Positions 1 through 64,000 of a stretch of 64,000 bases of DNA are shown here, piece after piece (positions within the stretch are counted from its first letter, which is position 1; the number at the start of each line of letters is the position of its first letter). The translations under genes and the position numbers were made by a program. The notes beneath the pieces were generated by a model that saw only the letters and a program-made list of their open reading frames with translations, had not been told where the DNA came from and made no database searches. This stretch comes from Nanobdellota archaeon (GTDB lineage: Archaea > Nanobdellota > Nanobdellia > Pacearchaeales > GW2011-AR1). The stretch lies in assembly GCA_038044925.1 (NCBI GenBank), contig JBBSZC010000004.1:11166-75165 (forward strand). The letters are read 5' to 3'.

Positions 1-77
1 TACACCACTTAAGCGATATTTTCTCGAGGAGGAATTATAATTTAGTTTTTTCACAATTTTAGACTAGATAATAAGAA

Positions 78-539
78 TTATTCTCTAAACACATATCTTC
101 CTCTATCTTTGTAAACGACTTCTCCTCTAAATTGTTCTCCCTTTTGATATAATTGAGATTGATAAGCTTGATTTAGAACTGATGCTACTTCATCAGCAGT
201 TTGATGATTAGTCGCATTTGGATAAGTTGCTTCCATCACATACCTTATTCCTGCATCTTTAGCTTCTCTTGCAATTTGAAGTAATTGAGGATCTCCTGTT
301 AAAGTATCTGTTCCTTCTATTAAAGAAAGTTCTAGTGGATTTGGAGTTTTAACACATTTTCTAATAAAAGGAAGTTCTTTTTCTATATCTCCTTTTATTG
401 CTTCACAATTAAAAAATGCGTATGCTTTCCCCACCTTTGTAGATTTCCTTGAATTATAGTCTTCTCTACTAGGATGAACTACAATACCTTGTCTATCAAC
501 AAAGGACATCTCTCTTGGAAATTCTATTTTGTTTGCCAT
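78..539 (-). CDS. hypothetical protein
   Basis: 153-aa ORF; no family motif recognised by eye. Confidence 0.3.
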   Translation of the reverse strand: MANKIEFPREMSFVDRQGIVVHPSREDYNSRKSTKVGKAYAFFNCEAIKGDIEKELPFIRKCVKTPNPLELSLIEGTDTLTGDPQLLQIAREAKDAGIRYVMEATYPNATNHQTADEVASVLNQAYQSQLYQKGEQFRGEVVYKDRGRYVFRE

Positions 540-656
540 AGATTATATAGTCATATCTACTATTTAAATCTTACTATTGTTGTTACTTAATAATTACATT
601 CTATACCTTATAATTTTATTACATATAATACAAATATTTATAAACTATATTGTAAT

Positions 657-1916
657 ATGATTATTATGTTGCAAGAAATAAAGGAGATAATAACATTACA
701 GAAACGGGAAATTGAAATAAAACTCAAAGAAAAGTATATTGAAAGAAATCAGAATTTGAAACTGAATAATGATTTGATAAAAGTGATAATTGGGCCTAGA
801 AGAGCTGGAAAATCATTTTTTGCAATACACTTTTTAAACAATCAAGGGAAATTTGGCTATGTGAATTTTGACGATGAAAAATTAACAGATGTAGATAATT
901 ATGATGAAATAATTACTGCTATGAACTCTGTTTACGATAATCCTAAATTTGTTCTTTTTGACGAGATTCAAAATCTGCCTAAATGGGAGCTATTTGCCAA
1001 TAGACTGCAAAGGCAAGGATATAATTTAGTTATTACTGGAAGCAACTCAAATCTTTTAAGCAGAGAATTAGCAACACATCTTACTGGAAGACATTTATTA
1101 ACCAACATCTTTCCATTTTCTTTTAAAGAATATCTCAAATTTGAAAATAAAGAATTAATAACTGCTGAAATAAAAGAAAAGTTATCACAATACTTACTTA
1201 ATGGGGGTTATCCAGAAATATTGTCAAAAAAAGTTGAATTAAAAGAATATCTATCCAATTTGTTTAATTCAATATTATACAAAGACATAGTAAAAAGATA
1301 TAAAATAAGAAATCCTAAACAGATTGAGGATTTAGCGCTTTATCTTATTTCAAATATTGCAAAGGAATATTCTTATAATTCCTTAACAAATATTGGGAAA
1401 ATTAAAAGTTCGCATACAACAGAAAAATACATTGGTTATTTAGAAGAATCTTTTATTTTGTTTAGTCTAAGTAGATTTTCATATAAAGTTAAAGAGCAAT
1501 TATCTTCAAACAAAAAAATTTATTGTATAGATAATGGATTTATTCAAGCAAAGGCATTTAAAATAAGCCCGGATATAGGGAAACTTTATGAAAATATAGT
1601 TGCCTGTAAATTAAAAAAAGAAGAAATAGATGTAAAATCAAATTTTTATTATTGGAAAAACCAACAGCAAGAAGAAGTTGATTTTGTTATAAAAGAAGGA
1701 ATAAAAATTAAACAATTAATTCAAGTTTGCTTTAATATAAAAGATTTAGAAACTAAAAATAGAGAAATAAGAGCTTTAATTAAAGCAAGTAAAGAACTTA
1801 AATGCAATAATCTTTTGATAATAACCGAAGATACAGAAAGTGAAGAAAAAACAGAATGGTTTGGAGATAAGGCAGTTATAAAATTTATTCCATTATGGAA
1901 GTGGCTTTTAGATTAA
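657..1916 (+). CDS. AAA+ ATPase of the AAA_14/DUF4143 family
   Basis: Walker A IIGPRRAGKS and Walker B LFDEIQ; C-terminal DUF4143-like region typical of archaeal COG1373 ATPases. Confidence 0.8.
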   Translation: MIIMLQEIKEIITLQKREIEIKLKEKYIERNQNLKLNNDLIKVIIGPRRAGKSFFAIHFLNNQGKFGYVNFDDEKLTDVDNYDEIITAMNSVYDNPKFVLFDEIQNLPKWELFANRLQRQGYNLVITGSNSNLLSRELATHLTGRHLLTNIFPFSFKEYLKFENKELITAEIKEKLSQYLLNGGYPEILSKKVELKEYLSNLFNSILYKDIVKRYKIRNPKQIEDLALYLISNIAKEYSYNSLTNIGKIKSSHTTEKYIGYLEESFILFSLSRFSYKVKEQLSSNKKIYCIDNGFIQAKAFKISPDIGKLYENIVACKLKKEEIDVKSNFYYWKNQQQEEVDFVIKEGIKIKQLIQVCFNIKDLETKNREIRALIKASKELKCNNLLIITEDTESEEKTEWFGDKAVIKFIPLWKWLLD

Positions 1917-1930
1917 TTATATATCACGAG

Positions 1931-1970
1931 GAAAAATGTCAGGAAGTTAATCCTTAGGATTAAGTAATTC
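1931..1970 (+). repeat. direct repeat copy 1 flanking the TA cassette; 22-bp core TTAATCCTTAGGATTAAGTAAT (7-bp stem, 3-nt loop hairpin)
   Basis: Core identical to 2667-2688; the upstream gaaaa(a)tgt also matches. Confidence 0.8.
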
Positions 1971-2049
1971 ATTGAGTAAATTGTTGGTTCTTTAATCCTA
2001 TTCTCTCATAAAACAAAAAATATATAAACTATAGTCATTCTATAGAACT

Positions 2050-2289
2050 ATGGTAACAACAATTCAATTAAATGAGAATGTAAAAAATGCTCTAGATAGA
2101 TTAAAATCTAATAAAGAAACCTATGAAGACATAATTGTTAAGATGATTAATCAAATAGATGAACAGAAAAGAAAGCATATTGAACTGATGATCGAAGGGG
2201 CTAAGGAAACTGCTGAAGAAAGTTTAAAGATTACAAAAGAATTTGAGGCAATTGAAGAAGATTTTGATTGGGAATGGAAAGATAACTAA
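2050..2289 (+). CDS. putative antitoxin (RHH-like) of the MazF-family toxin
   Basis: 79-aa ORF ending 2 nt before the toxin start; N-terminal TTIQLNENVKNALDRLK resembles a ribbon-helix-helix strand-helix. Confidence 0.5.
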   Translation: MVTTIQLNENVKNALDRLKSNKETYEDIIVKMINQIDEQKRKHIELMIEGAKETAEESLKITKEFEAIEEDFDWEWKDN

Positions 2290-2290
2290 A

Positions 2291-2635
2291 ATGGAAATCA
2301 AGAAAGGGGATGTTGTTCTGGTAAATTTTGAACCTGTCAGGGGAAGTGAGCAGAGAGGGATTAGACCTTCACTAATTATACAAAATGATATTTTTAATAA
2401 GTACTCGCCAACTACAATTGTTGCCCCAATAACTTCAAAATTATTCAAAAAAGAATATCCTACTAATGTTTTTATAAAAAAAGAGGATTCAAAACTCAAT
2501 AGGGATTCAACTATTTTGTTAAATCAAATTAAAACCATTGATAAATCAAGAATCATAAAAAAGATAAGTTTGGTAGATATTTTTACTATGAACAAAGTGG
2601 ATAGAGCAATTAAGGTTAGTCTGGCAATTGATTAA
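2291..2635 (+). CDS. mazF: MazF/PemK-family endoribonuclease toxin
   Basis: KGDVVLVNFEPVRGSEQRGIRPSLIIQ and later IVAPITS match the MazF/PemK signature; start taken at the internal ATG at 2291 just after the antitoxin stop. Confidence 0.8.
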   Translation: MEIKKGDVVLVNFEPVRGSEQRGIRPSLIIQNDIFNKYSPTTIVAPITSKLFKKEYPTNVFIKKEDSKLNRDSTILLNQIKTIDKSRIIKKISLVDIFTMNKVDRAIKVSLAID

Positions 2636-2650
2636 TTCTAGATAATTAAG

Positions 2651-2690
2651 GAAAATGTTGCTATCTTAATCCTTAGGATTAAGTAATCGT
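2651..2690 (+). repeat. direct repeat copy 2 flanking the TA cassette
   Basis: 22/22 core identity with 1947-1968. Confidence 0.8.
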
Positions 2691-2703
2691 GTAGGTATGT
2701 TAC

Positions 2704-3357
2704 CTAAATTTCCATTAAAACCTCTCCTATGTTAACAACTCTCGCATCAGCGTCCATATCTAATCTTGGACAAGCAGTATTTATCCATGAGCCAATATGC
2801 GGGAAATTATCGAGATCTTTAAAATTTATATCGCTGGTGAGGAATAAATATGGAATCTTATTATTTTTTTCAAGCTTGTTCTTTATTTCTATTGCTTTTT
2901 TAAAATTCTCTTGTCCTGGTTTTAGAGAAACTATAATTCCAATGCTTTTTGAATGAAGGTATTTAATATAAGATGCTTGTTTTTTTCTTTTGAATAAATC
3001 TATTTCATTATTGTTAATTTTGTAAAAAGAATTTCCTTCTAATATATAAACAGGAATTTTACTTTCTAATTGAAATGCTATATTTATTGCGTGAAATTTT
3101 CCAGAGCCTATTAATATAACTGCATTTTCTTCCCTTAGATTTATTTTTGAACAGCCTAAAACCTGAGAGAATTGCCTTATTTTATGTTTTTTATTAAGAA
3201 TATTTTTTATTTCAAGTGCCTCATCTTGGAATTGTATAGAATAATAAATAGCTATATTTTTTGGCAGTTTTAATTTTTTTAAATTTGAAATTAATATGTT
3301 TCTGTCTAAATGAGATATTCTCTTTGCAGATATTAATATAGTTTTCATGAAAAACAT
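2704..3357 (-). CDS. Dph2-like (diphthamide synthesis radical-SAM) domain protein, apparently shortened
   Basis: C-terminal SWINTACPRLDMDAD resembles the conserved Cys region of Dph1/Dph2; only 217 aa. Confidence 0.35.
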   Translation of the reverse strand: MFFMKTILISAKRISHLDRNILISNLKKLKLPKNIAIYYSIQFQDEALEIKNILNKKHKIRQFSQVLGCSKINLREENAVILIGSGKFHAINIAFQLESKIPVYILEGNSFYKINNNEIDLFKRKKQASYIKYLHSKSIGIIVSLKPGQENFKKAIEIKNKLEKNNKIPYLFLTSDINFKDLDNFPHIGSWINTACPRLDMDADARVVNIGEVLMEI

Positions 3358-3539
3358 TAAGAAACAGGGGTTTTAAAGTTTTTGAATTAAGGATAATTCA
3401 CCCCGCATCAGGCTTATAGCCATGATGCTACGCTAAGAAATAAATTAATGTAGAAAACTTCAACTAATATGATTGCATATTTATAAATAACACCTAATTA
3501 ATTTGTGAATGTAATGAACAGAAATTAAGAGTAGACGAT

Positions 3540-3780
3540 GGCTGAATGTCAAGAACTATACACTAAAGCTTCAGGAATGTAAATTCCTGACAGTCATCAA
3601 AAATCTTTGATTTTTGAGATGTATAGCGTGTTCTTCTAGTTCTTGAGCACACTCAAGACATCAAGATTTGCTTTAAGTTCTTGCAAATCTTGTGGCCGTC
3701 AAGATGCTTTGCATCTTGAGGTTTGCTTTTCCTTTCTCACGAACTAAAATAAGGAGTTTACATAAAATGCAAATCTTGAT
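3540..3780. other. array of imperfect palindromes (CAAGAT...ATCTTG arms); candidate structured ncRNA or operator array in a 420-bp intergenic region
   Basis: Hairpins at 3572-3589, 3597-3617, 3642-3657, 3662-3692 (10-bp stem) and 3700-3718; unusually long intergenic gap. Confidence 0.25.
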
Positions 3781-3783
3781 GTA

Positions 3784-4182
3784 TTAATATTCAAATTTGT
3801 TTGTTTTTTTGTCTTCTTTTGGGACTATAGTTTCTTTGTGGATCTTTGCGAATGAAGGAGTTACAATAACTATATTTTCTCCGAAACCTGCAATGCTTCC
3901 TTCAAGAGCTTCTGTTGTTTTTTTTATTTTTGATACTGCCCTCTTTAATTCAATAGAATCCTTTTGTCTAAGAGTTTTAATATCTATTACTGCAATTGTG
4001 TAGCCTTCCCTCAAAGAAGTTAAAATTTCATTGACATCTTCATAATTTTTTAAGAAAAATAATTTTACAAGAACCTTGCTGTCTTTTTCTTTTGCACCTA
4101 AATCCAATTCAAGATACTCGTCGCCTGAATATTCGTCGTTGAGAGAACCTCTCAACCTCTTTCTTAATCTATCAAACACCAT
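3784..4182 (-). CDS. sepF: cell division protein SepF (DUF552)
   Basis: YEDVNEILTSLREGYTIAVIDIKTL...GENIVIVTP matches the SepF family; FtsZ is 3 kb away. Confidence 0.75.
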   Translation of the reverse strand: MVFDRLRKRLRGSLNDEYSGDEYLELDLGAKEKDSKVLVKLFFLKNYEDVNEILTSLREGYTIAVIDIKTLRQKDSIELKRAVSKIKKTTEALEGSIAGFGENIVIVTPSFAKIHKETIVPKEDKKTNKFEY

Positions 4183-4247
4183 GATTTAATGAATTTATAT
4201 CAATTTATAAATATTTCGTAACTATTTTGTATATTTTAGAGATTTAA

Positions 4248-4577
4248 TCACTTTTTTTTAGAATTATCCCTCAAAATCTCTTCTCTAAGTTGAATTAGCC
4301 CTTCTTTTAAAGAATTCTCTTGTTTTTCCAGTGAATTTAAACGCAAATCAAGAAGCTTTTCTTTACTCTTTAACTCTTCAGTGATCTTTTCTTTGTCAGT
4401 TTTAAACATTATCTGCCCTACAACCTTAAAAATCTCGTCTGAAGATTTTCCTAACTCCTCTAAAGAAGATTGTGTTTCAGAAATCTCTAGTTGAAATGCT
4501 TGTTTTTGAATAAGTATGGCTTGCAGATTTTGCTCTATTATCTGAAGCTCTTGAATCTTTTCTTGTTTTTCAGCCAT
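4248..4577 (-). CDS. pfdB: prefoldin beta subunit
   Basis: 109-aa coiled-coil/beta-hairpin/coiled-coil layout with FKVVGQIMFKTDKEK in the middle; conserved archaeal L37ae-RpoP-prefoldin neighbourhood. Confidence 0.75.
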   Translation of the reverse strand: MAEKQEKIQELQIIEQNLQAILIQKQAFQLEISETQSSLEELGKSSDEIFKVVGQIMFKTDKEKITEELKSKEKLLDLRLNSLEKQENSLKEGLIQLREEILRDNSKKK

Positions 4578-4721
4578 TTTTGTTTATACAGCTTTTATCT
4601 TTCTATTAAAAGTTCGAGGCTTGTAGAAGATTTTACTTCCGCAGTAAGGACAGAGGAATCTTTTTTCAAGATTCGTGTTTGTTATCTTCTTTTCACACTT
4701 GAAACATTTATATTGTGCCAT
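4578..4721 (-). CDS. rpoP: DNA-directed RNA polymerase subunit P (Rpo12/RpoP)
   Basis: 47-aa ORF not in the track: MAQYKCFKCEKKITNTNLEKRFLCPYCGSKIFYKPR, a CxxC...CPYCG zinc ribbon. Confidence 0.7.
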
Positions 4722-4736
4722 TTTTAGTTTTTTATT

Positions 4737-4955
4737 CTAATCTAAGTAAAAAGTATTTGAAGCAAATTTTTTTCTGCATTTTTTACATTGCCAAATTCCT
4801 TTTGAAACTCTTTTTACTCCAAATCTATTGCAAAAGGTACATTTTTGTTTTTGTCTTTGTTTTGATTCAACTTTTACTAACTTGTCTTTTACTTTCTTTC
4901 CGTATCTTGCTCCAAACCTTCCTGCTGATTTTGCTTTTTTTAGTTTTGTTGCCAT
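4737..4955 (-). CDS. rpl37ae: ribosomal protein L37Ae (eL43)
   Basis: GRFGARYG...CTFCNRFGVKRVSKGIWQCKKC zinc ribbon. Confidence 0.85.
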   Translation of the reverse strand: MATKLKKAKSAGRFGARYGKKVKDKLVKVESKQRQKQKCTFCNRFGVKRVSKGIWQCKKCRKKFASNTFYLD

Positions 4956-4968
4956 ATTAAGTATAAAA

Positions 4969-5083
4969 TGGGGATACGCGGATTTGAACCGCGGTCGCGA
5001 GGTGTTTAGGAAGCGTCTTAAGATATCCTCCTCGAGACTTCTTCACCCAAACCTCGAAGGCTACCAGACTACCCCATATCCCC
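4969..5083 (-). tRNA. tRNA-Pro (anticodon TGG) with an intron of about 42 nt after position 37
   Basis: Reverse complement gives GGGGATA acceptor, D loop AGTCTGGTAG, anticodon stem CGAGG/CCTCG, loop TTTGGG with a spliced-in A at position 38, T arm CGCGGTTCAAATCCGCG, 3' TATCCCC-A. Confidence 0.7.
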
Positions 5084-5115
5084 TTAAATTAAGAGAGCTG
5101 GGAGATATTTATAAA

Positions 5116-5850
5116 TTATTTCTTTTCTGGCTTTGCTAAAGGCTTTTCTTCTTTAGCCTTTTCTGGTTCTTTCTTAATTTCTGTAGTTCCAGTAGCTGCT
5201 ACAGGTGTTCCGGCTAGAGCTTTTTTAGCTTCTGCTTCTGCAGCTGCAGCTTCAGCAGCAGCTTTTTCCTGCTGTAATAATTTCTCTTGAGCTTCTTTAA
5301 CTTCCTTAAAATATTTATCCAATTCTATTTTCTTATCAGAAGAGGTTTGAGTTCTTTCTTCTTTAATTTCTCTATCATATTTTCCTTTTTCAATTTCCCT
5401 AATTGCTTCAACTGCAGGTTTATTTTCTATTAAAATTCCTAAGGAAACACATGTTCCGGCAATTGTTTTTACTGCAGATTTTAAATCCCTGCAAAGCATA
5501 TTTGGAAGTTTTTGTTTTGCAACTGAGATTATTTGTTCAATAGAAGCATTAGCAATGTTCATTTTTTTCTGGATTCCTGAACCTTTTTCAATTCCTAACT
5601 CTCTTTTCAATAAACCTGAAGCAGGCGGAGAAAAAACTTCTATACTGAATGTTTTTGATGATGTGTCTACATCTAATTCTGCAGGGACTTTTAATCCCTT
5701 GAAACTTGAAGTTGCTTCATTTATTTTTTGTATTACTTGCCCAATATTAATTCCTGCAGGGCCAAGCTTCTGGCTAAGAGCAGGACCTGGTTTCATTTCT
5801 CCACCCTCAACTAAAAGTTTAATTTTCATTAGTATTTCCTCCTTCTTCAC
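5116..5850 (-). CDS. rpl11: ribosomal protein L11 (uL11) with an Ala/Glu/Lys-rich C-terminal extension of about 80 aa
   Basis: MKPGPALSQKLGPAGINIGQ N-terminal motif; low-complexity tail EKAAAEAAAAEAEAKK... Confidence 0.85.
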   Translation of the reverse strand: MKKEEILMKIKLLVEGGEMKPGPALSQKLGPAGINIGQVIQKINEATSSFKGLKVPAELDVDTSSKTFSIEVFSPPASGLLKRELGIEKGSGIQKKMNIANASIEQIISVAKQKLPNMLCRDLKSAVKTIAGTCVSLGILIENKPAVEAIREIEKGKYDREIKEERTQTSSDKKIELDKYFKEVKEAQEKLLQQEKAAAEAAAAEAEAKKALAGTPVAATGTTEIKKEPEKAKEEKPLAKPEKK

Positions 5851-6280
5851 GTCTTACGACACGAATATTATCGAGCTTAATTGTTACTGGCAATGGAACA
5901 ACTGCCCCAAGCAGACTAACAACTACCTCTTCTTTTTGTTTGTCTATTCTTAAAACTTTTGCTTTTTCTTTCTTGAATGGTTCTGCAATTATTTCAACGA
6001 TGTCTCCTTCTTTTATTGAAATTGATTCTGGAGAAGGCTCTACCATATTTTTTATTTCCTCGTAAGTTATTGTTTTTCCTACAATACCTTTAACATAAGG
6101 AAGATTAAATGCGGCCTCTTCTGCTGTTTCTCTATCTTCTGTTTCTAAAAGAATATATCCTCTTAAACCATGGGGCCTTGAAACAGAAAAAACATTTAGC
6201 TGTTTTTTTTCTGCTCTTTCTGCGATTAAATCAACAGCACTTTCTTCTTTGTTTGTTGTAACTTTTATTATGAAAATCAT
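5819..6280 (-). CDS. spt5: transcription elongation factor Spt5 (NusG)
   Basis: NGN domain then KOW (KEGDIVEIIAEPFKKEKAKV); directly upstream of L11 as in archaea. Confidence 0.8.
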   Translation of the reverse strand: MIFIIKVTTNKEESAVDLIAERAEKKQLNVFSVSRPHGLRGYILLETEDRETAEEAAFNLPYVKGIVGKTITYEEIKNMVEPSPESISIKEGDIVEIIAEPFKKEKAKVLRIDKQKEEVVVSLLGAVVPLPVTIKLDNIRVVRREEGGNTNEN

Positions 6281-6390
6281 TTGTTAAAATATTATTTTTT
6301 ATTTTTATTAGTTCTAACTATCTTCTTAATTGCTAAGAAGCAGTAATAGTATTTAAAAATAGTGCTTTATAAATTTTTTGTAGGAGGTTT

Positions 6391-6774
6391 TTAAGAAGGA
6401 CTACCAAGTCTATTTCTTCCTAAATACTTTTCAAGTTTTTGGCTTAATTTCCTCCTAATAAAATCGGAATTAAGATTATATAATTTTGTTCTTAAATCTT
6501 CAACTTGCCGTCGATATTCTTGGTTATCTGGATTAGCTATGTGGTTTCTTATCATTTCCCTTTGTTCATATTCTCTTGGAAGTTCGTCTTGTTGTTTTTT
6601 ATATTCTTTTTGAACTGCTTTTTCTAATATAATAGAGTAGTCAAGAGTATATTTCCCCCGTTGTTTAATAGTTCCATGTGTAATTGTTTGAGAACCGGCA
6701 ATACCCCCCACACTCACCTCTTCAATTGAGAGAAAAACACCTTCACTTAAAATCTTTTTAGCAACAAAAAACAT
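6391..6774 (-). CDS. hypothetical protein
   Basis: 127-aa ORF between Spt5 and SecE. Confidence 0.3.
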   Translation of the reverse strand: MFFVAKKILSEGVFLSIEEVSVGGIAGSQTITHGTIKQRGKYTLDYSIILEKAVQKEYKKQQDELPREYEQREMIRNHIANPDNQEYRRQVEDLRTKLYNLNSDFIRRKLSQKLEKYLGRNRLGSPS

Positions 6775-6967
6775 ATATCTAAAATCATTTTCATTAGTTC
6801 TCCAATCGGGATGTTCCCTAAATGCTCTATCATCATTTAAATATATCTGAGGTAATAATTATTCAATTATTTTTATCCTTCTATCTATCTGTTTAATGCC
6901 CATATTGATGAGGATTAAATATGCTTTAAAAATTTATATGTTTTATTTATAAATTTTTGCTTGGTTT

Positions 6968-7153
6968 TTATTTTACGAAAAAAGAAACTAATATAGAAAC
7001 AAGAAAGCCCAATGCTCCAATTATTGCTATTCCAACTGCAGAAACTTTTGCAATCATCTCAAATTCTTTTCTTGTTGGTTTTTTAAGAACATGCCAAACT
7101 CTGATACATTTTTTTGTGAATTCTTTAAGATTATTTAAAAAAGCATTAGTCAT
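6968..7153 (-). CDS. secE: preprotein translocase SecE (Sec61 gamma)
   Basis: 61 aa; single C-terminal TM AVGIAIIGALGFLVSILVSFFV; upstream of Spt5. Confidence 0.7.
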   Translation of the reverse strand: MTNAFLNNLKEFTKKCIRVWHVLKKPTRKEFEMIAKVSAVGIAIIGALGFLVSILVSFFVK

Positions 7154-7206
7154 AATAAGATATTATAATAGGGGTTTTTAAGTTTTGCGGGAAAAAAGAA
7201 AAAACC

Positions 7207-8304
7207 TTACTCCAAAAATTCAATCCCTAACTCTTCTTCAATCTCTTTGTGCCTTCTATCCTCAAGACTATCTCCTTGTCCGACGATCTGAGAGCTCTTT
7301 ACGCCTGTGACAATCAATAAAACCCTGATAGATTTTTCCATATCTTCTGAAATCTGCGCACCCCAAATCATTTTTGCATCAGGAGATAATTTATTTCCAA
7401 CTGTTTCAATTATTGATTTGCATTCATCTAAGCTCATATCAGATCCTCCAATTATATTTATTAGAGCGCCTGTTGCATCTGAAATATCCACATCCAGCAA
7501 AGGATTTTGAATTGCCTTTTCAACAGCTTCTGTTGCCCTATTTTGAGAATCTGATTCTCCCATGCCTATTAAAGAAACTCCTCCATCTATCATTATTGCT
7601 TTTATGTCTGCAAAATCCAGATTTACAAGACCTGATTTTGTTACCAATTCTGTTGTACCTTTTACGGCATTTGTTAGAATTTCGTCTGCAATTTTAAATG
7701 CAGTATGTAACGGCAGTTCAGGAGCTAATTCCAGCAGTTTATCATTAGGAATTACTATTAATGTATCAACACTATCCTGCATTCTCTCTAAACCATTCAT
7801 TGCATTTTCGATTCTTTTTCTTCCTTCTATTGAAAATGGAAGCGTAACAATTCCAATTACTAGAGCTCCTTGTTTTTTTGCTATTTCAGCGATTATTGGA
7901 GCAGCGCCTGTTCCTGTTCCCCCCCCTAATCCGCAGGTAATAAATATCATGTCGCTTCCTAAAAGTTTTTTCTTTATTTCTGACTCTGATTCTTTTGCTG
8001 CTTCTGCCCCTATCTTTGGATTGCTTCCTGCTCCTAAACCCTGAGTTAATTCTCTTCCAATTAAAATTTTTTGGTCTGCATTAGCGTATAATAGATCCTG
8101 GGCATCTGTGTTCACTGCTATAAGTTCCCCTCCTTTAATCCCTATTTCCCTCATTCTGGAAAGAGAATTATTCCCTCCGCCTCCAACACCTATAACTTTT
8201 ATTTTTGCGTTTTGTTTTTTTAGTAATTCTTCTAATTCCTTATCTATTTCACTGACATTTGAAGAAATATCTATTCTGTGTTCATCCCTTTGTACAACTG
8301 CCAT
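7207..8304 (-). CDS. ftsZ: cell division GTPase FtsZ
   Basis: IGVGGGGNN, tubulin signature GGGTGTGAAPIIAEIAK. Confidence 0.9.
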   Translation of the reverse strand: MAVVQRDEHRIDISSNVSEIDKELEELLKKQNAKIKVIGVGGGGNNSLSRMREIGIKGGELIAVNTDAQDLLYANADQKILIGRELTQGLGAGSNPKIGAEAAKESESEIKKKLLGSDMIFITCGLGGGTGTGAAPIIAEIAKKQGALVIGIVTLPFSIEGRKRIENAMNGLERMQDSVDTLIVIPNDKLLELAPELPLHTAFKIADEILTNAVKGTTELVTKSGLVNLDFADIKAIMIDGGVSLIGMGESDSQNRATEAVEKAIQNPLLDVDISDATGALINIIGGSDMSLDECKSIIETVGNKLSPDAKMIWGAQISEDMEKSIRVLLIVTGVKSSQIVGQGDSLEDRRHKEIEEELGIEFLE

Positions 8305-8335
8305 ATTATCAAAAGAAACTTAGAGTTTATAAAAA

Positions 8336-9046
8336 TTATTGTGCACTATTTTTTGTATTTTTTGGCTTTTTTGGTTTAGGTTTCTCTGGAAGAATTTCCT
8401 CACTTACCTCTTTAATTTCCATATTTAATCCTAAAATATCCTTAAATTTATCTTTGAATAACTCTATAAATTTGGTGAATTTCTTGTCAGACTTTATTAT
8501 GATCTTATTATCTTTATCTATCTCAAAATCTAAACTTTTTCCAAAGAAAAACTCCATTAAAGAATGTACTTTTTCATTTAAATCATTGATTTTCCTTAAA
8601 ACATTAATTTCGTAGCTGACTGTTTTACCTGCTAAAGGATTATTAAAATCTGCCATTACTCTTCCGCCTGAAACAGAAATTATTTTTGCTATATTGCTGT
8701 CAAAATTAAAAATCATCCCTGGTTCTGGATTTATTTTTTGCTCTATAAATGCTTTTAATGGAATTAGTTTTATCAAAGCAGGATTTCTTTTTCCAAAAGC
8801 TTGTTCTGGCTGAAGAGTTATATTATAAGTTTTTCCTATTTCTTTATCTATTAAAAATTCATCAATTTTTTCCAAAAACATTCCATGGCCTATTGAAAAA
8901 ATAAGGGGCCTTGTTTTTTCTGCTTGAGTTGGATTTAATTTTTCCAGTTCTTTTTTTATGTTAGAATCAAATACTTCTCCTGTTTCAAATCTTCCTATAA
9001 ATTCAACTTCTATAAAGTCGTTTTTGTTTATCTTATTGTCTGCCAT
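8336..9046 (-). CDS. FKBP-type peptidyl-prolyl cis-trans isomerase (SlyD-like, with IF insert)
   Basis: NPLAGKTVSYEINVLRK FKBP C-terminal strand; domain layout of archaeal long FKBPs. Confidence 0.8.
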   Translation of the reverse strand: MADNKINKNDFIEVEFIGRFETGEVFDSNIKKELEKLNPTQAEKTRPLIFSIGHGMFLEKIDEFLIDKEIGKTYNITLQPEQAFGKRNPALIKLIPLKAFIEQKINPEPGMIFNFDSNIAKIISVSGGRVMADFNNPLAGKTVSYEINVLRKINDLNEKVHSLMEFFFGKSLDFEIDKDNKIIIKSDKKFTKFIELFKDKFKDILGLNMEIKEVSEEILPEKPKPKKPKNTKNSAQ

Positions 9047-9105
9047 TAAAAGAAAAAAAAATGGATATTTATAAATTCGAGCCCAAAAATGTATTGTAAT
9101 TTAGA

Positions 9106-9594
9106 TCAGCAAGCTTTTGATAATTCTTCAGGGAAGAAATAGGTTTCTGAAAAAACACGACCATCTCGAGTCACTGCTGGGGGCAATATCTCACCAATAA
9201 AAGAAAAACCTTGAATCTTTTCTAGTAATGTTCCGATAGATTCTGAATGTTCCAAACCTTCTAGAAAAGAACTAACTGAATCGCATTCTTTTGGTTTAAG
9301 TCTCATCATAGGATCATCACACTCAACTATAGCTCTTTTTCCTACGTAAAATCCTTGGGGTGCATAAATTCTTCCAATAGGAGTCTGTTGCCAATCAGCT
9401 CCATCAATATCTCCAGCACCACATTCTCTTCCAGTACTCCAACCCCTAATCCATACGCTGGTTTCATCTCTTTGAATAATTTTATATTTATAAATAGCTC
9501 CAAGTCCATCTTCTGTAGGAATCTTAGTTAATTTATGATCAAGAATTTCCATCCGATGGATTGTTAGTCTTTCTGTCGGTCTATTTATAATCAT
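9106..9594 (-). CDS. hypothetical protein (visibly higher GC than its neighbours)
   Basis: 162-aa ORF; GWSTGRECGAGDIDGADWQ; no family assigned. Confidence 0.3.
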   Translation of the reverse strand: MIINRPTERLTIHRMEILDHKLTKIPTEDGLGAIYKYKIIQRDETSVWIRGWSTGRECGAGDIDGADWQQTPIGRIYAPQGFYVGKRAIVECDDPMMRLKPKECDSVSSFLEGLEHSESIGTLLEKIQGFSFIGEILPPAVTRDGRVFSETYFFPEELSKAC

Positions 9595-9684
9595 ATCTTA
9601 ACTTCTGATTGATATTATTTAAAAGAATTATTGTCTTTCAAGATATATAAAAACGTTTATAAACGTATTTTTTTTGATGTTAGT

Positions 9685-10074
9685 ATGGTCTTTAAAATTA
9701 TTAATGCGACTGAAGTAAAAGTAGGTACTAATATTATTGTTGATGGAATTCCTTGTATTGTTAAGAAAATAGATATTTCTAAAACAGGAAAGCATGGACA
9801 TGCTAAATGCAGAATAGAAGCTATTGGAATAATTACTGGAGTGAAAAAGGTTTTTGTAATCCCGGGGCATAATAGACTAGAAGTTCCCAATGTTGATAAA
9901 AGAAAGGGGCAGGTTTTATCGACTGGGAATAATATTAGTATAATGGACTTAGAAAGTTTTGAAACTTTAGAAGTTCCTTGCCCAGATGAAGAAGTTAAAA
10001 ATGAAATTAACGAAGGAGATAATGTAGAGTATTGGGATATTGAAGGAGAAAAAATAATCAAAAGGAAGGTATAA
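9685..10074 (+). CDS. eif5a: translation initiation factor 5A (aIF5A), with the hypusine site
   Basis: SKTGKHGHAK hypusine loop; start taken at the internal MVFKI. Confidence 0.85.
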   Translation: MVFKIINATEVKVGTNIIVDGIPCIVKKIDISKTGKHGHAKCRIEAIGIITGVKKVFVIPGHNRLEVPNVDKRKGQVLSTGNNISIMDLESFETLEVPCPDEEVKNEINEGDNVEYWDIEGEKIIKRKV

Positions 10075-10083
10075 ATAAAAAAT

Positions 10084-10245
10084 ATGGCAAAAATAATAGA
10101 GGCATCAAATAGAATTTTTAAGAATGTTTTTGTCTGTAAAAAATGCAGCTCCAAACAAAGGGCAGACCCTTTAAAAATCTTTAATGGAAAGATAAAGTGC
10201 AGGAAATGCCACGGAAAAGCATTCCGCCCATTAAAGAGGAAATAG
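10084..10245 (+). CDS. rpl40e: ribosomal protein L40e (eL40)
   Basis: 53-aa ORF not in the track: VCKKCSSKQRADPLKIFNGKIKCRKCHGKAFRPLKRK, a C4 zinc ribbon like L40e. Confidence 0.7.
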   Translation: MAKIIEASNRIFKNVFVCKKCSSKQRADPLKIFNGKIKCRKCHGKAFRPLKRK

Positions 10246-10256
10246 AGGTAGGATAA

Positions 10257-11711
10257 ATGATAACTAATTATGAAATATTTGATATATCTGCATTAATAAT
10301 CCTTGTTGCAATATTATCTTTTTACTTGTATAAGAATAAATCAAAATTAAAAACAGAAGGAGCTTTATTATTATATAAAACTTCATGGGGGGTAAAACTT
10401 ATCGATTATATTGGGAAGAGATATAAAAATAGCTTGAAAGTTCTTAGTTATGTTTCTATATTTTTTGGATATATATTAATGATTAGCATATCTTATTTAT
10501 TTGCAAATACTTTTTGGAGTTATTTAACTAAGCCGGAGCTTGCAGAAACAATTAAAGCTCCTCCAATTGCTCCATTGATCCCTTATTTTCCGCAATTATT
10601 CGGATTGAGCAATTATTTTCCTGTTTTCTACGGACTTTATTTTATAGTTGCTATTCTTATTGTCGCTACAGTTCATGAATTTTCTCATGGAATTTTTGCT
10701 AGAAGATATGGAGTTAAAATCAAATCAACTGGATTTGCATTCTTAAAATATTTTCCCGCTATATTCGGTGCTTTTGTAGAGCAGGATGATAAAGACATGA
10801 ATAAAAAAACCAAGTTCCAGCAAATGTCAATTTTATCTGCAGGGGTCTTTGCAAATTTGATTATTACAGTGCTGTTCTTTTTCTTTGTAATTATATATTT
10901 TAATTTGATGTTCATTCCTTCTGGAGTTATTTTCAGTGGTTATAGTTATTCTCCTGTAAGTATAAATGAAATAACTTCTGTGAATGGTGTTATGATAGAA
11001 AATTCAAATTATAATAAAATACTAAATATAACTGAAAATTTTAATGAAACGGTTTTGTTTAAAGTAACTGCCGGAGATAAAAGTTATCTAGCGAATGGAC
11101 AATTTTTAAAAGCTCAAGAAAATAGCAGCTATATATATTTATTCGAAGACGCACCTGCAATAAATGTAAAGCTTAATGGGATAATTGTTAAATTAAATGA
11201 AGAAAATGTTAAAAATTTCAATGATTTTGAGAAAAAATTCTCCAAGCTTTCTCCTGGAGAAAAGATAATCATAACAACAAAAATTCCTAATGGATATAAA
11301 GAGAATGAAATTCTTTTAGGAGAAAATCCAAGAATAAACGGCAAGGCATATTTAGGAGTTATGTTTGTTAATGGAAAAAATTACTTTTATGGCGAGTTTA
11401 TACATTTTTTCACTTCACTTAAACAGGAGAATCTTTACTTTAAAGGAAATACTTTTTATGAGTCTAGGTATTTGAAATTTTCTGAATTTTTTTACTATCT
11501 GCTATGGTGGATAGTTTTCATAAACTTGCTAGTTGCATTATTTAATATGCTTCCATTAGGAATTCTCGACGGAGGAAGGTTCTTTTATTTGACTATTTTA
11601 GGAATTACAAACTCTAAAAAAATCGCAGAATTTTCATTTAAAGGAATAACTTATCTAATATTATTACTTCTTGCTTTAATCATGGTTAGATGGGTTTTTG
11701 CAATAATTTAA
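10257..11711 (+). CDS. site-2 protease (M50 family) membrane metalloprotease with PDZ-like insert
   Basis: HEFSHGIFARRYG (HExxH) in a TM helix; NMLPLGILDGG (LDG motif). Confidence 0.75.
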   Translation: MITNYEIFDISALIILVAILSFYLYKNKSKLKTEGALLLYKTSWGVKLIDYIGKRYKNSLKVLSYVSIFFGYILMISISYLFANTFWSYLTKPELAETIKAPPIAPLIPYFPQLFGLSNYFPVFYGLYFIVAILIVATVHEFSHGIFARRYGVKIKSTGFAFLKYFPAIFGAFVEQDDKDMNKKTKFQQMSILSAGVFANLIITVLFFFFVIIYFNLMFIPSGVIFSGYSYSPVSINEITSVNGVMIENSNYNKILNITENFNETVLFKVTAGDKSYLANGQFLKAQENSSYIYLFEDAPAINVKLNGIIVKLNEENVKNFNDFEKKFSKLSPGEKIIITTKIPNGYKENEILLGENPRINGKAYLGVMFVNGKNYFYGEFIHFFTSLKQENLYFKGNTFYESRYLKFSEFFYYLLWWIVFINLLVALFNMLPLGILDGGRFFYLTILGITNSKKIAEFSFKGITYLILLLLALIMVRWVFAII

Positions 11712-11885
11712 TAAAAGAAAAAGATATATAAATGAGATAATATTAAATATATTATAAAAGAGGTAAGTTAATAAAAAATGGCTAAGAAAAGAAAAGCAGC
11801 AAAGAAGAAAAGAAGATAGTTGGCCTCTTATTTTTGACTTTTTATAGTCAAAAAGATTTAAATCCTCATTCTTTATTTATTTTTT

Positions 11886-12899
11886 ATGATTACAAGCAAC
11901 TTAAAGAAAATTCTTCAAAAACAACATTATGAACTTATTGGAAAGAACGAACATTCTGCTGTTCAAATATGCAGATGGACGAAGAAATCTATAAAAAATC
12001 AGGGGGCTTGTTATAAAGAAAAATTTTATGGTATTGAAAGCCATAGATGTTGCCAGATGAGTCCTGCTGTTGTTTGGTGTGATAATAAATGTCTGCATTG
12101 CTGGAGAGCTATTGAATTAACTCTTGGAAATAATATAAAGAGTATTAACGGAAAAATAGATTCTCCTTCAGAAATTATTGATGGATGTATAAAAGCTCAG
12201 AGAAAATTATTATCCGGGTTTAAAGTAGACGAGAAATCATGGAAAAAACAACTGAGCAAAGCAGATATGAAAAAATATCAAGAATCTCAAGAGCCAATGC
12301 AGTTCGCAATTTCTCTTTCAGGAGAGCCAACATTGTATGAAAAAATTGGAGATTTGATTGAGGAGTTGAGAAAAAAAGGAAAGACTAGTTTTCTTGTTAC
12401 GAATGGATTGCATCCTGAAAAAATAATAGAACTCGAGGGGAAAAAACAATTGCCAACGCAGTTATATATTTCTGTAAATGCTCCAAATGAAGAATTATAC
12501 AAAAAAATCCATAGAAGTTCTATGAAAAATGCATGGAAAAAGTTAAACGAAACTTTAGAATTGCTTGCAAAGTTGAGAGAAAAAACAAGAACAATTTTCA
12601 GAATGAATTTGATTAGAGAATTAAATATGTACGATGAAAACATTAAAGAATATGCAGAGCTGATAAAAAAGGCAAACCCCTTATTTGTTGAATTAAAGGG
12701 ATATATGGCGGTTGGTTTTGCAAGAAAAAGGCTTGGATATGAAAAAATGCCTTCTGATAGAGAAATGAAAACTTTTGCAGAAAAATTAGCAAAAGAAATA
12801 AAATTAAAAATTCTTGACAGCCATGAATATTCTAGGGCTTATGTTTTAGGCAGAGAAGAAGATGGGGAAAGATTGAAAATTAAGGAGAGGGAGATTTGA
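11886..12899 (+). CDS. taw1: tRNA wybutosine/4-demethylwyosine synthase (Tyw1/Taw1), radical SAM
   Basis: HYELIGKNEHSAVQICRWTKKS N-terminus and CDNKCLHCW radical-SAM Cys cluster. Confidence 0.75.
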   Translation: MITSNLKKILQKQHYELIGKNEHSAVQICRWTKKSIKNQGACYKEKFYGIESHRCCQMSPAVVWCDNKCLHCWRAIELTLGNNIKSINGKIDSPSEIIDGCIKAQRKLLSGFKVDEKSWKKQLSKADMKKYQESQEPMQFAISLSGEPTLYEKIGDLIEELRKKGKTSFLVTNGLHPEKIIELEGKKQLPTQLYISVNAPNEELYKKIHRSSMKNAWKKLNETLELLAKLREKTRTIFRMNLIRELNMYDENIKEYAELIKKANPLFVELKGYMAVGFARKRLGYEKMPSDREMKTFAEKLAKEIKLKILDSHEYSRAYVLGREEDGERLKIKEREI

Positions 12900-12906
12900 T
12901 TAAATC

Positions 12907-13413
12907 TTATTTATCTCCTAAATTAAAATTTTTATATTCTCCTGTTTTTAAATCAATATAAATTCCTTCGGTATAATCAAATTTTCCTGAAAAATCCTTT
13001 TGAAAAAATTCTCTTAAAAACCATTTAGGAAAATAGTGCATAAATTCTAGATGAGTTACTGCTAAACAATTTTTAGTTGATTTGTTCTTATTTGCGAAAT
13101 TTATAAAATTTTCAAGAGCAGTTATTCCTTCTCCATATAAAGACGAATGAGTCCAAAGAGATTCCAAACATGCAGGCCACTCTCTACCATCCCGAAGGTA
13201 TTTTAGTCCATCCATTAAAACTAAAGCTGTTTCAATTGCCCTTCTTTCAGTAGAAGAAAATGGCGTGATCTTAGCGACAATATTGGGATTGACTAAACCA
13301 ATAAGTTCTTTAACTTGGGTTTTTCCTCTCTCGCTTAGTCTTCTATCTTTTGCTTCTCCGTGCCTAATTAAAAATAATCCTTCATAATTTAACTTTTCCA
13401 TCTTACAAATCAA
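12907..13413 (-). CDS. histidine phosphatase family protein (phosphoglycerate mutase-like)
   Basis: LIRHGEA RHG catalytic motif near the N-terminus. Confidence 0.7.
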   Translation of the reverse strand: MICKMEKLNYEGLFLIRHGEAKDRRLSERGKTQVKELIGLVNPNIVAKITPFSSTERRAIETALVLMDGLKYLRDGREWPACLESLWTHSSLYGEGITALENFINFANKNKSTKNCLAVTHLEFMHYFPKWFLREFFQKDFSGKFDYTEGIYIDLKTGEYKNFNLGDK

Positions 13414-13753
13414 TTACCCCGTCTCTAGTTAATGCGGCGAATCTTACTCCTACTGGGATTGATAATAATGCGGAAATCAGGGCCATGTGTTCTTTTCCAT
13501 CGCCAGATGCGATACTTAAAGCAACCTCTGTTCCATTGATTTTTCCTTTTAATTTGTCTCTAATTTCGTCTCTGAGTTCTTTAATTTTTTTCCCTGTATT
13601 TATTTCAATAAATTCTATAGGCTTTTCAATTTTAAATTCGCTTGCAAATTTATCCCCTAAAACTATAATGTTTTCCCATTCTCCATATTTAATAAGTCCT
13701 GCGACTTGCGCCCATGTTCCTTTTCCTGAAGACAATAAAGCTACTAATTCCAT
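13403..13753 (-). CDS. hypothetical protein
   Basis: 116-aa ORF; no motif recognised. Confidence 0.3.
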   Translation of the reverse strand: MELVALLSSGKGTWAQVAGLIKYGEWENIIVLGDKFASEFKIEKPIEFIEINTGKKIKELRDEIRDKLKGKINGTEVALSIASGDGKEHMALISALLSIPVGVRFAALTRDGVIDL

Positions 13754-13931
13754 GATTAAATAAAAAAACCTGTGTTTTTAAGAATTGTTAGCATAGAAAA
13801 TATTTATAAGTTATCAATAAAACTATAGAAAACCTTATAAACTAAAAATTTCTGGGAGTTTTGCATTAAATAAACCACACTACATCATTGAGAGAGATAT
13901 TCTATACTCTCGGTGCATAGGTAGTAGGTAT

Positions 13932-14570
13932 TTGACAATGGCATTAAAAGAAGAATTAGAGAAAGCTTTAGCTGAATTGAGAAAGAACAATGAAGAAAGA
14001 AAATTCAAGCAGTCAGTAGACTTAATCATAAATTTGCAAAAATTTGACGCCAAAAAGACTCCTTTAAATTTATTTGTTCAGGTTCCAAATCAAATCAAAG
14101 AGAAAAAAATTGCTGGTTTTTTAGAGATTAAACATAAAAAAATAGATATTTTTACAGATGCTGAATTTAGAAAATATTCTGATAAAAAAGAAATAAAAAA
14201 ACTTGTGAATAAATATGATTTCTTTATTGCTCAGGCTAGCCTCATGCCTAAGGTTGCATCAACTTTTGGCAGAATTTTAGGGCCTGCAGGAAAAATGCCT
14301 TCACCCCAGCTTGGAATATTAATAAATGTCGACGAAAAAAATGTAAATGAACTTCTAGAAAAAATAAATAGAAGTGTCAAGATAAGGGTAAAAGAGCCAA
14401 GCATTAAAGTTGCTATAGGAAAAGAAAACATGAAAGATGAAGAAATTATTGAAAATATATTGGCTGTTTATAATTTCGTTTTAAAAAATCTTCCAAAAGA
14501 AAAAGAGAATCTGAAAAATCTTGAAATTAAATTTACTATGAGCAAGCCTCAAAAGATAAAATTATCTTAA
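13932..14570 (+). CDS. rpl1: ribosomal protein L1 (uL1)
   Basis: L1 family sequence; L1-L10-L12 order. Confidence 0.9.
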   Translation: MTMALKEELEKALAELRKNNEERKFKQSVDLIINLQKFDAKKTPLNLFVQVPNQIKEKKIAGFLEIKHKKIDIFTDAEFRKYSDKKEIKKLVNKYDFFIAQASLMPKVASTFGRILGPAGKMPSPQLGILINVDEKNVNELLEKINRSVKIRVKEPSIKVAIGKENMKDEEIIENILAVYNFVLKNLPKEKENLKNLEIKFTMSKPQKIKLS

Positions 14571-14578
14571 GAATAAAA

Positions 14579-15376
14579 ATGAAAATTAATAGAGAAAAAC
14601 CAATACCAAAAAGAAAGATTCGGGAGGTAAAAGAATTAAAAGAGCTAGCTGGAACTAAAAGGACTATTTTAATCGCATCTATAAAAAATCTTCCAGACTC
14701 GCAATTCCAAGCAATAAAAAAGAAATTAAGAGGAAAAGCTGAAATAAAAGTTCCTAAAAAAAACATAATACTCAGGGCATTGAACTCTGTTGGAAAAGAA
14801 AATATCAATAAGCTTAGTAAAAAAATTGATGCAGATTGTGCTATAATTTTCTCTGATTTAGAAGCATATGAATTAGCAGGAGAGCTATTAAAAAATAAAA
14901 GCTCTATCAAAGCTAAGTCAGGGCAAGAATCTCCTGAAGATATAGAAATTTCAGAAGGGCCAACTGAGTTAGTCCCAGGACCTGCAATAAGCGAATTAGG
15001 AGCTTTAGGAATTCAGATAAAAATAGAAGGTGGAAAAATAATAATAAAGACTCCAAAAATAATTGCAAAAAAAGGAGAAAAAATCTCACAAGGAGCTGCA
15101 GACATAATGAATAAATTGGGCATAAAACCATTTTCAATTGGATTTGTACCTCTGGTTGCAATTGACAACAAAGAAGAAAAAATTTATACTAACATAAAAA
15201 TAGACAGAGAAGCAACATTAAAAGAATTAAAGAAAGCATTTGGAAGAGCTCTGCCTTTTGCAGTCAATTCAGGCTATGTTTCAGAAGACACAATTAAATT
15301 TTTAATAACTAAAGCGGGAAGACATGAAAAGGCCTTGTCAAAATTAATGATTAAGGAGGGAATTAATAATGAGTGA
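14579..15376 (+). CDS. rpl10: ribosomal protein L10 (uL10/P0)
   Basis: P0 N-terminal domain KREVKELKELAGTKRTILIASIKNLP. Confidence 0.85.
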   Translation: MKINREKPIPKRKIREVKELKELAGTKRTILIASIKNLPDSQFQAIKKKLRGKAEIKVPKKNIILRALNSVGKENINKLSKKIDADCAIIFSDLEAYELAGELLKNKSSIKAKSGQESPEDIEISEGPTELVPGPAISELGALGIQIKIEGGKIIIKTPKIIAKKGEKISQGAADIMNKLGIKPFSIGFVPLVAIDNKEEKIYTNIKIDREATLKELKKAFGRALPFAVNSGYVSEDTIKFLITKAGRHEKALSKLMIKEGINNE

Positions 15377-15665
15377 AGGTACAACGAGAGTTTACAGGAA
15401 AGAAGATTTTGATGAAGAGATTAAATTCGTTAATAAATTATTGAGTGATTTGGATAAACTAGATAGAGAGTGGAAAATAAGGAATGAGGCTAGAAAATAT
15501 ATGTTAATAGGAGAAATTACTGATAAAAAGTTAAATAAAGAACCTAGAAAGTTTTATGAAAATGAAAGAGAGGGTATATTAAATCATATAAGAGTTATAC
15601 AATCTAATATTATTGCATATTATGTCTTTAATACTCCTCAAGAAAATCGTAAAGGGGATAGATAA
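15369..15665 (+). CDS. hypothetical protein inserted between L10 and L12
   Basis: 98-aa ORF overlapping the L10 stop by 8 nt. Confidence 0.35.
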   Translation: MSEGTTRVYRKEDFDEEIKFVNKLLSDLDKLDREWKIRNEARKYMLIGEITDKKLNKEPRKFYENEREGILNHIRVIQSNIIAYYVFNTPQENRKGDR

Positions 15666-15733
15666 ACAAAAATGGAATACATAAAAAAACAGGAATTTTT
15701 TTAGCATCCCATTTTTAACGAAATAAATAAAAA

Positions 15734-16024
15734 ATGGAATACATATACAGTGCACTTTTGTTGCACAAACTTGGAAAAGAAATAAACGAAGAAAATATCC
15801 GAAAGCTTGTAGAAGCAGCTGGAGCAAGTGCTGATGATTCAAAAATCAAGTCAGTAGTTGCTAGTTTAAAGGGTGTTGATATAGTAGCTGAACTTGCAAA
15901 TGCAAGTATGGCTGTTGCTGCGCCTGCACAATCTGGAGCAGTCGCTGAAGCAAAAAAAGAAGAAAAGCCAAAAGAAGAGAAAAGAGAAGCTGCAGCAGAA
16001 GGATTAAGCGCACTCTTCGGATAA
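15734..16024 (+). CDS. rpl12: ribosomal stalk protein L12 (P1)
   Basis: N-terminal dimerisation helix, Ala-rich hinge, acidic EEKREAAAEGLSALFG tail. Confidence 0.85.
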   Translation: MEYIYSALLLHKLGKEINEENIRKLVEAAGASADDSKIKSVVASLKGVDIVAELANASMAVAAPAQSGAVAEAKKEEKPKEEKREAAAEGLSALFG

Positions 16025-16181
16025 TTTTACTTTTAATTTTGCATGTCCGAAGAGCCTCATATTCATAGTTTGACTTTTTTTAATAGCCCTCAAAAGGTGG
16101 AAAAATATGTCATTAACTTTGCAATGTTTTCATAAAAATAATTCAAGATAGTTTTTTAAATATCTTTTTCTTATTTTCCTA

Positions 16182-17372
16182 ATGAAGGTTGTGATTTTGG
16201 GTTATGGTTCTGTGGGATCTGTATTGTCTAAGATGCTTTCAAAAGAAAAAAGAGTAAAGGAAATTATATGCTGCGGTATAAATTTTAAGAGAAAGCAAGA
16301 AGATGAAAGAGTTATCCATAAAATAATTGATTTAACTGATGAAAAAAAGCTCGTAGAATTTCTTAACAAAGAAAAGCCAGATGCTGTTGTTAATGCTACC
16401 CATCCGAAATTTAATTTGAATATAATGAAGGCTTGCATCAAAGCGAAAGTTAATTACATTGATACAGCTTCTTTTTGGGATTTTGACCCTAATCCAAAAG
16501 CTAAAATTCCATATAAGATGGAACAAACAGACCACAATAAGGATTTCCTTAAGAATAACAAGATTGGTTTAATCGAAGCAGGGGTTGCTCCAGGAATGGA
16601 TAATTTAATGGCTGCAGAATGCGCTTCTGAATTAGATGAAGTTGATTATATTAAAATTAGGATGGTTGAAGACACTGGAAGCAACGAGATTTATTTTCCG
16701 TGGAATAAAGAATGGTTGCTTGATGAACTTAGCACTAAACCAATAGTTTACGAAAATGGAGTTTTCAAATTAGTTGACAGTTTTGGAGCCGAAGAAGAAT
16801 ACACTTTCCCTGAACCGATTGGAAAAAGAAAAACCTACTACTTTGCGCAGGATGAGGTTGGTTCAATTCCGTTGCATATAAAAACCAAAAAACTAGATGT
16901 AAAAATTCATGACAATAATATTAGTGTTTTCAAAACCTTACTTGCTTTAGGATTGCTTTCTGAGAAAAAAATTTCAGTTGATGGAGTTAAAGTTAAACCA
17001 TTAAGCGTTTTAACAAAACTTTTGCCAAATCCTATTCCCGGAGAAGAGAAGAAATTTCCTGAAGCAAGGTTTGCTATGTCTGTTGAAGCCATTGGAAAAA
17101 TAAACAAAAAGAAAAAGATAGTCAAATGTTCAATAGTTTTTCCAGCCCAAAAAGATATCAACAAGTTAGGACTTGATGCCAATTTTATTTCTTATCCAAC
17201 AGCGCTATCTATAAAGCTCTTTCTTATGGAAATACCAAACATAACAAAAAGAGGAGTCTTTCCTCCAGAAATTCTCGAGAAAGTTATCAGAAAAAGAATA
17301 TTAAATGAATTGAAAAAAATCAAACAAATAAATTTTACAAAGAAAATGGTAGCATGTTTTAGCCAGATATAG
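16182..17372 (+). CDS. saccharopine dehydrogenase-like NAD(P)-binding oxidoreductase (homospermidine/carboxynorspermidine synthase-like)
   Basis: MKVVILGYGSVGS Rossmann start; family-typical length and layout. Confidence 0.65.
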   Translation: MKVVILGYGSVGSVLSKMLSKEKRVKEIICCGINFKRKQEDERVIHKIIDLTDEKKLVEFLNKEKPDAVVNATHPKFNLNIMKACIKAKVNYIDTASFWDFDPNPKAKIPYKMEQTDHNKDFLKNNKIGLIEAGVAPGMDNLMAAECASELDEVDYIKIRMVEDTGSNEIYFPWNKEWLLDELSTKPIVYENGVFKLVDSFGAEEEYTFPEPIGKRKTYYFAQDEVGSIPLHIKTKKLDVKIHDNNISVFKTLLALGLLSEKKISVDGVKVKPLSVLTKLLPNPIPGEEKKFPEARFAMSVEAIGKINKKKKIVKCSIVFPAQKDINKLGLDANFISYPTALSIKLFLMEIPNITKRGVFPPEILEKVIRKRILNELKKIKQINFTKKMVACFSQI

Positions 17373-17490
17373 TAGATAAAACAGGGATGCATAAAGTGAA
17401 GTTACACGTATTCTAGATAATTTAGAAGGAAGGGGTTTGATAGAGAGAAAGAGAAGGGGGATGTCAAGCATTATTATTTTGAATAGAACT

Positions 17491-17578
17491 AATTGAAACT
17501 AGTTACTTACAAACCTATATAAGCAGTTTCAATTTCACTTTTTTATATTTTCAGCATAAACAGAAAATAATTGAAACT
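17491..17578. promoter_or_regulatory. three copies of AATTGAAACT (two direct at 17491 and 17569, one inverted at 17525) upstream of the metal gene cluster; candidate operator
   Basis: 10-mer repeated three times within 90 bp just upstream of ATG 17583; an ArsR-family regulator is encoded in the cluster. Confidence 0.3.
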
Positions 17579-17582
17579 AACA

Positions 17583-19325
17583 ATGAAAAAAACAATCAAA
17601 CTCAAGGGAATGAGCTGCAACTCGTGTTCAATGCTTATAGAGAAATCACTTAAGGACAAAGTTAATAATGTATCTGCAAGTTTCTCAAAAGAAGAAGTAG
17701 AAGTAGATTTTGATGAAAATAAGATATCTGAAAAAGAGATTATTGAAGAAATTGAAAAAATAGGTTATGAATGCGAGAATTGTGAAATAATTGATTCCGA
17801 AGAGGATATTGAGAATTTAACTAAACAAAGAAAAGACCTAAAAGATCTATTTTTGAATGAGGAGATTTCTTCCGAACAATATGAGAATTTAAAAAAAGAA
17901 GTAGATGTGAAGATTTCAAAATTAGAAGAAAAAAAAAGAAAACAAGTTAAAAAATCAAATGATGGACATAACAAAGATGATTTAATAAAAAATTCTAAAG
18001 TAAACTATTCAGAAAGCCATAAAAAATCAAAGAAACATAATGAAGAGATAGAATCTTCAGAAGAGACTGCTTCAAAAAAGAATTTCTTTTCAAACTATAG
18101 CACTTCTGATAAAATAGGATTTGTTTTTGCTATTCTTTCTTTTCTTTTACTAGTATTCGTATTGTATCATTTCTTTTTAGGGCATATTAAAATTCCAGAA
18201 GTTGCGCTACCGCAAGTTGGAGACAAAGTCGGATTAGGATTATTATTTCTTGTAGGAATCTTAACTGGATTTCATTGCGTATCAATGTGCGGAGGCTTTG
18301 TTGTTTCATATACTGCTAAAAATGCATTAAATGGACATAAGAGCTATGGACAGCATCTTGCTTATGGCGGTGCAAAAGTTATTTCTTATACAATAATTGG
18401 AGGAGTGTTTGGGTTAATTGGTGGAATATTCGCATTTAGCATTGGACTTCGGGCAGGAGTTGCAATATTTGCAGGAATATTTATGGTATTTTATTCTTTA
18501 AGCATGTTTGGATTCAAGTTTTTTAGAAGATTTCAATTAAATCCAAAATTTTTGACAAAGTATACAATGAAAGCATCAGCTAATGCTAAAGGTCCGTATA
18601 AAGGTCCTATTGTTACAGGATTGTTAAATGGTCTATTTATTGCATGCGGTCCGCTTCAAGCAATGTATCTTTATGCTGCAGGAACCGGAAGCTTTGCAGG
18701 TGGAGCAACTGCCATGGCAGTTTTCGGATTAGGAACACTTCCTGTAATGATTAGTTTTGGAGCTTTTGCTTCTGTAATTAGCCATAAAACAACTCAGAAA
18801 ATATTGAAAATTTCAGCTGTGATTGTATTAATATTAGGATTAATAATGTTAAATAGAGGATTGTCTATGATTGGAAGCCCGTATAGTTTTTCATCAATTC
18901 AATCAAAGCTGGCTGGAAACTCTGCAGTGGCAGGAGGAACATCGGCGGTTTTAACAGATGGAGGAGTTCAGGAAGTTAATATGGATGTTTCTGGATCAGG
19001 ATATTCACCAAATTCTTTTGTATTAAAAAAAGGCGTTCCTGTTAAATGGAATGTTAATGTAAAACAATTAACAGGTTGTAATCAAGAATTAGTATTAAAT
19101 CAGTATGGCATTGATAAAAATTTGAAGGATGGTTTGAATGTTATTGAATTCACACCAGATAAAGTAGGAACAATTACATTTAGCTGTGGAATGGGAATGC
19201 TTAAAGGAAGTTTTATTGTAACTGAAACAGGAACCGCAAACCAAGAACAAGTTAAAGCTGCAACACCGCCAAAGGGAATGCAATGCGGAGGAGCTAGTGG
19301 TGGAGGATGCGGTTGTGGAGGTTAA
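17583..19325 (+). CDS. multidomain metal-handling membrane protein: N-terminal HMA domain, charged linker, polytopic DsbD_2/UreH-like TM domain (HCVSMCGG), C-terminal cupredoxin-like domain, Gly/Cys tail
   Basis: LKGMSCNSCS (MxCxxC); TM block with GFHCVSMCGGF; C-terminal domain alignable to the COX II-like ORF at 20338; tail CGGASGGGCGCGG; canonical ATG at 17583 (track used TTG 17571). Confidence 0.55.
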   Translation: MKKTIKLKGMSCNSCSMLIEKSLKDKVNNVSASFSKEEVEVDFDENKISEKEIIEEIEKIGYECENCEIIDSEEDIENLTKQRKDLKDLFLNEEISSEQYENLKKEVDVKISKLEEKKRKQVKKSNDGHNKDDLIKNSKVNYSESHKKSKKHNEEIESSEETASKKNFFSNYSTSDKIGFVFAILSFLLLVFVLYHFFLGHIKIPEVALPQVGDKVGLGLLFLVGILTGFHCVSMCGGFVVSYTAKNALNGHKSYGQHLAYGGAKVISYTIIGGVFGLIGGIFAFSIGLRAGVAIFAGIFMVFYSLSMFGFKFFRRFQLNPKFLTKYTMKASANAKGPYKGPIVTGLLNGLFIACGPLQAMYLYAAGTGSFAGGATAMAVFGLGTLPVMISFGAFASVISHKTTQKILKISAVIVLILGLIMLNRGLSMIGSPYSFSSIQSKLAGNSAVAGGTSAVLTDGGVQEVNMDVSGSGYSPNSFVLKKGVPVKWNVNVKQLTGCNQELVLNQYGIDKNLKDGLNVIEFTPDKVGTITFSCGMGMLKGSFIVTETGTANQEQVKAATPPKGMQCGGASGGGCGCGG

Positions 19326-19326
19326 T

Positions 19327-19581
19327 ATGAAAAAAATCAATCTTGTTATTCTTTTTGCATTTTTAATTAGTCTAAGCTTAATTGCAAATATTTCCGCTCT
19401 TGAAAATAATGCTAATAGTTGTCTGATGGGAGGAGTAATGTATGGATTTAATGGGAGTTATGGTTCAGGAACAATGATCTTGAGCTGGACTGTCTCTATA
19501 CTACTGATTGTGCTAATTATTGCTGGAATTTATTGGTTTATAAAATCTGCAAATAATAAAACTTCCGGAGGTAAAAAATGA
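19327..19581 (+). CDS. small secreted/membrane protein
   Basis: Signal-like N-terminus MKKINLVILFAFLISLSLIA plus a C-terminal TM. Confidence 0.35.
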   Translation: MKKINLVILFAFLISLSLIANISALENNANSCLMGGVMYGFNGSYGSGTMILSWTVSILLIVLIIAGIYWFIKSANNKTSGGKK

Positions 19582-19769
19582 AAGCAAATTTAAATATCAA
19601 AGGAATGCACTGCAAAAGTTGCGTTAAATTAATTGAAAGCGAGTTTCAAGATAAAGTTAATAGAATAAAGGTTGAAGAAAATGGCAAAGCTACTATTGAC
19701 TTTGACGAGAAAAAGATAAGTCTTCAGAATATCAAAGACACTATAAAAGAACTGGGCTATCAAGCTTAA
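19578..19769 (+). CDS. copZ: heavy-metal-associated (HMA) copper chaperone, CopZ-like
   Basis: IKGMHCKSCV MxCxxC motif; 63 aa. Confidence 0.75.
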   Translation: MKANLNIKGMHCKSCVKLIESEFQDKVNRIKVEENGKATIDFDEKKISLQNIKDTIKELGYQA

Positions 19770-19781
19770 TTATAAATCAAA

Positions 19782-20312
19782 ATGGCAGAAAAAACAAGAT
19801 GTGAAGAATGTGATAGAAATTTTCCAAGTTTGGATGCGTTATCAATGCATAACACCGCTAAACATAGTTCTACAATCGTAGAGAAAAAGAGATTATCAAA
19901 AAAATCAATTATGACCCTAGTGATTATAGCAATAATTTTGATTAGTGGTTTTTGGTTTGTTTATAATTCTTCAGGAAGAAATACTACTGGCAATGTAGTT
20001 AATGAAAATACTCTCAAAGATAATAAGGATAGCTCTAATCCATCAACAAATAACGAAATACAAAAAATAACATTAAGCATGAAGAACAATTATTATCCAA
20101 ATACTATTACTGTAAAATCCGGAGTTCCAGTTGAAATAACTTTAGATAGCAGTGTTGGAGGTTGTTATAGATCATTTAGTATACCTAAATTGGGTGTTTC
20201 TAAACGTTCGTCTAACCCTTCAGATACAATAAAGTTTACTCCAAGTCAAAAAGGAACTTTTAGATATCAATGCAGTATGGGCATGGGAACTGGAACTATA
20301 ATTGTAGAGTAA
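19782..20312 (+). CDS. membrane protein with N-terminal C2H2 zinc finger, one TM and a C-terminal cupredoxin-like domain
   Basis: CEECDRNFPSLDALSMHNTAKH fits C-x2-C-x12-H-x4-H; TM LVIIAIILISGFWFV; C-terminal domain homologous to 18.99-19.3 kb and 20.34-20.69 kb. Confidence 0.5.
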   Translation: MAEKTRCEECDRNFPSLDALSMHNTAKHSSTIVEKKRLSKKSIMTLVIIAIILISGFWFVYNSSGRNTTGNVVNENTLKDNKDSSNPSTNNEIQKITLSMKNNYYPNTITVKSGVPVEITLDSSVGGCYRSFSIPKLGVSKRSSNPSDTIKFTPSQKGTFRYQCSMGMGTGTIIVE

Positions 20313-20337
20313 AAAAGAAAGGAGGTTAAAAAACAAA

Positions 20338-20694
20338 ATGAATAAAACAGCAGTTATTATTGGGGTTGTGGCGATACTTTTAGTAAGCAGTATTTTTGTG
20401 TTGAAATCCTTTACAGGAAATTCTATTCAAGAAAAGGATGTAAAAGAATTTACAATTAAAGCATTTAGATTTGGCTACGCTCCCGGCACAATAACAGTAA
20501 ATCAAGGAGACAAAGTTAAACTAATAATAAATAATACAGATACTCTTCATGGAATAAGAATACCTGACTTAGCCGTTAGGGGAGATGAAATTTTAGAGTT
20601 TACAGCAGATAAACAAGGAGAATTTACTTGGTATTGCGCTAATATGTGTGGAAAAGACCATATGCAAATGCAAGGTAAATTATTAGTGAAATAA
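20338..20694 (+). CDS. cytochrome oxidase subunit II-like cupredoxin (CuA-type motif) with N-terminal TM
   Basis: HGIRIPDL and YCANMCGKDHMQM match the COX II H...CxxxCxxxHxxM CuA ligand pattern. Confidence 0.6.
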   Translation: MNKTAVIIGVVAILLVSSIFVLKSFTGNSIQEKDVKEFTIKAFRFGYAPGTITVNQGDKVKLIINNTDTLHGIRIPDLAVRGDEILEFTADKQGEFTWYCANMCGKDHMQMQGKLLVK

Positions 20695-20695
20695 G

Positions 20696-20920
20696 ATGAT
20701 ATTGATAATAGGGCAAACACTTATTTATTGGACAGGAATACTAACCGGGATTTTCTTTATTTTTTCTTTTTTAGGGTGTTGTTGTCATACTAAACTTTGC
20801 AAATATTCTATTTTCGGAAAAGTAGGAAAGTATCATAAATTTTTTATTTATCTTGCTTTATTATTTTTTATCATACATGCATCTCTTGCAATAATGACTA
20901 AATTTGGAGTAATCATTTAG
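20696..20920 (+). CDS. small Cys-rich membrane protein
   Basis: Two TM helices flanking GCCCHTKLCKY. Confidence 0.3.
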   Translation: MILIIGQTLIYWTGILTGIFFIFSFLGCCCHTKLCKYSIFGKVGKYHKFFIYLALLFFIIHASLAIMTKFGVII

Positions 20921-20939
20921 AACCGAAAGGTTTAAATAC

Positions 20940-21344
20940 TTGAACAATTGTTCAATTAATACAATGAAACAAACACAAGAAACAAAACAACCAGCAGACA
21001 AGAAGGTCATTCAGTTTTTTTCTAGCCTTGCCGACGAAACAAGACTAAAAATATTGTTAAGCCTGACAAAGGGTCCAAAAACTGTTAATGGGATATATGA
21101 TTATGTTGGAAGAGAAAAAGTATCATTATCTGCTATTTCACATCAATTAAAATTTTTAAGCGATATAGACATGGTCCAACATAAAAGAAATGGTCAGGAA
21201 AAGAATTTCGAGTTATCAAATGATTTCTGTTGGTGTATAATAAGAGATGTTTTCAAACACTTTGATGGAAATTCAAAAAAATTCAATGAGTGCTGCGGAT
21301 GTTCAGATAAAAAATCAGAGAAAAGAGGGGGAGGACAAGATTAA
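20940..21344 (+). CDS. ArsR/SmtB-family metal-responsive transcriptional regulator with a Cys-rich C-terminus
   Basis: HTH LADETRLKILLSLTKGPKTVNGIYDYV; C-terminal CWC...CCGCSD. Confidence 0.75.
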   Translation: MNNCSINTMKQTQETKQPADKKVIQFFSSLADETRLKILLSLTKGPKTVNGIYDYVGREKVSLSAISHQLKFLSDIDMVQHKRNGQEKNFELSNDFCWCIIRDVFKHFDGNSKKFNECCGCSDKKSEKRGGGQD

Positions 21345-21963
21345 AAAGACAAATGTTTCAACAAACCCCATTAGCGGAAAAATAATTGCGATTGTATTGA
21401 CAGTTGCAATATTGATCATAGGAACTTTCTTTTATTTTATTGCTAGTGGCAATTCTAGCGGGGCTGTTGTAAGTAATTCTGGAGAAATGAATTCAAATGT
21501 TCCTCAAGAACAGATGAAAACTAATGATAATTCTAATACTATCGGAAGCAATCTAGAAGAACCAATGAATGGTAAGGGTTCTAGTGAAGAAGAAACGCAA
21601 AATTCTAATTCTCTATTCAATCATATTTTGCAGGAAAATAAAATTTATATTAAAATAAATTCTGAAGGAATGCAAAAGTTGTTTTATTATTCTCCAGTCA
21701 ATGAACCAATTAATGTTCCATTATCAGAAGGAAATATCGGAGAATATCAAATTCATTCTATTGGCGGGCAAAAATATTATCCTTTAATTGTGGGCTATGA
21801 AGAAGCCAAAATAATGAGACAAGAGGGTCTTTTTTCTAATATTGGAGACCCAATTAAAAATTTCTTTGGAAAAAATGTTGTAATAGTCGGAGTAATGCAA
21901 AGAACAGGCGGAATGATGGATATGGTTCATTTAATACCTTTAAGTGAAGGAGAGTGGAATTAA
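21286..21963 (+). CDS. membrane-anchored extracytoplasmic protein with a Met-rich motif (putative copper binding)
   Basis: TM IIAIVLTVAILIIGTFFYFIA; C-terminal MQRTGGMMDMVH; start uncertain (overlaps the ArsR 3' end). Confidence 0.4.
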   Translation: MSAADVQIKNQRKEGEDKIKKTNVSTNPISGKIIAIVLTVAILIIGTFFYFIASGNSSGAVVSNSGEMNSNVPQEQMKTNDNSNTIGSNLEEPMNGKGSSEEETQNSNSLFNHILQENKIYIKINSEGMQKLFYYSPVNEPINVPLSEGNIGEYQIHSIGGQKYYPLIVGYEEAKIMRQEGLFSNIGDPIKNFFGKNVVIVGVMQRTGGMMDMVHLIPLSEGEWN

Positions 21964-21964
21964 A

Positions 21965-24157
21965 ATGGTTCAAAAACTTAACCTTAGCATTACTGGAATG
22001 CATTGTCAAAGTTGCGTAACTTTATTGACAAAGGGGATTCAAAGAGACCCGGGAGTAAAGTATGTAAATGTTAATTATGCAACTGAAAAAGCCGCTGTGG
22101 AATTTGATGAGTCTAAAACAAATCATGATAAGATAATTCAAATTATTTCAGGATTAGGATACAGCGCAAGACCCATTACAGGAGAAACTAATCCAGAATA
22201 TGAAAATCAAAAGAAACAGGCCGAAATAAAGAAACTAAAAAATACTTTTATATTCAGCTTAATATTTGCATTTCCTGCGTTGATGATAGGTATGGTTTTA
22301 ATGTGGTTTGGAATAGATGTTCCTTATAAAAATTTTATTTTATTTTTGCTTGCAACGCCTGTCCAATTTATTGTAGGATGGGATATTTACAAAAGTGCAT
22401 TTGGAGCATTAAAAAATAAGTCTGCTAATATGGATAGTTTGATCGCTATTGGAACAAGTGCGGCTTATTTCTATAGTCTTTATGTTATTATGTTTAGTCC
22501 AATGGGCGATCAATATTTTGAAGCAGCAGCTGTCCTAATCACATTTGTAATCTTGGGGAGATATTTAGAAGCTGTTGCAAAAGGAAAAACAAGCGAAGCA
22601 ATAAAAAAACTAATGAATCTATCTCCAAAAATAGCAACAGTTATAAGAAATGGGCAAGAAGTCAAGATTCCTGTTGATGAAGTAGTTGTTAATGATGTTG
22701 TAATTGTTAAACCTGGTGAAAAAGTTCCAGTTGATGGCGTAATTATTGAAGGAGAAAGTGCTATTGATGAATCTATGATTACCGGAGAATCAATGCCAAT
22801 TGAAAAAAATAAAGGAGATACTGTTATTGGAGCAACAATCAATAAACATGGTTCGTTTAAATTCAAAGCAACAAAAGTTGGGGCAAATTCTACTTTAGCA
22901 CAAATCATAAAACTAATAGAAGATGCACAGGGAAAGAAAGCTCCAATTCAAAGATTTGCAGATAAAATTTCGGCTTATTTTGTTCCCGCAGTAATCTTAA
23001 TAGCTATCTTATCATTTGTAGTATGGTATTTTGTTGTTGGTCAAACATTTGAATTTTCTTTAATAATTGCAGTTTCTGTTCTAGTTATAGCATGTCCTTG
23101 CGCTTTGGGATTAGCAACTCCAACTGCTATAATGGTTGGAACAGGAAAAGGAGCTGAAAAAGGTATTTTAATCAAAGGCGGAGACGCTCTTGAAACAGCC
23201 CATAAACTTTATGCAGTAGTATTTGATAAAACAGGAACCTTAACTCAAGGAAAACCAGAAGTTACTGATGTTGTATCTGTAAAAAATATGGATGAAGATG
23301 AAGTTTTGAAATTTGCAGCAAGTGTTGAACAATTTAGCGAACATCCATTAGCTCAGGCTATTGTAAACAAGACAAAAGAGAAAAATATCAAATTAGAAGA
23401 CATAAAGAACTTTAAAGCAATCCCAGGACATGGTGTTGAAGGGATGTTAAAAAGAAAGAAAATAATTGTAGGAAAGCCCGAATATATTAGAAAACTTGCA
23501 GGTCTTGGATCATTTGAAAATAAAATTGCAGAACTAGAAGGAAATGGAAAGACTGTTGTTGTTCTTTGCATTGATAAAAAGGTAGAAGGATTCATAGGAA
23601 TTGCAGATACTCCTAGACAAGATTCAATAGAAGCAGTTAAGGAATTGCAAAAACAAAAAATCTATGTTTATATGATTACTGGAGATAATAAAAGAACTGC
23701 TAATGCTATTGCTAAACAATTGGGAATTACGCATGTTATATCTGAAGTTCTTCCTGAAGACAAAGCTAAACATGTTAAAGAATTGCAGAAAAAAGGAAAA
23801 GTTGCAATGGTTGGAGATGGAATTAATGATGCTCCTGCGCTAGCTCGAGCAGATATCGGTATTGCAATTGGTTCTGGAACTGATGTTGCAATGGAAACAG
23901 GCAATGTTGTTTTAATGAATAATAAAACAACAGATGTTGCAAAAGCGATTAAATTAAGCAAGGTTACAATCAGAAAAATAAAACAGAATATGTTCTGGGC
24001 ATTATTCTATAATGCTCTTGGAATACCTATTGCAGCAGGAGCATTATATTCCTCAACAGGCTGGTTATTATCACCAATAATTGCAGGAGGAGCAATGGCT
24101 TTGTCATCAGTTAGTGTTGTTCTAAATACATTAATGATGAAGAGGACTAAAATTTAA
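21965..24157 (+). CDS. copA: copper-translocating P1B-type ATPase CopA
   Basis: HMA ITGMHCQSCV; TGES; CPC in ACPCALGLATP; DKTGTLT; GDGINDAP. Confidence 0.9.
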   Translation: MVQKLNLSITGMHCQSCVTLLTKGIQRDPGVKYVNVNYATEKAAVEFDESKTNHDKIIQIISGLGYSARPITGETNPEYENQKKQAEIKKLKNTFIFSLIFAFPALMIGMVLMWFGIDVPYKNFILFLLATPVQFIVGWDIYKSAFGALKNKSANMDSLIAIGTSAAYFYSLYVIMFSPMGDQYFEAAAVLITFVILGRYLEAVAKGKTSEAIKKLMNLSPKIATVIRNGQEVKIPVDEVVVNDVVIVKPGEKVPVDGVIIEGESAIDESMITGESMPIEKNKGDTVIGATINKHGSFKFKATKVGANSTLAQIIKLIEDAQGKKAPIQRFADKISAYFVPAVILIAILSFVVWYFVVGQTFEFSLIIAVSVLVIACPCALGLATPTAIMVGTGKGAEKGILIKGGDALETAHKLYAVVFDKTGTLTQGKPEVTDVVSVKNMDEDEVLKFAASVEQFSEHPLAQAIVNKTKEKNIKLEDIKNFKAIPGHGVEGMLKRKKIIVGKPEYIRKLAGLGSFENKIAELEGNGKTVVVLCIDKKVEGFIGIADTPRQDSIEAVKELQKQKIYVYMITGDNKRTANAIAKQLGITHVISEVLPEDKAKHVKELQKKGKVAMVGDGINDAPALARADIGIAIGSGTDVAMETGNVVLMNNKTTDVAKAIKLSKVTIRKIKQNMFWALFYNALGIPIAAGALYSSTGWLLSPIIAGGAMALSSVSVVLNTLMMKRTKI

Positions 24158-24158
24158 A

Positions 24159-24293
24159 ATGGATTGCTGCAGTTCTACTAAATCAGAAGATTGTTGCGAA
24201 GATAAAACTTTTGCAGTTGCAATGACAATACTAATTTTATTAATTTTGGGCTTGCTTTCATATATTTTCTTTTTTAATGGAGGATTAAGATGA
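24159..24293 (+). CDS. 44-aa Cys-rich micro-protein with one TM
   Basis: ORF not in the track: MDCCSSTKSEDCCEDK then hydrophobic helix; starts 2 nt after the CopA stop. Confidence 0.35.
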   Translation: MDCCSSTKSEDCCEDKTFAVAMTILILLILGLLSYIFFFNGGLR

Positions 24294-24335
24294 ATAAAAA
24301 TCATAACTGCAAAAAAAGTAAAAGTAAAAAAAGAT

Positions 24336-24602
24336 TTATTTGGAGTATTTATTATAAATAATAGCAAATACCCATCCTGCAACAAATCCAATTACTGTAA
24401 TGACGACAGTTCCGATCAAACCTTGCATTATATTAGGAGTTGTTTTAATCGCGTTTAAATCAATTCCATGAAAAAATAAATTAAAAAATTTTGTAGAAGA
24501 ATCTCCCAAAAATAAAACTGCTAGCAAACAAAGAATCGATAGAATAAATGTTATTGATGCAAGAGCTATTCCAGTTCCTTTAGGACTAATTTTTTGTGCC
24601 AC
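24336..24602 (-). CDS. small two-TM membrane protein
   Basis: 88-aa ORF with two hydrophobic helices. Confidence 0.35.
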   Translation of the reverse strand: MAQKISPKGTGIALASITFILSILCLLAVLFLGDSSTKFFNLFFHGIDLNAIKTTPNIMQGLIGTVVITVIGFVAGWVFAIIYNKYSK

Positions 24603-24827
24603 TTTTACCTCCTTATGACTTCAAAGAAATTAACAATTTTAAACCTTTCTGTCTTTTAAAGTTAAACTCTGCAAAATTGGGCAGCAGGGGTACTTAAGAA
24701 TTTTAAATCAGATGTAATCAAAGAAATAATTTTAGTTCTGTTTGATTAGGAAGATTATAATGTTTATAAAAAAGTGCTAGGTTTTTAGAATGAAAACAGA
24801 TTTAAATGAGATTATAATTGATTAACC

Positions 24828-26390
24828 ATGATTGAGTTATTAAAAAAATATTTTGGTTATAATGAATTTAGGCCCATGCAATTAGATATTATAGACCATG
24901 TTCTAAAAAATAAAGATTCTCTTGTGATTATGCCAACAGGCGGTGGAAAGTCTATTTGTTACCAGCTTCCCACATTAAAGTTGGAAGGGCTTACTCTAGT
25001 TATTTCGCCTCTTATCTCTTTAATGAAAGACCAAGTAGATAGTTTAAGAGCGAATGGCATTAATGCAGAGTACATTAATTCAACTCTCTTTCCTGAGGAG
25101 ATTAGTTTAATTCAAGATAAAATTCAAAAAAAAGAAATAAAACTTCTTTATATTGCTCCTGAAAGATTAGCATTAGAAGAGTTTAAAGTATTTTTGAGTA
25201 CATTGCAGATTAGTTTAATTGCTATAGATGAAGCCCATTGTATTTCTGAATGGGGTCATGATTTTCGACCAGAATATAGAAATTTAAAATCTTTAAGAAT
25301 ACTTTTTCCAGACGCCCCCATAATCGCTTTAACCGCAACAGCTACAGAAAGAGTAAGAATAGACATATTAAAACAATTATCCTTAAGAGAGCCTAAACTA
25401 TTCATCTCGAGTTTTAATAGAAAAAATCTAAATTTAATGGTTGTAGAAAAAAAGAAAACTGTGGAAAGGATTATAAAAATGCTTGAAGAATATGCAGATG
25501 AATCAGTTATTATCTACTGTTTTTCTCGTAAGGATTCTGAAAACATTGGTGAAAGATTAAGAAATCATGGATTTGATGCTCTTCCCTATCATGCAGGACT
25601 TGATAATGAAACAAGAAAAAAGAATCAGGACATGTTTATTAAAGATAAAGTTAATATTATTGTAGCAACAATTGCATTTGGAATGGGCATTAATAAACCA
25701 GATGTTAGATTAATTATTCATCATACTTTTCCAAAAACACTTGAAGGTTATTATCAGGAAATAGGAAGGGCAGGAAGGGATGGGCTTTCAAGTGATTGTG
25801 TGCTTTTTTATTCAAGAGGAGATAGAAGAAAGCATGAATTTTTTATTGATAAAATAGAAGATGAAACGACAAAGAACAATGCAAGAACTAAATTAAATCA
25901 GGTCATGAATTATTGTGAAGATCTTTCTTGCAGAAGAAAACAAATACTCAAATATTTTGGAGAGGATTTTTTAGAGGCTAACTGCGGAGCCTGTGATTCC
26001 TGCATGGATTTATCAAAACCTGGGAAAACAGAGCAGAAAGTCTTAATTTCAAAAGAAAAAGGGAAAGTTATAGAATATAACCATGAATTATTTGAGAAAT
26101 TGAGAATTCTAAGAAAGAAGATTGCTACTCAAAGAAATGTTCCTCCTTTTATAATATTCGGAGATGTTTCATTAAGAGAAATGGCTAGCCATCTTCCAAG
26201 TAATAATGAAGAATTCTTAAATATTAAAGGAGTTGGACAGCAAAAATTAAAAGATTTTGGAGACTTGTTTCTAGATGCCATTAAAAACTACCTAAAAGAA
26301 AAAAGAGATGGAGATAATGGGGATATCTTAGATTATGCTCAAGATGAAAATAACTCCGGAACAGATTATCATGAAAGATTAAAAAAATAA
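24828..26390 (+). CDS. recQ: RecQ-family ATP-dependent DNA helicase with HRDC-like C-terminus
   Basis: FRPMQLDII, MPTGGGKSICYQLP, DEAHCISEWGHDFR, zinc-binding Cys cluster; C-terminal region HRDC-like. Confidence 0.85.
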   Translation: MIELLKKYFGYNEFRPMQLDIIDHVLKNKDSLVIMPTGGGKSICYQLPTLKLEGLTLVISPLISLMKDQVDSLRANGINAEYINSTLFPEEISLIQDKIQKKEIKLLYIAPERLALEEFKVFLSTLQISLIAIDEAHCISEWGHDFRPEYRNLKSLRILFPDAPIIALTATATERVRIDILKQLSLREPKLFISSFNRKNLNLMVVEKKKTVERIIKMLEEYADESVIIYCFSRKDSENIGERLRNHGFDALPYHAGLDNETRKKNQDMFIKDKVNIIVATIAFGMGINKPDVRLIIHHTFPKTLEGYYQEIGRAGRDGLSSDCVLFYSRGDRRKHEFFIDKIEDETTKNNARTKLNQVMNYCEDLSCRRKQILKYFGEDFLEANCGACDSCMDLSKPGKTEQKVLISKEKGKVIEYNHELFEKLRILRKKIATQRNVPPFIIFGDVSLREMASHLPSNNEEFLNIKGVGQQKLKDFGDLFLDAIKNYLKEKRDGDNGDILDYAQDENNSGTDYHERLKK

Positions 26391-26554
26391 GAGAAAGTTA
26401 TGCTAATGCTTATGAACCCTGGAAACAAGAAGAAGATGAAAAATTAAAAATATTAAATTATGAAAATAAAACTATTTCTGAAATTGCACAAATTCTAATG
26501 CGACAGCCTAGTGCGATTAGGTCAAGATTAAGGAAATTTGGTTTAGCAAAGTGA
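26375..26554 (+). other. ORF without a start codon in the -1 frame directly after RecQ, encoding a Myb/SANT-like HTH; possible frameshift-fused RecQ extension
   Basis: EPWKQEEDEKLKILNYENKTISEIAQILMRQPSAIRSRLRKFG; entered from the RecQ frame by a -1 slip in A7 at 26381-26387. Confidence 0.3.
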
Positions 26555-26686
26555 TTATGGCAGTAATTTTACACTAAAAGAATAAAAACTTCATGATACA
26601 TAATTTGTAACACATTTTGTAACACTTTTTATATCATTTTACCGACGGTACGCAAAATTTATATAGTTTGAAGTACTAATTATTTT

Positions 26687-26884
26687 ATGAATAAATACTA
26701 CCAAAAGATGATTTATTTTCCTGAAATATTTGGAAATGTAATTGATGAATTTGATAAACTTATTGTAAAAGATCTTAGATACGCAGAACCTAAGATAAAA
26801 GGCAAAGGGTCTTTCAGTAAATTTGTAAGAGTTCGTATGCTTGTCTATATTAAAAGAAGAAACGAGGAATTGATACAGGAGTAG
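26687..26884 (+). CDS. hypothetical small protein
   Basis: 65-aa ORF. Confidence 0.25.
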   Translation: MNKYYQKMIYFPEIFGNVIDEFDKLIVKDLRYAEPKIKGKGSFSKFVRVRMLVYIKRRNEELIQE

Positions 26885-26982
26885 AAGGAGAAAGAAAGCA
26901 ATTACCTTCTAATAAAAGGTCTTCTGAGATTCATATTATTTTGTAAAGGTTTTTTGAAACATTTTTGTTTGTGTATTAAAAA

Positions 26983-27273
26983 TTACCATTCAACTTTTAG
27001 ACAAGCAGGAAGTTTCCCTTTCAATCTTTTTTGTTCTGCAAAATAATGTTTTCTACATAAATAACTCCATCCTTTCTTTTTGCTATTTTTCATTGCACAT
27101 GGATAAACTTCTGCATAAGCTATATTTGTGCATTTTCCTTTAAAGTCACAGCATGGAAATTTTTTTCTATTTTTCAATATTTTAAATCTTATTATAGAAT
27201 CTGCTTTTTCATTCTTATTTTTGAGAATTCTTAATTTTCCCTGTTTATCATAATATTTTTTTATAATTTTCAT
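26983..27273 (-). CDS. small Cys/His-rich (zinc-ribbon-like) protein
   Basis: PCCDFKGKC...YPC...LCRKHYF; start set at the ATG 2 nt after the upstream gene stop. Confidence 0.3.
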   Translation of the reverse strand: MKIIKKYYDKQGKLRILKNKNEKADSIIRFKILKNRKKFPCCDFKGKCTNIAYAEVYPCAMKNSKKKGWSYLCRKHYFAEQKRLKGKLPACLKVEW

Positions 27274-27274
27274 T

Positions 27275-27607
27275 TCAGTAGTGAAACCTTCTTCCATAAT
27301 CTTTATGATTAAACCACTCAAGGATAACTGCTAATATCTGAACTTTATTTGGAGTTTTAATAGTATAAATCAGTCTCCATCTATCTGGCAAATCATATTT
27401 CCAAAGATTATTTATTTGGTATTTTTGTATATATTCTTTTGGAAAAAGTCTTTTTGGAATGGGAATTCCACAAAAAGCATTTTGTTTTATATCCCCTATT
27501 GCTCTCTTAATATACTCTTTAATTTCATCGCTTTCTTCTAATTCAACAAATTCTTTTTCAATCTTATCTTCAGCAAAAACAACTTCAGAGGGTTTTAAAA
27601 ATCTCAT
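27275..27607 (-). CDS. RelE/ParE-superfamily toxin-like protein
   Basis: C-terminal WKYDLPDRWRLIYTIKTPNKVQILAVILEWFNHKDY resembles the RelE/YoeB core strands and a Tyr near the C-terminus. Confidence 0.45.
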   Translation of the reverse strand: MRFLKPSEVVFAEDKIEKEFVELEESDEIKEYIKRAIGDIKQNAFCGIPIPKRLFPKEYIQKYQINNLWKYDLPDRWRLIYTIKTPNKVQILAVILEWFNHKDYGRRFHY

Positions 27608-27608
27608 A

Positions 27609-27878
27609 TTAGTATCTTTTTCTATTCATAAATTTTTTTGCAGATTCTGGGCTCCAAATATAGACTAAGATTCCTTCTTTGCTTACTGCTATCTTGTTTA
27701 TGCTTTGTAAATAATTCAAGATAACTAAATAAGTCTGCCACATAACTTTTTTAGGTAATTTTTTCCATAATTCTGTTCTATTAAATTCTCCACTATATTC
27801 TTCAATAGTTCTCTCTACCATTAAAACTGTTTCTAAAGTCGGGCTTCTTGCTATTGGATTTATTCTTTCTGTTTCCAT
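27609..27878 (-). CDS. hypothetical small protein (candidate partner of the RelE-like ORF)
   Basis: 89-aa ORF ending 1 nt before the RelE-like start. Confidence 0.3.
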   Translation of the reverse strand: METERINPIARSPTLETVLMVERTIEEYSGEFNRTELWKKLPKKVMWQTYLVILNYLQSINKIAVSKEGILVYIWSPESAKKFMNRKRY

Positions 27879-27925
27879 AATATATTATATATCAATTGAT
27901 ATATAAATCTTTCGTTTTATGTAGC

Positions 27926-27946
27926 TAACTTAATCCTAAGGATAAA
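27926..27946 (-). repeat. inverted copy of the palindromic repeat core (ATCCTTAGGATTAAGT) directly abutting the 3' end of tRNA-Arg
   Basis: Reverse complement TTTATCCTTAGGATTAAGTTAG shares a 16-nt core with the TA-flanking repeats. Confidence 0.6.
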
Positions 27947-28082
27947 CGCCCCCACGAGGATTTGAACCTCGGTCTCAACCTTCTTACTTTATCTCCTTGA
28001 AATCTAGGAGAGGTAGTGTCAGGAGAACCTTGGTTCTCCCACATCCGCAAGGTCGTGTTCTATCCAACTGAACTATAGGGGC
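27947..28082 (-). tRNA. tRNA-Arg (anticodon GCG) with an intron of about 63 nt
   Basis: Reverse complement: acceptor GCCCCTA/TGGGGGC, D arm GTTC-AGTTGGATA-GAAC, anticodon stem CGACC/GGTTG, loop TTGCGG plus spliced-in A, T arm CGAGGTTCAAATCCTCG, discriminator G. Confidence 0.6.
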
Positions 28083-28141
28083 TGAAAAATTAAATAAAAG
28101 ATAGGATTTAAAGTTTTATAAATTAAGCAAAAATTAAAAAA

Positions 28142-30178
28142 TTACTTTTTTAAAAATTCCTTTATCAATCTATAAACTTCAGGATATTTTTCAGTATTTG
28201 ATAAATCTCTATGGAAATATGAGAAAGTGCTATCTCCACATCCTCCATGAATAATACGATTTTCATAACCCTCTAAAAATGCGCTTGATTCTGTTACAAT
28301 TCCATCTCCTTGTTCTCCAGACATATCACAGCCAGTACCAAATATATTATATACAGGAACTTTTATTTTTTCGCTGTTTTTTAATTTATTAATAAACAAA
28401 CTATCTGCTGCAAGGTCGTTGCATTCTGCTTTTGAACCAAAGACATAACAATAAGTCTTAACTGTCCCTGTTATTCCACTATTTGGGGTGCCTAGAAGGA
28501 TTATTTTATCTATACTATCTTCTCCAAAAATCTGTGCATACCTCCTTGCTACTAAACCTCCCATACTATAACCTACTAAAACAACTTTGCCTCTGTTTGT
28601 TTTGAATTTTACTTCTTCAACAAGCTCCCTCAATCTTATTGCATAAGTATCTATATTATCTGTTTTTGTCTGAACTAAGATTGTCTCTTCTGTATTTTTA
28701 TATAAATCAAAATAATAGCTGCCAGAAAATGTAATTGGTTCTCTTATTAATCCAGACAACCCAAAGAGTTTCTCGTCTTTATCACTTAGCCAGATTATCC
28801 CCCCATTTAAAAAACCCTCTTGTTCTAATTTTTGCTGAATGCCAATAAAAGAATCTAAACTATGTTCTGAAGAAGTTTTTCTATTGAAATCATGTCCGTG
28901 TAAAAATATTACGGGATATAATTGCCTATTATTTTCGCAGGTTTTATCACAACACGCGGAGCAATTTCCTTGAATACAGCATTCTGGATCCGGTTCTTTG
29001 AGTGATGTAAATATATCGATATTTTCTTTTTGAGGAAGCTGTATCTTAATTAAAGTTGAATCATTTATAATTTCTTTTGCAGAACAACATGTATCTGAAA
29101 TAGTTTTTATTTTTTCTTTAATTTCATTTATATCCAAATAAATACTATTCATTCCGTTTATTTTATTCTGAAAAAGTAAAGAAGAATTTTGAATAGAATT
29201 AAATTGTTTTATCAGGGCATCTATATTATTAGAAATTTCTGCTGAAGTTTTTATTTTATTTAAATCTTTTAATTCCTGTTTTATTGACGTTAGATTATCA
29301 ATAAAAAGATTATACTTGTATATTTCACCAATAGTTTTATTAAAATTTATTTTTAAATCGTCTACTGATTTACTAAGAATTAATATGTTTTGGGAGAGAG
29401 CATCACTATATTTCTGCATTTCCCATTGTGATTTCAAACCATTTGCAGTTTTATTAATTTCAAACAAAGAATTGCTTATATTTCCTATTTGTAATTTAAA
29501 ATTTATTATATCTAAAGAATTTATGTTTTTATTTAATTCTAAAATTAGCTTTTCTGATTTTAAGTTTATATTTTCTATGTCGTTAATTAAAGAAGAAAGT
29601 TTTATTTTGGAAGAATCCTTGATTAACTTCTCTTTTTCATTTAAATCGTAGTTTAAAGTTACAATAGTTCTTCTAATAGTGTTCTGCTCTTTTGTATGGC
29701 ATAGTTCTGTCTTTACGCTCCTGCATTTAATATCAAAAGCATATATCTCTTGCCCTTTTCCGTATTTGTCTGTAGTTAGGGAATATTCTTTTGAGACTGG
29801 AATTATTGATTTAGTTTCAAAGCTCCCTAAGTCTATCTGCTCGCCTGTAGCTAAATTATTAAATTCGTAAGAACATACTGAAGTACAAAATGGATTAATA
29901 ATTACATAAGTCTTAAAGTTTATGTTTTGTTTTTCACCATAAGAAAGAAATAAGTTTTCATTATCTACGTTTAATTTTACTACAGTATCTGTTCCCAAAA
30001 GCAGATCTAGATATAAATATAGTTTAGCTCCAAATAAAAAGAGAATTATAACTATAAAAAGAATTATCATAAATATAAAAAAACTCTTCAAAAAGCCCTT
30101 TTTATCTACGTCTCTTTTACTTTTCATAAAGATAGTAAATATCAAGAATATAAAAAGGTATTGAGAACGCTCCTGCAA
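28142..30178 (-). CDS. membrane-anchored extracellular protein: N-terminal TM, long coiled-coil/Asn-rich stalk, Cys-rich linker, C-terminal alpha/beta-hydrolase (lipase-like) domain
   Basis: GxSxG nucleophile elbow VLVGYSMGGLVARRY; CCIQGNCSACCDKTCE Cys cluster; heptad-like Leu/Ile/Asn repeats. Confidence 0.55.
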   Translation of the reverse strand: MQERSQYLFIFLIFTIFMKSKRDVDKKGFLKSFFIFMIILFIVIILFLFGAKLYLYLDLLLGTDTVVKLNVDNENLFLSYGEKQNINFKTYVIINPFCTSVCSYEFNNLATGEQIDLGSFETKSIIPVSKEYSLTTDKYGKGQEIYAFDIKCRSVKTELCHTKEQNTIRRTIVTLNYDLNEKEKLIKDSSKIKLSSLINDIENINLKSEKLILELNKNINSLDIINFKLQIGNISNSLFEINKTANGLKSQWEMQKYSDALSQNILILSKSVDDLKINFNKTIGEIYKYNLFIDNLTSIKQELKDLNKIKTSAEISNNIDALIKQFNSIQNSSLLFQNKINGMNSIYLDINEIKEKIKTISDTCCSAKEIINDSTLIKIQLPQKENIDIFTSLKEPDPECCIQGNCSACCDKTCENNRQLYPVIFLHGHDFNRKTSSEHSLDSFIGIQQKLEQEGFLNGGIIWLSDKDEKLFGLSGLIREPITFSGSYYFDLYKNTEETILVQTKTDNIDTYAIRLRELVEEVKFKTNRGKVVLVGYSMGGLVARRYAQIFGEDSIDKIILLGTPNSGITGTVKTYCYVFGSKAECNDLAADSLFINKLKNSEKIKVPVYNIFGTGCDMSGEQGDGIVTESSAFLEGYENRIIHGGCGDSTFSYFHRDLSNTEKYPEVYRLIKEFLKK

Positions 30179-30291
30179 AATTCAGTAATTAAAATTCCTG
30201 AAACACAAAATGCGAAGCATTTTGTTGCAATCGAACCTGGAACACTAGTTCAATTCCAGAAAAGTATAATTTCGGTTTGCTCAATTATAAA

Positions 30292-30303
30292 ACGCCCCCG
30301 CCA
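30292..30303. repeat. partial duplicate of the tRNA-Ser 3' end (ACGCCCCCGCCA), putative att-like site
   Basis: 12/12 identity with 31676-31687, a GC-rich 12-mer in a roughly 29% GC genome. Confidence 0.5.
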
Positions 30304-30382
30304 TAAGTTAACAGGGTATAACAACGCCTTCTTTTAATTATTCATTTTGTCGAGGAGAATAGAGTTTTTAAATCTTGTCGAG

Positions 30383-31282
30383 CTAAAACCTAATTCTCTC
30401 TTCTTTCATTAGTTCAATTAAAAATTTAACAAGTGGTCTTAAATCTCCTTTTAATTGTGAAGTTTCAAGAGCATTATAATATTCGTGTTTTCTTTTATTG
30501 GGGATATTTATCATAGGATACCCCTTTTTATGAAGTATAAAATTCATTAATAATCTTCCAACTCTTCCATTTCCATCAACGAAAGGGTGAATTGTTTCAA
30601 AAGCTGAATGAAAATAAGCAGATAAAACCAATGGATGAATCTTATTCTTATTTTTAGTATACCAAGAAAGCAAAGAAGCCATTTCTTTTGAAACTTCCTC
30701 TGGTTTTGGTGGCAACCATTCAGTTCCCCTAATATAAACTTGCAGAGTTCTATATTTTCCTATCTGATTATTTAATTCTGGTTTTAATATATTCTTGACT
30801 ACAATCTCATGTAATTCTAAAATTAAATCCTTAGTAATTTCTTGCCTCGTTTTAAGGATATAATCAAAAGCCTCTTTATGATTAACAATTTCATTTATCT
30901 CTCTCAGAGATTTTCTTGGAGTTATATTTTCAAATAAAAGCTGAGAAGTTTCTTGAAGTGTTAATGTGTTTCCCTCAATATTAGTAGAATCGTAAGTGAA
31001 TAAAGAAACAAAAGATTCATATCTATTTTCCAAATTTGCTTTTGGTTGCTTTGCATATTCTTTTTTTATTTTTTCAATTTCTTCTTTCTCTTTATCTGTT
31101 AATAGAGTATTAAGCAAGTTAAGTTCTCTATCTGCTTTCTTCTCTTCTTCAATTAATTTCTTCTTATCTAAATTTAACCCCAGATAAATTCTTTTTTTTA
31201 TTATATCCTTTCCCTTTCTTATAGAAATAACTCTATAATAATACTTTTTCCCATTTCTTTCTTTTATCTCTGTATAAACCAT
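30383..31282 (-). CDS. Fic/Doc-family (Fido) protein
   Basis: Canonical Fic motif HPFVDGNGRVGRLL. Confidence 0.8.
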   Translation of the reverse strand: MVYTEIKERNGKKYYYRVISIRKGKDIIKKRIYLGLNLDKKKLIEEEKKADRELNLLNTLLTDKEKEEIEKIKKEYAKQPKANLENRYESFVSLFTYDSTNIEGNTLTLQETSQLLFENITPRKSLREINEIVNHKEAFDYILKTRQEITKDLILELHEIVVKNILKPELNNQIGKYRTLQVYIRGTEWLPPKPEEVSKEMASLLSWYTKNKNKIHPLVLSAYFHSAFETIHPFVDGNGRVGRLLMNFILHKKGYPMINIPNKRKHEYYNALETSQLKGDLRPLVKFLIELMKEERIRF

Positions 31283-31400
31283 AATATTCTATACGTCTAC
31301 GTCATTTAAATATCTTTTGGTGTAGTAGACGTACATGTTCTTAATTGACAAAGATTAAAAGAAGGTCAATATAAATCAATACTAACAGAAAAAGAAATAA

Positions 31401-31634
31401 TTAAAAATCTTCGGCCATGTCTTCATATTCACTTAAGTCTAATTTTCCACTATCAACTTTCTCTCTTAATTTTTTCACCTTTTCAGTTGATTCTTCAATC
31501 TTGTCTTTTCCAATAGAAGAAACAAAAAGATTTAATTCTATTAAATTAAATTCATTATCAACTGCCTTAATTCTTACATCAAGGTTTCTATGATGTATTG
31601 GAATTTTAAGATTAACCATAGAATACAGAAGCAA
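31401..31634 (-). CDS. hypothetical small acidic protein
   Basis: 77-aa ORF between Fic and tRNA-Ser. Confidence 0.25.
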   Translation of the reverse strand: MLLYSMVNLKIPIHHRNLDVRIKAVDNEFNLIELNLFVSSIGKDKIEESTEKVKKLREKVDSGKLDLSEYEDMAEDF

Positions 31635-31676
31635 CCCCCTTATTTAAGAGTTGCTAACTGTAATGAAAACATTACA

Positions 31677-31756
31677 CGCCCCCGCCAGGAATCGAACCTG
31701 GGAGCCCAAAGGGCATGGTTCTCAAGACCATTGCTCTACCACTGAGCGACAGAGGC
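31677..31756 (-). tRNA. tRNA-Ser (anticodon TGA), no intron
   Basis: Reverse complement: GCCTCTG acceptor, D arm GCTC-AGTGGTA-GAGC, anticodon stem ATGGT/ACCAT, loop CTTGAGA, long variable arm, T arm CCAGGTTCGATTCCTGG. Confidence 0.7.
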
Positions 31757-31835
31757 TTAAAAATAATAAGAGAATTCAGTTTTAAAGGTTTGCCTTTGTA
31801 AAGAATATTAAAATCAAAAAAACCCTCTCGTCTTA

Positions 31836-31950
31836 CCACACACTAAAGTGTGTGGTTTGTTCGTTGGGTTTTTAGGATACAGAAAACAACAGATAGTTGC
31901 AAAGCAACTATCTACTGCCTAAAGGCAGTAGTTTAATTTGTTTTCTGTAT
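31836..31950. other. highly structured element: hairpin CCACACAC-TAAA-GTGTGTGG, then a 13-bp closing stem (ATACAGAAAACAA/TTGTTTTCTGTAT) enclosing two hairpins with AAA/TAAA loops
   Basis: Perfect complementarity read from the sequence; lies between the PH-domain gene and tRNA-Ser. Confidence 0.3.
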
Positions 31951-31970
31951 TATATGATTTAGAAAAAAAA

Positions 31971-32501
31971 TTATAATCCGTCTGAAAAATTCTTGTGAGT
32001 CTTTTTTATTACAAATTCCCTTATCCTTTCTGCATCTTCTATTGAAACTGCTGGAATATATCCTTCTGTAGTCCCTCCAAGTCCCCTAGCAGGCATAGAA
32101 TATCCTGCTGTTTGAATATTTATAGATGAAAATCCAAATATCCTTGCTATTACTCCTCTTTGAATATCTACATTTTGGACTCTTTCATAAGGAATATTAG
32201 AATATCTTTTCCAGATTATCCCTCTTTCTAATTTTAAATTAGTATTAGTGAATTCGTAAAACCACCTATTATAAGACATTCTTGCATAAATCTCTCCAAT
32301 AATTATTACTAACAATAAACCGGCTATAGCTAATAAAATAATAAAGATAAAAATAGAGCTCAAATTAGCACTAGTTCTTGTTGCGTTGAAAAACATACTA
32401 ACTCCAAAAAATAATAATAGGATAATTGCAATTATAAATGTAGAATAAAAACTAACTCTGAATAACCATCTTGCTCCTGGATGTAACCTTGTTTTTACCA
32501 T
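31971..32501 (-). CDS. bacterial-PH (YdbS/DUF304-like) domain membrane protein
   Basis: Two N-terminal TM helices then a PH-like region. Confidence 0.55.
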   Translation of the reverse strand: MVKTRLHPGARWLFRVSFYSTFIIAIILLLFFGVSMFFNATRTSANLSSIFIFIILLAIAGLLLVIIIGEIYARMSYNRWFYEFTNTNLKLERGIIWKRYSNIPYERVQNVDIQRGVIARIFGFSSINIQTAGYSMPARGLGGTTEGYIPAVSIEDAERIREFVIKKTHKNFSDGL

Positions 32502-32556
32502 ATCTATAACTCTAATATATGCTTTAAAAAACTATCTTTTTAATTGAGTTGCAAAA

Positions 32557-32856
32557 TTATAATCCAAAAAGCCTTTTCCACCAAGGTTTTTGGTAGTCAA
32601 TTGTTTTATAGAGATGCCCATTTTCCTCAAAATTATCATAAGTTATCTTAGGTTTTTCCATTTCCTTTTGTCTTTCCTGCTCTTCTTTTCTCTCTTGTTC
32701 AATGATTTCTAAGGCTTTTGAAATTTCAAATCTAGAATAACCCTCGCTTACTAAAGCCCATCTAAGGGTCTCTACAGAATAACCTTTAGCGAGGTTTTTA
32801 TTAATATGCCTTGCTAATTCATTTATCTTATTGGTCCCACGCGGCCTATAATCCAT
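32557..32856 (-). CDS. hypothetical protein
   Basis: 99-aa ORF. Confidence 0.3.
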   Translation of the reverse strand: MDYRPRGTNKINELARHINKNLAKGYSVETLRWALVSEGYSRFEISKALEIIEQERKEEQERQKEMEKPKITYDNFEENGHLYKTIDYQKPWWKRLFGL

Positions 32857-32895
32857 ATTAAAAACTGTTTTTAGGAGTTTATAAAAATTTATATC

Positions 32896-34377
32896 TTAGG
32901 ATATTTTAATTGGTTTTTCTATTTTATAGAACTTTATTGCCTCTTTTATCCTTGATTTAGATTCTGCATAAATAGTAAGAATTTTGTCAGATTTTAAGAT
33001 TTTTTCTCCAAGATGATGGTATAAATAAAGCCCTGCTTTTTTATCTACAGGACAGCCTGCAACTAATGCTAAAGAATTTATTTTTTTATTATTTATCTCT
33101 ATTATTTTCCCTGTTTTTTTGGAAAAAATATCTTTAAAATAATTTGATTTTTTTAAGCGTAATAATTTCTCTGGTTTGCCTTCTTGTGCTTTAATTATAT
33201 CTTTAAATTTTTCAAATGCCCTGCCTGAACAGAGAATTTCCTTAGCTAAAATATATCCCTGGCCTTTTTTGGCTTTGCCTGTCATTTCTAAAAGTTGTCC
33301 AGAAAGAAAAAGAGATTTTTCTTCTAAATCTCTAGGGGATTCTTGTTTATTATCTAAAACTCTTACTATATCTATTAATTCCATTATAGGGCCTATACCG
33401 TTTCCTATAGGCTCGTCTCCTTTTGTCAAAACAGCCTTAACATGCTTGTGAAAATATTTTCCTATTTTTTCGAATTTACCCTTAATTTTAAGCGCATTCT
33501 CTTTTGAAACTTTTGCAAATTTGCCATAAGGAATATCAATGAGGATGTAATTGCTGTTTACTGCGAGTTTTTTTGCGAATATGGACGCAATCATCTGGGC
33601 TTCTGGATCTATCTTTAATTGTTTTTCTATCTGAATAATTTTTGAGTCTGCTGGAACTAATTCTAAAGCTCCTCCCCAGACAATACATGCATTTGTTTTT
33701 TTGACTATCTTTTTTATTTGAATTGGAGTGAATTCTACTTTAGCTATTGCTTCTATTACATCTGCTGTTCCTGCTGCAGAAGTTATTGCTCTAGAAGAGT
33801 TTTTAGGCATTGTCAAACCAGCAGAAGCGCAAATAGAAACAATAATGGGAGTTGTTCTATTTCCAGGAATTCCCCCTATGCAATGTTTATCTGCGATTAA
33901 TTTTGATTTAAAATTAAGCTTACTTCCAGAATTAACTATAGCGTTTATCAGGCTTATTGTTTCTGAAAAGTTCATTTTATTTTTATACATTCCTGAAACA
34001 AACAGGGCTATCTCTGATTCAGAAAGAGAATTATCGGCTATATCTTTTATAATTGCATCAATTTGTTTTCTAGAAAGTCTTTTTCCATTTAGCTTATCTT
34101 TTATGAAGTTTAAACTTTCCGGATAGTTTGCAAGATTAACATCTACTTTTTGCCCTTGATAAAGATTTAATCTTTCTTTTATTTCCGAAGAAACTGCTAT
34201 TTCATTTTCTTTTACAAGTTTTCCTACGGTGTCTACAATTGTAAATAGTTCATGAGAATTAATTTTTATTGAAATCCTGTCCCTCAAATGAACTCCTAAT
34301 TTTTCTGCTGTTCCTTCATTAAGCATTGCTACAGGTACTCCTGCAGACCATTTTAAAATTCTTATTTTAAGCTCCAT
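32896..34377 (-). CDS. deoA: AMP phosphorylase / thymidine phosphorylase family (archaeal DeoA-like)
   Basis: Family layout with DKHCIGGIPGNRTT in place of the DKHSTGGVGD phosphate-binding motif. Confidence 0.8.
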   Translation of the reverse strand: MELKIRILKWSAGVPVAMLNEGTAEKLGVHLRDRISIKINSHELFTIVDTVGKLVKENEIAVSSEIKERLNLYQGQKVDVNLANYPESLNFIKDKLNGKRLSRKQIDAIIKDIADNSLSESEIALFVSGMYKNKMNFSETISLINAIVNSGSKLNFKSKLIADKHCIGGIPGNRTTPIIVSICASAGLTMPKNSSRAITSAAGTADVIEAIAKVEFTPIQIKKIVKKTNACIVWGGALELVPADSKIIQIEKQLKIDPEAQMIASIFAKKLAVNSNYILIDIPYGKFAKVSKENALKIKGKFEKIGKYFHKHVKAVLTKGDEPIGNGIGPIMELIDIVRVLDNKQESPRDLEEKSLFLSGQLLEMTGKAKKGQGYILAKEILCSGRAFEKFKDIIKAQEGKPEKLLRLKKSNYFKDIFSKKTGKIIEINNKKINSLALVAGCPVDKKAGLYLYHHLGEKILKSDKILTIYAESKSRIKEAIKFYKIEKPIKIS

Positions 34378-34397
34378 CCTATTTAAAAATGAAATTA

Positions 34398-35447
34398 TTA
34401 TTTATTTTCTGGTTCTTGTAAAAGTCCAGGAATTCTTTTTTTCCTGTAAATCTCTAAAACAATTAGAAGATAGGCTAAAATTAATGGTCCTAAAAGAAAT
34501 CCTAATATCCCAAATATAAATAATCCCCCAATCATACCTATTAAGATTATGGAAGAGTGCAGTTTAGTCATTCTAGAAATAAATATTGGCCTTATAAAAT
34601 TATCAATTAAAGAGGCCAAACTTCCAAAGATTAAAACTCCTATTGCTGGAACAAAATTTCCTGCTGCCAGCAAATAAATAAAAACAGGCACCCAAATGAT
34701 AAAAGGCCCTATCATTGGAAGTATTGCTGTACCTATAGTTACTAGTGTAAGCAATAAAGCATTAGGAACTCCAAATGCAAAATACCCTATACCTGCTACA
34801 ATGCCTTGTAGAATTCCAATAATTACTTGCCCATATAGAATTGATTTTGTTATTGCGTTTGTTTGTTCGAAAAATCTCTTTTCTACATCTTTTGAAAATG
34901 GAAGCAAGCTTCTCACATAATCACTGAAATATTCTCCATCCCGTAAAACATAGAACATAACAAAAAAAACTACTAAAACTTGAAGAGAAAGTATAGGTAA
35001 ATTGATTAAAGTATCTGAAAGATATCCTGTAAAACTACTTAGAGTTTTAGAAGCCATTGCAGTAATTACTGAGTTTATCTCTGATGAAACTAAATCTGAT
35101 TCGGCAAGAGAGGGAAATATTTTTATTAATGGGGAAAATAAATCCATTTCTTTTACAGAATTGTATACTGTAAAAACCTGTTTTAAAATTACTGGAAGAA
35201 AAAAGGCAATTGGAATAGTTATTGTTGCTATAAAAATAAATGTAATTAAAAAAGCCGAGACATTTTTATTTTTAATATATTTATTGATGAAGTTTTGAAC
35301 AGGGCTGAAAATAAATGCCAGTAAAATTCCAAATATTATAGATAAAACTAGGGGTTTTATAATAAAAAAAGATAAGACTAATAAACTCCCCAAAATTACG
35401 ACTCCTATAATTCTCTTTAAATATTCTTCTTCCATTATAAGAGACAT
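34398..35447 (-). CDS. AI-2E family transporter (UPF0118/PerM-like)
   Basis: 8-TM topology and family-typical sequence. Confidence 0.75.
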   Translation of the reverse strand: MSLIMEEEYLKRIIGVVILGSLLVLSFFIIKPLVLSIIFGILLAFIFSPVQNFINKYIKNKNVSAFLITFIFIATITIPIAFFLPVILKQVFTVYNSVKEMDLFSPLIKIFPSLAESDLVSSEINSVITAMASKTLSSFTGYLSDTLINLPILSLQVLVVFFVMFYVLRDGEYFSDYVRSLLPFSKDVEKRFFEQTNAITKSILYGQVIIGILQGIVAGIGYFAFGVPNALLLTLVTIGTAILPMIGPFIIWVPVFIYLLAAGNFVPAIGVLIFGSLASLIDNFIRPIFISRMTKLHSSIILIGMIGGLFIFGILGFLLGPLILAYLLIVLEIYRKKRIPGLLQEPENK

Positions 35448-35655
35448 CCCCTGGTTTTCTTCTTAGAACTTAAAAATTTCTGGAACTCTAACTCTTGCGA
35501 GTTAAAGTTTATGAAACTTCCCTTGAATTTGTGCTCATGGCTGATTATCATTTTTCTTTATTTAAAGAAGGTTATCTCTATTTATAAAATTTTGTAAGTG
35601 TTAAAAAAATAAATTAAATGAAAAAGTTTATAAGTGAAATTTCAAGAATAGTAAT

Positions 35656-36378
35656 ATGAATTTTATAAAAAAGGTATTTGACAAGAAAGTTGATGAAATT
35701 GTACATATACAATTTAAAAAATTTAGCAGGGGGAAATTTATAGACAAGGCTGTTATAAAAGCAAAAAGAGATGGCAAAGGAAACTTTACTATAATTACGA
35801 CTTATGAGTTTGCTAATGATCTCGTTAGAGATGTTGCAGAAAAATTAGGAAATATTAAAACTAATGTTAAAGGGGTTCTTGTTTCCACAAATGATTTGAC
35901 AGGAGAGCTGGATTTTAATAGCAAGAAGCAATTCATAGGGGTTAAGCAATATAGAATAGATAAAGAAATGACTGGAAATGAAATAATTGGCATTTTAAAC
36001 AAATTTCCAAAAGCTTTTTTTGCCTTGAGTTTTAATGTTGATTCTGGAGGAAATTCAACTGAATTAAAAATAAAAGAAAAGGCTCCAAAGTCTGCTAAAC
36101 CCAGCAATAAGACAGATGAGAAACCTAATCCTGATTTTTGTAAACTTAAAACATCGGATAAAGAACTTGCAGAGAGTTTTGTTTTTGAAAAAATGGATTT
36201 TAAATTAGCAGAGATAAGCCATGATTTTATAATTAAAGAGATAGTAATTCCTGAAGAGCTGAAAAAAGAGAATGACTTTGCAAAGATAAGAGAGTTTTCA
36301 AGAAGAAGGGGGGTTGTGATAAGGAAAGCGATTATTGATGGCAGGGAAATAAGAAGAGAGATTGATTTTGAGGTGTGA
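35656..36378 (+). CDS. hypothetical protein
   Basis: 240-aa ORF convergent with the RT gene. Confidence 0.3.
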   Translation: MNFIKKVFDKKVDEIVHIQFKKFSRGKFIDKAVIKAKRDGKGNFTIITTYEFANDLVRDVAEKLGNIKTNVKGVLVSTNDLTGELDFNSKKQFIGVKQYRIDKEMTGNEIIGILNKFPKAFFALSFNVDSGGNSTELKIKEKAPKSAKPSNKTDEKPNPDFCKLKTSDKELAESFVFEKMDFKLAEISHDFIIKEIVIPEELKKENDFAKIREFSRRRGVVIRKAIIDGREIRREIDFEV

Positions 36379-36403
36379 AGGGGAAGAATGAAGAATTGTT
36401 AAG

Positions 36404-37455
36404 TTAAAGGGAGCTAGGGATGGGTGCATAAATAGCTTTTACAACATTCCTCCTTAACTTAAAGCTATTAGCCCACTTTGCATAGGCGTTCCAACCATTA
36501 AAACTTTCTAATAGTTTTTCCTTACTTAATTCTCCGCTTTTGTGTTGTCTTATTCTGAATATTATATTTCTTAAATTTTTCTTTCTTAACAAGTTATAGT
36601 GATAGAATTTTCTAAACCCTACAAAATCAATTCCTCTTGATAGAGGAATTATTTTAGATTTCTGAGAATGTAGTTCTAGCTTTAATTTTTCTTTCAATAA
36701 TCTGTTTATTTGCTCTTTCCACACTTCTAGTTGTTCCTTAGAATTATGAAGAATAACAAAATCATCTACATATCTAATATAATATCTAGCCCGTAACTTA
36801 TTCTTAACAAACCAATCCAATTCGTGAAGATAAACGTTGGCGAAGAATTGGGAGGTTAGATTGCCGAGAGGCATTCCTTTCTCGCAAAAACTCGTTCGCC
36901 CCCCCCCCCGAACGAGTTCGGGCTGTTATTAAGAATCTGACCAATCAACCAAATAACTTTTTTATCTTTAATCTTTCTGCTTAAAATTTCTATTAAAATC
37001 TTGTAATTAACTTCTTTAAAATAATGCTTTATGTCTGCTTTCAAACAAAAGGAAATTCTGCTATTGTTTTTAGTAACTTTTCTCTGAAATAATTCAAATC
37101 TTTTAAGTGCAAATAAATTCCCCTTTCCTACTCTGTTCGCACAAGAATCATAAATAAAAGATTTGTCAAAAAGTGGCTCAATTATTCTAACAACTGCATG
37201 ATGAACTATTCTATCGGGAAAGGCAGACTTTGAAATTTTGCGGGTTTTTGGGTCTCTTAACACAAAGTTCTTTAGAGGTTCTGGCTTATATGTCTGATTT
37301 TTTAGCTTATCTGACAAGCTGATTAGATTTTTAAATAAATTAGCTTCAAATTCAATAACATAGTTCTTTTTAGTCTTGCCTTTTCTTGCTTTTCTCCAAG
37401 CAAGAATTAAGTTAGACAAATTATAAATCTGCTCATATAAGTTATTAGTTTCCAT
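36404..37455 (-). CDS. DGR-type reverse transcriptase, split into two ORFs (37455-36856 and 36874-36404) by a frameshift inside a G11 homopolymer
   Basis: N-terminal LILAWRKARKGK; motif 3 ADIKHYFKEV; motif 4 KGMPLGNLTSQFFANVYLHELD; motif 5 YVDDFVI; adding one G (12 instead of 11) gives continuous ...NSFGGGGRTSFCEKGMPLGN... Confidence 0.8.
36891..36917. repeat. C11 (G11 on the coding strand) homopolymer flanked by a 10-bp inverted repeat, AACTCGTTCG-C(n)-CGAACGAGTT, inside the RT gene
   Basis: 11 consecutive C at 36899-36909 in a roughly 29% GC genome; flanking arms perfectly complementary. Confidence 0.85.
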
Positions 37456-37484
37456 AATAAGTATAAAGTCTTAGGAGTTAGAGC

Positions 37485-37576
37485 TATTCCAGACGCATAA
37501 CCATACTCGACATCAGCATGGTAGTTGCCATTGACATTCAACCTGTCACCATTCCAGTTCGAATTCACCGCGGATA
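37485..37576 (-). other. DGR template repeat (TR)
   Basis: About 89-nt repeat of the VR; at all 13 mismatches TR has A on the coding strand; TR codons AAT/AAC dominate. Confidence 0.85.
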
Positions 37577-37746
37577 GTTATGTAGCCAGTTTACCTTCCT
37601 ATCACTGAAATTCCTCGTAAGGAAAATCTGTATTTTATGACTTAAAATAAAATCAAATATGTCTTGATAAATTGGCATGTAGCCCTAGCTTATCGCTAAG
37701 ACAAAAATTAACTAAAATAAGAATTAATAAACCTTTACTTATTTTT

Positions 37747-38442
37747 TTACGAAGCGCCTTCGGCGCTTTTTGGCAATACCCCAGACGCAAAACCATACCC
37801 GACATCAGCATGGTAGTAGCCATGGACATACAACCTGACACCAAGCCAGTCCGAATCCACCGCGGTATATTTTTTCAAATCTCTATTTTGAGAGTCTAAA
37901 GCACCAACATAAGGTGCTTTTCTGCTTATTTTTTCAGCAACTCTTGCTACAACATCTTCAGCGAAATCTTTATCTGTAACTTGTCCAATTATATAAGAAT
38001 TTGCAACTAAATCTGAAACTGACTGGTTTCCTGTCTTAAATCCATATTTAACTAATCTTACTGCCTTATCTCCATCTTTCATTCTTTTTATTAAACTTGC
38101 CCTATCTGTTGGCATAGTTCCATCAATATTATCATAAAGAATAACATCTTCTTTTCCCCATAAATTCTCAGTAGTCGTCAATAGCCATTGGTTTTTTACT
38201 CTGGAAACTATATCCTTGCATTGTTTATTATCTGGATTGCTTAATGCAAAATCTATTAAAGAAAATGTCTGGGCAGTTGTAGGTCTTAGTAATTTTCCTT
38301 TTGTAATTGCACCCATAACTTTTTGGTGAGTTCCTGGTCCTTCAAGAGGATAAGCACTTGTTAAAATCCCATTTCCGTGCTTATAATCCATTTCGGTTCT
38401 AGCTATTCTTATTCTTCCACCATTTAGTTCTTTAGTTATCAT
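37747..38442 (-). CDS. DGR target (variable) protein with C-terminal VR; N-terminal domain of unknown family
   Basis: 231-aa ORF; the last roughly 40 aa are encoded by the VR; no obvious signal peptide. Confidence 0.75.
   Translation of the reverse strand: MITKELNGGRIRIARTEMDYKHGNGILTSAYPLEGPGTHQKVMGAITKGKLLRPTTAQTFSLIDFALSNPDNKQCKDIVSRVKNQWLLTTTENLWGKEDVILYDNIDGTMPTDRASLIKRMKDGDKAVRLVKYGFKTGNQSVSDLVANSYIIGQVTDKDFAEDVVARVAEKISRKAPYVGALDSQNRDLKKYTAVDSDWLGVRLYVHGYYHADVGYGFASGVLPKSAEGAS
37750..37773 (-). promoter_or_regulatory. GC-rich stem-loop (7-bp stem AAGCGCC/GGCGCTT, 4-nt loop) 8 nt downstream of the VR
   Basis: Perfect GC-rich hairpin in an AT-rich context, at the position of the homing-enhancing hairpin of characterised DGRs. 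Confidence 0.5.
37777..37868 (-). other. DGR variable repeat (VR) encoding the C-terminus of the target protein
   Basis: See TR; VR reads ...TAVDSDWLGVRLYVHGYYHADVGYGFASGV versus TR SAVNSNWNGDRLNVNGNYHADVEYGYASGI. Confidence 0.85.
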
Positions 38443-38463
38443 AGTTTTTATAGAAATATAAAC

Positions 38464-38473
38464 TTTATAAATC
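38464..38473 (-). promoter_or_regulatory. TATA-box-like TTTATAAA about 28 nt upstream of the DGR target ATG (leaderless-type promoter candidate)
   Basis: AT-rich box at the spacing expected for archaeal promoters. Confidence 0.25.
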
Positions 38474-38791
38474 TTTCGATTACGTTGTATCTATATAGTA
38501 GTTACTCTTACTTAGTATGACATCCTCCGAAAAGTTTATTTATGAGAAACCTCTAGCTACATTGTTGTGATTCAATGAGCTACAACTAGCTCATTTTTTA
38601 TAATCAGATTAGAAATAAATAATTATCGAGAATCAGACGCAATTCATCTGTCCGCTAAAGCAGACAGATTTCTTGCGAAGCTTTAACAATTCAGAAGAAT
38701 GAAAAGCCTTAAAAACCCACTTTTTCTATGTATTTTATTCCAGGTAAATTAAAATGTTATCCGCACAATTGATAAGTATCATAAATAAGAA

Positions 38792-39733
38792 ATGGCAGCA
38801 CCAAGAGCACCAAGAAAAGGAAGTTTACAAATCTGGCCTAGAAAAAGGGCTAGAAAGTTTTTACCTAGAGTAAACTGGAGTGGAATTAATTCTGGAAAAA
38901 ATCTTAAAGGTTTTATATGCTATAAAGCGGGAATGAGTTCTGCTTATGTAAAAGACAATACTCCTAATTCTATGACAAAAGACAGGACAAAAATAATTCC
39001 GGTAACAATTCTTGAGTGTCCTCCTATGAAGATACTCTCTATACGATTCTATAAATATGGAAAAGTTGCAAAAGAGGTTTTAAATGAAGGATTAGAAAAG
39101 GAATTAAAAAGAAAATTAAAACTTCCTAAAATCTATAAAAATAAATTAGAAAATATTAAATTAGAAGATTACGATGATGTTAAGGTTATTGTTTATTCTT
39201 TGGTTAAAAAAACAAACATAAAAAAAACTCCAGACTTATCAGAATTAGGATTGAATGGGCGTTTAGATGATAAAATGAATTTTATTAAAGATAACTTACA
39301 TAAGGAGATTTCTGTAACTCATATTTTTGGAAAAGGAAATCTTGTTGATTTAAGGGGTTTGACAAAGGGTAAGGGATTACAGGGGCCTGTAAAAAGATTT
39401 GGAATCACTCTCAAATCTCATAAGTCAGAAAAGGGTGTGAGAAGACCTGGAAGTTTGGGTCCATGGCATCCTGCAAGAGTAACTTTCAGAGCTCCTATGG
39501 CAGGGCAATTAGGGATGTTTTCAAGAGTAATTTATAATAACAAATTAGTGGATATTGGAAAAGCTGAAGAAAAATTTAAAGGGATTAAAAATTACGGAGA
39601 TATTAAAACAGATTACGTGGTAGTTTATGGCTCTGTACAAGGGCCAGCAAAAAGACAATTATTAATGACTTCTGCTCTTAGAGAAACAAGAAAACAAGCT
39701 AAAAAAAATTATGAGGTTATTGAGTTAAGATGA
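38792..39733 (+). CDS. rpl3: ribosomal protein L3 (uL3)
   Basis: Family similarity; first gene of the L3-L4-L23-L2 operon. Confidence 0.9.
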   Translation: MAAPRAPRKGSLQIWPRKRARKFLPRVNWSGINSGKNLKGFICYKAGMSSAYVKDNTPNSMTKDRTKIIPVTILECPPMKILSIRFYKYGKVAKEVLNEGLEKELKRKLKLPKIYKNKLENIKLEDYDDVKVIVYSLVKKTNIKKTPDLSELGLNGRLDDKMNFIKDNLHKEISVTHIFGKGNLVDLRGLTKGKGLQGPVKRFGITLKSHKSEKGVRRPGSLGPWHPARVTFRAPMAGQLGMFSRVIYNNKLVDIGKAEEKFKGIKNYGDIKTDYVVVYGSVQGPAKRQLLMTSALRETRKQAKKNYEVIELR

Positions 39734-40551
39734 ATGAAAAAATAAATGTTTTAGATATTCAAGGAAAGAAAATAAAAGAAATTGAGATGCCTGAATTTTT
39801 CAAGCAGAAAATAAGAGAAGATATAATCTCTAAAATAATAGAATCAAGAAAATCAAAACAGCCTTATGCTCCTTCACCTGTTGCAGGAAAACAGCACTCT
39901 GCTTCAGGACTAATAAGACACAGAAGACATGTCTGGAAAACTCATTATGGGCAGGGAAGGTCAAGAATTCCAAGAAAAATAATTTCTAAGAAAGGAAACA
40001 GAATAAACTGGATTGGGGCTGAAATTCCATCTACTAGGGGAGGTAGAAGAGCGCATCCTCCTAGAGTTGAAGGAACCATTAATGCTAATAAAATAAACAG
40101 AAAAGAATTGAGAATCGCCTTGCTGTCTGCTTTAAGTGCAAGTGCAAACCCAAAAGAAATAAAAAAGAAATATGAAAATTTAAGAGAAAAAAATATTAAT
40201 GCTCCGTTTGTTGTGGACGGAAAAATAACAGAATTGAAAACAAAGGAAGTTGTAGAAACCTTAGGAAAGGTTTTGGGGGAGGCTTTTGGTGCTGCTATTT
40301 CAAAAAAATCAATAAGAGCTGGAAAAGGAAAGCGAAGAGGGAGAAAATACAAAGAAACAGCAGGAGCCTTAATTGTTTTAGGAAACAGCGAAAAAATAAA
40401 AACAAATATTATTGAAAGCAAGAATGTTTCAAACCTTAATGTTATTGATTTATCTAATGGTGGACAAGGAAAATTAACAATTTATACTGAAAATGCAATT
40501 AAAGATTTAAATGAAAGGCTTAATAAAACTAAGGAGGAAAAAGAAAAATGA
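39730..40551 (+). CDS. rpl4: ribosomal protein L4 (uL4)
   Basis: Family similarity and position. Confidence 0.85.
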   Translation: MNEKINVLDIQGKKIKEIEMPEFFKQKIREDIISKIIESRKSKQPYAPSPVAGKQHSASGLIRHRRHVWKTHYGQGRSRIPRKIISKKGNRINWIGAEIPSTRGGRRAHPPRVEGTINANKINRKELRIALLSALSASANPKEIKKKYENLREKNINAPFVVDGKITELKTKEVVETLGKVLGEAFGAAISKKSIRAGKGKRRGRKYKETAGALIVLGNSEKIKTNIIESKNVSNLNVIDLSNGGQGKLTIYTENAIKDLNERLNKTKEEKEK

Positions 40552-41225
40552 TATCTTTAGATATAGAAACAAGTGGAATTGATATGTCTTGTTGTGGAAT
40601 TTGGCAGATTGGTGCACTAGAAATAGAAAATCCAGAAAATGTCTTTTTGCAGGAAGCACGAATTGATGCTTTAGATATTATTGAACCAGAAGCTCTAGTT
40701 GTTACAGAAAAAACCGAAGAAGAATTAAGAAGTAGGGGAAAACAATCTCAAAGAGGATTAATACAAAGTTTTCTAGAGTGGAGGGGGTTTTGTGAAGTAA
40801 AGACCGCATTATGCCACAATCCGCAATTTGATATTGGATTTATAACTCTTAAATCTTTAAAATATTTTAAAAAAGATCCATTTTGGCCAATCTATCATAG
40901 AGCATTTGATTTGCATACTCTCGCACAACAAAGATATTTTCAAGAAAATGGAAGATTTTTAATTGATGGGGATCATAGCGATATGGGTTTATCTAAAATA
41001 TTAAAATTTGTGGGAATAGAAGATAAAAGAAGAGCAATTAAAGATGGAAAAGTAGAAAGAGAAGGCAACCCCCATAACGCATTAGAAGATGCAAAATTAA
41101 CTGCAGAATGCTTTTCAAGATTAATTTATGGAAAAACCATTTTTCCAGAATATACTAAATTTAAAGTTCCAGAATATCTATTAAATCCAAGAATAAAGAA
41201 TAAAAATGAAACCAATTATTACTGA
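40548..41225 (+). CDS. DEDDh 3'-5' exonuclease (DnaQ/RNase T-like) embedded between L4 and L23
   Basis: Exo I LDIETSG, Exo II HNPQFDIGFI, Exo III HNALEDA; overlaps both neighbours. Confidence 0.75.
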   Translation: MISLDIETSGIDMSCCGIWQIGALEIENPENVFLQEARIDALDIIEPEALVVTEKTEEELRSRGKQSQRGLIQSFLEWRGFCEVKTALCHNPQFDIGFITLKSLKYFKKDPFWPIYHRAFDLHTLAQQRYFQENGRFLIDGDHSDMGLSKILKFVGIEDKRRAIKDGKVEREGNPHNALEDAKLTAECFSRLIYGKTIFPEYTKFKVPEYLLNPRIKNKNETNYY

Positions 41226-41442
41226 AAAAGCTGTAATGATGATTGAAGCTAAAAACACTTTAGTATTTGAAATGGGAATTAAAATAAAAAAACCAGAAAT
41301 TAAAAAAGAATTTGAAGAAGTTTTTAATGTTAAAATAAAAAGGATAAATACCCACATAAAAGACAATAAAAAATATGCTTATATTCAATTAAAGCCAGAA
41401 TTTCCTGCTATTGATATAGCAACGAAATTAGGATTGATGTAA
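41206..41442 (+). CDS. rpl23: ribosomal protein L23 (uL23)
   Basis: Family similarity. Confidence 0.8.
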   Translation: MKPIITEKAVMMIEAKNTLVFEMGIKIKKPEIKKEFEEVFNVKIKRINTHIKDNKKYAYIQLKPEFPAIDIATKLGLM

Positions 41443-41443
41443 A

Positions 41444-41818
41444 ATGGCAGAGAAAAATACTGAAATAATCCGAGCAATTAATAATCTAAATAGTAACGAA
41501 GCCTTAAAAATTGGTATCTGTAGAGAGTCTCATGGGACAGATGAGGGACCTTTATTTCATGCTTATATGGAAATAGAAGGGAAGGAAGTTTATTTAACTG
41601 CCCATTGCTGTGAATTAAGCTTTGCAGTAGATTTATCAGATAAATTAAATAAAATAGGCGTAGAAAGAGTGATTCTCTCTCCTCTTAATATTAAAAAACA
41701 TCAAAAAAATTATTCCGTCTCTAAAAGTGATTTAGATTTGTTGAGAGGATTATTATCAAGGAATGGGATTCAAACCGAGATAGATTTAGAACATTTAACT
41801 TTAAATAAATTTTATTAA
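41444..41818 (+). CDS. hypothetical protein inserted between L23 and L2
   Basis: 124-aa ORF; no ribosomal protein family recognised. Confidence 0.35.
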   Translation: MAEKNTEIIRAINNLNSNEALKIGICRESHGTDEGPLFHAYMEIEGKEVYLTAHCCELSFAVDLSDKLNKIGVERVILSPLNIKKHQKNYSVSKSDLDLLRGLLSRNGIQTEIDLEHLTLNKFY

Positions 41819-41819
41819 A

Positions 41820-42518
41820 ATGGGAAAGACAATAATTCAACAAGCGCGAGGGCATGGAAGCATGACTTATCAAGTCAGAAAAAAAGCTTATATTTACAGA
41901 ATTGGATATCCAAGGAATTTAACAGGAATTGGAGAAGTCGCAAGACTCTTCAATTCATCAGCACATTCAACACCTATGGCGGAAATAAGATGGCAGGGTA
42001 AAAAATTTTATATTCCTGCATTTAAAGGAATGTATGAAGGACAAGAAATAAATTTTAATGAAAAAACAATAATTGAAGGAAATATTTTGAAATTAAAAGA
42101 TATTCCAATTAATACAAATATTTATTGCATAGAATCAAGACCTAATGATGGGGGAGTTTTTGTAAGAACTAGCGGAAATAATGCAGTAGTTAATAGAGTT
42201 GTTGGAGAAAAAATTGAGATTTTAATGCCTTCAAAAAAAGGAAAAGAATTTAATGAAAATTGCAGAGCTGTTATTGGAGTTATTGCAGGAGCAGGAAGAT
42301 TAGATAAGCCATTTGTAAAAGCAGGAAGCAAATTTTTTAAGATGAAAGCGAGAAATAAATTTTGGCCGAGAACTTCAGCTGTGAAGTTTAATGCGATAGA
42401 TCACCCATTTGGAAGTGGTAGAGGTAAAAGAATTAAGAGTAAGATTGCTAAGAGAAACGCACCTCCTGGAGCCAAAGTAGGATTAATAAGACCAAAGAGA
42501 ACTGGTAGGAAAAGATAA
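41820..42518 (+). CDS. rpl2: ribosomal protein L2 (uL2)
   Basis: Family similarity. Confidence 0.85.
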
Positions 42519-42519
42519 A

Positions 42520-42924
42520 ATGACAGAAGAAAAAGAAACTAAAAAACAATTTACATATAGGGGAAAGACCCTTGAAGACTTGAAAAAGCTAGATGTAAGA
42601 GAATTTGCAAAGTTAGTAAAATCTAAAGATAGAAGATATATTTTAAGCCAATTTCAAGATATAGAGAAATTTATCCATAGAAGCAAAGAAAAATTAGGAA
42701 AAAAGAAACAAATAAAGACCCATAATAGAAGAATAGTAATTGTCCCAGAAATGGTTGGAATGAAAATCGGTGTGTATAACGGGAAACAATTCCTTCCGGT
42801 TGATATTACTGAAGATATGCTTGGTTATAAATTAGGAGAGTTTGCTCCAACAAGATCAAAGGTCAAACATGGAAGCGCAGGAATTGGTGCTACAAAGGGA
42901 TCAAAATCTAAAGCCAAGAAATAA
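42520..42924 (+). CDS. rps19: ribosomal protein S19 (uS19)
   Basis: [35 protein letters not shown]. Confidence 0.85.
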
Positions 42925-42926
42925 AA

Positions 42927-43472
42927 ATGGATAACAGAGAAACAATAAAACACAACGAGAAAGAAGAACATATTCATAAAGAACATAGTCACACTCAAAA
43001 ACATAATCATGCTCATGAAGAAAAAGCAGGAGGAAAAACTAAAAAGAAAGAGCCAGAACACAAAATCAAGAAAGAAGAAGCAGTAATTAATGCTAAAAGC
43101 CTTCCAATATCAACAAAAAAGGCAGGAGCGTTTTGTAATTTTGTCAAGAAAAAATCCATAGAAAAAGCATTAGATGATCTTCAAAAAGTAGTCCTTATGA
43201 AAAAGGCAGTTCCGAGTAAAGGAGAATTTGCGCATAGAAAAGGAAAAGGAATTGCCGGAGGAATATATGCAACAAATACAGCAAAGTGTTTTATAATGCT
43301 TGTGAGAAGTTTAAGCGCAAATGCAACATATAATGGACTTGAAGACCCAATAATTGTTGAAGCTTTTGCAAATAAAGCAATGATGCCTTATGGAAGATTT
43401 GGAAGAACTAGAAAAAAAAGAACTCATGTTACAATTATAGCAAGAGAGAGAAAAACTGGAAGGAAAAAATAA
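42927..43472 (+). CDS. rpl22: ribosomal protein L22 (uL22) with a His/Lys-rich N-terminal extension of about 45 aa
   Basis: L22 core from about residue 50; N-terminus HNEKEEHIHKEHSHTQKHNHAHEEK. Confidence 0.8.
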   Translation: MDNRETIKHNEKEEHIHKEHSHTQKHNHAHEEKAGGKTKKKEPEHKIKKEEAVINAKSLPISTKKAGAFCNFVKKKSIEKALDDLQKVVLMKKAVPSKGEFAHRKGKGIAGGIYATNTAKCFIMLVRSLSANATYNGLEDPIIVEAFANKAMMPYGRFGRTRKKRTHVTIIARERKTGRKK

Positions 43473-43474
43473 AC

Positions 43475-44182
43475 ATGGAAGAGAAAAAAATAGTTGAATT
43501 AAAAAAAGAAGAATTTGCTATTAGAGAAAATATTAAAAATATTCTTGGAAAAGGAAAAATAAGCAGAGTTGGAATAGAATACACGCCAATCGGAGAAAAA
43601 ATAATTGTTTCAACAAACAAACCAGGATTAGTAATAGGGAGAAAAGGAGAAAAAATAGAAGAGTTAACAAATGTTTTAAAGAAAAAATTCAAACTTGAAA
43701 ATCCACATATAGAAATTAATGAAATATTAAAGCCGGAATTTGATGCGCAATTGATTGCAGATGAAATAGCAATGAGTTTAGAGAGATTAGGGCCTATGAA
43801 ATTCAAAGTTATTGCATATAAAACTCTGCAGAAAGTTATGAATGCTGGAGCAATGGGATGTGAGCTGAGATTATCTGGAAAATTGCCTTCGAGCAGAGCA
43901 AAACAATGGAGATTCTCACAAGGATATTTGAAAAAAACAGGAGATACTGCTAAAGTTGTAGACAGGGCGCAAGCAGTTGCACAGACAAAGCCAGGAACAG
44001 TTGGAATAAAAGTAAGTATTTTGTCTCCTGATGCTCCATTGCATGATAAAATAGAGGTAAATGATGAGTTATTAAGAAGATTGAGAATGAATGTTTCTTC
44101 AGAAAAGGAAAAAATAGAAGAAAAACCAAAGAAAAAAACGAAAAAAACAACAAAGAAAACCAAAAAGGAAAAACTTGAATAA
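43475..44182 (+). CDS. rps3: ribosomal protein S3 (uS3) with Lys-rich tail
   Basis: KH domain and S3 C-terminal domain. Confidence 0.85.
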   Translation: MEEKKIVELKKEEFAIRENIKNILGKGKISRVGIEYTPIGEKIIVSTNKPGLVIGRKGEKIEELTNVLKKKFKLENPHIEINEILKPEFDAQLIADEIAMSLERLGPMKFKVIAYKTLQKVMNAGAMGCELRLSGKLPSSRAKQWRFSQGYLKKTGDTAKVVDRAQAVAQTKPGTVGIKVSILSPDAPLHDKIEVNDELLRRLRMNVSSEKEKIEEKPKKKTKKTTKKTKKEKLE

Positions 44183-44184
44183 AA

Positions 44185-44406
44185 ATGGCAGTATTAAAAA
44201 TTAAAGATATTAAAAACATGAGCAAGGAAGATATAGAGAAGAAATTAAAAGAATTAAAATTTGAATTAATTAAATCAAAGGCTAATGCGGCGAAATCCGG
44301 CAAATCGAATAAAAGAGAAATAAAAAAAATAATTGCTAGAATACTCACACTCAACAAAAGTTCTCCTTTAAATATGGAAACTTCAGAGAGAAAAACAACA
44401 AAATAA
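44185..44406 (+). CDS. rpl29: ribosomal protein L29 (uL29)
   Basis: Family similarity. Confidence 0.8.
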   Translation: MAVLKIKDIKNMSKEDIEKKLKELKFELIKSKANAAKSGKSNKREIKKIIARILTLNKSSPLNMETSERKTTK

Positions 44407-44410
44407 CAAT

Positions 44411-44710
44411 ATGGATATATGTCCAAAATGCGGCCTGCCAATGCAGGCATGTGTATGCGAACAAATCGTAAAGAGTTCGCAGAGAATAAAAATATCTCTT
44501 GAAAAAAAGAGATATGGTAAAATAGCTACGATAGTGACTGGATTTGACAAGGGATTTGACATGAAAAAAATCGCAAAAGCTCTAAAAAATGAGCTTGCTT
44601 GCGGAGGAACATACAGAGACGGCGAAGTCGAACTTCAAGGAGACCACAAGAAAAAAGTAAAACCAATCCTTATAAAGCTGGATTTTGAAGAAAGTTCAAT
44701 AGAAGAGTAA
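44411..44710 (+). CDS. sui1: translation initiation factor SUI1 (aIF1)
   Basis: N-terminal CPKCG...CVC zinc site; ACGGTYRDGEVELQGDHKKKVKPILIKLDF. Confidence 0.8.
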   Translation: MDICPKCGLPMQACVCEQIVKSSQRIKISLEKKRYGKIATIVTGFDKGFDMKKIAKALKNELACGGTYRDGEVELQGDHKKKVKPILIKLDFEESSIEE

Positions 44711-44789
44711 AACAAAAAACGCATACACAAAAAATTGAAGGTGAAAAAGAGCTCTCTTTTAAAAAGAGACTTCAGAGAGAAAAGAAAAA

Positions 44790-45176
44790 ATGGAAAAAGA
44801 AAAAACAATAAAACAAGAGAAAGGGAAAAAGATAGTCGAAACTCCAAACAACATTTGTAATGATGTAGACTGCCACATTCATGGAAATTTAAAGGCAAGG
44901 GGAAAGACTTTTGAAGGAACTGTTATCAAAAAATTCCCTAAGAGAATTGTAATAGAGTTTGAAAGAAGCATTTATGTAAAAAAATACGAGAGATATTCTA
45001 AATCAAGAACAAGAATTCATGCAAGACTCCCAAAATGCATGGAAGATTCGATGAAAATAGGAGATTATATTAAAGTTCAAGAATGCAGACCTTTAAGCAA
45101 GATAATCCATTTTGTAGCAATAGAAAAAATAAAAGATGCTCAAGATAAATTAAATTTAAGAGATAAAGGAAAATGA
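44790..45176 (+). CDS. rps17: ribosomal protein S17 (uS17)
   Basis: Family similarity. Confidence 0.8.
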   Translation: MEKEKTIKQEKGKKIVETPNNICNDVDCHIHGNLKARGKTFEGTVIKKFPKRIVIEFERSIYVKKYERYSKSRTRIHARLPKCMEDSMKIGDYIKVQECRPLSKIIHFVAIEKIKDAQDKLNLRDKGK

Positions 45177-45574
45177 AAGCTGTATCAGCAAGAACAACAG
45201 CAGGATTGAATTTAGGCTCGTTAATGGTAGCTGCAGATAATAGCGGAGCAAAAGTTGTTAAAATAACAGGAGTAAAAAAATCAAAGGCTAAAAAAGGAAA
45301 ACAGACTAATGCTAAAGTTGCTGACTGGATTAAAGTATCTATAAGAAAAGGAATTCCAGAAATGAAGGGAAAAGTGTTTGATGCTGTTATTGTAAGGCAG
45401 AAAAAATCTTATAGAAGATTAACAGGAGAAAGAGTTGCATTTGAAGATAATGCTGTCGCAATACTCAAGGATGAAAAAGGAAACCCAAAAGGAACGCAAA
45501 TAAAGGGCCCTATTGCAAGGGAGGTTTTAGAGCGATGGGCGCAAGTTGCTAAAATCGCCTCTATAATTTATTAA
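45173..45574 (+). CDS. rpl14: ribosomal protein L14 (uL14)
   Basis: Family similarity. Confidence 0.85.
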   Translation: MKAVSARTTAGLNLGSLMVAADNSGAKVVKITGVKKSKAKKGKQTNAKVADWIKVSIRKGIPEMKGKVFDAVIVRQKKSYRRLTGERVAFEDNAVAILKDEKGNPKGTQIKGPIAREVLERWAQVAKIASIIY

Positions 45575-45575
45575 A

Positions 45576-45794
45576 ATGAAAAAAGAACAAGAATATCTAC
45601 CAGAATATTATGAAGAGATACCATATAATGAAGTACTTAGGGAATTTCGAAAGGGACTCCTGGAAGATTTAGGACAATCAGAACCGAAATACCTGATAGG
45701 AGCACTCGTCGATTTAATTGGATCATTTTTAGGGCATGAAATAATGAGGGGTTTAAATAAACATTTTCCTAATCAATCAAGAGGTCAAAAATGA
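45576..45794 (+). CDS. hypothetical small protein inserted between L14 and L24
   Basis: 72-aa ORF tightly packed between the neighbours. Confidence 0.35.
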   Translation: MKKEQEYLPEYYEEIPYNEVLREFRKGLLEDLGQSEPKYLIGALVDLIGSFLGHEIMRGLNKHFPNQSRGQK

Positions 45795-46246
45795 AGAAAG
45801 ATTTTTCAAAATCGTGGAAATCAAGCAAACAACCGAGAAAACAGAGAAAATACCTGGCAAAAGCCCCGTTGCACTTAAGAAGAAAATTTTTGAGCGCTAA
45901 TCTCGCGAAAGATCTTAGAAAAAAACATGGAAGAAGAAACATAGAAATAAGAAAAAATGACAAAGTTAAGATTATGAGGGGAAAATTCAGGGGCAAACAA
46001 GGAAAAGTCTTAAAAGTTAATTCAAAAAAACAAAGAGCATATGTAGAAGGAATGCAAGTTAAGAAACACGACGGAAGCAAGGCTAATGTTTCTATTGCTA
46101 TTTCAAATTTGCAGATAATTGAATTAAACTTGGATGATAAAATGAGAATCAAACAGAGCTCTCTTTTGAAAAAAGAGGCTTCAGAGATGGAAAAGGAAAA
46201 CAGAAAAGAAAAATTAAAGGAAGAAAATAAGGGGAAAGATAAATAA
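45791..46246 (+). CDS. rpl24: ribosomal protein L24 (uL24) with Lys/Glu-rich tail
   Basis: KOW motif. Confidence 0.85.
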   Translation: MKKDFSKSWKSSKQPRKQRKYLAKAPLHLRRKFLSANLAKDLRKKHGRRNIEIRKNDKVKIMRGKFRGKQGKVLKVNSKKQRAYVEGMQVKKHDGSKANVSIAISNLQIIELNLDDKMRIKQSSLLKKEASEMEKENRKEKLKEENKGKDK

Positions 46247-46247
46247 A

Positions 46248-46898
46248 ATGTACTTAAAAAGACAAGCAACTCCAAGAAGCTGGCCAATACCAAGAAAGGG
46301 TACAGCCTATGTAGTAAGGCCTAAATCTGATTTAACAAATGGAATCCCTACATTAATAGTCCTGAGAGATATGTTGAAAATAACAAGAAATAGAAATGAA
46401 GCAAAGAAATCATTAAGATTAAAACAAATAAAAATAAATGGAAAAATTGTTTTTGATGATAGAAGACCATTAAAGCTTTTTGATATATTAACAATTATCC
46501 CTATTCAAAAAAATTATAGATTATCTTTGGATGAAAAAGGAAAATTCAAATTAGAAGAAGTAAAAGATAAAGAGGCTGAGAGGAAAATTGTGAAAGTAAT
46601 AAATAAGAAAACATTAAAAAATAAAAAAATACAATTGAATTTCAGCGACGGAACAAATAGCATTTCACATATAAAATGCAATGTAGGTGATTCCGTAATT
46701 GTTTATTTTAAAGATAATAAAATAGAGAAATGCTTGGAATTAAAAGAAAGGGTGGATGTTTTAGTTATAGGTGGAAAACATATAGGAGCTCATGGAAAAA
46801 TAGAAAAATTAGATAACAAGCAAAAAATGGTAGAGTTAAATACTAAAGAGGATAAGAAAATAAATGTGCTAATTAAACAAATAATAATTATCGAATAA
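46248..46898 (+). CDS. rps4e: ribosomal protein S4e (eS4)
   Basis: Family similarity. Confidence 0.85.
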   Translation: MYLKRQATPRSWPIPRKGTAYVVRPKSDLTNGIPTLIVLRDMLKITRNRNEAKKSLRLKQIKINGKIVFDDRRPLKLFDILTIIPIQKNYRLSLDEKGKFKLEEVKDKEAERKIVKVINKKTLKNKKIQLNFSDGTNSISHIKCNVGDSVIVYFKDNKIEKCLELKERVDVLVIGGKHIGAHGKIEKLDNKQKMVELNTKEDKKINVLIKQIIIIE

Positions 46899-46899
46899 T

Positions 46900-47403
46900 A
46901 TGGATAAACAAAACCCAATTTTAAAAGTAGAGATAGAGAAAGTTGTTCTAAGTTTAGGCGGAACTGCAGAAAATTTAGAGAAGGGGGTTAAATTGCTAAA
47001 AATTATTACTGGAAAAAAACCAGCAAAGATGAAATCCAAAAAAAGAATCCCTGCATTTGGAGTGAGGCCTGGTTTGGAAGTTGGGGCTGTTGTAACAATA
47101 AGAAAAAATTTTGAAGAATTGCTTAAAAGAATGCTGGCAGCAGAAGAGAATGAGATAAGAAGAAAACAAATAAGTGAAAATTCATTTTCCTTTGGAATTA
47201 AAGAGTATATAGAAATACCTGGAATTGAATATCAGAGAGATATTGGAATTATGGGGTTGGATGTAACTGTTGTTTTTAGGAGAATAGGGGGGAGGGTTAA
47301 ACTAAAAAAAATAAAGACTGGGAAGGTCTCTAAAAAACAAAATATTTCCAAAGAAAAAATAATTAAATTTATGGAAGACAATTTCCAGACAAAATTTGTA
47401 TAA
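46900..47403 (+). CDS. rpl5: ribosomal protein L5 (uL5)
   Basis: Family similarity. Confidence 0.85.
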   Translation: MDKQNPILKVEIEKVVLSLGGTAENLEKGVKLLKIITGKKPAKMKSKKRIPAFGVRPGLEVGAVVTIRKNFEELLKRMLAAEENEIRRKQISENSFSFGIKEYIEIPGIEYQRDIGIMGLDVTVVFRRIGGRVKLKKIKTGKVSKKQNISKEKIIKFMEDNFQTKFV

Positions 47404-47411
47404 AAATTAAA

Positions 47412-47642
47412 ATGACTGCAAGTGATTGGAAAAAAATATTGAAGCAATTGAAGAACAAACCTGCAGTTGCACAGAAATTCCTAAAACACAACAAGCCTAA
47501 AGAAAGAAAATATGGAATAAGTGTAAATAAATGCGAAAGATGCGGGAGATTTGGAGCACATATAGGAGCATATAATTTGAACCTATGCAGACACTGCTTC
47601 AGAGAAATAGCAAAGGAAATTGGATTTAAAAAATATTCATAA
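47412..47642 (+). CDS. rps14: ribosomal protein S14 (uS14, zinc type)
   Basis: CERCGRFGAHIGAYNLNLCRHCFRE. Confidence 0.8.
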   Translation: MTASDWKKILKQLKNKPAVAQKFLKHNKPKERKYGISVNKCERCGRFGAHIGAYNLNLCRHCFREIAKEIGFKKYS

Positions 47643-47659
47643 AATACAAGGAGAATAAG

Positions 47660-48040
47660 ATGTCACAAGATATAATTGCTGATGCATTAAACAAGATAAA
47701 AAACGCAAAGAATGCAAGAAAGGATAAGGTAAAAATAACCCATATCTCAAATTTCTTAATTGAAATTTTCAAAATAATGAAGCAGAGGGAAGCAATAAAA
47801 AATTATAAGATAAATGGAAAAGAAAAAAGCATAGAAATAACAATTGGAGATATTCTTGATTGCAGGGCTATAAAGCCGAGATTTACTATAAAGAAAGATC
47901 AGATTGAAAAATACATAAGAAGATATCTTCCAGCAAGAGGAATTGGAACAATAATAGTGTCTACAAATAAAGGATTAATAACCCATGAAGAGGCAATAGA
48001 ACAAAACATAGGAGGATGCTTGATAGCATATTTCTATTAA
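47660..48040 (+). CDS. rps8: ribosomal protein S8 (uS8)
   Basis: Family similarity. Confidence 0.85.
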   Translation: MSQDIIADALNKIKNAKNARKDKVKITHISNFLIEIFKIMKQREAIKNYKINGKEKSIEITIGDILDCRAIKPRFTIKKDQIEKYIRRYLPARGIGTIIVSTNKGLITHEEAIEQNIGGCLIAYFY

Positions 48041-48041
48041 A

Positions 48042-48584
48042 ATGAAAAAAGAATTATCGCAAGAAATTGAAATACCCTTGGGAGTTGAGGTTAGTATAGA
48101 TAAAAATGTCATAAAAGTAAAAGGGAAACTTGGAGAAAACAAAAAAGAATTTCAAATTGGCAAGGCAAAAATAGAGAAAAAAGACAATAAAATAATAATT
48201 GAATGCAAAAAATCTTCCAAAAAAGAAAAGAGACTTATGAATACAACAATAAAACACATAAAAAATATGATTCATGGAGTCCAGGAAAAATTTGAATACA
48301 CATTAAAAGTATGTTTCTCGCACTTCCCAATGGGTGTTGAAGTTAAAGAAAATGAAGCAATTGTCAAAAATTTCTTAGGAGAAAAAATATCAAGAAAAGT
48401 ACAAATACTTCCGGGAGCAGAAGTCGAAATTAAAAAAGACATTATAATTGTAAAATCAATAAACAAAGAAATAGCAGGACAAACTGCAGCTAATTTTGAA
48501 AAGGCTACTATTGTTCCCAGAAAAGACAGGAGAACTTTCCAAGATGGAATATTTATAACTAATAAAGCTGGGAGGGAAATGTAA
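48042..48584 (+). CDS. rpl6: ribosomal protein L6 (uL6)
   Basis: Family similarity. Confidence 0.85.
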   Translation: MKKELSQEIEIPLGVEVSIDKNVIKVKGKLGENKKEFQIGKAKIEKKDNKIIIECKKSSKKEKRLMNTTIKHIKNMIHGVQEKFEYTLKVCFSHFPMGVEVKENEAIVKNFLGEKISRKVQILPGAEVEIKKDIIIVKSINKEIAGQTAANFEKATIVPRKDRRTFQDGIFITNKAGREM

Positions 48585-49036
48585 TGAAATTTATAAGAAG
48601 AAACTATAAGAGACATCCTAGTATAGGAAAAGGTAGAAAGAAAAAGCATATCTGGAGAAAACCTAAAGGAAGGGACAATAAAATGAGAGAGAAAAGAAGA
48701 GGTTATCCTGCAACAGTCAGCATAGGATATGGAAATTCTAGAAAACTCAAAGGAAAGATCAATGAAAAAACACCTATAGTTGTAATTACCCTTAAAGATT
48801 TAGAGAAAATAGGAAAAGACTCAATAGCGATTTTAGGGAATATAGGAAATAAGAAAAAAATAGAAATTGTAAAAAAAGCAAATGAGAAGAAAATAGAAAT
48901 ATTTAATTTGAATATAAAAAAATTCCTGAAAAAAATTGAAAGGAAAATAAATCAAAAGAAAGAAGCAGAAAAAAATTCTGAAAAAAAGCCAGAACAAAAA
49001 GCAAAGAAAGATATTAAGGAGGATAAGAAAGAATGA
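48584..49036 (+). CDS. rpl32e: ribosomal protein L32e (eL32)
   Basis: Family similarity. Confidence 0.8.
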   Translation: MKFIRRNYKRHPSIGKGRKKKHIWRKPKGRDNKMREKRRGYPATVSIGYGNSRKLKGKINEKTPIVVITLKDLEKIGKDSIAILGNIGNKKKIEIVKKANEKKIEIFNLNIKKFLKKIERKINQKKEAEKNSEKKPEQKAKKDIKEDKKE

Positions 49037-49437
49037 ACCTGTCTAAGAAAAAGGCCCTGGCAGTTAGAACATTTGGGGTTGGAAAAGAAAGAATAATGTT
49101 TGTAAAATCAAGATTGGATGAGATAAAAGAAGCAATAACAAAGCAAGATATAAGGGATTTGGTTCGTGAAGGAGCAATAATAATAAAAAGAATAAAGGGA
49201 AGGAAAGGAGTAAATAAAAGAAAATCAAGAAGCCCTGGAAATATAAGAAAAATAGCGAGAAGCTCTAAAAGAGAATATATATTGAGCACAAGAAAGTTAA
49301 GAAGATTTGCAAATGAAATGAAAAAACAAGAAAAAATAACTAAAGATGAATCAAATGAAATAAGGAAAAAAATAAGAAATAGAATATTCAAAAGCAAAGC
49401 ACATTTAAAGGAATATATACAGGAGTTAACGAAGTAA
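49033..49437 (+). CDS. rpl19e: ribosomal protein L19e (eL19)
   Basis: Family similarity. Confidence 0.8.
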   Translation: MNLSKKKALAVRTFGVGKERIMFVKSRLDEIKEAITKQDIRDLVREGAIIIKRIKGRKGVNKRKSRSPGNIRKIARSSKREYILSTRKLRRFANEMKKQEKITKDESNEIRKKIRNRIFKSKAHLKEYIQELTK

Positions 49438-49453
49438 ATCGTGTTTAATTAAA

Positions 49454-49963
49454 ATGAAAAAAACATTTAAAAGAAGAAGAAAAGAAGAAAAAACAGATTA
49501 TGGAAAGAGATTAAAGCTATTGAAAGCCGGGGCTCCAAGATTAATATTTAGAAAGACAAATAGATATATTATAGCCCAGTATGTAGAAAGCAAGCAGGCC
49601 CAAGACAAAGTTGTTTTTGGATTAGATTCCAGGAAATTGCTTAACCATGGTTGGGCTGAAGAAATGAGTGGAAGTTTAAAATCTATAACTGCAGCATATT
49701 TAACTGGTTTGCTTGCAGGAAAAACTATTTTAAATGATAAATTGAAAACTCCTATACTTGACATTGGTATGATAAGAAGTACTCCTAAATCAAAAGTTTA
49801 TGGGTTTCTTAAAGGAGTTATAGATGCAGGAGTAAAAATGGAATTCAATAAAAACAAAGAAATTTTTCCAAGTGAAGACAGCATAAAAGGAAAAAATTTG
49901 AAAAATAAAATATACGGCCAGTTCGATAAAATTAAATCCAATATAGTTAAGGGAGAGAAATAA
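49454..49963 (+). CDS. rpl18: ribosomal protein L18 (uL18)
   Basis: Family similarity. Confidence 0.85.
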   Translation: MKKTFKRRRKEEKTDYGKRLKLLKAGAPRLIFRKTNRYIIAQYVESKQAQDKVVFGLDSRKLLNHGWAEEMSGSLKSITAAYLTGLLAGKTILNDKLKTPILDIGMIRSTPKSKVYGFLKGVIDAGVKMEFNKNKEIFPSEDSIKGKNLKNKIYGQFDKIKSNIVKGEK

Positions 49964-49965
49964 AA

Positions 49966-50712
49966 ATGTCAGAAAAAAATAATCTTGAAGAAATTGAAAT
50001 GATTAAAGAACCTATAGAGTTAATCGAAAAACAGTTAATTAAAGAAATACCTGTAAAAAAAGAAGTAGAAAAAATTGTTTCTTGGACTCCAAAAACAAAA
50101 CTTGGCAGAAGGGTAAGAGCTGGAGAAATAAAAAATATAAATGAAATTCTTGATAATGATATGAAAATACTTGAGGTAGAAATAGTTGATTCTTTATTAG
50201 ATTTAAAATCAGATTTAATATTAATTGGACAGTCAAAGGGAAAATTTGGAGGGGGAAAAAGAAGGGCTTGGAAACAAACTCAAAGAAAAACAAAAGAGGG
50301 GAATATTCCTACATTCTCTGCAATGGTAGTTGTTGGAGACGAAAACGGGCATGTTGGGGTTGGAAGCGGAAGAGCGAGTGAAACTCTTCCTGCAAGAGAT
50401 AAATCTTTAAGAAAAGCAAAATTAAATATCTTTAAAGTAAACAGGGCTTGTTCAAGTTTTGATTGTTCTTGCAGTGAAAAACACACTATTCCATTTAAAG
50501 TTACTGGAAAATCAGGAAGTGTTGAGGTTAATTTAATTCCTGCACCGCAAGGAACAGGATTAGTTGTCGCAAGAGAACTAAAAAAAGTATTAAGCCTTGC
50601 TGGAATTAAAGATTGTTATAGTAAAACTTTTGGAAGCAGAAGAACAACTGCTAATCTTGTTAAAGCTTGTGTGGATGCTCTTAAAAAAGCTTCAAGGAGA
50701 TCTAAAAAATGA
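49966..50712 (+). CDS. rps5: ribosomal protein S5 (uS5)
   Basis: Family similarity. Confidence 0.85.
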   Translation: MSEKNNLEEIEMIKEPIELIEKQLIKEIPVKKEVEKIVSWTPKTKLGRRVRAGEIKNINEILDNDMKILEVEIVDSLLDLKSDLILIGQSKGKFGGGKRRAWKQTQRKTKEGNIPTFSAMVVVGDENGHVGVGSGRASETLPARDKSLRKAKLNIFKVNRACSSFDCSCSEKHTIPFKVTGKSGSVEVNLIPAPQGTGLVVARELKKVLSLAGIKDCYSKTFGSRRTTANLVKACVDALKKASRRSKK

Positions 50713-50978
50713 AAACAGGAAAAATGGTTAAAATAGGGGAAGATGAATTTGAAGATGAACGAATTGTTTTTGATGTACTTAGAATCCCAGTTAATGCCTT
50801 AGAAACTAGTCTAAATAAGATCAGGAGTATAGATGAGAAAAAAAATTTCTTTGAATATGTAGAAGCAGCATTTGAATATATTAAAAAAAGAGATATTGTA
50901 AGGAAATTTAATTTATTATCAAAAGAAACTGTTCGCCAATATAATAAACAATATAGTGAGATAGTTTTTGGAGTTTAA
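50709..50978 (+). CDS. hypothetical small protein inserted between S5 and L30
   Basis: 89-aa ORF overlapping the S5 stop. Confidence 0.35.
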   Translation: MKTGKMVKIGEDEFEDERIVFDVLRIPVNALETSLNKIRSIDEKKNFFEYVEAAFEYIKKRDIVRKFNLLSKETVRQYNKQYSEIVFGV

Positions 50979-50979
50979 A

Positions 50980-51402
50980 ATGATAGCCATAATAAGAATA
51001 AGGGGGCAGGTGGGAGTTGATAGAAATATAAAAGAAACTCTCTCGAGATTAAGATTAAGAAGAAAATTTATATGTATTGTTCTAATCAAACCTGGAAAAG
51101 AAAAATTAGGCATGGTTAAAAAATTAAGAGATTTTGTTGCTTTTGGAGATATTAAAGAAGATACATTCCAAAAATTAATGGAAAAAAGAGGAAGATTAAT
51201 TGATAAAACTAAAAAAACTGATTTGAAAACTGCAACAAGAGAATTAATTGCTGGAAAAAAGGATTATGAAGAATTGAATATAAAGCCTTTTTTCAGGCTT
51301 CATCCACCAAGAGGAGGAATAGATTCAAAGATACATTTTCCTAAAGGAGTTTTGGGCGATAATGGAGAAGAAATAAATAAATTAATAGAGAGAATGCTGT
51401 AA
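50980..51402 (+). CDS. rpl30: ribosomal protein L30 (uL30)
   Basis: MIAIIRIRGQVGV start. Confidence 0.8.
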   Translation: MIAIIRIRGQVGVDRNIKETLSRLRLRRKFICIVLIKPGKEKLGMVKKLRDFVAFGDIKEDTFQKLMEKRGRLIDKTKKTDLKTATRELIAGKKDYEELNIKPFFRLHPPRGGIDSKIHFPKGVLGDNGEEINKLIERML

Positions 51403-51403
51403 A

Positions 51404-51898
51404 ATGACAATCAAAACACACAAAACAAGAAAGTCCAAAAAGATGCGTGGGAGAAAAGCAGGAACTCATGGATGGGGTGCTAGAAAGAAACATAAGAAAA
51501 AGGGGCATAGGGGCGGAAAAGGAATGGCTGGAACAGGAAAAAGAGCAGACCAAAAGAAAACATTAATAACTAAACTCTATGGAAATAATTATTTTGGAAA
51601 ACAAGGAATAACAAGCAGGGGAACAGAGAAAGATAAGAGAAAAAGAATAAACTTGCAGACTGTTGAAGACAATCTTGATAATTATGTTAGAAAAGGAATT
51701 GCTAAAAAAACAAAAGATGGATTTGAAATAAATCTTAAAGGATATAAAATTCTTGGAGATGGGGAAATAAGAAACAAATTAATTATAAAAGCAAAAGAAG
51801 CTTCAGAAAGTTCAATTGATAAAGTAAAAAAGGCTGGTGGAGAAATATATATTGATAAAAAAGTAGTGAAAGAAAAGATAGATTCATCTGCTGAATAG
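51404..51898 (+). CDS. rpl15: ribosomal protein L15 (uL15)
   Basis: Family similarity. Confidence 0.85.
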   Translation: MTIKTHKTRKSKKMRGRKAGTHGWGARKKHKKKGHRGGKGMAGTGKRADQKKTLITKLYGNNYFGKQGITSRGTEKDKRKRINLQTVEDNLDNYVRKGIAKKTKDGFEINLKGYKILGDGEIRNKLIIKAKEASESSIDKVKKAGGEIYIDKKVVKEKIDSSAE

Positions 51899-51900
51899 TT

Positions 51901-52077
51901 GATAAAAAATGGCGATAAAGAAAACAGGCAACACCAAAAACTATAAGTTTTTGGATGCCCCAAGAATTATAAATTCTTGCGGTTTTCTAATCAGCCATTT
52001 TAAAATAAAAAATATGATAAAAAATGGCGATAAAGAAAACAGGCAATTTTCTAATCAGCCATTTTAAAATAAAAAAT
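51901..52077 (+). repeat. two 31-nt units (U1 at 51901 and 52016; U2 at 51983 and 52047), each duplicated upstream of secY; the second U2 copy forms a 13-bp hairpin with the secY start
   Basis: Exact 31/31 duplicates; AATCAGCCATTTT...AAAATGGCTGATT spans the ATG at 52076. Confidence 0.7.
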
Positions 52078-53554
52078 GGCTGATTTAAGAAATATATTTA
52101 ACTTCATTCCAGAAGTTACAAAACCCGAGGAAAAAAAATTAAGTTTTAATACTAAACTTAAGTGGACTCTTGTGATATTAGTCGCTTTTTTTGTTCTTGC
52201 TAATGTTCCTCTTTATGGATTGTCAAATAATGCCCTCGAGAGATTTAAATACTTAGCTATAATCCTTGGAACAGATTTTGGAAGTATTATTTCTTTAGGT
52301 ATTGGCCCTATAGTTATGGCTTCTATTATACTGCAGTTATTAACTGGTGCAGAAATTTTAAAGATAGATACATCTTCAGAAGAAGGAAGAAAATTTTTCC
52401 AAGGAATTCAAAAATTATTAGTTTTATTTTTCATAATCTTTGAAGCATTGGTTTATGTATTAATGCAAGGACTTCAAGCAATGCCTGGATTAGCTCCTAT
52501 AGTTATAGCTCAATTAATTTTAGGAGGATTAGCAATCTTTTATATGGATGAAGTTACAACTAAATGGGGATTTGGTTCAGGAGTTAGTCTATTTATTGGA
52601 GCAGGAGTTTCATGGAGATTAATCACCTCAGCATTCCAGTTTATAAATCAGCAAGGAGAAAATTGCCTTTTGAATTTTTCTGGGACTGCTTGCAGCGGTA
52701 AGTTTTTTGTAATGATACAATCCATAATAAATAATGCTCCTACAGAATTTATATCTGCATTAGCTGCTGTTCTTGTAACAGCTATAATATTTTTAATTAT
52801 TGTATGGGTTCAGTCTTTAAAGGTTGAAATTCCTTTAAGTTTTGGAAGAATAAGGGGCTATTCTGTCAAGTGGCCTTTATCATTTTTTTATGCTTCTGTT
52901 ATTCCAGTAATATTAACTGCAGCATTAATTGCAAATTTGCAGTTGCTTGGAGGAATAGTAGAAAATGCTGCTTCCATCTGCATTAATCCAGAAATTGCAT
53001 CTAATATAACAAATGCAACAATTTCTGAAGGATGTACAGGAATAGCAAAGGTATCTTCGTATTTCACTTTTTTAGGGCATTTTATTAATGGGCAAGCAGT
53101 TTCAGGTTTTGCTTTCTGGTTAGGTTCCACTGATATTTTGCAATTGACTCTAAAGGGGGGGTTTTTGTGGATATATCTGCTTCAATCAATAACGCATATA
53201 TTCTTTTTTGTTTTGTTTTCAACAGTGTTTGCTATATTTTGGGTTAAAACATCTGGAATGGATTCAAAGGCGCAAGCAAATAAAATAGCTGCGTCTGGGC
53301 TGCAAATTGCTGGATTCAGACAAGATAATAGGGTTTTAGAAAGTATATTAGACAGGTACATCATGCCTTTAACAGTGATGGGAGGAATTGCCGTTGGTTT
53401 ATTGGCTGCTATTAGTGATTTATTAGGTGCTTTGGTTGGAGGAACTGCAATACTGCTAGTTATTATGATAATGTTCCAGTTCTACCAGAATATTGCTAAA
53501 GAGCACCAAGTAGATATGAATCCTTCTGTAAGAAAATTTATTAGCGGTGCATGA
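52076..53554 (+). CDS. secY: preprotein translocase SecY
   Basis: 10-TM SecY family; follows L15. Confidence 0.9.
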   Translation: MADLRNIFNFIPEVTKPEEKKLSFNTKLKWTLVILVAFFVLANVPLYGLSNNALERFKYLAIILGTDFGSIISLGIGPIVMASIILQLLTGAEILKIDTSSEEGRKFFQGIQKLLVLFFIIFEALVYVLMQGLQAMPGLAPIVIAQLILGGLAIFYMDEVTTKWGFGSGVSLFIGAGVSWRLITSAFQFINQQGENCLLNFSGTACSGKFFVMIQSIINNAPTEFISALAAVLVTAIIFLIIVWVQSLKVEIPLSFGRIRGYSVKWPLSFFYASVIPVILTAALIANLQLLGGIVENAASICINPEIASNITNATISEGCTGIAKVSSYFTFLGHFINGQAVSGFAFWLGSTDILQLTLKGGFLWIYLLQSITHIFFFVLFSTVFAIFWVKTSGMDSKAQANKIAASGLQIAGFRQDNRVLESILDRYIMPLTVMGGIAVGLLAAISDLLGALVGGTAILLVIMIMFQFYQNIAKEHQVDMNPSVRKFISGA

Positions 53555-53816
53555 GAATAAGAAAAAATATTGATCTTCGTAAAAATGAGCTAATATTAAA
53601 CACTCTATAAATTAATTATATAGTCAAGGACGCTGAAATTTATCTATTTGCGCCTTGACTATTGAGGGAAAGTCATACAATTTTGGTCAATTATTTACGA
53701 CTTTCACTATATTTCAAAATTAATTAATCTGCGAACTAAGTGAGCAAAAATAATGATAAAGTGTTTTAGCTGTAAGTATATATAACATTTAAAAATGCCT
53801 GTTCGCTATTTTAAAG

Positions 53817-54353
53817 ATGGATAAAAAAGGAAGTTTCAAGCTTATATTTTTAGTAATGATTCTTTCAATAGTAATTGCAGGTTTATGGAATTCTATTCCC
53901 GCAATAAAAAATTCTGTGCATGCAATTTTAGATCCTAGTGCTGGAAAATTATTAAATTGGAATGTTACCTATGGGATGTTAATAGCAGTTTTTATTATAA
54001 CTTTAATCTCTACATTAGTGCAAAAGTATGGAACTAATCAAGCAGAAATAAGAAGACTGAAAAAAGAACAGAAAGATATTAATGAAAGGGCAAAACAATT
54101 AAAAGATAATCCTGAAAAAATGATGGAAGTGCAGAAGGAATTAATGCCTTTAACAGGAGAATTGATGAAACACAGCATGAGGCCTTTAATTTTTACAGCT
54201 GTGCCGTTTGTCTTGTTCTTTAGATGGTTTGCAGATTATTTTGCTATTATGCCTGACTTTAAGTTTTTTGGATTTTTTTCTTGGTTTTGGTTTTACCTTT
54301 TATCTGCAATAATTATCAGCATGATTCTAAGAAAATTTTTAAAAGTAGAATAA
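53817..54353 (+). CDS. DUF106 (EMC3/TMCO1-like; archaeal YidC/Oxa1-type insertase homolog)
   Basis: Three-TM topology with an intervening coiled coil; typical position downstream of secY. Confidence 0.6.
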   Translation: MDKKGSFKLIFLVMILSIVIAGLWNSIPAIKNSVHAILDPSAGKLLNWNVTYGMLIAVFIITLISTLVQKYGTNQAEIRRLKKEQKDINERAKQLKDNPEKMMEVQKELMPLTGELMKHSMRPLIFTAVPFVLFFRWFADYFAIMPDFKFFGFFSWFWFYLLSAIIISMILRKFLKVE

Positions 54354-54404
54354 GGAAAAATTCCTATACACAAGCTTTTTAACCCCTAATTTTTTTAGTT
54401 CTGA

Positions 54405-54815
54405 ATGAATAAAGAAGAATTAATTTATAAGATAGGGATTTTAGAACAGCAATCAGAGCAATTGCAAAGGCAACTGCAAATGATAGAACAAAGCTTTAAT
54501 GAACTATCCAAATTAAAAATAGATTTAGAAGATTTAAAAAATTCTAAGGGCAAAGAAATAATGGCTCCTATTGGGAGAGGAATATTCATAAAATCTAAAA
54601 TAATAGAAGAGAATCTTTTAGTAGATATAGGAAGCAAAAATCTTGTTGTAAAAAGCATTGCTGAAACCCAAGAACTCATTCAAGAGCAAATAAAAAAACT
54701 CCATGAAGTCCAAGAATTTATGAATTCTTCATTGCATGAACTGGGGCATGAAATGGAAAAGGCGGTTGAAGAAATCCAAAAAGAAATTGAAGGAAAAAGA
54801 GAAAAAAGTGAATAA
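54405..54815 (+). CDS. pfdA: prefoldin alpha subunit
   Basis: Coiled coil, two beta hairpins (MAPIGRGIFIKSKI...DIGSKNLVVKS), coiled coil. Confidence 0.7.
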   Translation: MNKEELIYKIGILEQQSEQLQRQLQMIEQSFNELSKLKIDLEDLKNSKGKEIMAPIGRGIFIKSKIIEENLLVDIGSKNLVVKSIAETQELIQEQIKKLHEVQEFMNSSLHELGHEMEKAVEEIQKEIEGKREKSE

Positions 54816-54937
54816 ATATAGAAAAAATAGTTATCGCCTTTTTTATTATAGAATAGTTATAATGTGCTTATTATATCCAAAAATTATTTATATATTTTTA
54901 TTAAAATGCTTAACCTAAAAACATAAAAACCAATAAA

Positions 54938-55756
54938 CTAATTATATTTCTCTGCGATTTTTACAAAATTAGAATATCTTTTAATTCCAAATTCTGTTAT
55001 TATCGCTTTGATATATTTCTTTTCTACAAATTCAAATGCCGGGTTTTTTATCTTAATTCCTTTTGGAGCTCTATCCCATATTTCATTTAATTTTCTCTGT
55101 TCTATAGGGATTTTCTTTTTTGTGAATTTCCAGGAATCAGCTATAATATAAACAGGGATTTTATGTTCTTTTGCAATATCAGCGATTAAACCGCTTCCAA
55201 TCTTATTAATAATTCCTTTTTTTGTCAAGGCATCTGCTCCAAGGAAAATTTTATTAATTTTCTCTAAGCCTTTTTGTGACAATATGATGTTTAAAGCAGA
55301 ATCAACAAACATTGTTACTTTTATTTTTGCATTTCTCAATTCTAATGCTGTTTTTCTTCCTTGAAATAAAGGGCGTGTTTCTGTATTATATATTTGAAAT
55401 TTTTTTCCTTTTTTCTTTGCATAAATTAAAGCATTTACAACATTTGTAGAATGGCAATGAGTAAGGATAGTATTGTTATTTTTTATAATTCTTAAAACAC
55501 TTTTGTTTATTTTTTCTTGAGAATCCTTGAAATGAACGATAATTTTATTTTTTGGGTAGCCTTTCTCTGCTAAATCTAAAACATTTTCCATCATTGGTTC
55601 TGTTGGTCTTGATAAAAGGAGTTGTTTTTTAGATTTTTTTCCAGGAGCTAAAAGATATGCGTTTAAAGCTCCTTTTGCAATGTTTCTTGCTCCCTGAATT
55701 CTAACAGATTTTATATCCTTCAGTATTTTATTAAACCTCTTTTGATTTTTTGACAT
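54938..55756 (-). CDS. eIF-2B alpha/beta/delta-family protein, likely ribose-1,5-bisphosphate isomerase
   Basis: Family layout with LTHCHS motif; AMP phosphorylase is also in the window. Confidence 0.65.
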   Translation of the reverse strand: MSKNQKRFNKILKDIKSVRIQGARNIAKGALNAYLLAPGKKSKKQLLLSRPTEPMMENVLDLAEKGYPKNKIIVHFKDSQEKINKSVLRIIKNNNTILTHCHSTNVVNALIYAKKKGKKFQIYNTETRPLFQGRKTALELRNAKIKVTMFVDSALNIILSQKGLEKINKIFLGADALTKKGIINKIGSGLIADIAKEHKIPVYIIADSWKFTKKKIPIEQRKLNEIWDRAPKGIKIKNPAFEFVEKKYIKAIITEFGIKRYSNFVKIAEKYN

Positions 55757-55921
55757 TATGTATATTTTGTAAAAACGTTAAATATATATATATTTCTATT
55801 AAAGTTTGCGTCTTACTTAAGTGAGATTAAATAAAAGTAAAGAAAATATGAAGTTTTCTAATTCCCCATTTTGAGGGAATTAGTTAACAAAATAGAGAAT
55901 GATGAAAGGAGGTGAGTAAAA

Positions 55922-56467
55922 ATGGTGAATAATAATGGAATTTCAGTCTGGGGAGTGATTATAATTTCTCTAGTAGTTGCTGTTATTGCGAGTGTAATAA
56001 CAACACAAGTGACTGGGAATCCTGTTAAAGTTGAAACGACTACAGGAGCTTTTGCCGATGTTTATACAAAATCTGAAATTGATACTCTGTCAAAGAATAT
56101 TAATGCTGCTGCTTGCAATAAAGATACTTTTTGTGAAACAAACTATATATACACAGATAAAATTTTAAGCTACTATAGAGATTCTTTTGGGAAGATGCGT
56201 TCAACAAATCTAAGTTTTATTGATGGAAACTTAATAACTCAAGGGCCGGGTAGAGGAGGTATACAATTTTATAATGAATATATAAAAGCTCCTCTTGGGA
56301 GTGGCAGTAATATAAAAATAAGTAACCTTGAAGTTGTTGGAACTGAAATACCTAATTTTCCTGGATCATTTAATAAACCTGGATATATAATCATGTATGA
56401 CTCAACAGGAACTAGTTGGAAATGCGGTGTGAGTACAACTGGACAATTTAGTTGTATTAGATATTAG
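55922..56467 (+). CDS. secreted/membrane-anchored hypothetical protein
   Basis: N-terminal hydrophobic helix, then Cys-containing Gly/Ser/Thr-rich domain. Confidence 0.35.
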   Translation: MVNNNGISVWGVIIISLVVAVIASVITTQVTGNPVKVETTTGAFADVYTKSEIDTLSKNINAAACNKDTFCETNYIYTDKILSYYRDSFGKMRSTNLSFIDGNLITQGPGRGGIQFYNEYIKAPLGSGSNIKISNLEVVGTEIPNFPGSFNKPGYIIMYDSTGTSWKCGVSTTGQFSCIRY

Positions 56468-56565
56468 ATTATAGATAGAAGTTAATTTTTTATTTTTTTC
56501 TTTTTATTTTTTTTATATTTCTCTTCTTCGCGAACATTTTTAAATTCTATTTTTCTTACTAAATC

Positions 56566-57426
56566 ATGATTGAGATAATTCTTGGGGAGGTAGATGCAGA
56601 AAAGAATTCTTGGAAGATGTTTTTTATTGGATTAGTCTTTGCATCTCTATCTATATTATTAGTTCATTGGTTTTTTTCAGCAGATATAGTTTTGTCACAA
56701 TATTCTGGAATGATTGTTGTTACTTTTTGTGTGATGTTTTCCTTGCCTTTCATGTATAAAATGATTAAAAGAGAAGAGGAGGAGGATGAAGAAGTTGAGG
56801 GTTTTTTTAGTGTGTGGAAAATGCACAAAGATGCTTTGTATGCTTTTATGTGGCTGTTTTTGGGGTTTATTGTTGCTTTTTCTTTTTGGTTTATATTATT
56901 GCAAAATTCTAGTCTTTTAAATGCGCAGATACAAACTTATTGCATGATTAATAGCCCTGGAAATATAGATAATTGCGTGGCTCAATATGATTTTACAAGG
57001 CAGATAAGTTCAACAGGAGCTATAACAAAAGAGTTGAGATTTTTGTCAATTTTAGAAAATAATGTTTATGTTATGATATTTACTCTTGTATTCTCTCTAA
57101 TCTTTGGAGCAGGAGCAATATTTGTCCTTGCTTGGAATGCAAGTGTAATATCTGGAGCTGTTGGGATTTTTACTAAATACAAAATTTCAGAAATCCCTTT
57201 AGGAGTTGTTAGATATATGATTCATGGTTTTCCTGAAATTGCAGCATATTTCATAACTGCTTTAGCCGGAGGGATTGTAGGGGTTGGAGTTATAAGAAAC
57301 GGAATTAGAAATAGAAAATTCTTAAGAATACTTGAAAATTCAATAATCTTATTATTTATAGCAATACTAATTCTTATAGTAGCTGCTGCGATTGAAGTAT
57401 ATATAACTCCTTTATTTTTAAGTTAA
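56566..57426 (+). CDS. SpoIIM-like (DUF95) membrane protein
   Basis: Multi-TM with an acidic loop EEEEDEEVEG. Confidence 0.5.
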   Translation: MIEIILGEVDAEKNSWKMFFIGLVFASLSILLVHWFFSADIVLSQYSGMIVVTFCVMFSLPFMYKMIKREEEEDEEVEGFFSVWKMHKDALYAFMWLFLGFIVAFSFWFILLQNSSLLNAQIQTYCMINSPGNIDNCVAQYDFTRQISSTGAITKELRFLSILENNVYVMIFTLVFSLIFGAGAIFVLAWNASVISGAVGIFTKYKISEIPLGVVRYMIHGFPEIAAYFITALAGGIVGVGVIRNGIRNRKFLRILENSIILLFIAILILIVAAAIEVYITPLFLS

Positions 57427-57492
57427 ATTTCAAGAACAAATATAATTTCTATTAAGCAAAATACTTAAATATAGTCAATTTCTCAAACTGCT

Positions 57493-57633
57493 ATGAGATA
57501 CATATGTAAAAGTTGCCGTTATCGGTTTAATTCAGAAAAAGAACAAAAAGGGAAAAAATGCCCTTATTGTGGAGGCAAAAATTTAGTAGAAGAACCGCTT
57601 GCACAAGAGCTTTTAAATGATACAGAAGAATAA
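57493..57633 (+). CDS. 46-aa zinc-ribbon protein
   Basis: ORF not in the track: CKSCRY...CPYCGG. Confidence 0.4.
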   Translation: MRYICKSCRYRFNSEKEQKGKKCPYCGGKNLVEEPLAQELLNDTEE

Positions 57634-57634
57634 A

Positions 57635-60391
57635 ATGGACATTGAAAGCCTTTCTGAAAAAGAAGTAATAGAACAAAGAAAAAAGAGTATAAACGAGTTT
57701 CTAACTAAAAAAAAGCAATGGATTTATTATCTAATTCTTTCCTTAATTATATTTTTGGGGGTGTATATAAGAACTCTAAATATTTCAAAATTAAAAGATA
57801 TAACAACAGGAACCTGGACATTAGGACCTGATTTAGATCCTTTTCTTTTTTTAAGGTGGGCAAAAGAAATAGTAGAAAATGGAAGCTTAATGACTCATGA
57901 TATAATGAGATATGTTCCTTTAGGATATGATACTGCTGGAGAGATGAAATTGCTAGCTTATATGATAGCGTGGTTTCATAATATACTTTCATTCTTCCCT
58001 CTTACAGATAATGTTACTTATTCTGCAATAATATTTCCTGTAGCAATGTTTGCTTTAACCACAATTGCTTTCTTTTTATTTGCTAGGAAAATATTCTTTA
58101 AAGAATCAGATTTGATAAAAAATTCAATCGCTTTAATAGCAACATTATTATTCGTTTTAGTTCCTTCTTTACTTCCTAGGACAATTGCTGGAATTCCTGA
58201 AAAAGAATCTGTCGCTTTTTTCTTTATGTTTATGGCTTTTTATTTCTTTATTAGTGCTTTCACAAGTGAAAAAAGAAATAAATCATTTATATTATCTGTA
58301 CTTGCTGGAATTTCGACAGGACTAATGGCTTTGGTTTGGGGGGGAGTTATATTTATTTTCTTTACAATACCTGGAGCTGTTTTCTTATCCTTTATTTTAG
58401 GAAAAGTTGGGAAAAAAGAATTAATATGCTATGGTATGTGGGTTTTTTCATCCTTTGCTATAATGATGCCTTTTTCCACAAGATATACTTTATGGAATTT
58501 AGCAATATCTACCTCTACTGGTTTTGGATTAGGAATATTAATAATACTTTTATTCAGCTTACTTTTCTATAAAGATAAAAAAATAGAAAAATTAGAAGAA
58601 AAAACCAAAATTCCTAGAGAAATCTTACTTGCCCTAATCTTTTCATTGATTATGCTTATAGTAATATCAATAATTTTGGGTCCTGGGTTTATCTTAGGGC
58701 AAATAAATGAAATTCAAAATAATTTAATAGAGCCATCTTCAACAAGGTTTAGTTTTACTGTAGCTGAAAACAAACAACCCTACTTTAATAATGATTGGAA
58801 AGATAATTTCGGGCCAATTTTGTATAATATTCCTATTTATTTTTGGCTTTTCTTTTTTGGCTCAGTTCTTTTATTTTTTAATATGATCTCTGCATTAGGC
58901 AAAAAAGAGAAATTAAAATTAACTATCGGATATATATTATTTTTAATATGCTTAATATTCAGCAGATATTCAGCATCTAGTATATTTAATGGGGTAAATG
59001 GGACAAGCATTGTTACTTATTTTGCCGGGTGGATAATCTTAATATATTTATCAGCAGAGACTTATTATAAAAATTTTAAAAAAGAAAAATTAGAAGTTTT
59101 TAAGAAATTTAATTTTGCATATATATTATATTTTATAATATTAACTTTAGGAATTATTGGGGCTAGGGGAGGTATAAGGCTTATTATGGTGCTTGGATCA
59201 ATAAGCCCCATAGCAGTTTCTTTTTTAATAGTCAAGACAATAAACAAGTCATTTAAAGAAAAAAAAGAAAGCAGTGAAGAAGCTAAAAATGAAGATAGTA
59301 AAATTTTAATGAAATTTATAGCAGTAGTTTTTATATTACTTTCTGCTTTTATAGTATATAATTATTATATTTTAGATAAATCCAATGCTGAAAACTTTGC
59401 CCCCGGAGCATATCAATGGCAATGGCAAGAAGCAATGTCTTGGGTTAGAAGCAACACATCTCAAAATGCTGTTTTTGCACACTGGTGGGATTATGGCTAT
59501 TGGGTTCAGTCTATTGGAGAAAGAGCAACAATATTAGACGGGGGAAATGCAATAGTATACTGGGATTATTTAATGGGAAGATATGTATTAACAGAGCCAG
59601 ATGATTCTAAAACTTTAGAATTTTTATATACCCATAATGCGACTCATCTATTAATTGATTCAACTGAAATTGGAAAATATACTGCATTTTCAAGCATAGG
59701 CTCTGATGAAAATTATGATAGATTTTCATGGATATCAATATTTTTGTTAGAGGAGGGAAAAATAACAGAAACTGGCAATAAAACTATTTATCTATATTCT
59801 GGAGGAAGTGCGACTGATGAAGATATTGTGTGGAAAGAAAATAATAATGAAATTTTCCTTCCTGCAAAAAAAACAATTGTGGGCGGGGTAATATTACAAT
59901 TAGATCAAAAAGGAAAATTTTCTCAGCCACAAGCAGCATATTTCTATCAAAACAAGCAATATAATATTCCTCTAAAATATCTTTATGTTGAAAAAGACCA
60001 AAAAATAACTACTTTTGATTCTGGTTTAGAGGCAGGAATATTTTTATTCCCAAAAATTAATGTTGATGCTGATAATAAAGCTGGAATTAATTATTATGGC
60101 GCTTCTTTATATTTAAGCAGGCGTACAATAAACTCTAAGATAGCACAATTATACTTATTCGATAAAAAAACAGATTCTTTTAAAATAACCCATATTGAAA
60201 GCAATCAGATAATAAACTCATTAAAGGGGCAGGGTACAGATTTAAAAGAATTTATATATTATAGTGGATTTCAAGGTCCGATTAAAATTTGGGAAATAAA
60301 TTACCCCAGCACAATTAAAGCAAACCCTGAATACTTAAAAACAGATTATCCAAATAAGTCCATAGAGATAGCTAAACCTGGAGAATATTAA
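57635..60391 (+). CDS. aglB: oligosaccharyltransferase AglB (STT3)
   Basis: WWDYGYWV motif, 13 N-terminal TMs; start taken at ATG 57635. Confidence 0.85.
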   Translation: MDIESLSEKEVIEQRKKSINEFLTKKKQWIYYLILSLIIFLGVYIRTLNISKLKDITTGTWTLGPDLDPFLFLRWAKEIVENGSLMTHDIMRYVPLGYDTAGEMKLLAYMIAWFHNILSFFPLTDNVTYSAIIFPVAMFALTTIAFFLFARKIFFKESDLIKNSIALIATLLFVLVPSLLPRTIAGIPEKESVAFFFMFMAFYFFISAFTSEKRNKSFILSVLAGISTGLMALVWGGVIFIFFTIPGAVFLSFILGKVGKKELICYGMWVFSSFAIMMPFSTRYTLWNLAISTSTGFGLGILIILLFSLLFYKDKKIEKLEEKTKIPREILLALIFSLIMLIVISIILGPGFILGQINEIQNNLIEPSSTRFSFTVAENKQPYFNNDWKDNFGPILYNIPIYFWLFFFGSVLLFFNMISALGKKEKLKLTIGYILFLICLIFSRYSASSIFNGVNGTSIVTYFAGWIILIYLSAETYYKNFKKEKLEVFKKFNFAYILYFIILTLGIIGARGGIRLIMVLGSISPIAVSFLIVKTINKSFKEKKESSEEAKNEDSKILMKFIAVVFILLSAFIVYNYYILDKSNAENFAPGAYQWQWQEAMSWVRSNTSQNAVFAHWWDYGYWVQSIGERATILDGGNAIVYWDYLMGRYVLTEPDDSKTLEFLYTHNATHLLIDSTEIGKYTAFSSIGSDENYDRFSWISIFLLEEGKITETGNKTIYLYSGGSATDEDIVWKENNNEIFLPAKKTIVGGVILQLDQKGKFSQPQAAYFYQNKQYNIPLKYLYVEKDQKITTFDSGLEAGIFLFPKINVDADNKAGINYYGASLYLSRRTINSKIAQLYLFDKKTDSFKITHIESNQIINSLKGQGTDLKEFIYYSGFQGPIKIWEINYPSTIKANPEYLKTDYPNKSIEIAKPGEY

Positions 60392-60392
60392 A

Positions 60393-61391
60393 ATGGAACC
60401 TATCCTTATACTCCCATTACTTATGGGGTTTTTTGCATGCTTTTTTCTTGTTCCTATCTGGATTAAAAAAGCCAAAAATATTGGGTTAATTTGGGAGGAT
60501 ATGAATAAGCCAGGACACCCAAAAAATGTTGCTGGATCTGGAGGAATAGTTGTAATAATGGCTTTTATCTTAGGAATTTTAAGCTATATCGCAATAATCA
60601 CTTTTTATTTTAAAGATAATAATTTGATAAATATATTTGCGCTCTTAACTACAATTATAATTGCTTCTATGATTGGATTTGTGGATGATTTATTTGGGTG
60701 GGTTCATGGAGGGCTATCAGCAAAGTTTAGAATTTTTTTATTGATTTTTGCCGCTATTCCTCTATCTGTTATAAATGCAGGAAATTCTACAATGATTGGA
60801 ATACAATTAGGATTGTTATATCCTTTAGTGCTTATCCCATTAGGAATAATTGGTGCAGCAGCAACTTTTAATTTTTTAGCGGGATATAATGGATTAGAAG
60901 CAAGCCAAGGCATTATTATTCTTAGTGCACTGGCTTTTGTATGCTGGGTAATTGGAGAGAGCTGGCTGGCATTAATAGCATTAATAATGGTTTTTTGTCT
61001 TTTTGCATTTTATATTTTTAATAAATATCCTGCAAAAATATTTCCTGGAGATGTTTTAACTTACGGAGTTGGAGCAATGATTGCAATCATCGCCATACTT
61101 GGAAATATTGAAAAAATAGCTGTTTTCTTTTTCATTCCTTATATAATTGAAACCTGTCTTAAAATTAGAGGGAAATTAAAAAAACAAAGCCTAGCTAAAG
61201 TAAATAAAGATGGAGATTTAGAAATGCCTTATGAAAAAATATACGGGTTGGAACATTTAGCAATCTATTTATTAAAAAAGATGAAAAAAAACGGAAAAGT
61301 TAAGGAAAGAGAGGTTGTTTATTTTATAAATTTATTTCAAATACTGGTAATTTTAATTGGGTTGGCATTATTTAAAAATTCTATTTTTTAA
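60393..61391 (+). CDS. glycosyltransferase family 4 (MraY/WecA-like UDP-HexNAc:dolichol-P HexNAc-1-P transferase)
   Basis: Polytopic; VGFVDDLFG DDxxD-like loop. Confidence 0.7.
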   Translation: MEPILILPLLMGFFACFFLVPIWIKKAKNIGLIWEDMNKPGHPKNVAGSGGIVVIMAFILGILSYIAIITFYFKDNNLINIFALLTTIIIASMIGFVDDLFGWVHGGLSAKFRIFLLIFAAIPLSVINAGNSTMIGIQLGLLYPLVLIPLGIIGAAATFNFLAGYNGLEASQGIIILSALAFVCWVIGESWLALIALIMVFCLFAFYIFNKYPAKIFPGDVLTYGVGAMIAIIAILGNIEKIAVFFFIPYIIETCLKIRGKLKKQSLAKVNKDGDLEMPYEKIYGLEHLAIYLLKKMKKNGKVKEREVVYFINLFQILVILIGLALFKNSIF

Positions 61392-61399
61392 ATGTAATA

Positions 61400-62632
61400 A
61401 TGATAAAAAAATTTCTTTCAAGCGAGCTTAGTAAAGGCATAGTAATACTATTTTTTTCTATGTTAGTTTATAATTTTATAAATTTTATTTTCCATTTTTT
61501 TATGGGAAGGGTTTTAGGGCCAAATGATTATGGAACTTTGGCTGTTTTGATGTCTATGATATACCTCTTTGGTATACCTGTGGAAGCAATACAAAATATG
61601 ATTACTAAATATACTTCTAAATTTAATATAAATAATGAAAATGGAAAAATTAAATTTTTAATGAAAAGGGCCCTTGGAAAGGGATTTTATATCTCTATTT
61701 TTTTATTTGGAATATTAATTATATTTTCTATTTTTCTATCTTTCTTTCTAAAAGTAAGTTTTTGGCTACTTTTAATAACTGACTTGGCGATATTTTCTTC
61801 TTTTTCATTGCCTGTTATTAGGGGGGTTCTTCAAGGACGAAAAAAATTCTTCAAATTAGGGAACAGTATGATAATTGAAACCTCTTTTAAATTAATATCC
61901 TCTTTATCTTTAGTAATCCTTGGATTAAAGGTATTTGGAGCAATAATAGGGGTTATATTTGGACTTCTTGCAAGTTTAATTTTTAGTTTATACTTTAATA
62001 AAGATATATTGCAAGAAAGAGAAGAAAAAATATCTTTTAAGTATATTTACTCTGAAAGTGTGCCTTATCTTATTGTTGTTGTAACAATACTTACTTTTTT
62101 CAGTTTAGACATTATCCTAGCTAAAAGATTTTTTTCTCCTGAGTTAGCAGGACAATATTCTGTTCTATCTATGCTTGGAAAAATGATTTTCCTTGGAACT
62201 TTTGCAATAAGCAAAGCAATGTTCCCTATCGCCTCTGAGAGATTTGAAAAAAAAGAAAATTCATCACAGCTTTTTAAAAAATCTTTAATATTAATAAGTA
62301 TATTATGCTTAATTGGCATAGCAATATATTATCTTTTTCCTGAAGAAATAGTTTGGTTGCTTTATGGTGAAAAATACTTAGAAATTTCCCATTTATTGGT
62401 TTATTCAGCAATATCTTTAAGTTTTTTATCCTTGAGCAATATCATACTATTATATTCTCTGTCTATTAATAGGATAAAAAAAGGGTATTTGTTGATTGGA
62501 TTTATAATTATTGAAATAGTTTTATTATTTGCTTTGGATAGTAGCATTGAAAGATATATAATGGGGTTTATGATTTCTAATATAGTAATGTTTATAGGAA
62601 GCCTTTTTTCTCTAGTAGAATGGAAAATATAG
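61400..62632 (+). CDS. oligosaccharide/polysaccharide flippase (Wzx/MOP superfamily)
   Basis: 12-TM layout. Confidence 0.6.
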   Translation: MIKKFLSSELSKGIVILFFSMLVYNFINFIFHFFMGRVLGPNDYGTLAVLMSMIYLFGIPVEAIQNMITKYTSKFNINNENGKIKFLMKRALGKGFYISIFLFGILIIFSIFLSFFLKVSFWLLLITDLAIFSSFSLPVIRGVLQGRKKFFKLGNSMIIETSFKLISSLSLVILGLKVFGAIIGVIFGLLASLIFSLYFNKDILQEREEKISFKYIYSESVPYLIVVVTILTFFSLDIILAKRFFSPELAGQYSVLSMLGKMIFLGTFAISKAMFPIASERFEKKENSSQLFKKSLILISILCLIGIAIYYLFPEEIVWLLYGEKYLEISHLLVYSAISLSFLSLSNIILLYSLSINRIKKGYLLIGFIIIEIVLLFALDSSIERYIMGFMISNIVMFIGSLFSLVEWKI

Positions 62633-62678
62633 AAATCAATAAAATTTCTAATTTCCCATTTTAAAAAAACAACAAAAA

Positions 62679-63467
62679 ATGGAAAAAGTCAGTATAATAA
62701 TCCCCGCTTATAATGAAGGGGGTAGAATAAGAAAAACCTTAAAAGAATACGCTTTTTTTTTCTCAAAAATAAAAAAAGAAAAGGCGGTGGATTTTGAAAT
62801 ATTAGTAGTTTTAAATAATTGCAAGGACAATACTCTTGAAGTTGTTGAAGAATTTATTAAAAAAAATAAAGAAATATTATATTTAAACCTTAATCGTAAA
62901 GGAAAAGGATTGGCGATAACTGAAGGATTTAAAAATGCTTTAACCAGAAAAAATGATTTAATTGGTTTTGTGGATGCTGATATGGCAACTTCTCCAGAAG
63001 AATTTTATCGTCTTATTCAAAAAATTGGAAAATATGATGGGGCTATTGCAAGCAGGTGGAAGGGGGAGAGTATAATTAAAACAAAACAGCCGTTGCTTAG
63101 AAGAGTTTTATCAAGGGGTTTTAATTTTATTGTTAGAATCTTCTTTTTATTCCCTTATACAGATACCCAATGTGGCGCAAAAATATTCAAAAGAGAAGTT
63201 ATTAAAAATGTAGTAAATGAACTGAATATTACTCATTGGGCATTTGATATAAATTTGCTGTATTTATGCAAAATTAAAAAATTTATAATTAAAGAGATTT
63301 CTACAGTGTGGGAAGATAAAAAAGAATCCAAAATAAATATAAAAAAGGCCCCAATACAGATGTTTTTTGGGATAGTGAGGCTGCGAATATTATACTCCCC
63401 GCTAAGATCATTAATAAAAATATATGATAGATTCCCTAAAAAAATTAAATTTCATAAAAATGATTAA
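62679..63467 (+). CDS. glycosyltransferase family 2 (dolichyl-phosphate sugar transferase-like)
   Basis: SIIIPAYNE start; DAD motif VDADMA. Confidence 0.75.
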   Translation: MEKVSIIIPAYNEGGRIRKTLKEYAFFFSKIKKEKAVDFEILVVLNNCKDNTLEVVEEFIKKNKEILYLNLNRKGKGLAITEGFKNALTRKNDLIGFVDADMATSPEEFYRLIQKIGKYDGAIASRWKGESIIKTKQPLLRRVLSRGFNFIVRIFFLFPYTDTQCGAKIFKREVIKNVVNELNITHWAFDINLLYLCKIKKFIIKEISTVWEDKKESKINIKKAPIQMFFGIVRLRILYSPLRSLIKIYDRFPKKIKFHKND

Positions 63468-64000
63468 AAAATGCCCTGTTTGCGGGAAAGATAAAATAAT
63501 TGTTTTATATAAGAATTTAAAGGACAAGGATTTTTTTATAGATGGAATCTTTAGATTATTAAAATGCAAATGCTGCGGGTTGGAATTTTTAGAACCAAGA
63601 TTAAATGAAAAAGAATTATCTAAATATTATCCGAAAAATTATTACTCTTTTTATAATTACAATAAGCTGGCACTTTTGTATCATAAAATATCTGCATATT
63701 ATTACTCAAGAAAAGGTGGGGTGATTAAATTTTTATTAGAACCATTTAGACCTTTATTTTATACATATTATATTAAATGGGGTAAATCTGTACTAGAAAT
63801 TGGCTGTGGAAATGGAATGAAATTGCATATTTACCAAAAATATGGAATGAAAACCGCAGGGATAGAACCATATATAGAAAAAATAACTGAAGCAGAGAAA
63901 AAAATCGGAGTTATAAAAACTACAATAGAAAAAGCCCCTTATAAAAAAAACAGTTTTGATTATATAATCCTTAAAGAAGTATTAGAACATATTCCTGATC
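63460..64000 (+). CDS. class I SAM-dependent methyltransferase with N-terminal zinc ribbon (partial; runs off the window)
   Basis: CPVCG...CKCCG; motif I LEIGCGNG. Confidence 0.55.
   Translation, partial: MIKKCPVCGKDKIIVLYKNLKDKDFFIDGIFRLLKCKCCGLEFLEPRLNEKELSKYYPKNYYSFYNYNKLALLYHKISAYYYSRKGGVIKFLLEPFRPLFYTYYIKWGKSVLEIGCGNGMKLHIYQKYGMKTAGIEPYIEKITEAEKKIGVIKTTIEKAPYKKNSFDYIILKEVLEHIPD

What the first reader, a model, noticed from the sequence alone, without database searches (positions are those of the whole stretch)
30292..31687. Fic-domain gene bracketed by a duplicated tRNA-Ser 3' end
ACGCCCCCGCCA occurs at 30292-30303 and again at 31676-31687. The second copy is the 3' terminus of tRNA-Ser(TGA). 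This GC-rich 12-mer is very unlikely to recur by chance in 64 kb of AT-rich DNA. The 1.37-kb interval contains the Fic/Doc gene (HPFVDGNGRVGRLL) and a 77-aa ORF. This is the footprint of an integrated element, now without an integrase, that delivered a Fido toxin-like gene.
Basis: partly seen in the sequence, partly recalled or inferred. Interest (0 to 1): 0.6.

Follow-up and report, generated by a model that had tools for sequence, protein, structure and literature searches.

The report
Integrase-less Fic cassette at tRNA-Ser
A 1.4-kb piece of foreign DNA carrying a self-regulated Fic (AMP-transferase) gene sits at the end of a serine tRNA gene in a tiny groundwater archaeon, bracketed by a copied tRNA tail; the same gene turns up behind at least eleven kinds of tRNA gene in related archaea, usually with the same kind of footprint.

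Summary
ACGCCCCCGCCA occurs only at 30292-30303 and 31676-31687 (0.02 expected). The second copy is the 3' end of a minus-strand tRNA-Ser(UGA).

The organism is a DPANN archaeon (Pacearchaeota/'Nanoarchaeota', Hainich groundwater). Its gene order AI-2E/AMP-phosphorylase/p99/tRNA-Ser is shared by about 11 related genomes without Fic. One collinear pair gives an empty site (L021) and an occupied one (L034).

Among 59 non-redundant homologue loci, 16 have Fic just downstream of a co-oriented tRNA, covering 11 anticodons. In most, a 10-19-nt copy of that tRNA's own 3' end follows the Fic stop. Versions with a tyrosine integrase exist (L046, L119). Nearly identical Fic genes sit at different tRNAs.

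The window therefore holds an integrase-less remnant or satellite of a tRNA-targeting integrative element. It includes a conserved right arm and an older, third tRNA fragment at 30166-30240. The '77-aa ORF' is a 5'-truncated gene fragment, not a partner.

Fic is a FICD-like class II enzyme. It has a novel N-terminal beta-sheet domain that co-varies with a palindromic operator over its promoter.

The kind of element is known. The family, and this footprint in DPANN archaea, were not found in the searched literature. How the cassette retargets between tRNAs is unresolved.

The parts
31677..31756 (-). tRNA-Ser(UGA), intact. Its 3' end is the proximal junction (attL side).
   Evidence: ARAGORN; Rfam RF00005 at 57.2 bits. 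It is syntenic with the tRNA-Ser(UGA) of 11 related genomes.
31676..31687 (-). Proximal copy of the 12-bp direct repeat TGGCGGGGGCGT: T-stem 3 nt, acceptor 3' strand, discriminator and 1 trailer nt.
31566..31675 (-). Left arm of the insert. It holds two hairpins: GTAATG-TTTT-CATTAC directly after the tRNA, and GCAAC...GTTGC. No homologue was found in other loci.
   Evidence: Sequence; blastn against all fetched loci found nothing. Many other cassettes also start with a hairpin plus a T-run.
31389..31565 (-). 5'-truncated fragment of an 87-aa gene. The ORF 31401-31634 (77 aa, or 72 aa as called) reads through it.
   Evidence: Homologues P0211-P0216 are 87-88 aa and align only from residue 20 of the window ORF. 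Nucleotide homology of 88.7% to L125-L127 covers 31389-31565 only. In those contigs the full gene is not next to Fic or a tRNA.
31292..31333 (-). Fic promoter and operator: perfect palindrome TACGTCTAC-N24-GTAGACGTA around a TATA-like box (AAAGATATTTAAATGA). The right arm ends 9 nt before the ATG.
   Evidence: It is conserved in essentially all homologue loci. The two arms co-vary with each other and with N-domain residues.
30383..31282 (-). Fic gene, 299 aa. N-terminal three-stranded beta-sheet plus helix domain (residues 1-63). Inhibitory-helix motif STNIEG (99-104). Catalytic motif HPFVDGNGRVGR.
   Evidence: Pfam Fic, E 2e-24. Human FICD (PDB) E 2e-34 over residues 71-290. Foldseek. AlphaFold models. 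PADLOC SoFic and PDC-S04 models.
30304..30382 (-). Right arm of the cassette: CTCGACAAGATTTAAAAACTC ... GGCGTTGTTATACCCTGTTAACTTA, abutting the distal repeat.
   Evidence: Homologous arms (TTTTAAAAACTC ... GGCGTTATAC-N2-AAAACGAGACTTA followed by the repeat) occur in L034, L047, L043, L045 and L061.
30292..30303 (-). Distal copy of the 12-bp repeat (attR side). It is followed by a T-rich stretch (TTTTATAA) like a native tRNA trailer.
30166..30240 (-). Older, third tRNA-Ser 3' remnant. It consists of CCAGGTTCGATT (30229-30240), a 56-nt two-hairpin mini-insert (30173-30228) and a decayed end GAGCGTT (30166-30172).
   Evidence: 12-mer. The alignment to L097 2513-2587, where the same kind of insert splits CAGGTTCGATT from CCTGCACCGGGCGT.

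Best explanation
The interval 30292-31687 is an integrated cassette that lacks an integrase. It sits at the 3' end of tRNA-Ser(UGA) in a DPANN archaeon.

It descends from, or is a non-autonomous satellite of, a family of small integrative elements. Their tyrosine recombinases cross over near the T-stem/acceptor 3' part of tRNA genes. Integration rebuilt the tRNA at the proximal junction. It left the displaced tRNA tail (TGGCGGGGGCGT plus the original T-rich trailer) at the distal junction, next to a conserved element arm.

A still older tRNA fragment further out (30166-30240) shows that this site was used more than once. Newer arrivals pushed older ones outward.

The cargo is a FICD-like class II Fic AMP-transferase. 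It is held in check in two ways. It has its own inhibitory helix (STNIEG). It also has an N-terminal beta-sheet DNA-binding domain that most likely binds the palindrome over its own promoter, giving autorepression.

The gene probably persists as a defence- or addiction-type selfish cargo. No recombinase is present in the interval, so the cassette can now move only if a related integrase acts in trans, or not at all.

Shown: the repeat, the intact tRNA, the conserved arm, the empty and occupied sites, the integrase-bearing relatives, the recurrence at 11 anticodons, and the covariation between operator and protein.

Inferred: the recombinase mechanism for this copy, autorepression, AMPylation activity, and any defence or toxin role.
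For: Repeat and tRNA.

Organism and synteny. The window is identical to Hainich H43 0.1-um contigs. p240/AI-2E/AMP-phosphorylase/p99/tRNA-Ser(UGA) is conserved in Pace-/Woese-/Nanoarchaeota MAGs without Fic.

Empty versus filled. L021 has 9 nt between the tRNA-Ser 3' end and the p99 stop. Collinear L034 has Fic, TGGCGGGGGC and a 64-aa ORF there.

Recurrence.
- 16 of 59 non-redundant homologue loci have a co-oriented tRNA ending less than 600 nt upstream of Fic. About 1.3 are expected from tRNA density in the same loci. Eleven anticodons are involved.
- In most of these, a 10-19-nt copy of that tRNA's own 3' end lies 10-150 nt after the Fic stop.
- Overall, 26 of 67 loci have a flanking direct repeat of 11 nt or more. 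Mismatched upstream/downstream pairs reach this in 74 of 394 cases.

Conserved right arm next to the repeat.

Integrase-bearing versions. L046 runs tRNA-Glu, 405-aa tyrosine recombinase, internal att-like copy, Fic, arm plus TCGGTCGGGGCGTT. L119/L120/L040 run CGGCGTGGGCGT, 400-aa integrase, 7 ORFs, decayed repeat, Fic. The integrase assignments rest.

Mobility. Fic genes 90-95% identical sit at different tRNAs. Between the window and L034, Fic is 76.6% identical while the neighbouring AMP-phosphorylase is 61%.

Fic biochemistry.

Operator. The palindrome is conserved. Arms TACGTCTAC/GTAGACGTA go with S20 and V/I27; arms TACGGGCAC/GTGCCCGTA go with N20 and F27. This includes L050, which otherwise clusters with the first type.

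Known precedent. Archaeal integrases commonly target tRNA genes, with att sites sometimes as short as the acceptor end (PMC8371274). Repeated integration at one tRNA, leaving partial tRNAs and degraded remnants, is described for tycheposons (10.1101/2020.12.28.424599).
Against: - The exact repeat in the window is only 12 bp, and there is no integrase in the interval. None was found in the 64-kb window by tblastn with one element integrase (L120).
- In more than ten independent loci the repeat-bounded unit contains Fic alone (about 1.1-1.3 kb). Random decay of larger elements does not readily explain that.
- The repeat always matches the local tRNA, although near-identical Fic genes sit at different tRNAs and have different arms. 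A simple fixed-attP model therefore needs extra steps, such as cargo exchange between elements.
- No circular or free form was found, and there are no relatives in IMG/VR.
- No empty allele was found in the source population.
- The window's left arm has no homologue elsewhere.
- The fold match of the N-domain to integrase arm-binding domains is not significant.
Confidence: 0.7

Rival explanations
1. The repeats are target-site duplications made on insertion, not att sites. The roughly 1.1-kb Fic cassette would then be a transposon-like unit that targets the end of any tRNA gene with staggered cuts about 12-15 bp apart. An enzyme encoded elsewhere would do this, or, most radically, the Fic protein itself with its DNA-binding N-domain.
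For: - The repeat always copies the local tRNA, whatever its identity (11 anticodons). Most lengths cluster at 12-15 nt and end 1-3 nt past the tRNA.
- Many repeat-bounded units hold only Fic. In some, the left junction is 0-6 nt from the promoter palindrome (L047, L060, L083, L086, L117) and the right junction 10-20 nt from the stop (L086, L100).
- Near-identical Fic genes occur at different tRNAs.
- Some loci have long flanking repeats that are not tRNA-derived (L029, L058, L070, L095).
- The N-domain has the topology of integrase arm-binding domains (weak).
Against: - Cassette ends are not conserved and do not form terminal inverted repeats. Several different right-end families and variable left ends exist.
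- Repeat lengths range from 10 to 49 nt.
- Bona fide tyrosine-integrase elements are flanked by the same tRNA-end repeats and share the arm with the adjacent Fic unit (L046, L119).
- The arm next to the distal repeat resembles a degenerate T-arm, as expected of an attP core.
- No transposase or Cas1 is associated.
- Fic chemistry is not known to act on DNA (general knowledge).
Confidence: 0.12
2. The tRNA-end repeats were made by other integrase-bearing elements. The Fic gene arrived later by homologous recombination or gene conversion through its conserved promoter/operator and 3' sequences, replacing earlier cargo in an existing att-flanked slot.
For: - Extra copies of the promoter/operator palindrome lie directly after the Fic stop or further upstream in many loci, giving direct repeats around the ORF.
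- The same Fic (92.7% identical) is combined with unrelated arms in L046 and L047.
- The window-type right arm also ends non-Fic segments (L045, L043).
- The window insert is a mosaic containing a truncated host-type gene.
Against: - This is a variant of the main explanation for how the cargo got there, not for what the repeats are.
- No direct donor/recipient pair was found.
- The window has no second palindrome copy.
Confidence: 0.12
3. The upstream 12-mer is a chance match or part of a functional RNA, such as a split or permuted tRNA half, or an alternative 3' exon of an intron-rich archaeal tRNA. It would then not be a recombination scar.
For: - The genome has intron-containing tRNAs (tRNA-Arg and tRNA-Pro).
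- tRNA fragments at 30229-30240 and 30292-30303 lie in swapped order.
- The region folds somewhat better than shuffles (z -2.3).
Against: - Chance expectation is 0.02.
- Neither Rfam nor ARAGORN with introns finds a tRNA there.
- The sequence left of the 12-mer lacks a T-arm, and only 52 nt separate the fragments, too few for a permuted tRNA body.
- The same footprint recurs behind many different tRNAs, always bracketing Fic.
Confidence: 0.02

Closest known systems
tRNA-gene-targeting integrative elements of archaea and bacteria (tyrosine-recombinase att sites in the T-arm/3' end; Williams 2002 classes; review PMC8371274)
   Same: An intact tRNA at one junction and a partial 3' tRNA copy at the other. 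An element arm lies next to the distal copy. Related genomes have empty sites. Relatives carry a tyrosine integrase between the tRNA and the cargo.
   Different: This copy has no integrase and is only 1.4 kb, with an exact repeat of just 12 bp. The host is a DPANN archaeon, a group the review does not mention (0 occurrences).
Tycheposon islands of Prochlorococcus (10.1101/2020.12.28.424599)
   Same: Repeated integration next to tRNA genes, with newer elements pushing older ones outward. Partial tRNAs and degraded remnants are scattered through the island. Several different tRNAs are used. Cargo is adaptive or defensive.
   Different: Tycheposons are 10-20 kb and carry integration and replication modules. 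Here the recurring unit is a single Fic gene with its own operator. No replication module was seen.
Non-autonomous att-flanked elements mobilised in trans (CIMEs/IMEs of streptococci; integron gene cassettes) - comparison from general knowledge
   Same: Small units without a recombinase, bounded by recombination sites. They are sometimes arranged in tandem arrays next to an integrase-bearing unit, as in L046.
   Different: Trans-mobilisation is not shown here. The sites are tRNA tails that differ from locus to locus, not a common attC or att.
FICD/HYPE-type class II Fic AMP-transferases, and the SoFic single-gene anti-phage system (PMC12249575)
   Same: HPFxDGNGRxxR catalytic motif. An N-terminal inhibitory helix motif [ST]xxxE[GN]. 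The best solved relative is human FICD (E 2e-34). The PADLOC SoFic model matches at E 8e-41.
   Different: It lacks the last ~100 positions of the PADLOC SoFic model (the match ends at position 262 of 361). It lacks the TPR/membrane part of FICD. Instead it has a 65-residue N-terminal beta-sheet/helix domain with no significant structural match. There is no downstream AS1-like gene.
Casposons (Cas1 transposons that insert at tRNA 3' ends with 14-15-bp duplications) - from general knowledge
   Same: A duplication of about 12-15 bp covering the 3' end of a tRNA gene.
   Different: There is no Cas1, no polymerase and no terminal inverted repeats. Tyrosine integrases are present in related elements.

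Membership tests
Integrated element at a tRNA gene (site-specific recombination footprint) | Direct repeat made of the tRNA 3' part, bracketing the insert | tested here: met
   A 12-bp exact repeat occurs only twice in 64 kb. It corresponds to tRNA positions 70-80 plus 1 trailer nt.
Integrated element at a tRNA gene (site-specific recombination footprint) | Intact tRNA gene at the proximal junction | tested here: met
   ARAGORN and Rfam at 57.2 bits.
Integrated element at a tRNA gene (site-specific recombination footprint) | Empty site in related genomes | tested here: met
   Eleven relatives with syntenic tRNA-Ser(UGA) lack Fic. L021 (empty) and L034 (filled) are collinear. No empty allele was found in the source population itself.
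Integrated element at a tRNA gene (site-specific recombination footprint) | Recombinase gene inside the element | tested here: not met
   The interval has no integrase, and tblastn of the window with the L120 integrase found nothing. Relatives L046, L119 and L085 do have one between the tRNA and Fic.
Integrated element at a tRNA gene (site-specific recombination footprint) | Excision or a circular form with attP | not testable with these tools
   This needs read-level data or experiment. No relatives were found in viral contigs.
Fic/Fido class II AMP-transferase | Catalytic motif HxFx(D/E)GNGRxxR in a Fic fold | tested here: met
   HPFVDGNGRVGR is present. Pfam PF02661, E 2e-24. FICD structures match by sequence and fold.
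Fic/Fido class II AMP-transferase | Inhibitory helix motif [ST]xxxE[GN] N-terminal to the core | tested here: met
   STNIEG at residues 99-104, invariant in 55 homologues. It aligns with the FICD inhibitory helix region. The model is low-confidence there (pLDDT below 50 at 96-107).
Fic/Fido class II AMP-transferase | AMPylation activity and target | not testable with these tools
   Requires a biochemical assay.
SoFic anti-phage defence system | Match to the SoFic model, including its C-terminal domain | tested here: inconclusive
   The PADLOC SoFic model matches at E 8e-41 but covers only profile positions 21-262 of 361. The NCBIfam SoFic equivalog scores 48.9 bits against a cut-off of 550.
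Two-gene Fic or Doc toxin-antitoxin module (FicT/FicA, Doc/Phd) | Adjacent small antitoxin gene conserved with the toxin | tested here: not met
   The only neighbouring ORF is a truncated fragment of an unrelated 87-aa gene. In other loci Fic stands alone 57-200 nt after the tRNA.
Transposon with target-site duplication (including casposons) | Transposase or Cas1, and conserved terminal inverted repeats abutting the duplication | tested here: not met
   No such gene is present. The ends fall into several unrelated families and are not inverted repeats.
Split, permuted or intron-containing tRNA | The fragment completes a tRNA structure with a partner half | tested here: not met
   No tRNA is called at 30150-30310 by Rfam or by ARAGORN with introns. 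There is no T-arm next to the 12-mer.

The most novel reading that the evidence does not exclude
The Fic gene with its operator is a miniature, actively mobile cassette of DPANN archaea. It would insert behind essentially any tRNA gene and create or adopt a copy of that tRNA's tail each time, in an integron-like or transposon-like way. Its N-terminal domain, which resembles an integrase arm-binding domain, would take part in recruiting the recombination machinery rather than only repressing its own promoter.
Probability: 0.15. Interest if true: 0.75.

Novelty: new member of a known kind. Interest (0 to 1): 0.42.

Why it matters
Mobile elements of DPANN archaea are poorly described. These are organisms with tiny genomes that probably live as symbionts. 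The archaeal tyrosine-recombinase review consulted here does not mention them.

This locus shows that their tRNA genes act as reusable landing pads, as in better-known microbes. It also exposes a widespread, highly conserved one-gene cargo: a self-inhibited, apparently self-repressed Fic enzyme. More than 5,900 homologues were scored (E <= 0.001), and the best 120 are 72-84% identical to the window protein. The gene moves between tRNA sites faster than it diverges.

The family offers three things for follow-up:
- a simple marker for integration hotspots in these genomes;
- a candidate defence or addiction gene to test;
- a compact protein/operator pair with natural specificity variants (S20 and V/I27 with GTCTAC, against N20 and F27 with GGGCAC).

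If the cassette proves mobile on its own, it would be a new minimal mobile unit.

Tried and rejected
- Chance repeat: rejected.
- Hidden tRNA or tRNA half at the upstream copy: rejected.
- Repeats of the other two tRNAs of the window (Arg, Pro): none found.
- Population polymorphism. Look-ups of the exact Fic, bPH_2 and lipase-like proteins returned only contigs identical to the window, with no empty allele. Contig breaks at 31898 and 31925 fall in a hairpin cluster and are probably assembly effects.
- Fic as a vertically inherited core gene: rejected. It is absent from 11 syntenic relatives and sits in many unrelated contexts.
- Fic on recognised viruses: no relatives in IMG/VR, with either the single sequence or the alignment.
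- orf77 as antitoxin or partner: rejected.
- Composition anomaly: none. The cassette is 25-32% GC, like its flanks.
- Homologues of the window's left arm, inter-fragment spacer and pre-tRNA region in other loci: none meaningful.
- Literature searches for Fic with DPANN, tRNA or integrase found no description of this family.
Full report
**Observation.** ACGCCCCCGCCA occurs only at 30292-30303 and 31676-31687, even with one mismatch allowed. Shuffles give 0.02 matches per window.

ARAGORN and Rfam place tRNA-Ser(UGA) at 31677-31756 on the minus strand. Read on that strand, the repeat is TGGCGGGGGCGT. It comprises three T-stem bases, the acceptor 3' strand, the discriminator and one trailer base.

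A k-mer comparison of the tRNA with the whole window found one further shared 12-mer. CCAGGTTCGATT (T-stem 5' strand plus T-loop) recurs at 30229-30240, 52 nt beyond the first copy. The region downstream of the tRNA therefore holds two separate fragments of its 3' part.

**Organism and neighbourhood.** The window is identical to contigs from Hainich groundwater (well H43, 0.1-um fraction). NCBI labels the Fic protein as from a Nanoarchaeota MAG.

Relatives of the AMP phosphorylase gene (32896-34377) in GTDB genomes are Pace-, Woese- and Nanoarchaeota MAGs, at 67% identity or less. They share the order p240, AI-2E transporter, AMP phosphorylase, p99. Eleven of them have tRNA-Ser(UGA) next. None has Fic, the bPH_2 gene or the lipase-like gene nearby.

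Ten of the eleven show no copy of 11 nt or more of the tRNA tail in the fetched flanks. The exception, L007, has an 80-nt insert followed by GGGTAGGGGCG. After that repeat comes the flank that directly follows the tRNA in its relative L012. Synteny thus breaks exactly at this tRNA.

**Fic elsewhere.** The Fic protein has more than 5,900 scored homologues. The best 120 are 72-84% identical and nearly all are 299 aa. Their contexts are unrelated to one another.

One lineage (L034-L037) has tRNA-Ser(UGA), then Fic 108 nt later, then TGGCGGGGGC 101 nt after the Fic stop. There the tRNA points the other way relative to AMP phosphorylase.

L021 is collinear with L034 (L10, tRNA-Thr, helicase, tRNA-Ser, p99, AMP phosphorylase, AI-2E). 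It has only 9 nt between the tRNA end and the p99 stop. That pair gives an empty and a filled site.

Between the window and L034, Fic is 76.6% identical but AMP phosphorylase is only 61%.

**The family-wide pattern.** Eighty metagenomic loci with homologues of 61-84% identity were fetched.
- Of 59 non-redundant loci with at least 600 nt of upstream sequence, 16 have a co-oriented tRNA ending within 600 nt of the Fic start. About 1.3 are expected from tRNA density in the same loci.
- Eleven anticodons are involved: Ser-TGA, Ser-CGA, Ser-GGA, Ser-GCT, Asn, Asp, Glu-TTC, Glu-CTC, Gly-GCC, Gly-CCC and Leu. Shorter contigs add Tyr-GTA (L086).
- In most of these loci, a 10-19-nt exact copy of that particular tRNA's 3' end, including 1-3 trailer bases and no CCA, lies 10-150 nt after the Fic stop. 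Examples are TGGTGCGGGCGTT (Ser-CGA), ATCTGGGCGGGGGGAT (Asn), CTCGGTCGGGGCGTT (Glu) and CCCGGTCGCTGCAT (Gly-CCC).
- Several loci have three or more copies, so they hold tandem arrays of units (L060, L065, L083, L097, L043).
- In an unbiased test, 26 of 67 loci have a flanking direct repeat of 11 nt or more. Mismatched upstream/downstream pairs reach this in 74 of 394 cases (19%). A few repeats are long and not tRNA-derived.

**Arms and integrases.** In the window, L034, L047 and L061, the stretch between the Fic stop and the distal repeat is a conserved non-coding arm: TTTTAAAAACTC ... GGCGTTATAC-N2-AAAACGAGACTTA. In L043 and L045 the same arm plus repeat lies away from the Fic stop, 615 nt downstream of it and upstream of Fic respectively. 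The window copy is recognisable but diverged.

In L046, a 3.8-kb contig reads as follows: tRNA-Glu, a 405-aa tyrosine recombinase, decayed ORFs, an internal site ATTCCGACTAAATCGTAGTCgTGTCG, Fic, then ATTCCGACTAAATCGTAGTCaTG followed by TCGGTCGGGGCGTT.

In L119/L120/L040, a 400-aa integrase and seven ORFs lie between CGGCGTGGGCGT and a decayed copy of it that precedes Fic. Both integrases match Pfam or PHROG integrase families and, weakly, the archaeal XerA model.

Recombinase-bearing elements therefore use the same kind of site. In L046 the integrase unit and the neighbouring Fic unit share the same arm.

This fits what is known for archaeal integrases. tRNA genes are their usual targets, and att sites can be as short as the acceptor end (PMC8371274). 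It also fits tycheposon islands, where repeated integration pushes older elements outward and leaves partial tRNAs and degraded remnants (10.1101/2020.12.28.424599).

**What does not fit simply.** Fic proteins 90-95% identical sit at different tRNAs, sometimes with unrelated arms. L047 (Ser-CGA) and L043 (Ser-TGA) are 95% identical. L046 (Glu-TTC) and L047 are 92.7% identical. L107 and L100 (two Gly tRNAs) are 90.7% identical.

In many loci the repeat-bounded unit holds nothing but Fic, with junctions only a few bases from the promoter and the stop codon.

A fixed attP cannot explain this on its own. Either the cargo is exchanged between elements, or the duplication is made on insertion. Exchange might run through the extra promoter/operator copies seen beside the gene in many loci.

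I rank these as rivals. The transposon-like reading is weakened by several points:
- the variable, non-inverted ends;
- repeat lengths of 10-49 nt;
- the integrase-bearing relatives;
- the absence of any transposase.

**Anatomy of the window insert.** Read along the minus strand:
- tRNA-Ser (31756-31677);
- a 110-nt left arm with two hairpins (31675-31566);
- a gene fragment (31565-31389);
- the Fic promoter/operator (31333-31292);
- Fic (31282-30383);
- the right arm (30382-30304);
- the distal repeat (30303-30292), followed by a T-rich stretch like a native tRNA trailer;
- after 52 nt, the older remnant (30240-30166).

The small ORF is not a partner gene. Its homologues are 87-88 aa and align only from its residue 20. 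Nucleotide homology (88.7%) covers 31389-31565 only. The intact gene elsewhere is not linked to Fic or a tRNA.

The older remnant consists of CCAGGTTCGATT, a 56-nt two-hairpin insert and a decayed GAGCGTT. It is homologous to L097, where the same kind of insert separates CAGGTTCGATT from CCTGCACCGGGCGT. I could not explain this mini-insert.

**The cargo.** The protein matches Pfam Fic. Its best solved relative is human FICD, at E 2e-34 over residues 71-290. It has the catalytic motif HPFVDGNGRVGR and the class II inhibitory motif STNIEG, both invariant in 55 homologues.

PADLOC's SoFic and PDC-S04 defence models match strongly, but without the last ~100 positions of the SoFic model. SoFic is a known abortive-infection AMPylase (PMC12249575).

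Residues 1-63 form three beta strands and a helix (model pLDDT 89). They have no significant structural match. P4-like and HPI integrase arm-binding domains appear at TM 0.4-0.5. In a library of 1.84 billion representatives, this domain is almost confined to this family.

**The operator.** Every homologue has a palindrome around a TATA-like box, with the right arm 7-9 nt before the ATG. Most have TACGTCTAC-N24-GTAGACGTA and the N-domain residues S20 and V/I27.

A second set has TACGGGCAC-N24-GTGCCCGTA with N20 and F27. It includes L050, whose protein otherwise groups with the first set. Both arms change together, and they change together with the protein. That is good comparative evidence that the N-domain binds this operator and represses its own promoter. 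The function remains an inference.

**Verdict.** The locus is an integrase-less integrated cassette at a tRNA-Ser gene. It is one member of a large family of Fic cassettes at tRNA 3' ends in DPANN archaea, a family the searched literature does not describe.

The kind of element is known. The open question is how a one-gene unit comes to carry the matching tRNA tail at so many different tRNAs.

Noticed in passing
window 27947-28082 (-) and 4969-5083 (-): Two intron-containing tRNA genes that default ARAGORN missed: tRNA-Arg(GCG) with a 63-nt intron and tRNA-Pro(TGG) with a 42-nt intron. Neither has a copy of its 3' end elsewhere in the window.
   Followed up: partly
window 27275-27878 (-): A RelE/YoeB/ParE-like 110-aa ORF (weak Pfam hits) and an overlapping 89-aa ORF lie just downstream of tRNA-Arg. 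This may be a toxin-antitoxin pair next to a second tRNA.
   Followed up: no
window 37577-37701 (-); L034 656-805: RT-16 RNA (Rfam RF03019; 62.7 and 83.4 bits) lies next to reverse-transcriptase (RVT_1) genes. It is conserved in position in two lineages.
   Followed up: no
window 31836-31950: A cluster of strong hairpins lies between the bPH_2 gene and tRNA-Ser: CCACACAC...GTGTGTGG and a nested CAGAAAACAA...TTGTTTTCTG structure. Other assemblies of the same population break at 31898 and 31925.
   Followed up: no
window 30173-30228; L097 2524-2573; L043 about 2409-2458: A homologous 50-56-nt insert of two hairpins splits leftover tRNA 3' fragments exactly between T-loop and T-stem 3' strand. 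A different insert family ending in GGTCGGGAGTT occupies the same position in L007 and L065. Its origin is unexplained.
   Followed up: partly
L007 13135-13148; L034 about 7753-7767: A 14-15-nt copy of the 5' end of tRNA-Ser lies 60-70 nt upstream of the tRNA in two relatives. The window has none.
   Followed up: no
L029, L031, L038, L042, L044, L057, L064, L069, L084, L085, L087, L089, L114 (just after the Fic stop); L046, L068, L094, L101, L109 (upstream): Extra copies of the Fic promoter/operator palindrome flank the gene. They form direct repeats around the ORF that could support cargo exchange.
   Followed up: partly
proteins P0152, P0158, P0174, P0196, P0200, P0201: The Fic N-terminal domain (51-57% identity over ~50-75 residues) appears at the N-terminus of proteins with class II aminoacyl-tRNA synthetase core, PEP-utilizer or helicase C domains. 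These could be real fusions or artefacts of truncated cassettes.
   Followed up: no
L034 4446-7727 versus L021 11927-13858: The helicase between tRNA-Thr and tRNA-Ser carries an intein with a LAGLIDADG domain in L034. Its L021 orthologue lacks the intein.
   Followed up: no
window 31971-32501 (-): A bPH_2 membrane-protein gene lies between p99 and tRNA-Ser in the window only. All fetched relatives go from p99 more or less directly to the tRNA.
   Followed up: no

What the first reader, a model, noticed from the sequence alone, without database searches (positions are those of the whole stretch)
36404..38442. Complete diversity-generating retroelement (target-VR / TR / RT) next to the main ribosomal protein operon
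The minus strand carries the canonical DGR layout. A 231-aa target gene has its last roughly 40 codons in a variable repeat (VR, 37777-37868). A cognate template repeat (TR, 37485-37576) lies 200 nt downstream. A reverse transcriptase follows, with the DGR-typical N-terminus LILAWRKARKGK and YVDDFVI. No avd-like accessory gene fits in the 200-nt VR-TR spacer. The cassette is divergent from the L3 operon start, 350 bp away. DGRs are known in a few DPANN lineages, so the class is not new. This cassette, its target protein family, and its apparent on/off switch (see the homopolymer finding) are worth characterising.
Basis: partly seen in the sequence, partly recalled or inferred. Interest (0 to 1): 0.9.

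Follow-up and report, generated by a model that had tools for sequence, protein, structure and literature searches.

The report
Archaeal DGR with frameshifted reverse transcriptase
This is a genuine protein-diversifying retroelement of the kind already known to be common in tiny DPANN archaea, but its reverse transcriptase gene is broken by an 11-G run in every available assembly, so it is probably switched off or recently dead.

Summary

The cassette is not intact as assembled. An 11-G tract (36899-36909), the loop of a 10-bp hairpin, splits the RT into 199-aa and 156-aa ORFs. Three independent assemblies agree on 11 G. One also carries a K29* nonsense SNP. No in-frame allele exists in a 15-billion-protein collection, and the VR is identical in five assemblies. 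Verdict: a new member of a known kind, with an RT that is probably off. The on/off switch idea remains untested.

The parts
37747..38442 (-). Target (variable protein) gene, 231 aa, with an AvpA-like C-type lectin fold
37777..37865 (-). Variable repeat (VR), codons 193-222 of the target
   Evidence: 89-nt repeat with 12 of 12 mismatches at TR adenines. The same columns are hypervariable in the family alignment.
37777..37789 (-). IMH-like invariant 3' end of the VR (TGCGTCTGGGGTA); the TR has GGAATA here
   Evidence: The VR reads GGGG and the TR reads GGAA in the window and in the close relatives that carry a TR, L166, L167 and L170. Assigning it as the IMH is an inference by analogy with the Bordetella phage DGR (PMC5758913).
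37753..37767 (.). GC-rich inverted repeat AGCGCC-GAA-GGCGCT, 9 nt after the VR, inside the target ORF tail (it encodes SAEGA)
   Evidence: Invariant in 6 relatives. Folding gives -8.1 kcal/mol, z -2.5. An equivalent GC hairpin follows the VR in 59 of 83 related loci, 36 of them with a GAA loop and with co-varying stems, and follows the TR in 0 of 83.
37724..37731 (-). TATA-like box TTTATTAA, centred about 26 nt upstream of the RT-16 5' end (inferred archaeal promoter for the RT-16-TR-RT transcript)
   Evidence: AAAGrTTTATTAATTCT is conserved in WIN, L166, L167, L169 and L170. Promoter function is inferred and was not tested.
37577..37701 (-). RT-16 RNA (Rfam RF03019), a structured RNA that ends 4 nt before the TR
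   Evidence: 62.7 bits against a gathering score of 50, E 2.7e-9, full-length model match. Present in 36 of 38 related loci. Its 3' end lies -4 to +4 nt from the TR start in 34 of 34 loci.
37485..37573 (-). Template repeat (TR)
   Evidence: It has 23 adenines. About 20 lie in the mutable part, which allows about 5.6e11 protein variants. It is conserved among relatives while the VR varies.
36404..37455 (-). DGR-type reverse transcriptase gene, split into ORFs 37455-36856 (199 aa) and 36874-36404 (156 aa)
   Evidence: Both halves hit RVT_1. The repaired protein is most similar to PDB 8ub7_A, a 328-aa chain labelled only 'Reverse transcriptase' that I take from memory to be the BPP-1 bRT, at E 1.8e-38; group II RTs score about 1e-21. 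It carries the LGNLTSQ motif. It has more than 7000 homologues, 64-74% identical among the best 120 and mostly from DPANN. dN/dS is 0.06 against L166.
36899..36909 (-). 11-G homopolymer that breaks the RT frame (9 or 12 G would be in frame)
   Evidence: Three independent assemblies also show 11 G. Only the 11-G protein products are on record.
36889..36918 (-). Perfect 10-bp hairpin AACTCGTTCG-G10-CGAACGAGTT, followed by TTT (T5 in all), in the RT loop just before motif 4
   Evidence: Folding gives -10.4 kcal/mol, z -2.7. The consensus scan flags it as terminator-like. The Gn-CGAAC core recurs at this spot in 14-21 of 152 relatives.

Best explanation
This is a chromosomal, Avd-less DGR of the type common in DPANN archaea.

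Layout on the minus strand, in order:
- the target gene with a C-terminal VR;
- a GC hairpin with a GAA loop;
- a TATA-like box;
- the RT-16 structured RNA;
- the TR;
- the RT gene.

Inferred mechanism, by analogy with the Bordetella phage DGR:
1. A transcript starting at RT-16 carries RT-16, the TR and the RT message.
2. The RT copies the TR into cDNA and misincorporates opposite adenines.
3. The cDNA replaces the VR. It is guided by the IMH-like end of the VR and by the adjacent GC hairpin, which mark the VR as the recipient.
4. RT-16 always ends where TR/VR homology begins. It is probably the RNA scaffold or boundary element that the RT recognises in place of an Avd protein.

The target is an AvpA-like C-type lectin-fold binding protein that can display about 5.6e11 variants.

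In the sampled Hainich groundwater population the RT cannot be translated full length. An 11-G tract in a finger loop puts the catalytic half out of frame. The element has clearly worked in the past: there are 12 A-only differences and no non-A drift. It is now off. The cause is either recent inactivation or the OFF state of a slippage-prone tract.
For: Shown:
- A-only TR/VR mismatches.
- The RT is closest to the BPP-1 DGR RT and carries LGNLTSQ.
- The CLec/AvpA fold.
- A GC hairpin after the VR and never after the TR: 59/83 versus 0/83.
- RT-16 scores above its gathering score. It is present in 36/38 relatives and abuts the TR in 34/34.
- The same layout, with no ORF of 60 aa or more in the gap, in the typical 207-530 nt VR-TR gaps; 83/155 loci have a detectable TR/VR pair.
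- 11 G in three assemblies, and K29* in one.
- No in-frame allele on record.
- The VR is identical in five assemblies.
- RT dN/dS of 0.06 shows long-term function.
- 0 of 66 non-A TR positions differ from the VR, so any inactivation is recent.

From the literature: Avd-less 'architecture A' makes up 29% of DGRs (PMC5758913). AvpA also has the hairpin inside its ORF tail (PMC5006420).
Against: - No reads were available. Long G runs are hard to sequence: relatives' contigs break or fold back exactly at this tract, so a count of 11 could be a systematic error for 12.
- Transcriptional slippage on an 11-G run could still yield some full-length RT.
- The role of RT-16 and the position of the promoter are inferred only from position and conservation.
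- Identical consensus VRs do not exclude low-frequency variants.
Confidence: 0.8

Rival explanations
1. The G tract is a true contingency locus. Slipped-strand mispairing reversibly switches the RT, and so mutagenic homing, between ON (9 or 12 G) and OFF (10, 11, 13 or 14 G). The sampled population happens to be OFF.
For: - An 11-G run is extreme for a 30% GC genome and is the longest in the window.
- G runs of 8-11 sit at the same RT loop in 16 of 149 relatives.
- A close relative has 14 G.
- The Gn-CGAAC core is read in all three frames in different homologues, which implies past slips followed by compensation.
- Frame breaks occur only in long-run loci: 2/16 versus 0/133.
Against: - All three assemblies show the same length, and no ON allele is on record.
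- 14 of the 16 long-run loci are in frame, as expected for any tolerated Gly loop.
- The K29* allele points to decay rather than regulated switching.
- The locus set is biased towards intact genes.
Confidence: 0.25
2. The frameshift is a sequencing or assembly error. The real tract has 12 G, and the DGR is intact and active.
For: Assemblies of relatives break at the tract (L167) or fold back through the palindrome (L166). L021 has an N gap right after its G9 tract. Illumina length calls degrade in long G runs (general knowledge).
Against: - Three assemblies, including two replicate filters, agree on 11.
- Relatives with 9-11 G assemble in frame, so such runs are usually called correctly.
- An independent nonsense SNP in the same gene and an invariant VR fit a non-functional RT.
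Confidence: 0.2
3. Full-length RT is made despite the 11 G, by programmed +1 ribosomal frameshifting or by RNA polymerase slippage on the G run. The hairpin plus T5 would act as a pause or attenuator that sets a low RT dose.
For: The homopolymer sits in the loop of a stable 10-bp hairpin followed by T5, and the scan flags it as terminator-like. The 11-G and 14-G alleles fall in the same frame class.
Against: Other relatives with long runs are simply in frame. The 5' arm of the hairpin is conserved in only 2-3 of 152 loci. There is no known slippery heptamer. No expression data exist.
Confidence: 0.1

Closest known systems
Nanoarchaeota/DPANN DGRs with the AvpA variable protein (Paul et al. 2015, 2017; Handa et al. 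2016, PMC5006420; PDB 5IOO)
   Different: Identity to AvpA is only 14%, and there is no HMM-level sequence match. The tail after the VR is 9 residues here, against 46 in AvpA. No Avd-like protein is encoded in the cassette. The RT is frameshifted.
Bordetella phage BPP-1 DGR (mtd-avd-TR-brt)
   Same: Both show adenine-specific TR-to-VR information transfer. The RT here is most similar to bRT (E 1.8e-38). Both have a fixed IMH/IMH*-like difference at the repeat's 3' end and a GC hairpin downstream of the VR only.
   Different: There is no avd. The structured RNA (RT-16) is 5' of the TR, whereas in BPP-1 the RT-10/Sp element is 3' of the TR (PMC5737381). The TR-RT linker is only about 30 nt. The element is chromosomal and archaeal, not on a phage. 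The RT has an extra loop of about 13 aa before motif 4.
DGR 'architecture A1' (target-TR-RT, no accessory gene) of Wu et al. 2018 (PMC5758913)
   Same: The gene order is the same and accessory genes are absent. In that survey this architecture makes up 29% of DGRs.
   Different: That survey does not describe an RNA element in the VR-TR spacer. Here the spacer is filled by RT-16.
Rfam RF03019 RT-16 RNA (Weinberg et al. 2017, PMC5737381)
   Same: The match is full length and above the gathering score.
   Different: The family was published as an orphan motif 'near RT genes'. Here and in 36/38 relatives it sits directly against the 5' end of a DGR TR. In the window copy the first hairpin is shortened and an inner stem is replaced by a UACG-loop hairpin.
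Poly-G contingency loci of Campylobacter, Neisseria and Haemophilus (phase variation by slipped-strand mispairing)
   Same: A long G run lies inside an ORF, and its length decides the reading frame.
   Different: No within-population length polymorphism and no ON allele were seen here. The organism is an archaeon, and the gene is a retroelement RT rather than a surface or modification gene. No paper in the searched library links DGRs to homopolymer switching.

Membership tests
Diversity-generating retroelement | TR/VR near-repeat whose differences fall at TR adenines | tested here: met
   12 of 12 mismatches fall at TR adenines in 89 nt, P 5.7e-9.
Diversity-generating retroelement | RT belonging to the DGR RT group, not group II intron, retron or DRT | tested here: met
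   The best PDB match is 8ub7_A (labelled only 'Reverse transcriptase'; identified as BPP-1 bRT from memory) at E 1.8e-38, against about 1e-21 for group II RTs. The LGNLTSQ motif is present; that [LIV]GxxxSQ marks DGR RTs is from my own knowledge. The group II, retron and Drt NCBIfam models all score far below their cut-offs. No full phylogeny was built.
Diversity-generating retroelement | Intact, translatable RT gene | tested here: not met
   The 11-G tract splits the ORF. The same holds in 3 assemblies, and one also has K29*.
Diversity-generating retroelement | VR at the end of a target ORF in a variability-tolerant fold (CLec or Ig) | tested here: met
Diversity-generating retroelement | IMH in the VR versus IMH* in the TR | tested here: inconclusive
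   There is a fixed GG (VR) versus AA (TR) difference, and the flanks diverge, conserved in relatives. Function was not tested.
Diversity-generating retroelement | GC-rich inverted repeat downstream of the VR (optional) | tested here: met
   AGCGCC-GAA-GGCGCT at 37753-37767. It follows the VR in 59/83 relatives and the TR in 0/83.
Diversity-generating retroelement | Avd accessory protein (present in about 74% of DGRs) | tested here: not met
   No ORF of 60 aa or more lies in the VR-TR gap here or in relatives with gaps of 207-530 nt. The rest of the genome was not searched with an Avd profile.
Diversity-generating retroelement | Ongoing VR diversification in the population | not testable with these tools
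   No reads were available. The consensus VR is identical in 5 assemblies, and per-run Logan contigs do not break at the VR.
AvpA-like archaeal variable proteins | Sequence-level homology to AvpA | tested here: not met
   A profile of 37 family members finds no AvpA chain at E up to 10. The similarity is structural only.
Rfam RT-16 RNA (RF03019) | Covariance-model score at or above the gathering threshold | tested here: met
   62.7 bits against 50, covering model positions 1-158.
Phase-variable contingency locus | Tract-length polymorphism with both ON and OFF alleles in one population | tested here: not met
   All 3 assemblies have 11 G. Exact look-up finds only the 11-G products. Between relatives, 11 and 14 G are seen. 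Read-level data are needed.

The most novel reading that the evidence does not exclude
The G-tract hairpin in the RT finger loop, which recurs in about 10% of this RT clade and is read in all three frames across lineages, could be a selected slip-strand switch or attenuator. DPANN archaea would use it to turn DGR hypermutation on and off heritably. The orphan RNA RT-16 would be the Avd-replacing RNA cofactor that defines the TR boundary.
Probability: 0.2. Interest if true: 0.65.

Novelty: new member of a known kind. Interest (0 to 1): 0.35.

Why it matters
The element itself adds only one more DGR to a lineage in which they are abundant. Two side results are useful.

1. The orphan Rfam motif RT-16 gets a concrete address. 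It sits flush against the 5' end of the TR in Avd-less DPANN DGRs. That makes it a testable candidate for the RNA element that lets these RTs work without Avd.

2. The RT genes of this clade carry a recurrent, slippage-prone G run in a tolerant loop. This run breaks assemblies, splits gene calls (NCBI annotates two proteins here), and could bias surveys of DGR 'activity'. If it proved to be a real switch, it would be the first example of phase-variable control of a DGR.

Tried and rejected
- Pfam and NCBIfam gave nothing for the target or for orf240.
- A sequence profile of the target family against the PDB found no true hit.
- I looked for an avd-sized ORF in the VR-TR gap of 83 relatives and found none in normal-sized gaps.
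- I looked for extra VRs in the window and found none.
- I tested whether the whole G-tract hairpin is conserved. Only the Gn-CGAAC core is (14-21 of 152 loci); the 5' arm is not (2-3 of 152). So I dropped the idea of a clade-wide conserved RNA hairpin or mobile palindrome. The stem sequence is also unique in the window.
- I considered orf240 (35656-36378) as a DGR accessory gene. It co-occurs with the RT in only 3 of 155 loci, two of those together with the AI-2E transporter gene, so this is chromosomal synteny.
- The idea of loop inversion (poly-C instead of poly-G) rests on one DNA example, L081, plus a few PPP-containing proteins. It is left unexplained.
- Literature searches for DGR plus homopolymer phase variation, and for RT-16, found nothing relevant. 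Paul et al. 2017 was not available in the library.
- The sigma-70 promoter scan is irrelevant for an archaeon and was at the chance level.

Full report
**Source and context.** The window has 30% GC. Its 231-aa target protein is 100% identical to NCBI 'AABX30_01225, Nanoarchaeota archaeon'. The same stretch lies on contig CAYIHG010000001.1 of MAG GCA_964363295.1. It also lies on independently assembled contigs from Hainich groundwater well H43. The cassette sits on the minus strand. On one side are an AI-2E transporter gene and a 240-aa ORF. On the other side is the archaeal L3-L4-L23-L2 ribosomal operon, which starts 349 nt from the target start and runs divergently.

**Checking the observation.**
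- An ungapped 89-nt repeat links VR 37777-37865 and TR 37485-37573.
- There are 12 mismatches, and all 12 lie at TR adenines. The TR has 23 adenines, so the hypergeometric P is 5.7e-9.
- In the target's reading frame the TR carries AAT or AAC at six variable codons. None of the 66 non-adenine positions differs.
- About 20 adenines are mutable, which allows about 5.6e11 protein variants.
- The last two differences (TR AA, VR GG at 37779-37780) are the same in every close relative. I read them as a fixed IMH/IMH* distinction and not as mutagenesis.
- There is no second VR in the 64 kb window.

**The target.**
- It has no Pfam or NCBIfam match.
- The word-indexed search found 38 homologues. The exhaustive profile search found 463 clusters at 50% identity, nearly all 190-290 aa long.
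- The family alignment shows a conserved first 190 residues or so. It then shows a C-terminal block in which scaffold residues (W, RL, G, G-x-A-S-G-V) are fixed and the TR-adenine codons are hypervariable.
- AlphaFold2 with this alignment gives pLDDT 91.8 and pTM 0.90.
- A sequence profile does not reach AvpA. The target is therefore AvpA-like in fold but belongs to a separate sequence family.
- As reported for AvpA (PMC5006420), the GC inverted repeat lies inside the ORF tail.

**The hairpin after the VR.** AGCGCC-GAA-GGCGCT (37753-37767) is invariant in six relatives that are otherwise 77-86% identical in DNA. It folds at -8.1 kcal/mol. In related DGR loci a GC-rich hairpin follows the VR in 59 of 83 cases, 36 of them with a GAA loop and with stems that differ in sequence. 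It follows the TR in 0 of 83. This is the arrangement that marks the recipient site in the Bordetella phage DGR (PMC5758913).

**The RT.**
- Both ORF halves match RVT_1.
- Inserting one G gives a 350-aa protein. Its best solved relative is 8ub7_A, a 328-aa chain that the tool labels only 'Reverse transcriptase' and that I take from memory to be the BPP-1 DGR RT. The match is E 1.8e-38 and spans nearly the whole protein. Group II intron RTs score about 1e-21.
- It carries LGNLTSQ in motif 4, and YVDDF.
- The NCBIfam models for group II, retron and Drt RTs all fall far below their cut-offs.
- More than 7000 homologues exist. The best 120 are 64-74% identical, and the named ones come from Pacearchaeota, Woesearchaeota or Nanoarchaeota.

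**Layout in the clade.**
- A simple detector found an adenine-specific TR/VR pair in 83 of 155 related loci. The TR lies typically 25-35 nt upstream of the RT start, and the VR typically 207-530 nt upstream of the TR.
- Gaps of this size never hold an ORF of 60 aa or more.
- The Avd-less order target-VR/TR/RT is therefore the norm for this clade. It matches 'architecture A' of Wu et al., which makes up 29% of DGRs (PMC5758913).

**The spacer is not empty.**
- Rfam finds RF03019 (RT-16 RNA) at 37577-37701 on the minus strand: 62.7 bits against a gathering score of 50, with a full-length model match. It is the only such hit in the window.
- RT-16 was published as one of 19 orphan motifs 'near RT genes'. 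Only RT-10 was tied to a DGR (PMC5737381).
- I found RT-16 in 36 of 38 related loci scanned.
- In all 34 loci with a mapped TR, its 3' end lies -4 to +4 nt from the first TR base.
- Close relatives conserve the spacer better than the coding DNA. They also show a compensatory C-G to U-A change in a small UNCG-loop hairpin.
- A TATA-like TTTATTAA (37724-37731) is centred about 26 nt upstream of the RT-16 5' end and is conserved in relatives. I infer that the DGR transcript starts at RT-16.

**The G tract.**
- The RT frame is broken by 11 G (36899-36909). Only 9 or 12 G would restore it.
- The run forms the loop of a perfect 10-bp hairpin followed by T5 (-10.4 kcal/mol, z -2.7). It lies in a loop just before motif 4 that is about 13 residues longer than in bRT.
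- Three independent assemblies show exactly 11 G: the MAG contig L161, L162 from replicate R2 and L163 from replicate R3.
- L162 differs from the MAG at only two positions in 6.7 kb. Both are in the RT. One (37371 A>T) turns codon 29 into a stop.
- Exact-sequence look-up in a collection of about 15 billion proteins finds only the two 11-G products. It finds none of the 8-, 9-, 10-, 12-, 13-, 14- or 15-G products.
- The VR is identical in five assemblies, and the per-run Logan contigs do not break at it.
- The RT was under strong purifying selection until recently: dN/dS is 0.06 against the 82%-identical relative L166, and 0.20 for the target. The VR also shows no non-adenine drift.
- The simplest reading is that the RT was recently switched off or inactivated.

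**Is the tract a switch?**
- Runs of 8-11 G, and in one case 8 C, occur at the same loop in 16 of 149 related loci.
- The core Gn-CGAAC is found there in 14-21 of 152 loci. Flanking loop 14-mers are found in 1-9 loci, and the hairpin's 5' arm in 2-3. A 14-mer test gave 17/153 at the site against 1/1215 in control windows.
- Different lineages read this core in all three frames: G-R-T-S-F, G-E-R-V-F and A-N-E-F. This implies repeated slips followed by compensation.
- A close relative from well H51 has 14 G, and its contig then folds back through the palindrome. The replicate contig ends exactly at the tract.
- Frame breaks between motifs 3 and 4 occur only in long-run loci: 2 of 16 (one of them next to an N gap) against 0 of 133.
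- These facts show that the tract is unstable over evolutionary time and troublesome for assembly. They do not show regulated ON/OFF switching. No ON allele and no within-population length variation were seen, and the locus set is biased towards intact genes.
- I found no paper linking DGRs to homopolymer phase variation.

**Comparison and verdict.**
- Every defining DGR feature that could be tested is met, except an intact RT and the optional Avd.
- The closest known system is the Nanoarchaeota AvpA-type DGR. Mechanistically it should work like the Bordetella phage element, but without Avd and with a 5'-flanking RNA (RT-16) in place of the phage's 3'-flanking one.
- This is a new member of a known kind.
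'Complete' and 'on/off switch' are not established.
- Moderate interest comes from the RT-16/TR link and from the recurrent G-run hot spot.

Noticed in passing
window 37371 and 36875 (versus L162): The replicate assembly L162 differs from the MAG at only two sites in 6.7 kb. Both are A>T changes inside the RT gene. One creates a stop at codon 29; the other is synonymous in the repaired frame.
   Followed up: yes
L166 262-1161, L167 138-1037, L170 360-1259: In the closest relatives (about 82% nt identity), an IS240/IS6-family DDE transposase gene lies 38 nt upstream of the target gene, where the window has the L3 operon. The cassette therefore sits in different genomic contexts, possibly after IS-mediated movement.
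   Followed up: partly
L168 1472-2170: A target homologue (78% aa identity) keeps the GC hairpin but has no RT-16, TR or RT downstream; a convergent gene follows at once. It may be an orphan or remote target.
   Followed up: no
L081, about 60-25 nt upstream of the GMPLGN codons: The closest full-length RT relative has a C8 run flanked by TTCG/GAAC, nested in a longer 15-bp hairpin with the same outer arms (AAACTCGTTC...GAACGAGTTT). Several protein homologues have PPP(P) where others have GGG(G). This looks like inversion of the hairpin loop and is unexplained.
   Followed up: partly
L166 last 90 nt; L167 3' end; L021 around its N gap: Assemblies break, fold back into reverse-complement RT sequence, or are scaffolded with Ns exactly at the G-tract palindrome. 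This is a systematic assembly hazard in this RT clade.
   Followed up: yes
window 35656-36378 (+): A 240-aa ORF convergent with the RT has no family match. Homologues lie directly downstream of the RT in L004 (53%), L062 (39%) and L018 (31%); in L004 and L062 an AI-2E transporter gene is next to them. This is conserved chromosomal synteny rather than a DGR accessory gene.
   Followed up: partly
window 40548-41225 (+): A 225-aa ORF with a weak RNase_T/DEDD exonuclease match sits inside the ribosomal protein operon, between L4 and L23. A 124-aa unannotated ORF lies between L23 and L2 (gene table of L161).
   Followed up: no
window 27947-28082 (-): The tRNA hit spans 136 nt against a 71-nt model, which suggests an intron-containing archaeal tRNA.
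   Followed up: no
window 7919-7926, 53155-53161, 58338-58344: These are the other G/C homopolymers in this 30% GC window: C8, G7 and G7. All are much shorter than the 11-G run in the RT.
   Followed up: no
L019 552-3587: Another relative has L3 and L4 genes directly downstream of its DGR RT on the same strand. DGRs therefore sit beside the ribosomal operon in at least two lineages, in different arrangements.
   Followed up: no
L167 versus L166, TR position 15: Replicate assemblies of the H51 relative differ at one TR base (A versus G), where the VR has G. This is either a TR polymorphism or TR/VR cross-assembly.
   Followed up: no

What the first reader, a model, noticed from the sequence alone, without database searches (positions are those of the whole stretch)
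36891..36917. G11 homopolymer inside an inverted repeat interrupts the DGR RT: candidate phase-variable switch or homopolymer miscall
The RT reading frame breaks exactly in a run of 11 G (coding strand; C11 on plus, 36899-36909). With 12 G the ORF is continuous (...NSFGGGGRTSFCEKGMPLGN...) and motif 4 follows correctly. The run is embedded in a perfect 10-bp inverted repeat, AACTCGTTCG/CGAACGAGTT. An 11-nt G/C run in a roughly 29% GC genome is highly atypical. It resembles the slipped-strand contingency switches of bacteria, and would give reversible ON/OFF control of mutagenic retrohoming. Alternatively it is a sequencing error.
Basis: partly seen in the sequence, partly recalled or inferred. 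Interest (0 to 1): 0.75.

Follow-up and report, generated by a model that had tools for sequence, protein, structure and literature searches.

The report
Slippery G-tract switch in archaeal DGR
A run of 11 G really does break the reverse transcriptase gene of a diversity-generating retroelement in this DPANN archaeon, and relatives carry unstable repeats of varying length at the same spot, so it looks like a slippage-driven on/off switch for a targeted-mutation machine rather than a sequencing error.

Summary
C11 lies at window 36899-36909, which is G11 on the coding strand. It sits between perfect 10-bp inverted arms and shifts the frame of an otherwise intact DGR reverse transcriptase (RT) between motifs 3 and 4. 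One extra G restores the frame.

The TR/VR pair differs at 10 of 10 template adenines, so the element has been active.

The tract is a family-wide feature, not a one-off:
- Many DPANN RT orthologues carry G6-G12, C8 or (GA)10 at the same disordered loop.
- Some carry G10-G18 at a second site, or G10 just upstream of the start codon.
- Among close relatives with at least three Gly at the site, about 25 are in frame and about 58 are out of frame.
- Near-identical strains differ only in tract length. One lineage shows G10, G11 and G12. The sister species of the window shows G11 and G10.
- Both RT halves are under purifying selection (dN/dS about 0.08), although two G10 strains show secondary decay.

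The window's G11 recurs in two or three assemblies. No other homopolymer-broken gene was evident, so a miscall is unlikely.

Best reading: a hypermutable repeat toggles the RT between ON and OFF, and this copy is OFF. Reversibility and adaptive value are inferred, not shown. I found no published description.

The parts
36899..36909 (-). G11 homopolymer (C11 on + strand). This is the simple-sequence repeat that puts RT motif 4 out of frame. It needs +1 nt, or -2.
36889..36898 (.). Inverted-repeat arm AACTCGTTCG on the + strand. On the coding strand this arm lies 3' of the tract and reads CGAACGAGTT.
   Evidence: The predicted hairpin has a 10-11 bp stem and a G10 loop.
36909..36918 (.). Inverted-repeat arm CGAACGAGTT on the + strand. 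On the coding strand it lies 5' of the tract, reads AACTCGTTCG and encodes N-S-F. Together with 36919-36922 it also forms an alternative palindrome, CCCGAAC..GTTCGGG.
36884..36898 (-). Conserved 3' flank of the tract, CGAACGAGTTTTTGC on the coding strand. It recurs after the G run in many orthologues and is read in all three frames (RTSFC, ERVF, ANEF).
36856..37455 (-). RT N-terminal ORF (199 aa, motifs 1-3). It ends in the out-of-frame tail GGGGERVFARKECLSAI*.
   Evidence: P0389 is this ORF
36404..36874 (-). RT C-terminal ORF (156 aa). It starts at the Met of GMPLGNLTSQ (motif 4), which is invariant among the 32 aligned relatives. It contains YVDD and the thumb region.
37489..37573 (-). Template repeat (TR), directly upstream of the RT start
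37781..37865 (-). Variable repeat (VR). There are 10 of 10 mismatches to TR, all at TR adenines.
37747..38442 (-). DGR target gene (231 aa, no Pfam match) with VR at its 3' end
37752..37768 (.). GC-rich hairpin AAGCGCC-TTC-GGCGCTT, which straddles the stop codon of the target gene, just 3' of VR

Best explanation
The G11 run is a genuine, hypermutable simple-sequence repeat. It sits in a disordered, length-tolerant loop of a DPANN-archaeal DGR reverse transcriptase, between RT motifs 3 and 4.

Proposed mechanism:
- Slipped-strand mispairing during replication adds or removes G residues.
- The gene therefore toggles between an in-frame (ON) state, such as G12 or G9 here, and two out-of-frame (OFF) states.
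- The copy in this window is in the OFF state that needs +1 G. At most trace amounts of full-length RT would be made, and mutagenic retrohoming into the target gene's VR is currently off in the bulk population.
- A single-base slip would switch it back on.

Shown:
- The tract and the frameshift are present.
- The same kind of repeat recurs at this site across the RT clade.
- Tract length differs between near-identical strains, with a change of frame.
- Both RT halves are under purifying selection.

Inferred:
- Switching is reversible within a lineage.
- The switch is maintained by selection as a population-level gate on targeted hypermutation.
- The flanking inverted repeat promotes slippage or loop inversion.
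For: Real and non-random:
- C11 is expected about 1.5e-5 times in the window.
- GGG is only 16% of Gly codons in the window's long ORFs, yet every orthologous tract for which DNA was read is a pure G run of 6-12.

Repeat-rich RT clade:
- G/C runs of at least 8 occur at 0.093 per kb inside RT genes, against 0.012 per kb in their flanks.
- Three repeat types occupy the same loop: G(n), C8 in L162 and L163, and (GA)10 in L250-252.
- Further tracts lie at a second site (L255 G10, L070 G18) and just upstream of the start codon (L154, L071).

OFF alleles are common:
- A search with the N-terminal half returned about 119 clusters, nearly all 186-255 aa ORFs.
- They end just after GGG(G), RERERE or PPPP, followed by an out-of-frame reading of GMPLGNLT.
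- Many are on contigs of 20-420 kb.
- With at least three Gly at the site, 25 are in frame and 58 out of frame.
- 97 of the 120 best C-terminal-half hits begin exactly at the M of GMPLGN (97 of the 112 in which that motif was found) and are otherwise intact.

Length polymorphism in near-identical backgrounds:
- L253 has G11 (ON) and L254 has G10 (OFF), with 921 of 921 other bases identical.
- P0143, P0011 and P0424 show G10, G11 and G12.
- P0422, P0239 and P0423 show ON, OFF and OFF.
- P0404, P0177 and P0403, and the P0413, P0203 and P0412 group, show the same mix.
- The (GA)n cluster has different repeat numbers, including an in-frame member.
- In the sister species, L248 has G11 and L256 and L257 have G10, at 99.2% nucleotide identity.

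Not a pseudogene:
- dN/dS between the window and L248 is 0.074 for the N half and 0.078 for the C half, with dS of 0.8-1.4.
- There are no other lesions.
- VR shows A-specific diversification.

Not a miscall:
- An identical G11 is in L249.
- The same out-of-frame tail (hence a G11-type tract; protein sequence only, DNA not read) is in a third contig (P0390).
- No other homopolymer-broken gene was evident among the 167 runs tested (Pfam on one doubtful pair).

Permissive loop:
- Residues 180-193 have pLDDT below 50.
- The region varies by 0-40 aa among orthologues.
Against: - No in-frame allele of the window's own lineage or of its sister species was found. All of those contigs are G11 or G10, and all are OFF.
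- L249 is 100% identical to the window over 3.3 kb, including VR. It probably shares reads with the MAG and shows no ongoing VR diversification.
- The L253/L254 pair may come from the same or a related sample assembled twice. It could then reflect read-level noise as well as true heterogeneity.
- Two G10 strains (L256, L257) each carry an independent nonsense codon in the C half. At least some OFF states therefore lead to irreversible loss rather than switching.
- The ON:OFF ratio comes from two separately truncated top-120 hit lists, so it is approximate.
- ON/OFF states are nearly random on a poorly resolved tree: 22 changes observed against 24.9 after shuffling. This also fits neutral drift of phase.
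- Adaptive value is untested.
Confidence: 0.6

Rival explanations
1. Assembly or sequencing miscall in this window only. The true tract would be G12 (or G9), and the RT would be intact.
For: - Long G runs are hard for short-read chemistry and assemblers.
- Two orthologous loci have N10 scaffold gaps at or next to the tract (L027, L009).
- L253 and L254 differ by one G and may be two assemblies of related data.
- L249 has only 6x coverage according to its contig name.
Against: - The same G11 is obtained in the MAG contig and in a single-sample assembly.
- A third contig that differs by one base has the same out-of-frame tail, seen at protein level only (P0390).
- The sister species has G11 in two or three contigs from ENA and JGI.
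- No other homopolymer-broken gene was evident among the 167 runs tested.
- About 70% of tract-bearing relatives are out of frame, including (GA)n alleles. Alleles with the (GA)10 repeat were identical across three samples and eight contigs. Error cannot plausibly explain these.
Confidence: 0.08
2. Recoding. The G11 allele is the working state. Transcriptional slippage on the G run, or -1 ribosomal frameshifting on G GGG GGG, constitutively yields a small, fixed fraction of full-length RT. This would resemble IS transposases or retroviral gag-pol.
For: - The window needs exactly a -1 shift on a run where Gly-tRNA can re-pair.
- The out-of-frame tail that needs this -1 shift is about twice as frequent as the other one (47 against 21).
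- The tail GGGGERVFARK recurs in at least four lineages.
- G11 followed by the same flank is confirmed at DNA level in two species whose two halves are under strong purifying selection.
- Intact split genes are very numerous.
Against: - Orthologues occur in all three phases, in frame, +1 and -1, even within one 90% cluster. No single programmed shift fits this.
- The hairpin encloses the run instead of lying 5-9 nt downstream of it.
- The (GA)n and second-site alleles lack a slippery heptamer.
- The G10 strains are accumulating nonsense codons, so that phase is not rescued.
Confidence: 0.12
3. Two-piece enzyme. The N-terminal ORF and the C-terminal ORF assemble into an active RT. The C-terminal ORF is re-initiated at the invariant Met of GMPLGN, and the N-ORF stop lies 18 nt downstream of that ATG. 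Tract phase would then be selectively neutral.
For: - M195 is invariant in the aligned clade members, whereas the more distant GC-rich relatives checked encode Leu (CTG) there.
- 97 of the 120 best C-half hits start exactly at that Met.
- The split falls in a disordered loop.
- The in-frame fraction of about 30% matches the neutral expectation of one third.
Against: - It does not explain why G/C and GA repeats are enriched and kept at this and other sites in a 30% GC genome.
- Second-site breaks have no conserved Met after them.
- The G10 strains show C-half decay.
- No Shine-Dalgarno-like spacing was evident by eye.
- No split DGR RT is known, as far as I am aware.
Confidence: 0.08
4. Mutational hazard without switch function. 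The repeat persists for another reason, such as a DNA or RNA element or mutational bias. Frameshifts would then simply be the first step of DGR loss, so this copy is a young pseudogene.
For: - L256 and L257 carry independent nonsense mutations plus a change in an invariant residue after the frameshift.
- No ON allele exists for the window's lineage or its sister.
- The flank CGAAC(GAGTTTTTGC) is conserved irrespective of reading frame. This hints at a nucleotide-level constraint unrelated to switching.
Against: - Both halves of the window's RT are lesion-free, with dN/dS about 0.08 against a relative whose dS is about 1.
- More than 100 clusters of intact N halves and C halves exist.
- ON and OFF alleles coexist in near-identical backgrounds in several lineages.
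- Three different repeat types converge on the same loop.
Confidence: 0.12

Closest known systems
Poly-G/C contingency loci of AT-rich bacteria (Campylobacter jejuni, Helicobacter, Neisseria, Haemophilus): phase variation by slipped-strand mispairing
   Same: - An intragenic G/C homopolymer of about 8-13 nt lies in a roughly 30% GC genome.
- Tract length differs between near-identical strains.
- Length changes move the ORF between in-frame and out-of-frame states.
- OFF alleles are otherwise intact.
   Different: - The host is a DPANN archaeon.
- The gated gene is the reverse transcriptase of a targeted-mutagenesis element, not a surface or restriction-modification gene.
- Alternative repeat types (G, C, GA) occupy the same loop in different lineages.
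- This copy is embedded in a 10-bp inverted repeat.
- Neither switching rate nor reversibility has been measured.
Diversity-generating retroelements (Bordetella phage BPP-1 Brt/TR/VR; the DGRs of DPANN and CPR organisms surveyed in PMC5758913)
   Same: - The RT carries the GNLTSQ-type motif 4 and YVDD.
- TR lies next to the RT.
- VR lies at the 3' end of a target gene, with adenine-only mismatches.
- A GC hairpin follows VR.
   Different: - The RT ORF is interrupted by a simple-sequence repeat.
- No Avd-like accessory gene was seen in the cassette, although I did not search for it exhaustively.
- Six full-text literature searches found no paper describing repeat-mediated interruption of a DGR RT. 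Term searches inside two DGR surveys found none either.
Programmed frameshifting or transcriptional slippage in mobile-element enzymes (IS1/IS3 OrfAB, retroviral gag-pol, Thermus dnaX)
   Same: The polymerase or transposase of a genetic element has its catalytic part in another frame, downstream of a slippery homopolymer.
   Different: - The frame relation is not conserved among orthologues, since all three phases occur.
- There is no downstream stimulatory structure at the canonical spacing.
- G runs and GA repeats are not the classical slippery motifs.
Repeat-mediated reversible mutator switches (tandem repeats in mutL or mutS of some bacteria; recalled from memory, not checked here)
   Same: A hypermutable repeat stochastically turns a mutation-generating capacity on and off in a population.
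   Different: In those cases the switch controls genome-wide mismatch repair. Here it would control site-directed A-to-N mutagenesis of one target gene.

Membership tests
Diversity-generating retroelement (DGR) | Reverse transcriptase of the DGR clade (RVT_1 domain, motif 4 ...GNLTSQ..., YxDD) | tested here: met
   The frame-restored protein matches RVT_1 at 6.8e-20. It has GMPLGNLTSQ and RYVDDF, and is 64-74% identical to archaeal RTs.
Diversity-generating retroelement (DGR) | A TR/VR repeat pair whose mismatches are confined to adenines of TR | tested here: met
   The repeat is 85 nt with 10 mismatches, all at TR adenines, out of 20 A in TR.
Diversity-generating retroelement (DGR) | VR at the 3' end of a target ORF, near the RT | tested here: met
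   VR at 37781-37865 lies inside ORF 38442..37747, 34 nt from its stop codon.
Diversity-generating retroelement (DGR) | Accessory Avd-type gene (common but not universal) | tested here: inconclusive
   No ORF lies between VR and TR. The neighbouring 240-aa ORF has no Pfam match. No dedicated Avd profile search was done.
Simple-sequence-repeat contingency locus (phase variation by slipped-strand mispairing) | An uninterrupted repeat, in the ORF or promoter, long enough to slip (G/C of about 8 or more) | tested here: met
   G11 in the ORF.
Simple-sequence-repeat contingency locus (phase variation by slipped-strand mispairing) | Changes of repeat number switch the reading frame between ON and OFF | tested here: met
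   - G12 restores the 350-aa RT in the window.
- In one strain background, G10, G11 and G12 give OFF, ON and OFF.
Simple-sequence-repeat contingency locus (phase variation by slipped-strand mispairing) | Tract-length polymorphism among clonal or near-identical genomes | tested here: met
   - Met for relatives: L253 against L254, L248 against L256 and L257, and six of ten 90% clusters.
- Not observed for the window's own lineage, where three contigs all show the G11-type frame.
Simple-sequence-repeat contingency locus (phase variation by slipped-strand mispairing) | The repeat is maintained or over-represented beyond compositional expectation | tested here: met
   - Eight-fold enrichment in RT genes against their flanks.
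- GGG is only 16% of Gly codons.
- Three repeat types occupy the same loop, and there are other sites.
Simple-sequence-repeat contingency locus (phase variation by slipped-strand mispairing) | High-frequency, reversible switching measured within a population (reads, colonies, reporters) | not testable with these tools
   No raw reads or cultures are available. Only assembly consensus sequences could be compared.
Programmed -1 ribosomal frameshift site | The same frame relation and slippery heptamer conserved in orthologues, with a stimulatory structure 5-9 nt downstream | tested here: not met
   - Orthologues are in frame, +1 or -1.
- The hairpin has the run as its loop.
Sequencing or assembly artefact | Not reproducible between assemblies, and accompanied by other homopolymer frameshifts | tested here: not met
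   - G11 is reproduced in L249.
- The same out-of-frame tail is in the P0390 contig, at protein level only.
- Of 167 homopolymers tested, only this one was judged to break a gene (Pfam on one doubtful pair).

The most novel reading that the evidence does not exclude
DPANN-archaeal DGRs are gated by hypermutable repeats built into their reverse transcriptase.
- Different repeat types (G(n), C(n), (GA)n) have repeatedly settled in the same disordered loop.
- Repeats also occur at a second site and near the start codon.
- Targeted hypermutation would therefore itself be switched on and off stochastically at the population level.
- This would be a 'contingency locus controlling a diversity generator'.
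- It would also be a clear case of repeat-mediated phase variation in DPANN archaea.

A further possibility is not excluded. The flank G(n)CGAACGAGTTTTTGC is conserved independently of reading frame, so it could be a cis-acting nucleic-acid element of the DGR.
Probability: 0.45. Interest if true: 0.8.

Novelty: new variant of a known kind. Interest (0 to 1): 0.7.

Why it matters
How DGR activity is controlled is poorly understood, above all in uncultured DPANN and CPR organisms, where DGRs are most abundant.

A slippage-prone repeat inside the RT would give a simple, heritable and reversible way to freeze a successful variable-protein sequence (OFF). A minority of cells would keep exploring (ON).

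There are practical consequences too:
- A substantial fraction of DPANN DGR RTs in public assemblies appear as two ORFs. Searches with each half alone found 1,340 N-half-like and 1,855 C-half-like short proteins at E of 1e-20 or better, against at least 7,360 homologues at E of 1e-10 or better in the search with the restored full-length protein, whose best 120 hits are all full length.
- Surveys that require an intact RT would under-count such DGRs or misclassify them as dead.
- The idea is directly testable with existing groundwater read sets.

Tried and rejected
- **Poly-Gly linker under protein selection.** Rejected. The tract is always a pure G run although GGG is a minor codon. The same flanking DNA is also read in three frames.
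- **Dispersed mobile GC-rich palindromic element.** The motif is unique in the 64-kb window. Exact-motif scans of viral contigs gave only chance hits in GC-rich phage DNA.
- **Intrinsic terminator or RNA structure.** The hairpin followed by a T5 run is flagged by the simple scan. However, the 101-nt RNA fold is no better than shuffles (z = -0.27). The left arm carries an uncompensated mismatch in the sister species. Most tract-bearing orthologues have no inverted repeat.
- **The search for related loci as an unbiased sample.** 0 of 245 loci were out of frame. This is an ascertainment artefact, because the 80 best loci per collection appear to be ranked in a way that favours intact genes (E-values of 1e-153 to 1e-99).
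- **Search of 50%-identity representatives.** Too coarse to estimate ON:OFF ratios.
- **Phylogenetic test of switching.** ON/OFF is nearly random on an NJ tree, but so is tract presence. The tree therefore lacks resolution, and I give this little weight.
- **Similarity of the element to TR, VR or the IMH.** None was convincing on inspection.
- **Literature.** Six full-text searches, plus term searches inside two DGR surveys, found no description of repeats or phase variation in DGR RTs.
Full report
**1. The observation**

The + strand carries C11 at 36899-36909, which is G11 on the coding (minus) strand. It is flanked by AACTCGTTCG (36889-36898) and CGAACGAGTT (36909-36918), a perfect 10-bp inverted repeat whose right arm shares the last C of the run.

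The window is 30.2% GC, and a C run of at least 11 is expected about 1.5e-5 times. The only other G/C run of at least 8 is a G8 encoding the GGGTGTG signature of ftsZ, and it is in frame.

The run separates two minus-strand ORFs: 37455..36856 (199 aa) and 36874..36404 (156 aa). With one extra G they fuse into a 350-aa protein...NSFGGGGRTSFCEKGMPLGNLTSQ.... That protein matches RVT_1 at 6.8e-20 and is 64-74% identical, end to end, to more than 100 archaeal RTs.

The DGR context is real:
- TR is at 37489-37573 and VR at 37781-37865.
- They differ at 10 positions, all TR adenines.
- VR ends the 231-aa ORF 38442..37747.
- A GC hairpin sits at the end of that ORF, just after VR.

The contig is CAYIHG010000001.1 of MAG GCA_964363295.1, annotated as a Nanoarchaeota archaeon. 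Archaeal ribosomal protein genes lie next door.

**2. The tract is a property of the RT clade**

In an alignment of the 120 best full-length homologues, the stretch between motif 3 and GMPLGN varies by 0-40 residues. It very often contains GG, GGG or GGGG.

At the DNA level the Gly runs are pure G runs:
- G6 to G12 occur in L118, L099, L164, L253, L022, L033, L082, L091, L132 and others.
- GGG is only 16% of Gly codons in the window's long ORFs.

Other lineages have different repeats at the same place:
- L162 and L163 have C8, with recognisably the same arms. This looks like an inverted loop.
- L250-252 have (GA)10.

Further tracts occur elsewhere in the gene:
- After motif 5, L255 has G10, followed by a stop and about 95 intact codons in another frame. 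L070 has G18 there.
- L154 has G10 two nt before the RT start codon, and L071 has G10 about 20 nt before it.

G/C runs of at least 8 are eight times denser in RT genes than in their flanks.

An AlphaFold model places residues 180-193 in a coil with pLDDT below 50. The loop is therefore permissive. G, C and GA repeats also have the convenient property of encoding no stop codon in any frame.

**3. Out-of-frame alleles are common**

The loci fetched with the full-length alignment were all in frame. This is a ranking artefact.

Searching with the N-terminal half alone gave about 119 clusters at 64-99% identity:
- Nearly all are 186-255 aa ORFs.
- They stop shortly after GGG(G), RERERE or PPPP.
- Their tails are the two out-of-frame readings of GMPLGNLT: ...ECLLEI* as in the window, or ...NASRQSNL....
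- Many lie on contigs of 20-420 kb.

Counts:

| Repeat at the site | In frame | Out of frame |
|---|---|---|
| At least three Gly | 25 | 58 |
| RE repeats | 1 | 19 |
| Poly-Pro | 3 | 6 |

The mirror search with the C-terminal half gave 1,855 hits. Of the best 120, 97 begin exactly at the Met of GMPLGN and 111 keep YxDD.

The two hit lists are truncated independently, so the ratio is approximate. Even so, OFF alleles clearly make up the majority of tract-bearing genes.

**4. Tract length varies between near-identical genomes**

- L253 (G11, in frame, 342-aa RT) and L254 (G10, out of frame) are identical at all 921 other aligned bases.
- A third member of that lineage, P0424, reads as G12. All three phases therefore occur in one background.
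- The same holds for three more groups: P0422 (ON) with P0239 and P0423 (OFF); P0404 (ON) with P0177 and P0403 (OFF); and P0413 (ON) with P0203 and P0412 (OFF).
- P0414 has an interrupted tract.
- The (GA)n cluster has four different repeat numbers plus an in-frame member.
- Several variants are carried by 2-7 contigs from different sources.

The sister species of the window's archaeon (RT N half 89% identical) has G11 in L248 and G10 in L256 and L257, at 99.2% nucleotide identity.

The (GA)10 OFF allele is identical in eight contigs from at least three samples. Short-read error is an unlikely explanation for that.

**5. State of the window's copy**

- The same G11 is present in a single-sample assembly (L249). 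That contig is 100% identical over 3,325 nt, so it probably shares reads with the MAG.
- A third contig (P0390) differs by one base and, at protein level, has the same out-of-frame tail.
- No in-frame allele of this lineage exists in the protein collection; the best full-length hit is 74% identical.
- Of 167 homopolymers tested in the window, only this one was judged to break a gene. The other flagged cases sit at or near boundaries between neighbouring or overlapping ORFs. The one doubtful pair begins with a complete ArsR-type HTH domain.
- Both RT halves are free of other lesions.
- Against L248, dN/dS is 0.074 for the N half (dS 0.78) and 0.078 for the C half (dS 1.40).

The gene has therefore been under purifying selection for most of its history, and the frameshift is either recent, reversible or bypassed.

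The two G10 strains of the sister species tell a different story. Each has acquired an independent nonsense codon in the C half, and one has a change in the invariant SQFFAN. An OFF phase can therefore be truly non-functional and can lead to loss.

**6. The inverted repeat and the conserved flank**

- The 10-bp arms are shared with L165, which has a TGGGGG loop and is in frame. L248 shares them with one uncompensated mismatch. Most tract-bearing orthologues have no such repeat.
- The predicted hairpin (10-11 bp stem, G10 loop) is unremarkable as RNA (z = -0.27) and moderately unusual as DNA (z = -2.8).
- I regard the arms as a feature of this sub-lineage. They may favour hairpin extrusion, slippage or loop inversion, and the C8 alleles fit the last of these. 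They are not the core of the phenomenon.
- The G run is followed by CGAAC in 12-16 of 18 loci, and often by CGAACGAGTTTTTGC.
- Orthologues read this flank in all three frames, as RTSFC, ERVF and ANEF.
- Between the window and L248, the roughly 48 nt around the tract differ at one base, while synonymous sites elsewhere are near saturation.
- This nucleotide-level conservation remains unexplained.

**7. Mechanism and rivals**

| Reading | Confidence |
|---|---|
| Slipped-strand phase variation; this copy OFF and one G from ON | 0.6 |
| Recoding by transcriptional or ribosomal slippage | 0.12 |
| Mutational erosion with no switch role | 0.12 |
| Functional two-piece RT re-initiated at invariant M195 | 0.08 |
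| Miscall in this window | 0.08 |

- **Recoding.** It is disfavoured because all three phases occur among orthologues and because G10 alleles decay.
- **Two-piece RT.** It does not explain the enrichment of repeats or the second-site breaks.
- **Mutational erosion.** The decaying G10 strains and the absence of an ON allele in this lineage support it. The many intact halves and the ON/OFF pairs argue against it.

Reversibility, switching rate and adaptive benefit are inferences.

**8. Comparison and novelty**

The system behaves like the poly-G contingency loci of Campylobacter, Helicobacter and Neisseria. It differs in three ways: it is in a DPANN archaeon, it gates a DGR reverse transcriptase, and it shows convergent use of several repeat types and sites.

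Six full-text searches, plus term searches inside two DGR surveys, found no description of this. General work on homopolymeric tracts as switches does exist (PMC2831843).

I class it as a new variant of a known kind, with interest 0.7.

Noticed in passing
window 36884-36898 (minus strand); L082, L100, L248, L165, L009, L164 at the equivalent site: The sequence CGAAC(GAGTTTTTGC) directly 3' of the G run is conserved at the nucleotide level across RTs of 55-90% amino-acid identity. Orthologues translate it in all three frames (RTSFC, ERVF, ANEF). This suggests a DNA or RNA constraint of unknown nature.
   Followed up: partly
L162 930-937; L163 786-793: Two close relatives carry C8 instead of a G run, between recognisably the same arms (AACTC[A/G]TTCG ... 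GAACG..GAGTT). This is what inversion of the hairpin loop by template switching at the inverted repeat would produce. L163 also has a 45-nt duplication or insertion of arm-like sequence.
   Followed up: partly
L255 2716-2725; L070 1261-1278: There is a second repeat site in the same RT clade, after motif 5 (SKEQLxxW-GGG). In L255 a G10 is followed by an immediate stop, with the remaining 95 or so codons intact in another frame. L070 has G18 at this site. The protein sequences of P0154, P0237, P0175 and P0130 end at this site, and P0194 is in frame.
   Followed up: partly
L154 895-904; L071 2977-2986: A G10 tract lies 2 nt (L154) or about 20 nt (L071) upstream of the RT start codon. This may be a third place where a repeat could modulate RT expression.
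   Followed up: no
L256 and L257 (sister species of the window's organism), RT C-terminal half: Both G10 strains carry independent premature stop codons (W-Q to W-*, and PLSQG to PLS*G). L256 also has F to S in the invariant SQFFAN. This is secondary decay after the frameshift.
   Followed up: yes
L027 3559-3568; L009 1236-1245: N10 scaffold gaps lie at or within 25 nt of the RT G tract in two MAGs. Assemblers evidently break at these tracts.
   Followed up: no
window 7919-7926: The only other long G/C run in the window is a G8 (C8 on the + strand). It encodes part of the GGGTGTG tubulin signature of ftsZ and is in frame. It would serve as an internal control tract for read-level error estimates.
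   Followed up: yes
window 36872-36874 (ATG of the C-terminal ORF); alignment A1: The residue before P in motif 4 is an invariant Met (GMPLGN) in the aligned DPANN relatives, whereas the more distant GC-rich relatives checked encode Leu (CTG) there. In OFF alleles the N-ORF stop (TAA within AAT-CTA-AC) lies 18 nt downstream of this ATG. That geometry is compatible with termination and re-initiation.
   Followed up: partly
window 35656-36378 (+ strand): A 240-aa ORF with no Pfam match lies convergent to the RT. The 240-aa gene called at the same position in L161 and L249 is this same ORF, because those loci are the window's own contig and an identical assembly. Nothing comparable is next to the RT in L248 or L250. 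No Avd-like gene is evident in the cassette.
   Followed up: no
L128 1-50: A C50 run sits at the very start of a contig. It is probably a two-colour-chemistry poly-G artefact and is unrelated to the RT tract.
   Followed up: no
L248 317-1216: In the sister species the DGR cassette has a different neighbourhood from the window. An IS240-family DDE transposase lies just upstream of the target gene and an acetyltransferase lies downstream.
   Followed up: no
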